DNA of 11,330 bases from an uncultured Chloroflexia bacterium (GCA_963766735.1 CAVYBU010000001.1:1-11330), one strand, 5' to 3'. Counted from the stretch's first letter, positions 1 through 11,330 are shown. A program made the numbers and translations. Notes: generated by a model not told the origin, from the letters alone.

Positions 1-82
1 TGTTTCGGACCCCGCATGAATAATGGGTTCCGGCCCTGGAGCCGCTAAGCGCGTCGATTGCCACCGGCGGGGTGGCAACGCT
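1..82 (+). repeat. Direct repeat copy 1 (element left end, P'-arm-like sequence following a tRNA 3' end)
   Basis: 1-59 TGTTTCGGACCCCGCATGAATAATGGGTTCCGGCCCTGGAGCCGCTAAGCGCGTCGATT is identical to 952-1010; looser similarity (CCAC...GCAACGCT) continues to 82/1034. Confidence 0.95.
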
Positions 83-91
83 TGTGGCAAC
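58..91. promoter_or_regulatory. Putative tyrosine-integrase arm-type binding sites (TTGCCAC inverted at 58-64; GTGGCAAC at 72-79 and 84-91)
   Basis: Tandem 8-mer pair with 12-bp period; the same pair recurs with 11-bp period at 7838-7856 next to the tRNA fragment. Function inferred from attP architecture. Confidence 0.6.
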
Positions 92-419
92 ACCCCGATT
101 TTCTAGGCGGCCAGCGGGGGGGGACACGACGCCAAGCGCCTTACGCGCGGTGACTTGCTCTCGTCGGGGAGGTCGGTCCGACCGTCGGCACGCACGCGGG
201 CCGGGTGCGTTCATCGTGCCGCTCGTCCACGACCCGACCGGTGCGGCGGCGCGAGCGCTGGGTGTGAGCCGCGGTGCGGCTCTTCCGCAGGACGACAGCA
301 TCATTCACGGATGTGATTCCCCCGGTGGGCGGCGACGCTGGAGGGCTTCATCCGCCGAGCGATGACGCCCTCATCAGCGGGAGGGTCGCGACGGAGCACT
401 CGCAACAAGGGGGAGCACG

Positions 420-836
420 ATGCCAGGACACAACGAGCACTTCACCGCCGTCCTCGAGGCCTTCAACGCCGGGGATTGGGGGCGCTTCCGCAAGCTCGTA
501 CCGGACTCCGCCGTCTACTTCGAGTCGGCGACCGGGCGCACGGTTCAGGGAGAGGCATACCTGGACCTGCTCAAGGGCTGGAGGGCGGCGTTCCCGGACA
601 TCACGGGCGAGATCACAGCGCTGATCGAGTCGGGGGACACCGCGTGCGGGGAGATCACCTGGACAGGCACCCACACCGGCACGCTCGTCGGTCCGGACGG
701 CAGCGAGATCCCCGCCTCGGGAGGGGCGCTGAACAACCCAGCAGCGATGGTCAACCACTACGAGGGGGACGCGCTCACTCGCATTCACCACTACTTCGAT
801 CTGCTGACCCTGCTTCGTCAGGTCGGGGCGGCCTGA
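420..836 (+). CDS. SnoaL-like ester cyclase / NTF2-like family protein (138 aa)
   Basis: RBS AAGGGGGAG at 407-415; motifs 'EAFNAGD', 'AAFPDI...GD....ITWTGTHTG.L.GPDG.EIPASG', 'HYFDLLTLLRQVG' typical of ester cyclases; GC-rich third positions. Confidence 0.92.
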   Translation: MPGHNEHFTAVLEAFNAGDWGRFRKLVPDSAVYFESATGRTVQGEAYLDLLKGWRAAFPDITGEITALIESGDTACGEITWTGTHTGTLVGPDGSEIPASGGALNNPAAMVNHYEGDALTRIHHYFDLLTLLRQVGAA

Positions 837-909
837 AGGGACGCGCCCGACCGCCGCAATCCCTCAATCCAATGGACGATCAGAGCTCCACAGGAGCCAC
901 GGGGTCTTG

Positions 910-952
910 CGCGTGATTATGGCGTCAGCGGTTCGGATCCGCTCGTCGGCTT
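910..952 (+). pseudogene. Degenerate 3' half of tRNA-Thr(CGT); internal att (attP-like) junction
   Basis: CGCGTGATTATGGCGTCAGCGGTTCGGATCCGCTCGTCGGCTT matches 7914-7956 at 37/43; T-arm AGCGG-TTCGGAT-CCGCT followed by acceptor strand CGTCGGC; no 5' half upstream. Confidence 0.8.
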
Positions 953-1034
953 GTTTCGGACCCCGCATGAATAATGGGTTCCGGCCCTGGAGCCGCTAAG
1001 CGCGTCGATTACCACGGGCAGGGATCGCAACGCT
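952..1034 (+). repeat. Direct repeat copy 2 (left end of unit 2) with decayed arm-like sites
   Basis: 952-1010 identical to 1-59; TTGCCAC has become TTACCAC, GTGGCAAC has become ATCGCAAC, and the second GTGGCAAC is absent. Confidence 0.95.
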
Positions 1035-1042
1035 CCCGAGCC

Positions 1043-1402
1043 CTAGGGGGGCAGCTCGCGCAGGTGACACGGCACGAGGACGTCCAGCCCCGAAGGCAAT
1101 GCAAGTCGGCATTGCAGTTGAAGTAGTACGTCGACCAGCGCCCGCGGACGCCGCCCTGGGGGGTGTCGTGGCCCGACAGGTCGGCCCCGCCGCAGGTGAG
1201 AGTGGCGCTCGAAGCCGGAGCTCTGGTCGTCGGAGTCGAGGACGTGCTGGTTGATGAAGCACTGGTTGTTCTCGGCGAGCCGTAGCTCGGTCGCGGCCCC
1301 CGGATCGGCGGGCACTCGCGTGAAGTAGAGCATCCGGCTGTCGTTCACCAGCTGAGGGGCTTCGAGCATCGGAAGCTTCGGGGTGGTCTGCTGAGCGATC
1401 AG
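1043..1402 (-). pseudogene. Probable 3' fragment of an unidentified gene with two compensating frameshifts
   Basis: GC-rich third positions in frame A (…PKLPMLEAPQLVNDSRMLYFTRVP…ENNQCFINQHVLDSDDQSSGFER) move to another frame near 1201 (LTCGGADLSGHDTPQGGVRGRWSTYYFNCNAD) and back near 1100 (LPSGLDVLVPCHLRELPP*). No convincing start or RBS. Confidence 0.45.
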
Positions 1403-1421
1403 TTTCGGGGTGGATCGAGCG

Positions 1422-2333
1422 TCACGGCCGTTCGGAGTCCCACCGCGCGACCGGCATCCAATGGTGCCTGCCATCGAGCCGCACGAGTTGCCCGAACGGT
1501 TCCGGGAAGTGACACGCGCCCACAGTCATTCCCTCCTGGGAGATCCGCTCGGCGAGAGCCGCGCGCGTCGCGCGTGCGAGCTCGGCGTCCATGTCGAAGG
1601 CGCACGCGAGCCCCGCATCGGTCACTTGGGCCGGGTGCAGCCAGACGTCACCCACGAGCATCGCTCGCTCCCCGGCCGAGTTGATGAGCAGACTCGTGCT
1701 TCCGGGCGTGTGTCCGGGGGTGCTGAGCAGTGCGAGCTGTGGGGAGAGTCGGTGCCCATCGTCGATCAGATCCACCACGCCCGACTCCACCAGCGGGCCG
1801 ATCGTGTCGCCGACGTACGGCACCGGGAACGCATCCTGGACCTCAGGCCGCCTCCACGTCTCCCAGTCGATCCGGGGGACCAGATAGCGCGCGCGAGGGA
1901 AGGCCGGCACCGGTTCGCGGGCCTCCGGTGCCAGCACACCGCCCACATGGTCGGGGTGGATGTGACTGATGATGACGGTGTCGATCTCCTGCAGCGACAC
2001 GTCGATCGCTGCGAGGCCAGCCCTGAGGGCGCCGCCGACCCCGATGAAGGACGGGAACGCCAGGGCCGCCGACCCGCATCCAGTATCGACGAGGATGCAG
2101 CGATCCTTGGTGCGCACGAGATAGCAGGTCACCACGTACCGCCAGCCGCCCGTCGCGCTGAAGGCCTCCGGATAGCGCGCGCGATGGCGCTCCCACGCCT
2201 CCGGTTCAAGTCCCGTGAAAACCTGCTCAACGGGCATCGGAAACGCGACATCGATGTCGAGCAGTGCGGTCAGGCTCACGTCCCCGACGGTCAGCGTAGG
2301 GGAGACGTTCGTTCCCGCCGTCTTCGTCATCAT
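1422..2333 (-). CDS. Metallo-beta-lactamase-fold metallohydrolase (YtnP / AHL-lactonase / methyl-parathion-hydrolase-like), 303 aa
   Basis: Motifs LVDTG, SHIHPDHVGG (HxHxDH), FPRARY, TPGHTPG, VGD, CHFP. Start moved from 2417 to ATG 2333, which has GGAG upstream. Confidence 0.92.
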   Translation of the reverse strand: MMTKTAGTNVSPTLTVGDVSLTALLDIDVAFPMPVEQVFTGLEPEAWERHRARYPEAFSATGGWRYVVTCYLVRTKDRCILVDTGCGSAALAFPSFIGVGGALRAGLAAIDVSLQEIDTVIISHIHPDHVGGVLAPEAREPVPAFPRARYLVPRIDWETWRRPEVQDAFPVPYVGDTIGPLVESGVVDLIDDGHRLSPQLALLSTPGHTPGSTSLLINSAGERAMLVGDVWLHPAQVTDAGLACAFDMDAELARATRAALAERISQEGMTVGACHFPEPFGQLVRLDGRHHWMPVARWDSERP

Positions 2334-2392
2334 CGTCTTCTCCGCGACGAGGTTGCCTAACGCGGTCAGGCTAGGACCCGCGCCGCGGCCGC

Positions 2393-2414
2393 CGCATCCC
2401 AAGTTCTTTACATC
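2393..2414 (-). promoter_or_regulatory. Putative LuxR-type operator box upstream of the MBL hydrolase
   Basis: Minus strand GATGTAAAGAACTTGGGATGCG, 19/22 identical to 6010-6031; -10-like TAGCCT 19 nt downstream (2373-2368). Confidence 0.65.
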
Positions 2415-2460
2415 CACACTGCGGGAACGCGCATTAGGCCGACTGACGCTGAGCCGGCGT

Positions 2461-5400
2461 TCATCTGACGGCGCCCTGCGCGAACCCGTCCGACTCGAGG
2501 CCGCCGTCGAGCGCCGCCCGTGTGGCCGCCGCGCGGTTCGTGACCCCGAGCTTTCCGAAGATGTTCGACACGTGCCGGATGGCCGTGCCCTCGCTGATGG
2601 TCAACCGCTCGGCGATCTGGCGATTGGTGAGACCGGCGGCCAGGAGGGCGAGGACCTCGCGCTCGCGTGGCGTCAGCCGTCGCAAGCCTGGCGGGCCGAG
2701 TTCCCGGACGCCGAGTTCCCCGGCGAGCTTCCCGAGTCGTGCCCTGTAGATCGGGGCGGGGATCCCGTCCAAGAGGCTGTGCGCCGTCTCCAGCGCCGGA
2801 CTCGGGTCACGCCCCTGGGCTCTGGCCACCAAGGCGAGATCCATATGGCACAAGGAGAGGTCGAAATCGCAACCGATTGTCTCGAGCCCGACCCGCGCCT
2901 CGCCGAGCCGGCGACGCGCCCCCGCCAGATCACCCTCGTCGAGTGCGATGCGACCACGGGTGCGCAGGTCGAGCGCCGCGACCCAGCGACAGCCGATGCG
3001 GCGCGCGATCTCCTCCGATCGCTCCGCCGGTCGTCGGGCGCCGGACAGGTCCCCATTCCGACGGCGCGCGTCCGCAAGCCAGCCGAGGAAGCGAGCCAGG
3101 ATGCCCGGATGCTTGGTCGACTCGGCGATCGCGATGGCCTGCTCGAGGGAGGCCAGGGCCTCGGTGAGTGCCCCGTGCTCGCGCTGAGCGAAGCCGAGCG
3201 CCCCGAGGGCCCATGCCGTGTTCGGTCCGTCGGGCGAGAGCTCGATCCCCAGTTGGCATCCCGCGATGCCGAGTTCGGTGTCGCCACGGGCCGCCTCGTA
3301 GAGCCCCTGGGCCCACGCGGCCCAGCTCCGCAATCGTGGATCGGCGACCGCGTCGCCGATGACGCCACCTCGAGCAGCCACCTCGAGCGCATCGTCGAAC
3401 CTGCCCATTGAGTAGAGGGAGTGCGCCATGAAGAAGTGGCAGTGTCCGAGCCACCACGTCTCCCCCGCTGCCTCGAGCAGTGGGACCGCGCGGGCGCCCT
3501 CACGCACGCCCTCTTCAAAGCAGCCGGTCCACCATGCCTGGCGTACCCGGATGTAGAGGGCTCGGCCGAGTGCCGCACTGTCCCCGAGCCGATCGGCCAG
3601 GCCGATCGAAGCGCGCACGGCGCGCTCCGCTTGATCCGGCTTGCCCAGATGGCTCGCCGTATGGGCCGTCCAGAACTCGAACGAGCACGCCAGCACGGGA
3701 TCCGGGCGCGCGTCGATCCGCTTCCTCAGGCCGGCCAGGACCTCCTCACTCTCCTCCAGCAGGCCAAGAAAGTAGATCGAGGCGACCAAGCGCAGGCTGA
3801 GCTCAGCGACGCGTCGCTCGCGCAATGCGGACGGGAGTCGCTCGGCATGACGCATGGCCTCGCGGAACAGCGCGCTCGCCTCAGCATGCGCGTATCCGCG
3901 GAAGCTCTTCTCCGCCGCTCGACTGAGGTACGCCACCGCGCGCGTGGCGTCGTCCGTGCGCGACCAGTGGAAGGCCAGCAGGCCGTCAACCTCCTCCGTC
4001 CGGCCCGCGTACAGCTCTTCCAGACAGAGGCCGGCGGCTTCGTGCAGTGCGGTGCGCGTGGGAGGAGGGACGCTCGCGTACGCGACATCCTGTGTGAGTG
4101 CGTGCTTGAACTCGTATCCGCGCTCATCTTCGTCAACCGCCTCGACGAGGAACTCCTCTCGAGTGAGGTCCTCGATCCAGGCCTGCAGCGGCTCCGGCCG
4201 AGACCAGACCGACGAAAGGAGCCGTAAGGGGAAGCGCCGCCCAAGCACAGCCGCGGCCTGGAGAACGGCCTTCGGCCCCTTCTCAAGACGGTCGATGCGT
4301 GCCATCAAGACGTCCTCGACGGTTGCCGGTACTTCGTCATCACCGTGGTCGGTGTAGGTCGCGAGAGCCAGTTCCTCGAGAAAGAAGGGATTGCCTCCTC
4401 CGCGATCGAGGATCGCGCGCCCGAGAGACTCGGGCACATCCTCGACGGCGAGCACGGAACGCACGACCTCCAGCGATTCCGAGGGACCCAACCGCGGCAG
4501 CGCGATCTGAGTCGAGTGCGACAGCTCAAGCCAGGCAGGGCGACAACCGGGTCGATACGTGGCGAGGAGAAGCACACGTGCCCCCGCGATGGCGGAAGCG
4601 AGGGACGCCAGGAGCCGCTCAGACGTGTCGTCGGCCCAATGGACGTCCTCCACCGCGACGACCAGGGCTTCACGCCGCGAGGCCGCGAGCACGAGGTGCC
4701 GGAGAGCCTCGAAGGTGCGAACCCGGACCGCCTCGGGGCTGAGTGACGCCGTCAGCCTTTCATCTGCCTCTGCGTCGAGCGCATCCAGTAGGCGGAGGAC
4801 ATACGGAGCGGCCCCCACCGGAGCGTCCAGCTGTGCAAAAGTTCTCTCAACCGCCTCAACCGCCTCAGAGCGCCCCTGAAGGGGTGCACCGCACAACGCA
4901 CGGACGAGGTCGATGATGGGCAGATACGGGTGACTCGCGCCATACGGCGCGCATCGGCCTTCCACCCAGCGCACGCGGCCGAGCGTGGCGCGTTGCGCCT
5001 CCTCCACCAGGCGTGACTTGCCCATCCCGGGCTCTGCGACGAAGCCGATGATCTGGCCAGAGCCGGACTCAGCGAGCGTCAACGCATCGTCGAGGAGGCG
5101 CATTTGGCGCTCCCGACCTACGAATCGGGTGAGAGGGCGTCCCTCGCGGCGACGGCTCGTGCGGCGCGCCGGAAGCATCTTGACCACCCGTCGAGCCTCT
5201 GCGGGTAGGTCCGGGCCCGCACCCGGCTCGACCTGGAAGGAGTCAGGAATCAGGGAGACGAGGGAGGATTCGACGAGCACCTCGCGGGGACCCGCGAGGC
5301 TGGCAAGCGCGAGGGCAGCTCGTATCGGCCCCTCTGCGACCTCCGCCGCCCGGGTGTGCGCATCTGCCGACAGCCGTCCCGATGCGATGCCCTGACCCAC

Positions 5401-5892
5401 GGACTCGGGGACCCCTGGGTCGTCCCGGAGCCGCAGAGCCGCGAGCAGGGCTCGCTCGAGGTGGTCCTCGAGCCAGCGGGGTGTCCCGAAGACCAGCGCC
5501 ACGCCAGCCTGGCTTGTCACGAGCTCACCGTCCAGATCGAGCGAGACCTTCTTCAGCGCGTCGGCGAAGGCTTCATCGTCACCCGTACGCGCCATCCCGA
5601 CGACGCTCGCCTGACGGAGCGACGATGCGCTGTCGGGCCACTCGCCCGAGCGTTGGGGCGCACCACAAGCAATACAGAACCGCTTACCTGCCTGGACGCC
5701 CGCCCCGCACCCTGCACACCGCGAGGGGATCGCGCTTCCGCAATCCTCGCAGTAGCGGGCCCCCTCTCGAAGGTGGGCGGCGCAGGCCGGGCACTGGGCA
5801 CCCAGCATCGGCTCCGCGCCGTGTCCCGGCCCGTCCCCGATCGAGTCAGTAGGTGTACCGGGCGGCGGCCCGGGGTCAGGTGGGTTCGGCAT
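2461..5892 (-). CDS. Large ATP-binding LuxR-family (STAND/LAL-like) regulator: double zinc ribbon + degenerate class III cyclase + AAA ATPase + TPR + LuxR HTH
   Basis: Four CxxC (CPAC..CEDCG..CAGCG..CIACG); cyclase-like 'LVFGTPRWLEDHLERALLAAL'; 'FVGRERQM'; Walker A 'EPGMGKS'; Walker B 'VVAVEDVHWAD'; 'GGNPFFLEEL'; 'YEFKHALTQDVAY'; Ala-rich helical repeats; HTH 'LTPREREVLALLAAGLTNRQIAERLTISEGTAIRHVSNIFGKLG'. Alternative start ATG 5808. Confidence 0.93.
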   Translation of the reverse strand: MPNPPDPGPPPGTPTDSIGDGPGHGAEPMLGAQCPACAAHLREGARYCEDCGSAIPSRCAGCGAGVQAGKRFCIACGAPQRSGEWPDSASSLRQASVVGMARTGDDEAFADALKKVSLDLDGELVTSQAGVALVFGTPRWLEDHLERALLAALRLRDDPGVPESVGQGIASGRLSADAHTRAAEVAEGPIRAALALASLAGPREVLVESSLVSLIPDSFQVEPGAGPDLPAEARRVVKMLPARRTSRRREGRPLTRFVGRERQMRLLDDALTLAESGSGQIIGFVAEPGMGKSRLVEEAQRATLGRVRWVEGRCAPYGASHPYLPIIDLVRALCGAPLQGRSEAVEAVERTFAQLDAPVGAAPYVLRLLDALDAEADERLTASLSPEAVRVRTFEALRHLVLAASRREALVVAVEDVHWADDTSERLLASLASAIAGARVLLLATYRPGCRPAWLELSHSTQIALPRLGPSESLEVVRSVLAVEDVPESLGRAILDRGGGNPFFLEELALATYTDHGDDEVPATVEDVLMARIDRLEKGPKAVLQAAAVLGRRFPLRLLSSVWSRPEPLQAWIEDLTREEFLVEAVDEDERGYEFKHALTQDVAYASVPPPTRTALHEAAGLCLEELYAGRTEEVDGLLAFHWSRTDDATRAVAYLSRAAEKSFRGYAHAEASALFREAMRHAERLPSALRERRVAELSLRLVASIYFLGLLEESEEVLAGLRKRIDARPDPVLACSFEFWTAHTASHLGKPDQAERAVRASIGLADRLGDSAALGRALYIRVRQAWWTGCFEEGVREGARAVPLLEAAGETWWLGHCHFFMAHSLYSMGRFDDALEVAARGGVIGDAVADPRLRSWAAWAQGLYEAARGDTELGIAGCQLGIELSPDGPNTAWALGALGFAQREHGALTEALASLEQAIAIAESTKHPGILARFLGWLADARRRNGDLSGARRPAERSEEIARRIGCRWVAALDLRTRGRIALDEGDLAGARRRLGEARVGLETIGCDFDLSLCHMDLALVARAQGRDPSPALETAHSLLDGIPAPIYRARLGKLAGELGVRELGPPGLRRLTPREREVLALLAAGLTNRQIAERLTISEGTAIRHVSNIFGKLGVTNRAAATRAALDGGLESDGFAQGAVR

Positions 5893-5992
5893 GCGAGCGA
5901 ATCCTCATCGTTTCCGACACTGGCACGGGGTCACGAGCCGGTCAACCGGCCCCGCGGAGGCCACTGCGTCTACAAGTGCAGCCCAGAGGGGG
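5890..5992 (+). pseudogene. Possible decayed 3' end of a paralogous LuxR-HTH gene
   Basis: 5926-5940 and 5953-5964 match the coding strand of the regulator at 2548-2522 at 14/15 and 11/12 with a 12-nt insertion; reads GVTSR....AEATA versus GVTNRAAAT. Confidence 0.4.
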
Positions 5993-6009
5993 ACACGTCT
6001 CTCCCCGAA

Positions 6010-6031
6010 GATGCAAAGCACTTGGGATGTG
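6010..6031 (+). promoter_or_regulatory. Putative LuxR-type operator box upstream of the aldehyde dehydrogenase
   Basis: GATGCAAAGCACTTGGGATGTG; inner 18 bp is an imperfect palindrome (12/18); 19/22 to the box at 2393-2414; -10-like CAGGAT 18 nt downstream (6050-6055). Confidence 0.65.
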
Positions 6032-6094
6032 CACCACGGGACGCGGCCCCAGGATCGCCACCGACCGAGTCTCCCGGCACGCCAAGGAGAACCA

Positions 6095-7624
6095 GTGCCT
6101 GCGATCACGCACACCGCCCCTCACCCACCCCGCCGCGTCGTCACCGAAGCCGATCTGGGCTCGGTCTTCACCGCCGAGGATCTCTGCCCCACGGGCCTGC
6201 TGATCGACGGCGCCTTCCTCGCGGCGGCCGCGGGCCGCACCCTCGTCGTCGAGGATCCGGCCACCGGTCGTGAGATCGCCGAGGTGGCCGACGCCGCACC
6301 GGCCGACTGCATGGCGGCTCTGGAGGCGGCGGTGGCCGCACAGGGATCGTGGGCGGCGAGCGCCCCCCGCGAGCGCGCGCGGATCCTGCGCCGCGCGGCC
6401 GACGCCCTTCGCGACCAGGCCGAGCAGATGGCGCGCCTTCTCACGGCCGAGATGGGAAAGCCTCTTTCGGAGTCACGCGCCGAGGTCGAGTTCGCCGCCG
6501 ACTACCTGGAGTGGTTCGCCGAGGAGGCCGTGCGGATCTCGGGGCGGACGTCTGTGTCTCCTGATGGTGAGTCCCAGCACCTGGTCGTGCGCACCCCGGT
6601 GGGGCCGTGCCTGGTGATCAGCCCCTGGAACTTCCCCCTGGCCGTTCCGGCGCGCGGGATCGGCCCGGCGCTCGCCGCCGGCTGCACGGTGGTGCTTCGG
6701 CCCTCCTCGCTCACGCCGCTGTCGGCGCTCGCCCTGGGGCAGATCCTCATTGAGGCCGGCCTCCCGGCCGGAGTGCTCAACATCGTCGTCTCGTCCGAGG
6801 ACGGGGCGACCGATCCGCTCCTTTGCGACGGGCGGATCCGCAAGCTGACCTTCACCGGATCGGAGGCCGTCGGGCGCCACCTGATCGCGAAAAGCGCCGA
6901 GCAGGTGCTGCGGGTCTCGGCCGAGCTCGGGGGCTGTGCGCCGTTTCTGGTCTTCGCCGATGCCGACATGGACGCCGCCGTCGAGGGCGCCCTGGCGGCC
7001 AAGATGCGAAACGGCGGGGCGGCCTGCACCGCGGCCAACCGCTTCTACGTCGAGCGCTCGGTGTATCCCGAGTTCACCCGTCGCCTCGCCGCGCGGATCG
7101 GGCAGGTGCGCATCGGCCCGGGCGTGCGCGCGGGGGTCGGCTGCGGGCCGATGATCAGCGCGCGCCAGGTCGCGCGGCTGACGGAGCTGGTCAACGACGC
7201 CGTGGGGCGCGGGGCGCGCGTGGTCCTCGCCGGCGGCCCGGTCCCGGGCAACGGGCACTTCTTCGCCCCGGTGGTTCTGGCCGACGTCCCCCATGAGGCG
7301 CGGGTGATGCGCGAGGAGATCTTCGGACCCGTGGTGGCGATCGCGCCCTTCGAAACCGAGGACGAGGCCCTTCGCCTGGCCAACGACCACGACGCCGGCC
7401 TCGCGGCCTACTTGTTCACCACCGACCTCGAGCGGGCGATGCGCCTGGGCGCCGCCATCAAGGCGGGGATGGTCGCGATCAACCGCGGCCGGGTGTCGTG
7501 CGTTTCGGCCCCCTTCGGCGGTGTGGGCCACTCGGGCTTCGGCCACTCCGGGGGATCCGAGGGCATCGATGAGTACCTGGTGACCCGCTACCTGACGATG
7601 CCGGCGACGGGCGGTGCATGGTGA
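6095..7624 (+). CDS. gabD: NAD(P)-dependent succinate-semialdehyde dehydrogenase-like aldehyde dehydrogenase (509 aa)
   Basis: RBS AAGGAGA at 6084-6090 before GTG 6095; motifs EMGKPL.E, WFAEEA.R, PWNFP, FTGS, ELGG (catalytic Glu), KMRNGGAACTAANR (catalytic Cys), EEIFGPV, APFGG. Confidence 0.88.
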   Translation: MPAITHTAPHPPRRVVTEADLGSVFTAEDLCPTGLLIDGAFLAAAAGRTLVVEDPATGREIAEVADAAPADCMAALEAAVAAQGSWAASAPRERARILRRAADALRDQAEQMARLLTAEMGKPLSESRAEVEFAADYLEWFAEEAVRISGRTSVSPDGESQHLVVRTPVGPCLVISPWNFPLAVPARGIGPALAAGCTVVLRPSSLTPLSALALGQILIEAGLPAGVLNIVVSSEDGATDPLLCDGRIRKLTFTGSEAVGRHLIAKSAEQVLRVSAELGGCAPFLVFADADMDAAVEGALAAKMRNGGAACTAANRFYVERSVYPEFTRRLAARIGQVRIGPGVRAGVGCGPMISARQVARLTELVNDAVGRGARVVLAGGPVPGNGHFFAPVVLADVPHEARVMREEIFGPVVAIAPFETEDEALRLANDHDAGLAAYLFTTDLERAMRLGAAIKAGMVAINRGRVSCVSAPFGGVGHSGFGHSGGSEGIDEYLVTRYLTMPATGGAW

Positions 7625-7812
7625 TGGGGCCCGAGGATCCGCGGCCGGCCGGCGACTGGGAATCCTTTCGGGCCGCCCGCGAGCGCTTCTTTTCCCGGGT
7701 GCGACCGGAGGCGATGGACGATCCACCGCAGTCGGTGTGCCCGGACGCGCTGCCCGAGGGGTGGCGACGCGATGAGGAGTGCGCACCCGGCGAGGACTCC
7801 GCGGGCGCCTGA
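7624..7812 (+). CDS. Small hypothetical protein (62 aa), possibly translationally coupled to the dehydrogenase
   Basis: TGATG stop/start overlap at 7622-7626 (alternative ATG 7618); ends just before the right arm repeats; no recognisable domain. Confidence 0.35.
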   Translation: MGPEDPRPAGDWESFRAARERFFSRVRPEAMDDPPQSVCPDALPEGWRRDEECAPGEDSAGA

Positions 7813-7837
7813 GGCCCGCGCCCCGCCGAGCAGCCGA

Positions 7838-7856
7838 GTGGCAACATGGTGGCAAC
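7838..7856 (+). promoter_or_regulatory. Putative integrase arm-type site pair GTGGCAAC-ATG-GTGGCAAC (right end)
   Basis: Same 8-mer pair as at 72-91, ending 57 bp before the tRNA fragment. Confidence 0.6.
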
Positions 7857-7913
7857 CCAGCGGCCCGGAACCGCCGCAAGCCCATGGGCCTCCGGGCCGG
7901 CGGACGGGCCTTG

Positions 7914-7956
7914 CTCGTGATGAAGGGGGCAGCGGTTCGAATCCGCTCGTCGGCTT
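7914..7956 (+). pseudogene. 3' half of tRNA-Thr(CGT); attR-like site
   Basis: CTCGTGA (anticodon loop, CGT) TGAAG GGGGC AGCGG-TTCGAAT-CCGCT CGTCGGC T: canonical T-arm and acceptor 3' strand; no matching GCCGACG 5' strand or D-arm upstream, so not a functional tRNA. Confidence 0.88.
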
Positions 7957-8197
7957 CCCTTCCTCAGGGCGTTTCTCCTGCACGCGAGCCTGTTCGTGCC
8001 CTCCGGCCGGCCCACGATCCTCACGCCTGAGGTCACCGAGGCCAGCTGCGGCTTCCTGCGCGGCCCGAGCGCGCGTGAGTGCCGAGTCCCCCACTGTGGC
8101 TCATGAGGCCATGTCGGCGCGGCCAAGAGCGGGAGGGACTGAGCATGGCGAGGCGCAGGAACGCCGAAGGGATTTTCGCTGTGCAAGGATCTTCGTC

Positions 8198-8662
8198 ATG
8201 GGCCTTGGTTCGATCCATCTCGTCCTGGCGATCGTCGCCATGGTCAGCGGCGGATGGGTGGTCAGCAGGCGCAAAGGAGGGCTCGGCCACCGGCGGTGGG
8301 GCCGGCTGTTCGCGGGCGCGTTGATCGGCGTCAACGTGACCGCACTGTGGATCTACGACCTCACCGGGAGCTTCAATCCGTTCCATGTGATGGCGATCGT
8401 CAGCCTGGCCGGGGTGCTGATCGGGGTCGGCCACGCGCGGCTCCGCCGCCCGAGCCGTGCGTGGCGCGGCTTTCATGCCTATTGGATGTCGTGGTCGTAT
8501 GTCGGGCTGCTGGCGGCAGCGGCGTCGGAGGCCACCACGAGGATTCCGGAGTCGTCGTTCTGGTGGATGGTCGTGGGAGCGAGCGGCGCGGTCATCGGCG
8601 CCGGTTGGTTCGCGATCACCTGGCGAGTGCCTCGCGCCCTCGGCCGCGACCGGATCCACTGA
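8198..8662 (+). CDS. DUF2306-like membrane protein (154 aa)
   Basis: Pattern 'IH......A...G......RKG...HR.WGR......NVTAL.IY...G.F.PFH...HAY.M.WSY.GL.AA..SE'; several hydrophobic helices; ATG 8198 with AAGGA upstream. The computed 5' extension to 7772 crosses the att site and is rejected. Confidence 0.85.
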   Translation: MGLGSIHLVLAIVAMVSGGWVVSRRKGGLGHRRWGRLFAGALIGVNVTALWIYDLTGSFNPFHVMAIVSLAGVLIGVGHARLRRPSRAWRGFHAYWMSWSYVGLLAAAASEATTRIPESSFWWMVVGASGAVIGAGWFAITWRVPRALGRDRIH

Positions 8663-8681
8663 GCCCGCGACCGGCGAGCCA

Positions 8682-9098
8682 CTGCGCCGGCCGAAGCTCG
8701 GCGCGATCGTCACTGCAAGCGCGATCGGATTCGTCATGGCCGTTGGTGCCTCGCCGGCACTCGCCGCGCCGGCGAAGGGAGCTCCCTCCAGCGCTCAGGC
8801 TACCTTCGGCACGAAGGACAAGGCCAAGACTCCCGGCGACAAGGTGGCCAGGCACGCTTTCCCAGATACCGGGTTCTCGTCACCGTTTTCAGGACCGCGC
8901 CGCTATGAGCGCCTGGCACCCACGGAAGTCACGGACGAAAGCCAGCTCAACCAGCCGATCGGGCAACGGATGGTCAACAGGATCGCGCGGAGGGTAGGAC
9001 TGCGAAAGTCCCGCACTCTCACCGAACAGCAATACCTTGAATTCATCTCTGGCAGGGGTGTCGGCGGCAATCCTGATGACCCGAAGTTGGTGGATGAT
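8682..9098 (+). pseudogene. Truncated gene for a secreted hypothetical protein
   Basis: Signal-peptide-like LRRPKLGAIVTASAIGFVMAVGASPALA-A without a canonical start or RBS, then globular-looking 'FSGPRRYERLAPTEVTDESQLNQPIGQ…LTEQQYLEFISGRGVGG'; after ~9098 the frame reads like antisense text until the stop at 9215. Confidence 0.5.
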
Positions 9099-9251
9099 GG
9101 CGCTCACTCCGCGGTCGGCCGGCATGAGCGAGTAGGACCGCCGGAGACCGTGCCAGGCGCTCTCGAGCGACCCCGTGGCCTTCTGCGCGGGGTTGAGCCA
9201 CATCGCGGCCTCTGAGCAGCTACAGCTGACGAACGCTGTGAGGAATCGCCG

Positions 9252-10691
9252 CTAGAGCCCGACCTCCGCGCTGACCCGCCCGCTCGCGACGGCCTCCTTG
9301 AGAAGCGCGTAGTCGGCCTCGTTGCGGTCGGCGTAGACGGCCGAGAAGGTCGCGATCGCCCGGTCGAAGGCGTCGCCCTTTCCGAGGTAGGCCGCGATGG
9401 CGATCGGGTCGCCCGATCGGGCGTGGGCGCGGGCCAGCGTCCAGCCGCACAGGCGCGCATAGATCGTCATTCCCTTGGGCACCATCGCCTCGATCTCAGC
9501 CGAGCCCTTCCAGTCGCGCAGCTGGCGCACGTAGAAGTCGCGCTCGATGTCGTCGAGGCCGGTGACCCGCGTCCAGCCGAGGAAGATGTCGCTCGCGGCC
9601 TGCATCAGCCGTTGGCCGGCGACCACCCGGTGGCCGGCGTTGCGGTAGTCGCTCCGCCCGGCGAACGCCTCGAGCACCGAGGGCTGGGCCTCCTTGAATT
9701 GCAGGAACAGCGGGTCCTGGTTGTCGCGGCCGAGCAGGAGGGCGATCCATGCGCGCGTGCCGACGCTGCCGACGCCCACCACCTTGCGGGCCAGATCGAC
9801 GAACCGGTACTGCTCGAGCAGCCGGCGACGGTCGGTCTCGAGCGTGCGGCGGTAGTCGCGCAGGCGCCCGTGGATCCACTCGGAGAACTGCTGGGCGGCC
9901 TCCGGTGGCAGAAGATCGGCGGCCCGCTCGATCAGGGGCGGGTCGCTCGCGATGCGCGGCTCGCCGTTGACCTCGTGCGTGAGCCGGCGGAAGGCCTGCA
10001 TGCTGTCCTTGGTGCGCGCCTTGGCCAGGTTCTTGTCGGCCCGCTTGGCGAGCTTCTTCGGGACCGTCGAGCGGTACTCGGCGAGGGTCCCTTCGATGTC
10101 GAGGCTGGCGTAGAAGATGGCGAGGTTGGGCTGCGCGGCGAAGCCGGCCATAGCGGTGCGGTAGGACTCGACGCACGTGCGGACGATCGCGGTGCGCTGG
10201 GCGTCGGTGAAGCCGCGGTCGCGCGCGGCGATCTCGAAGCTCGCCGCCAGCCGCTTCAGGTCCCACTCGAACGGCCCGGGCAGGGTCTCGTCGAAGTCGT
10301 TGATGTCGAACACAAGACGCCGCTCCGGGGTGCCGAAGGCGCCGAAGTTCGACAGGTGCGCGTCGCCGCACAGCTGGACGCGCAGGCTCGTCGTCGGCGT
10401 GGCGGCGAGGTCGCTCGCCATGATCAGGGCGGCGCCACGATAGAAGGTGAAGGGCGAGACCAGCATCCGCCCGTAACGGATCGGTACCAGCTCGGGCACG
10501 CGCGTCTCGGCCTGACCTTCCAGCAGGGCAACCGGATCCGGCCGGTCCGAGGGCGGCGCGAACTCGGCGTGGGCCGACCGCGGTACGTCGCCCCGGGCGG
10601 TCTTTCCCCGCGATTCCCGCTCGGCCACCGTCGGGTGTTCGACCACCCGGCGCTTGGGAGTGCGCCGGTCATCGGCCGCTGTCGTCGTCAT
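9252..10691 (-). CDS. DUF2252 family protein (479 aa)
   Basis: Hallmark motifs RVPELVPIRYGRM..SPF.FYRGAA, CGDAHLSNFG, FDINDFDET..GPFEWDLKRL, KVVGVGSVGTR, LQFKEA, FYVRQLRDWKGS, LARAHARSGD; RBS GAAGGAG. Confidence 0.95.
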   Translation of the reverse strand: MTTTAADDRRTPKRRVVEHPTVAERESRGKTARGDVPRSAHAEFAPPSDRPDPVALLEGQAETRVPELVPIRYGRMLVSPFTFYRGAALIMASDLAATPTTSLRVQLCGDAHLSNFGAFGTPERRLVFDINDFDETLPGPFEWDLKRLAASFEIAARDRGFTDAQRTAIVRTCVESYRTAMAGFAAQPNLAIFYASLDIEGTLAEYRSTVPKKLAKRADKNLAKARTKDSMQAFRRLTHEVNGEPRIASDPPLIERAADLLPPEAAQQFSEWIHGRLRDYRRTLETDRRRLLEQYRFVDLARKVVGVGSVGTRAWIALLLGRDNQDPLFLQFKEAQPSVLEAFAGRSDYRNAGHRVVAGQRLMQAASDIFLGWTRVTGLDDIERDFYVRQLRDWKGSAEIEAMVPKGMTIYARLCGWTLARAHARSGDPIAIAAYLGKGDAFDRAIATFSAVYADRNEADYALLKEAVASGRVSAEVGL

Positions 10692-10757
10692 GTAGAGCTC
10701 CTTCGCCCGGCGCCGCTTGTGACCCGGACCGTGATCATGCGCCCTCGGGCGCCGCTG

Positions 10758-10940
10758 TCACGCTCCGCGCGCGATCGCCTCTTCGGTCGGCGCCATGAAG
10801 GCCCCGATGATCCACAGCACCGGGAAGATGATCCCGATCCAGAACATCGCCTTGTGGCCGTTCGCGAGCGTCGTGAACCCCAGCACCAGCAGCAAGGTGA
10901 TCCACAGAACCACCATGATCCCGCCGAACCACCACCACAT
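10758..10940 (-). CDS. Small membrane protein (60 aa, about 2 TM helices)
   Basis: Strong RBS AGGAGG 6 nt before ATG 10940; MWWWFGGIMVVLWITLLLVLGFTTLANGHKAMFWIGIIFPVLWIIGAFMAP; GC-rich third positions; same strand as and just upstream of DUF2252. Confidence 0.8.
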   Translation of the reverse strand: MWWWFGGIMVVLWITLLLVLGFTTLANGHKAMFWIGIIFPVLWIIGAFMAPTEEAIARGA

Positions 10941-11220
10941 ACCGGGCCTCCTGCTCGTGTGAGGTGACTGTCCCCCGACGCGGTCACGTCCGTCAAGATG
11001 GTTTGCGAGGCGACATGCTGATCCCGCCTTCATCGTCGTCGGTGGTCCATGCGGCGTGCTCGAGCGGCAGCTCCTCGGTCGCGGTGACGGGGTCGGGCCG
11101 AGGCAGGGCCGTATCCCGGCCCTTCGGCGAAGGGAGCCCCGAGGTCGGCCGGCGACGGCCGAGCCGGTGAGCGCGACGGCCGCCGTTCGCCCGCGCCCTG
11201 AGTAGGGCGGCGTGGTGACG

Positions 11221-11330
11221 ATGGACGAGCGGGCCGACGAGACGACCGGCCGTGGGACGATGCAGCCGGGTGGCGCGTATGCGGCGCACCCGGCGCCCCA
11301 GCGCAGCACGAGCGGGCCCGGCCTGGAGAT
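11221..11330 (+). CDS. 5' end of a gene running off the window, possibly a SAM-dependent carboxyl methyltransferase (Methyltransf_7-like)
   Basis: Open frame MDERADETTGRGTMQPGGAYAAHPAPQRSTSGPGLE resembles the M.GG..Y..(H/N)S..Q N-terminal motif of that family; only 36 codons are visible. Confidence 0.3.
   Translation, partial: MDERADETTGRGTMQPGGAYAAHPAPQRSTSGPGLE

What the first reader, a model, noticed from the sequence alone, without database searches (positions are those of the whole stretch)
1..7956. Tandem integrase-less cassettes delimited by tRNA-Thr 3' halves (integron-like accretion at a tRNA)
Seen: the order is [tRNA end inferred just before base 1]-left arm-cargo-[tRNA half 910-952]-same left arm-cargo-[GTGGCAAC pair]-[tRNA half 7914-7956], with no recombinase in either unit. 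Known: tyrosine integrases often cross over in tRNA anticodon loops, and tandem integration leaves attP-like junctions between elements. Inference: unrelated cargo packaged between the same att ends is stacked at one tRNA by an integrase acting in trans, giving a cassette array with tRNA-derived att sites instead of attC.
Basis: partly seen in the sequence, partly recalled or inferred. Interest (0 to 1): 0.8.

Follow-up and report, generated by a model that had tools for sequence, protein, structure and literature searches.

The report
Integrase-less island array at tRNA-Thr
This short contig is a piece of a stack of gene islands inserted one after another at a threonine tRNA gene, each bounded by a leftover half of that tRNA; such stacks are a known kind of thing, here seen in a little-studied group of soil actinobacteria and without any visible integrase.

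Summary
The repeats are real. There are two tRNA-Thr(CGT) 3' halves, at 910-951 and 7914-7955. They match the Thermoleophilia tRNA at 36/42 and 40/42 positions. A 59-nt exact (about 83-115 nt diverged) left arm follows the contig start and the first half. Two same-strand GTGGCAAC pairs sit at 72-91 and 7838-7856 (4 exact 8-mers against 0.22 expected).

The window is a whole 11.3-kb contig, so nothing upstream of base 1 can be tested. The contig is probably foreign to its bin. This tRNA 3' end was not found in any of the bin's relatives searched. Named Thermoleophilia MAGs carry it, plus an 85%-identical ALDH module lying directly before a half.

Those MAGs hold the same architecture on a larger scale: an intact tRNA-Thr followed by 4 to 12 direct half copies over 20-130 kb. 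Cargo is unrelated between units. Each array has 0 or 1 tyrosine recombinase, and about 200-nt right arms carry the same GTGGCAAC pair.

I read the window as an inner or distal piece of such a site-specific accretion array. The left arms are P' arms and 7838-7856 is a P-arm site pair. Mobilisation in trans and the integron analogy remain untested, and no cognate integrase was found.

Tandem att-bounded islands, some without integrases, are already described at ssrA in Dehalococcoides, in tycheposon islands and as streptococcal CIMEs. Novelty: new member of a known kind. Interest is moderate.

The parts
1..91 (+). Left arm copy 1 (L1), read as the P' arm of an integrative element. It holds three 8-mer sites: 57-64 (inverted, 1 mismatch), 72-79 and 84-91 (GTGGCAAC, 4-nt spacer). 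Weaker likeness to copy 2 runs on to about 115.
   Evidence: G066 has a homologous arm after its 356.6k half, with TTCGGACCCC at +4 and GTGGCAAC-N4-GTGGCAACACC at +72.
420..836 (+). Cargo of unit A: SnoaL / ketosteroid-isomerase-like protein, 138 aa.
   Evidence: Pfam PF07366, E 2e-18. TIGR02096, below cut-off.
902..909 (+). Last 8 nt of the right arm of unit A (GGGTCTTG), shared with the arm before half 2 (GGGCCTTG). There is no GTGGCAAC in this arm.
   Evidence: L247's arm also ends in CCTTG before CTCG.
910..951 (+). Half 1 (H1): decayed 3' part of tRNA-Thr(CGT), anticodon loop to discriminator. It is read as the recombination core at an internal junction. Its T-loop reads TTCGGAT where the intact tRNA has TTCGAAT.
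   Evidence: 36/42 to the G066 tRNA. Repeat D2.
952..1034 (+). Left arm copy 2 (L2): 59 nt identical to L1, then diverged. One GTGGCAAC is deleted and the other is mutated (GATCGCAAC).
1043..1474 (-). ORF of 143 aa with no family match. Whether it is a real gene is uncertain.
1422..2417 (-). Cargo of unit B: MBL-fold hydrolase, lactonase-like. The real start is probably near 2336, by my reading of the sequence.
   Evidence: PF00753, E 2e-23. AidB-like lactonase, below cut-off.
2461..5892 (-). Cargo of unit B: 1143-aa regulator with a double zinc ribbon, AAA_16 ATPase, TPR and a LuxR/GerE HTH.
   Evidence: Similar large regulators lie in the G068 array.
6095..7624 (+). Cargo of unit B: aldehyde dehydrogenase, succinate-semialdehyde-dehydrogenase-like.
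   Evidence: PF00171, E 2e-153. TIGR01780, below cut-off. 84% aa / 85% nt identity to a G066 gene that also lies just before a half.
7618..7812 (+). Small ORF of 64 aa that overlaps the ALDH stop. It travels with ALDH paralogues, also outside arrays, so it is read as cargo and not as an excisionase.
7838..7856 (+). GTGGCAAC-ATG-GTGGCAAC pair in the right (P) arm of unit B, 57 nt before half 2.
   Evidence: The same pair with a 3-nt spacer lies about 146 nt before the T-arm core in G067-G070 and L247.
7914..7955 (+). Half 2 (H2): 3' part of tRNA-Thr(CGT), read as the recombination core of an attR-type junction.
   Evidence: 40/42..
7956..7967 (+). TCCCTTCCTCAG directly after half 2. It is identical to the 12 nt after the last G066 half (453.0k). 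It is either the start of the next arm or the original flank.

Best explanation
The window is an inner or distal fragment of a tandem genomic-island array anchored at a tRNA-Thr(CGT) gene. The host is a Thermoleophilia-like actinobacterium and probably not the organism that makes up most of the bin.

Inferred mechanism: elements entered one after another by site-specific recombination. By analogy this is a lambda-type tyrosine integrase that crosses over in the anticodon loop. Each entry rebuilds the tRNA and pushes the previous 3' half downstream. That leaves direct 42-nt half copies at 910-951 and 7914-7955. On this reading 1-91 and 952-1034 are P' arms. The stretch 7813-7913, with its GTGGCAAC pair, is a P arm. 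The 8-mers are arm-type binding sites.

The two units carry ordinary accessory genes and no recombinase. Unit A is about 0.95 kb and holds a SnoaL-like gene. Unit B is about 7.0 kb and holds an MBL hydrolase, a LuxR-type ATPase regulator, an ALDH and a small ORF. They are relics or passive passengers of accretion. The integrase, if it still exists, lies upstream of base 1 or elsewhere.

Shown: the repeats, their tRNA identity, their motif pairs, and the same architecture in relatives. Inferred: the integrase chemistry, the arm-site function and the position of the intact tRNA.
For: - Repeats and motif statistics.
Of these, 77 are intact tRNA-Thr genes, 7 are cut by contig ends and 37 are half copies. 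33 of the 37 begin at the anticodon-loop motif.
- Arrays in the same orientation downstream of an intact tRNA-Thr(CGT):
  - G066:C13 has the tRNA plus 9 halves over 130 kb.
  - G069:C2 has the tRNA plus 12 over 81 kb, with spacings of 1.1-16.8 kb.
  - G068:C2 has the tRNA plus 4.
  - L247 has the tRNA plus 2.
- G066 has one PF00589 gene in the array, directly after the tRNA. This is the classical tRNA-int-...-half order.
- G066 holds ALDH plus the small ORF at 85% nt identity directly before a half. It also holds an L1-like arm with GTGGCAAC-N4-GTGGCAAC at +72 after a half.
- In G067-G070, all 16 GTGGCAAC-N3-GTGGCAAC sites (<=1 mismatch) lie on contigs that carry tRNA-Thr halves and on the halves' strand. 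In every case I checked against a held half, the pair lies 140-147 nt before the T-arm core. The control pattern gave 3 hits.
- Other arm families carry their own paired 8-mers at similar distances: TGGCCCAC and GTGCACCC.
- G068 and G069 share the flank upstream of the tRNA at 85% but share almost no cargo.
Against: - No intact tRNA-Thr of this type exists in the contig or the assembly, so the anchor is inferred.
- No recombinase was found in any array with GTGGCAAC-type arms: G067-G070, L247 and the window. Integrase involvement rests on analogy.
- The proximal half H1 is more decayed than the distal H2. This is the opposite of simple proximal growth.
- The roughly 200-nt right arm is well kept in at least 9 integrase-less units with unrelated cargo. 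That fits function (rival 1) better than plain decay.
- Units are arm mosaics.
- The PF00589 search is a six-frame screen with a loose first pass and can miss divergent recombinases.
Confidence: 0.72

Rival explanations
1. The units are non-autonomous, integrase-less mobile elements (CIME-like or cassette-like). They keep functional att arms and are excised and inserted at tRNA-Thr(CGT) by an integrase, plus an RDF, encoded elsewhere. In the window the excisable unit would be the composite 1-7955. Its ends, L1 with three sites and R2 with a pair, would rebuild a complete attP of about 235 nt. The inner junction (R1-H1-L2) is a decayed relic.
For: - Right arms of about 200 nt are kept across at least 9 units in G067-G070 and L247. 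Both 8-mers are exact in 8 of these 9, while the 3-nt spacer varies (GCT, GGG, AGG, ACG, AGA...).
- No conserved coding sequence lies next to these arms.
- No PF00589 or PF00239 gene lies in those arrays.
- Cargo turnover between related genomes is complete.
- L1 and R2 carry intact sites, while L2 and R1 do not.
- The L1-type arm is kept between the window and G066.
- The literature proposes just this for ssrA islands that lack integration modules (PMC3146451, passages).
Against: - No cognate integrase was found anywhere.
- No circle or empty-site reads were seen. One search gave no cover at 1-378 and only sparse contigs elsewhere.
- The left arms of units with conserved right arms are not conserved. 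A complete attP is therefore not evident for most units.
- Arms within a unit often belong to different families, as expected after deletions.
- H1 is decayed.
Confidence: 0.2
2. The H1+L2 block (910 to about 1058) is a segmental duplication of the tRNA end plus its downstream region. It would have arisen by unequal or illegitimate recombination, not by a second integration. Only one old integration (half 2) would then be recorded in the window.
For: - Half and arm are duplicated together as one block of about 150 nt.
- Unit A is very small (0.95 kb, one gene).
- R1 has no arm sites.
- G066 shows internal duplication of the right-end module: the ALDH 3' end plus small ORF occurs again at 411.2-411.4k.
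Against: - Small units of 1.1-1.5 kb bounded by halves recur in G068 and G069 and in L028.
- H1 starts exactly at the anticodon-loop position, as do 33 of the 37 other half copies.
- R1 and R2 share the same last 8 nt before the core, as expected if both were joined by the same recombination.
Confidence: 0.08
3. Assembly artefact: the 59-nt repeat and the contig start come from mis-joining strain variants at a conserved tRNA.
For: - Copy 1 lies at the very start of the contig, and no run laid covers 1-378.
- Base 1 coincides exactly with the first base after the tRNA end.
- Assemblies often break in this tRNA: 7 of 121 sites are cut by contig ends.
Against: - The two copies differ after nt 59 by substitutions and an 11-nt indel.
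- H1 is a decayed half with non-tRNA sequence on its 5' side, not a strain copy of the tRNA.
- A separate Logan contig spans the H1 T-arm, L2 and the start of unit B with 1 mismatch.
- The same architecture exists in long contigs of other genomes.
Confidence: 0.04

Closest known systems
Tandem ssrA-specific genomic islands of Dehalococcoides (McMurdie et al. 2011, PMC3146451; passages read)
   Same: Several islands are stacked downstream of one small-RNA gene. Each is bounded by a direct repeat of its 3' end, all within about 100 kb, and the number varies between strains. Some islands lack the integration module, and the authors discuss them as possible cis-mobilizable elements moved by accretion.
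   Different: The anchor there is tmRNA with a 20-bp repeat in the T-loop. Here it is tRNA-Thr(CGT) with a 42-nt repeat from the anticodon loop. The recombinase there is a CcrB-like serine recombinase present in 16 islands. Here no serine recombinase was found, and one array (G066) holds a single tyrosine recombinase.
Tycheposon-built islands of Prochlorococcus (Hackl et al., bioRxiv 10.1101/2020.12.28.424599; passages read)
   Same: Elements integrate at tRNA genes and neighbouring elements are separated only by a partial tRNA copy. New arrivals push older ones further into the island. Degenerate remnants and scattered partial tRNAs record older events.
   Different: Those elements carry their own tyrosine recombinase, and 937 integrase-carrying elements were found. 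The host phylum is different. The window and most related arrays show no recombinase and have a conserved right arm with paired GTGGCAAC.
CIMEs and site-specific accretion in streptococcal ICESt1-type elements (Pavlovic et al. 2004, cited as ref. 54 in PMC3146451; otherwise recalled, not read)
   Same: These are elements flanked by att sites that encode neither integrase nor transfer functions. They sit in tandem with an autonomous element and can be co-excised with it.
   Different: There the helper element is known and mobilisation was shown at the bench. Here no helper was found and nothing has been shown.
Lambda-type attP and actinomycete integrative elements (pSAM2, SLP1) at tRNA genes (recalled knowledge, not from a call)
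   Same: An identity segment runs from the anticodon loop to the tRNA 3' end. Arm-type sites lie on both sides of the core, roughly -60 to -130 and +55 to +90.
   Different: Those elements carry int and xis next to attP. No protein has been tied to the GTGGCAAC sites.
Integrons
   Same: Only the abstract idea is shared: unrelated cargo stacked at one site between recurring recombination sites.
   Different: There is no intI, attI or attC. Units are 1-34 kb with several genes on both strands. The sites are double-stranded tRNA-derived cores with arms, not folded single-strand attC.

Membership tests
tRNA-anchored integrative element / genomic island array | Direct repeats that are copies of the 3' part of a tRNA gene, in one orientation | tested here: met
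   36/42 and 40/42 to tRNA-Thr(CGT), both on the + strand.
tRNA-anchored integrative element / genomic island array | Intact target tRNA gene at the upstream end | not testable with these tools
   The window is the whole contig. No matching tRNA is present in the assembly. The feature is met in the related arrays G066, G068, G069 and L247.
tRNA-anchored integrative element / genomic island array | Site-specific recombinase gene within or beside the element | tested here: not met
   None in the window. One lies beside the tRNA in G066 and in G071. None lies in the arrays of G068 or G069, near the halves of G067 or G070, or in the L247 unit.
tRNA-anchored integrative element / genomic island array | Variable presence or cargo between related genomes | tested here: met
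   Only ALDH plus the small ORF is shared with G066. G068 and G069 share the flank but not the cargo. The L-arm 20-mer is absent from two collections.
Cis-mobilizable element (CIME) / non-autonomous att-flanked element | att sites on both sides and no integrase or transfer genes | tested here: met
Cis-mobilizable element (CIME) / non-autonomous att-flanked element | Excision or transfer with the help of a related autonomous element | not testable with these tools
   No helper was found. One search gave no informative reads.
Integron | intI integrase with attI and Pc next to the array | tested here: not met
   No PF00589 hit on C1.
Integron | attC sites (imperfect inverted repeats) after each, mostly single-ORF and co-oriented, cassette | tested here: not met
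   The sites are tRNA halves. Unit B has genes on both strands. The fold of the arm is not better than shuffles (z -0.8).
Functional tRNA gene | Complete cloverleaf recognised by a tRNA model | tested here: not met
   Rfam gives no hit. ARAGORN's 'tRNA-His' at 7879-7958 lacks a matching 5' half. The upstream sequence is unrelated to the tRNA (one search gives the comparison).

The most novel reading that the evidence does not exclude
The stretch 1-7955 is one non-autonomous element whose ends rebuild a complete lambda-like attP: a two-site P arm at 7838-7856, the 42-nt tRNA-Thr core, and a three-site P' arm at 57-91. It belongs to a family of integrase-less units tagged with GTGGCAAC arms. An unidentified recombinase encoded elsewhere shuffles these units in and out of tRNA-Thr(CGT). 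This builds hypervariable arrays of 20-130 kb (up to 12 half sites) in uncultured Thermoleophilia. Functionally this would be a tRNA-anchored counterpart of an integron.
Probability: 0.18. Interest if true: 0.75.

Novelty: new member of a known kind. Interest (0 to 1): 0.42.

Why it matters
If the plain reading holds, tRNA-Thr(CGT) is a major gene-flux hotspot in uncultured soil and sediment Thermoleophilia. It holds up to 12 stacked units and 80-130 kb of accessory genes, and turnover between related genomes is complete. That is useful for reading their pangenomes and for spotting island-borne contigs that binning misplaces.

If the bolder reading holds, it would add a system in which many integrase-less cargo units share one arm signature and depend on a recombinase in trans. 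That would bear on how gene cassettes are pooled outside integrons.

For the scan itself, the case shows that a contig's tRNA remnants can reveal that it does not belong to its bin.

Tried and rejected
- Rfam. The whole window gave nothing. Cutting the sequence at the halves to allow truncated hits gave only weak T-arm matches: cyano_tmRNA at E 3 and 0.013.
- L-arm 20-mer. It gave 0 hits in genome contigs and 0 in metagenome contigs. Searching DNA 1-1100 in 60 relatives gave only chance-level short hits.
- Sequencing runs. There were 8 holders, all with small shares. Laying X1, X3, X5 and X7 gave no cover at 1-378, no joint at the att sites and no loose ends there. This yields no verdict on circles, empty sites or what lies before base 1.
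- Composition as a test of binning. C1 lies within the bin's spread: its tetranucleotide distance is in the upper 6% and its GC is 0.696 against a mean of 0.707. This is not decisive.
- DUF2252 identity as a test of origin. The best match in the genus is 62% aa, and Solirubrobacterales genomes give 57-61%. On its own this is ambiguous.
- A third, decayed half at 157-197, suggested by alignment A2. Its local score of 20 is below the maxima of 40 shuffles (23-35). Rejected.
- L arm as terminator or structured RNA. The fold z-score is -0.8, and the scan found no terminator-like site there.
- Phage origin. The tRNA core gave 0 hits in viral contigs. Of the 205 loci held, only 1 (L247) has a tRNA-Thr core nearby.
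- Serine recombinases in G066, G068 and G069. Each genome has one, far from the arrays.
- Conserved genes beside GTGGCAAC-type right arms. None were found. The recurrent ORF families in the arrays are SAM methyltransferases and IS3-type transposases.
- The G066 integrase as the cognate enzyme. Its own arms carry GTGCACCC pairs, not GTGGCAAC. It has a homologue in only 1 of the 117 loci (L121, in pieces).
- The small ORF 7618-7812 as an excisionase. It follows ALDH paralogues outside arrays too and matches no family. Rejected.
- The GTGGCAAC-N4 pair in five genomes. The only exact site is the G066 356.7k arm. The 1-mismatch hits are no more frequent than the control.
- Literature. A search for GTGGCAAC returned only unrelated primer matches in the 10 papers listed of 1,282. 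A search for Thermoleophilia + integrase + tRNA + genomic island returned 1 paper, a genome survey that I saw only in the listing. I therefore found no description of these arrays in print with those two searches. Supplements of papers were closed and not seen. They may hold island maps relevant to the comparison with tycheposons and ssrA islands.

Full report
WHAT THE WINDOW IS. The 11,330-base window is the complete contig C1 of a 35-contig, 3.6-Mb assembly. Nothing upstream of base 1 exists in the data.

- One search finds 1-72 repeated at 952-1023 at 96% identity. The first 59 nt are exact.
- A pairwise alignment carries the likeness on to about position 115. An 11-nt gap removes one GTGGCAAC from copy 2.
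- One search also finds 902-952 repeated at 7906-7956 at 86%.
- Both copies are the 3' part of a tRNA-Thr(CGT), from the anticodon loop to the discriminator base. Against the intact gene of a related genome they match at 36/42 (910-951) and 40/42 (7914-7955).
- Neither is a working tRNA. ARAGORN's single call, 'tRNA-His' at 7879-7958, is a misreading of half 2. Rfam finds nothing on the window and only weak T-arm likeness on cut-outs.
- GTGGCAAC occurs exactly 4 times, all on the + strand, as two pairs at 72/84 and 7838/7849. The expectation is 0.22, and 0 of 200 shuffles reach 4.
- These are the only such pairs in the whole assembly.
- A fifth copy, inverted and with one mismatch, lies at 57-64.

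GENES.
- Unit A (1-951) holds one SnoaL / ketosteroid-isomerase-like gene (420-836).
- Unit B (952-7955) holds an MBL-fold lactonase-like hydrolase, a 1143-aa zinc-ribbon/AAA_16/TPR/LuxR regulator, a succinate-semialdehyde-dehydrogenase-like ALDH and a 64-aa ORF coupled to it. An unassigned ORF is also present.
- To the right of half 2 lie a DUF2306 membrane protein and a DUF2252 protein.
- No recombinase of any kind is present.

WHOSE DNA IS IT? I read C1 as most likely a binning contaminant (stated contamination 4.2%). Transfer of a whole island region cannot be excluded.
- The assembly's own tRNAs differ from the halves. At best 29 of 45 positions are identical, and the nine genuine tRNAs printed all end in an encoded CCA. 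The halves are not followed by CCA.
- The 24-nt T-arm/acceptor core of the halves, allowing up to 2 mismatches, was found in 0 of 60 relatives: 36 of the same genus and 24 of the same order.
- In a draw of 150 genomes of the class there was no exact match. Twelve genomes of the same family carry a one-mismatch variant with a different acceptor end.
Many of these are records named Thermoleophilia, Solirubrobacterales, Gaiellales, Rubrobacter or Coriobacteriia.
- One such genome (G066) matches the window's ALDH region at 85% nt and its DUF2252 at 80-81% nt.
- The bin's large contigs match the G066 array region only at 66-72%. Two other short contigs, C28 and C35, match it at 81-93%.
- Composition does not separate C1 from the bin.

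WHAT RELATIVES SHOW. The 117 loci hold 121 core sites. Of these, 77 are intact tRNA-Thr genes, 7 are cut by contig ends and 37 are half copies. 33 of the 37 start at the anticodon-loop motif. Whole arrays exist:
- G066:C13 has an intact tRNA-Thr(CGT) at 322.7k followed by 9 same-strand halves up to 453.0k. Spacings are 2.2-33.9 kb.
- G069:C2 has the tRNA plus 12 halves over 81 kb. Spacings are 1.1-16.8 kb.
- G068:C2 has the tRNA plus 4 halves, spaced 1.5, 8.6, 1.3 and 7.1 kb.
- The metagenome contig L247 has the tRNA plus 2 halves.
These counts allow up to 4 substitutions in the 24-nt core, so one or two sites per array may be doubtful.

The window's spacings of 0.95 and 7.0 kb fit this range. 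G066 has a single tyrosine recombinase in the array, immediately after the tRNA. G069 and G068 have none in their arrays, and no serine recombinase either. Six ORFs of the 5-kb tRNA-proximal unit of L247 include a weak MarR-like match (below Pfam's cut-off) and a GDSL lipase, but no recombinase. G068 and G069 share the flank upstream of the tRNA at 85% and share almost no array cargo.

THE ARMS.
- The GTGGCAAC-N3-GTGGCAAC pair lies 140-147 nt before the T-arm core of halves in L031, L049 and L057, and before several halves of the G069 array.
- Genome-wide in G067-G070, all 16 sites (<=1 mismatch) lie on contigs that carry tRNA-Thr halves and on the halves' strand. The control pattern gave 3 hits (compared with the half positions).
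- Single-linkage BLAST of the 200 nt before each half groups 13 arms, including the window's. One link, to G066 411.5k, runs through the small ORF rather than the arm. The window's own links are short: 29-42 nt around the pair.
- In an alignment of nine non-window arms, eight keep both 8-mers exact, while the 3-nt spacer varies.
- In the window the pair sits closer to the half, at 57 nt.
- L247's arm ends ...CCTTG before CTCG, like both window arms.
- The left arm L1 has a homologue too. After the G066 356.6k half come TTCGGACCCC at +4 and GTGGCAAC-N4-GTGGCAACACC at +72, the same places as in L1.
- Other arm families have their own paired 8-mers at like distances: TGGCCCAC and GTGCACCC in the arm of the integrase-bearing G066 element.
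- From recalled knowledge of lambda attP (arm-type sites on both arms, about 240 bp in all), this is what integrase or RDF arm sites look like. No call tests binding.

MECHANISM. The best-supported reading is serial site-specific integration at tRNA-Thr(CGT). The crossover is in the anticodon loop, each event rebuilds the tRNA, and the old 3' half is displaced downstream. On this reading L1 and L2 are P' arms and 7813-7913 is a P arm. The window is a recombinase-free inner or distal stretch of the array. I put this at about 0.72.

Several observations are not explained by it:
- No recombinase is tied to any GTGGCAAC arm.
- H1 is more decayed than the more distal H2.
- The right arms of integrase-less units are well kept although their cargo is unrelated and no conserved gene adjoins them.
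- The left arms of those units are not conserved.
- Units are mosaics of arm families.
- The contig starts exactly at the tRNA/arm boundary. Assemblies often break in this tRNA (7 of 121 sites), but an exact break at that boundary is not accounted for.

RIVALS.
- (1) Trans-mobilised, non-autonomous units, at about 0.2. In the window only the composite 1-7955 has intact sites at both ends, because L2 and R1 are decayed.
- (2) H1+L2 as a segmental duplication, at about 0.08.
- (3) Assembly artefact, at about 0.04. Against it: the copies diverge after nt 59. A separate Logan contig covers 924-1071 with one mismatch, although with only 28-29 letters left of the boundary and possibly from the source sample.

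COMPARISON WITH WHAT IS KNOWN.
- Tandem islands bounded by direct repeats of a small-RNA gene's 3' end are described for Dehalococcoides ssrA. That description includes islands without integration modules and the suggestion that they are cis-mobilizable by accretion (PMC3146451, passages).
- Stacking at tRNAs with partial tRNA copies and degenerate remnants is described for tycheposon islands of Prochlorococcus (bioRxiv 10.1101/2020.12.28.424599, passages).
- Further titles on tandem accretion were seen only in the search listing.
- The window is not an integron. It has no intI and no attC, and unit B has several genes on both strands.
- I found no paper on such arrays in Thermoleophilia or on the GTGGCAAC arms with the searches.

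VERDICT. It is a new member of a known kind: a site-specific accretion array at a tRNA. The open side question is how so many integrase-less units keep one arm signature. Interest 0.42.

Noticed in passing
whole window (contig C1); also G000 contigs C28 and C35: C1 is probably not from the bin's main organism. Its tRNA-Thr remnants match no tRNA of the assembly, the genus or the class sample. C1, C28 and C35 match a Thermoleophilia array region at 81-93%, while large contigs match at 66-72%.
   Followed up: partly
G066:C13:322707-453009 (loci L146-L152): An intact tRNA-Thr(CGT) is followed by 9 same-strand half copies over 130 kb. The only tyrosine recombinase lies directly after the tRNA.
   Followed up: yes
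G069:C2:628046-709035 (loci L153-L157); a further GTGGCAAC pair at 726.7k: The tRNA-Thr is followed by 12 half copies over 81 kb, with no PF00589 or PF00239 hit in the region. The pair at 726.7k suggests the array runs on beyond what I fetched.
   Followed up: partly
L247 (reverse strand) about 3270-3290; G066 arms before the 407.4k and 441.8k halves: A second paired 8-mer (TGGCCCAC-like) marks another arm family. In L247 it lies upstream of the intact tRNA, not of a half. This is unexpected for an element arm.
   Followed up: no
L147:18520-18545 (G066, before the 356.6k half): The integrase-bearing G066 element has its own paired 8-mer, GTGCACCC-N4-GTGCACCC, about 70-90 nt before the half.
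   Followed up: no
window 7879-7958: ARAGORN calls a tRNA-His(gtg) here. It is the tRNA-Thr half plus unrelated upstream sequence, so automated annotation would mislabel it.
   Followed up: yes
window 7618-7812; G066:C13 404901-405089, 411285-411416, 397838-397924: A 64-aa ORF overlaps the ALDH stop codon. It is conserved with ALDH paralogues, and truncated copies lie before two other halves in G066. It matches no family.
   Followed up: partly
window 7761-7768: GTGGCGAC (one mismatch to the motif) lies inside the small ORF, close to the distance before the half at which the exact pair sits in other genomes. It may be a relic or chance.
   Followed up: no
G068:C2 about 19.7-21.1k (L158/L159): The 1.5-kb 'unit' between the intact tRNA and the first half is filled by an IS3-family transposase (rve, HTH_21). 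Copies of the same IS family sit in the G066 and G071 arrays.
   Followed up: partly
window 2461-5892 (- strand): A large regulator has an N-terminal double zinc ribbon before an AAA_16 ATPase, TPR and a LuxR HTH. It is divergently placed next to the ALDH. G066 has three large paralogous proteins in the same position relative to its ALDH, but they do not cluster with the window's regulator.
   Followed up: no
window base 1: The contig begins exactly at the base that follows the tRNA 3' end in copy 2. Seven of 121 tRNA-Thr sites in other assemblies are also cut by contig ends.
   Followed up: partly
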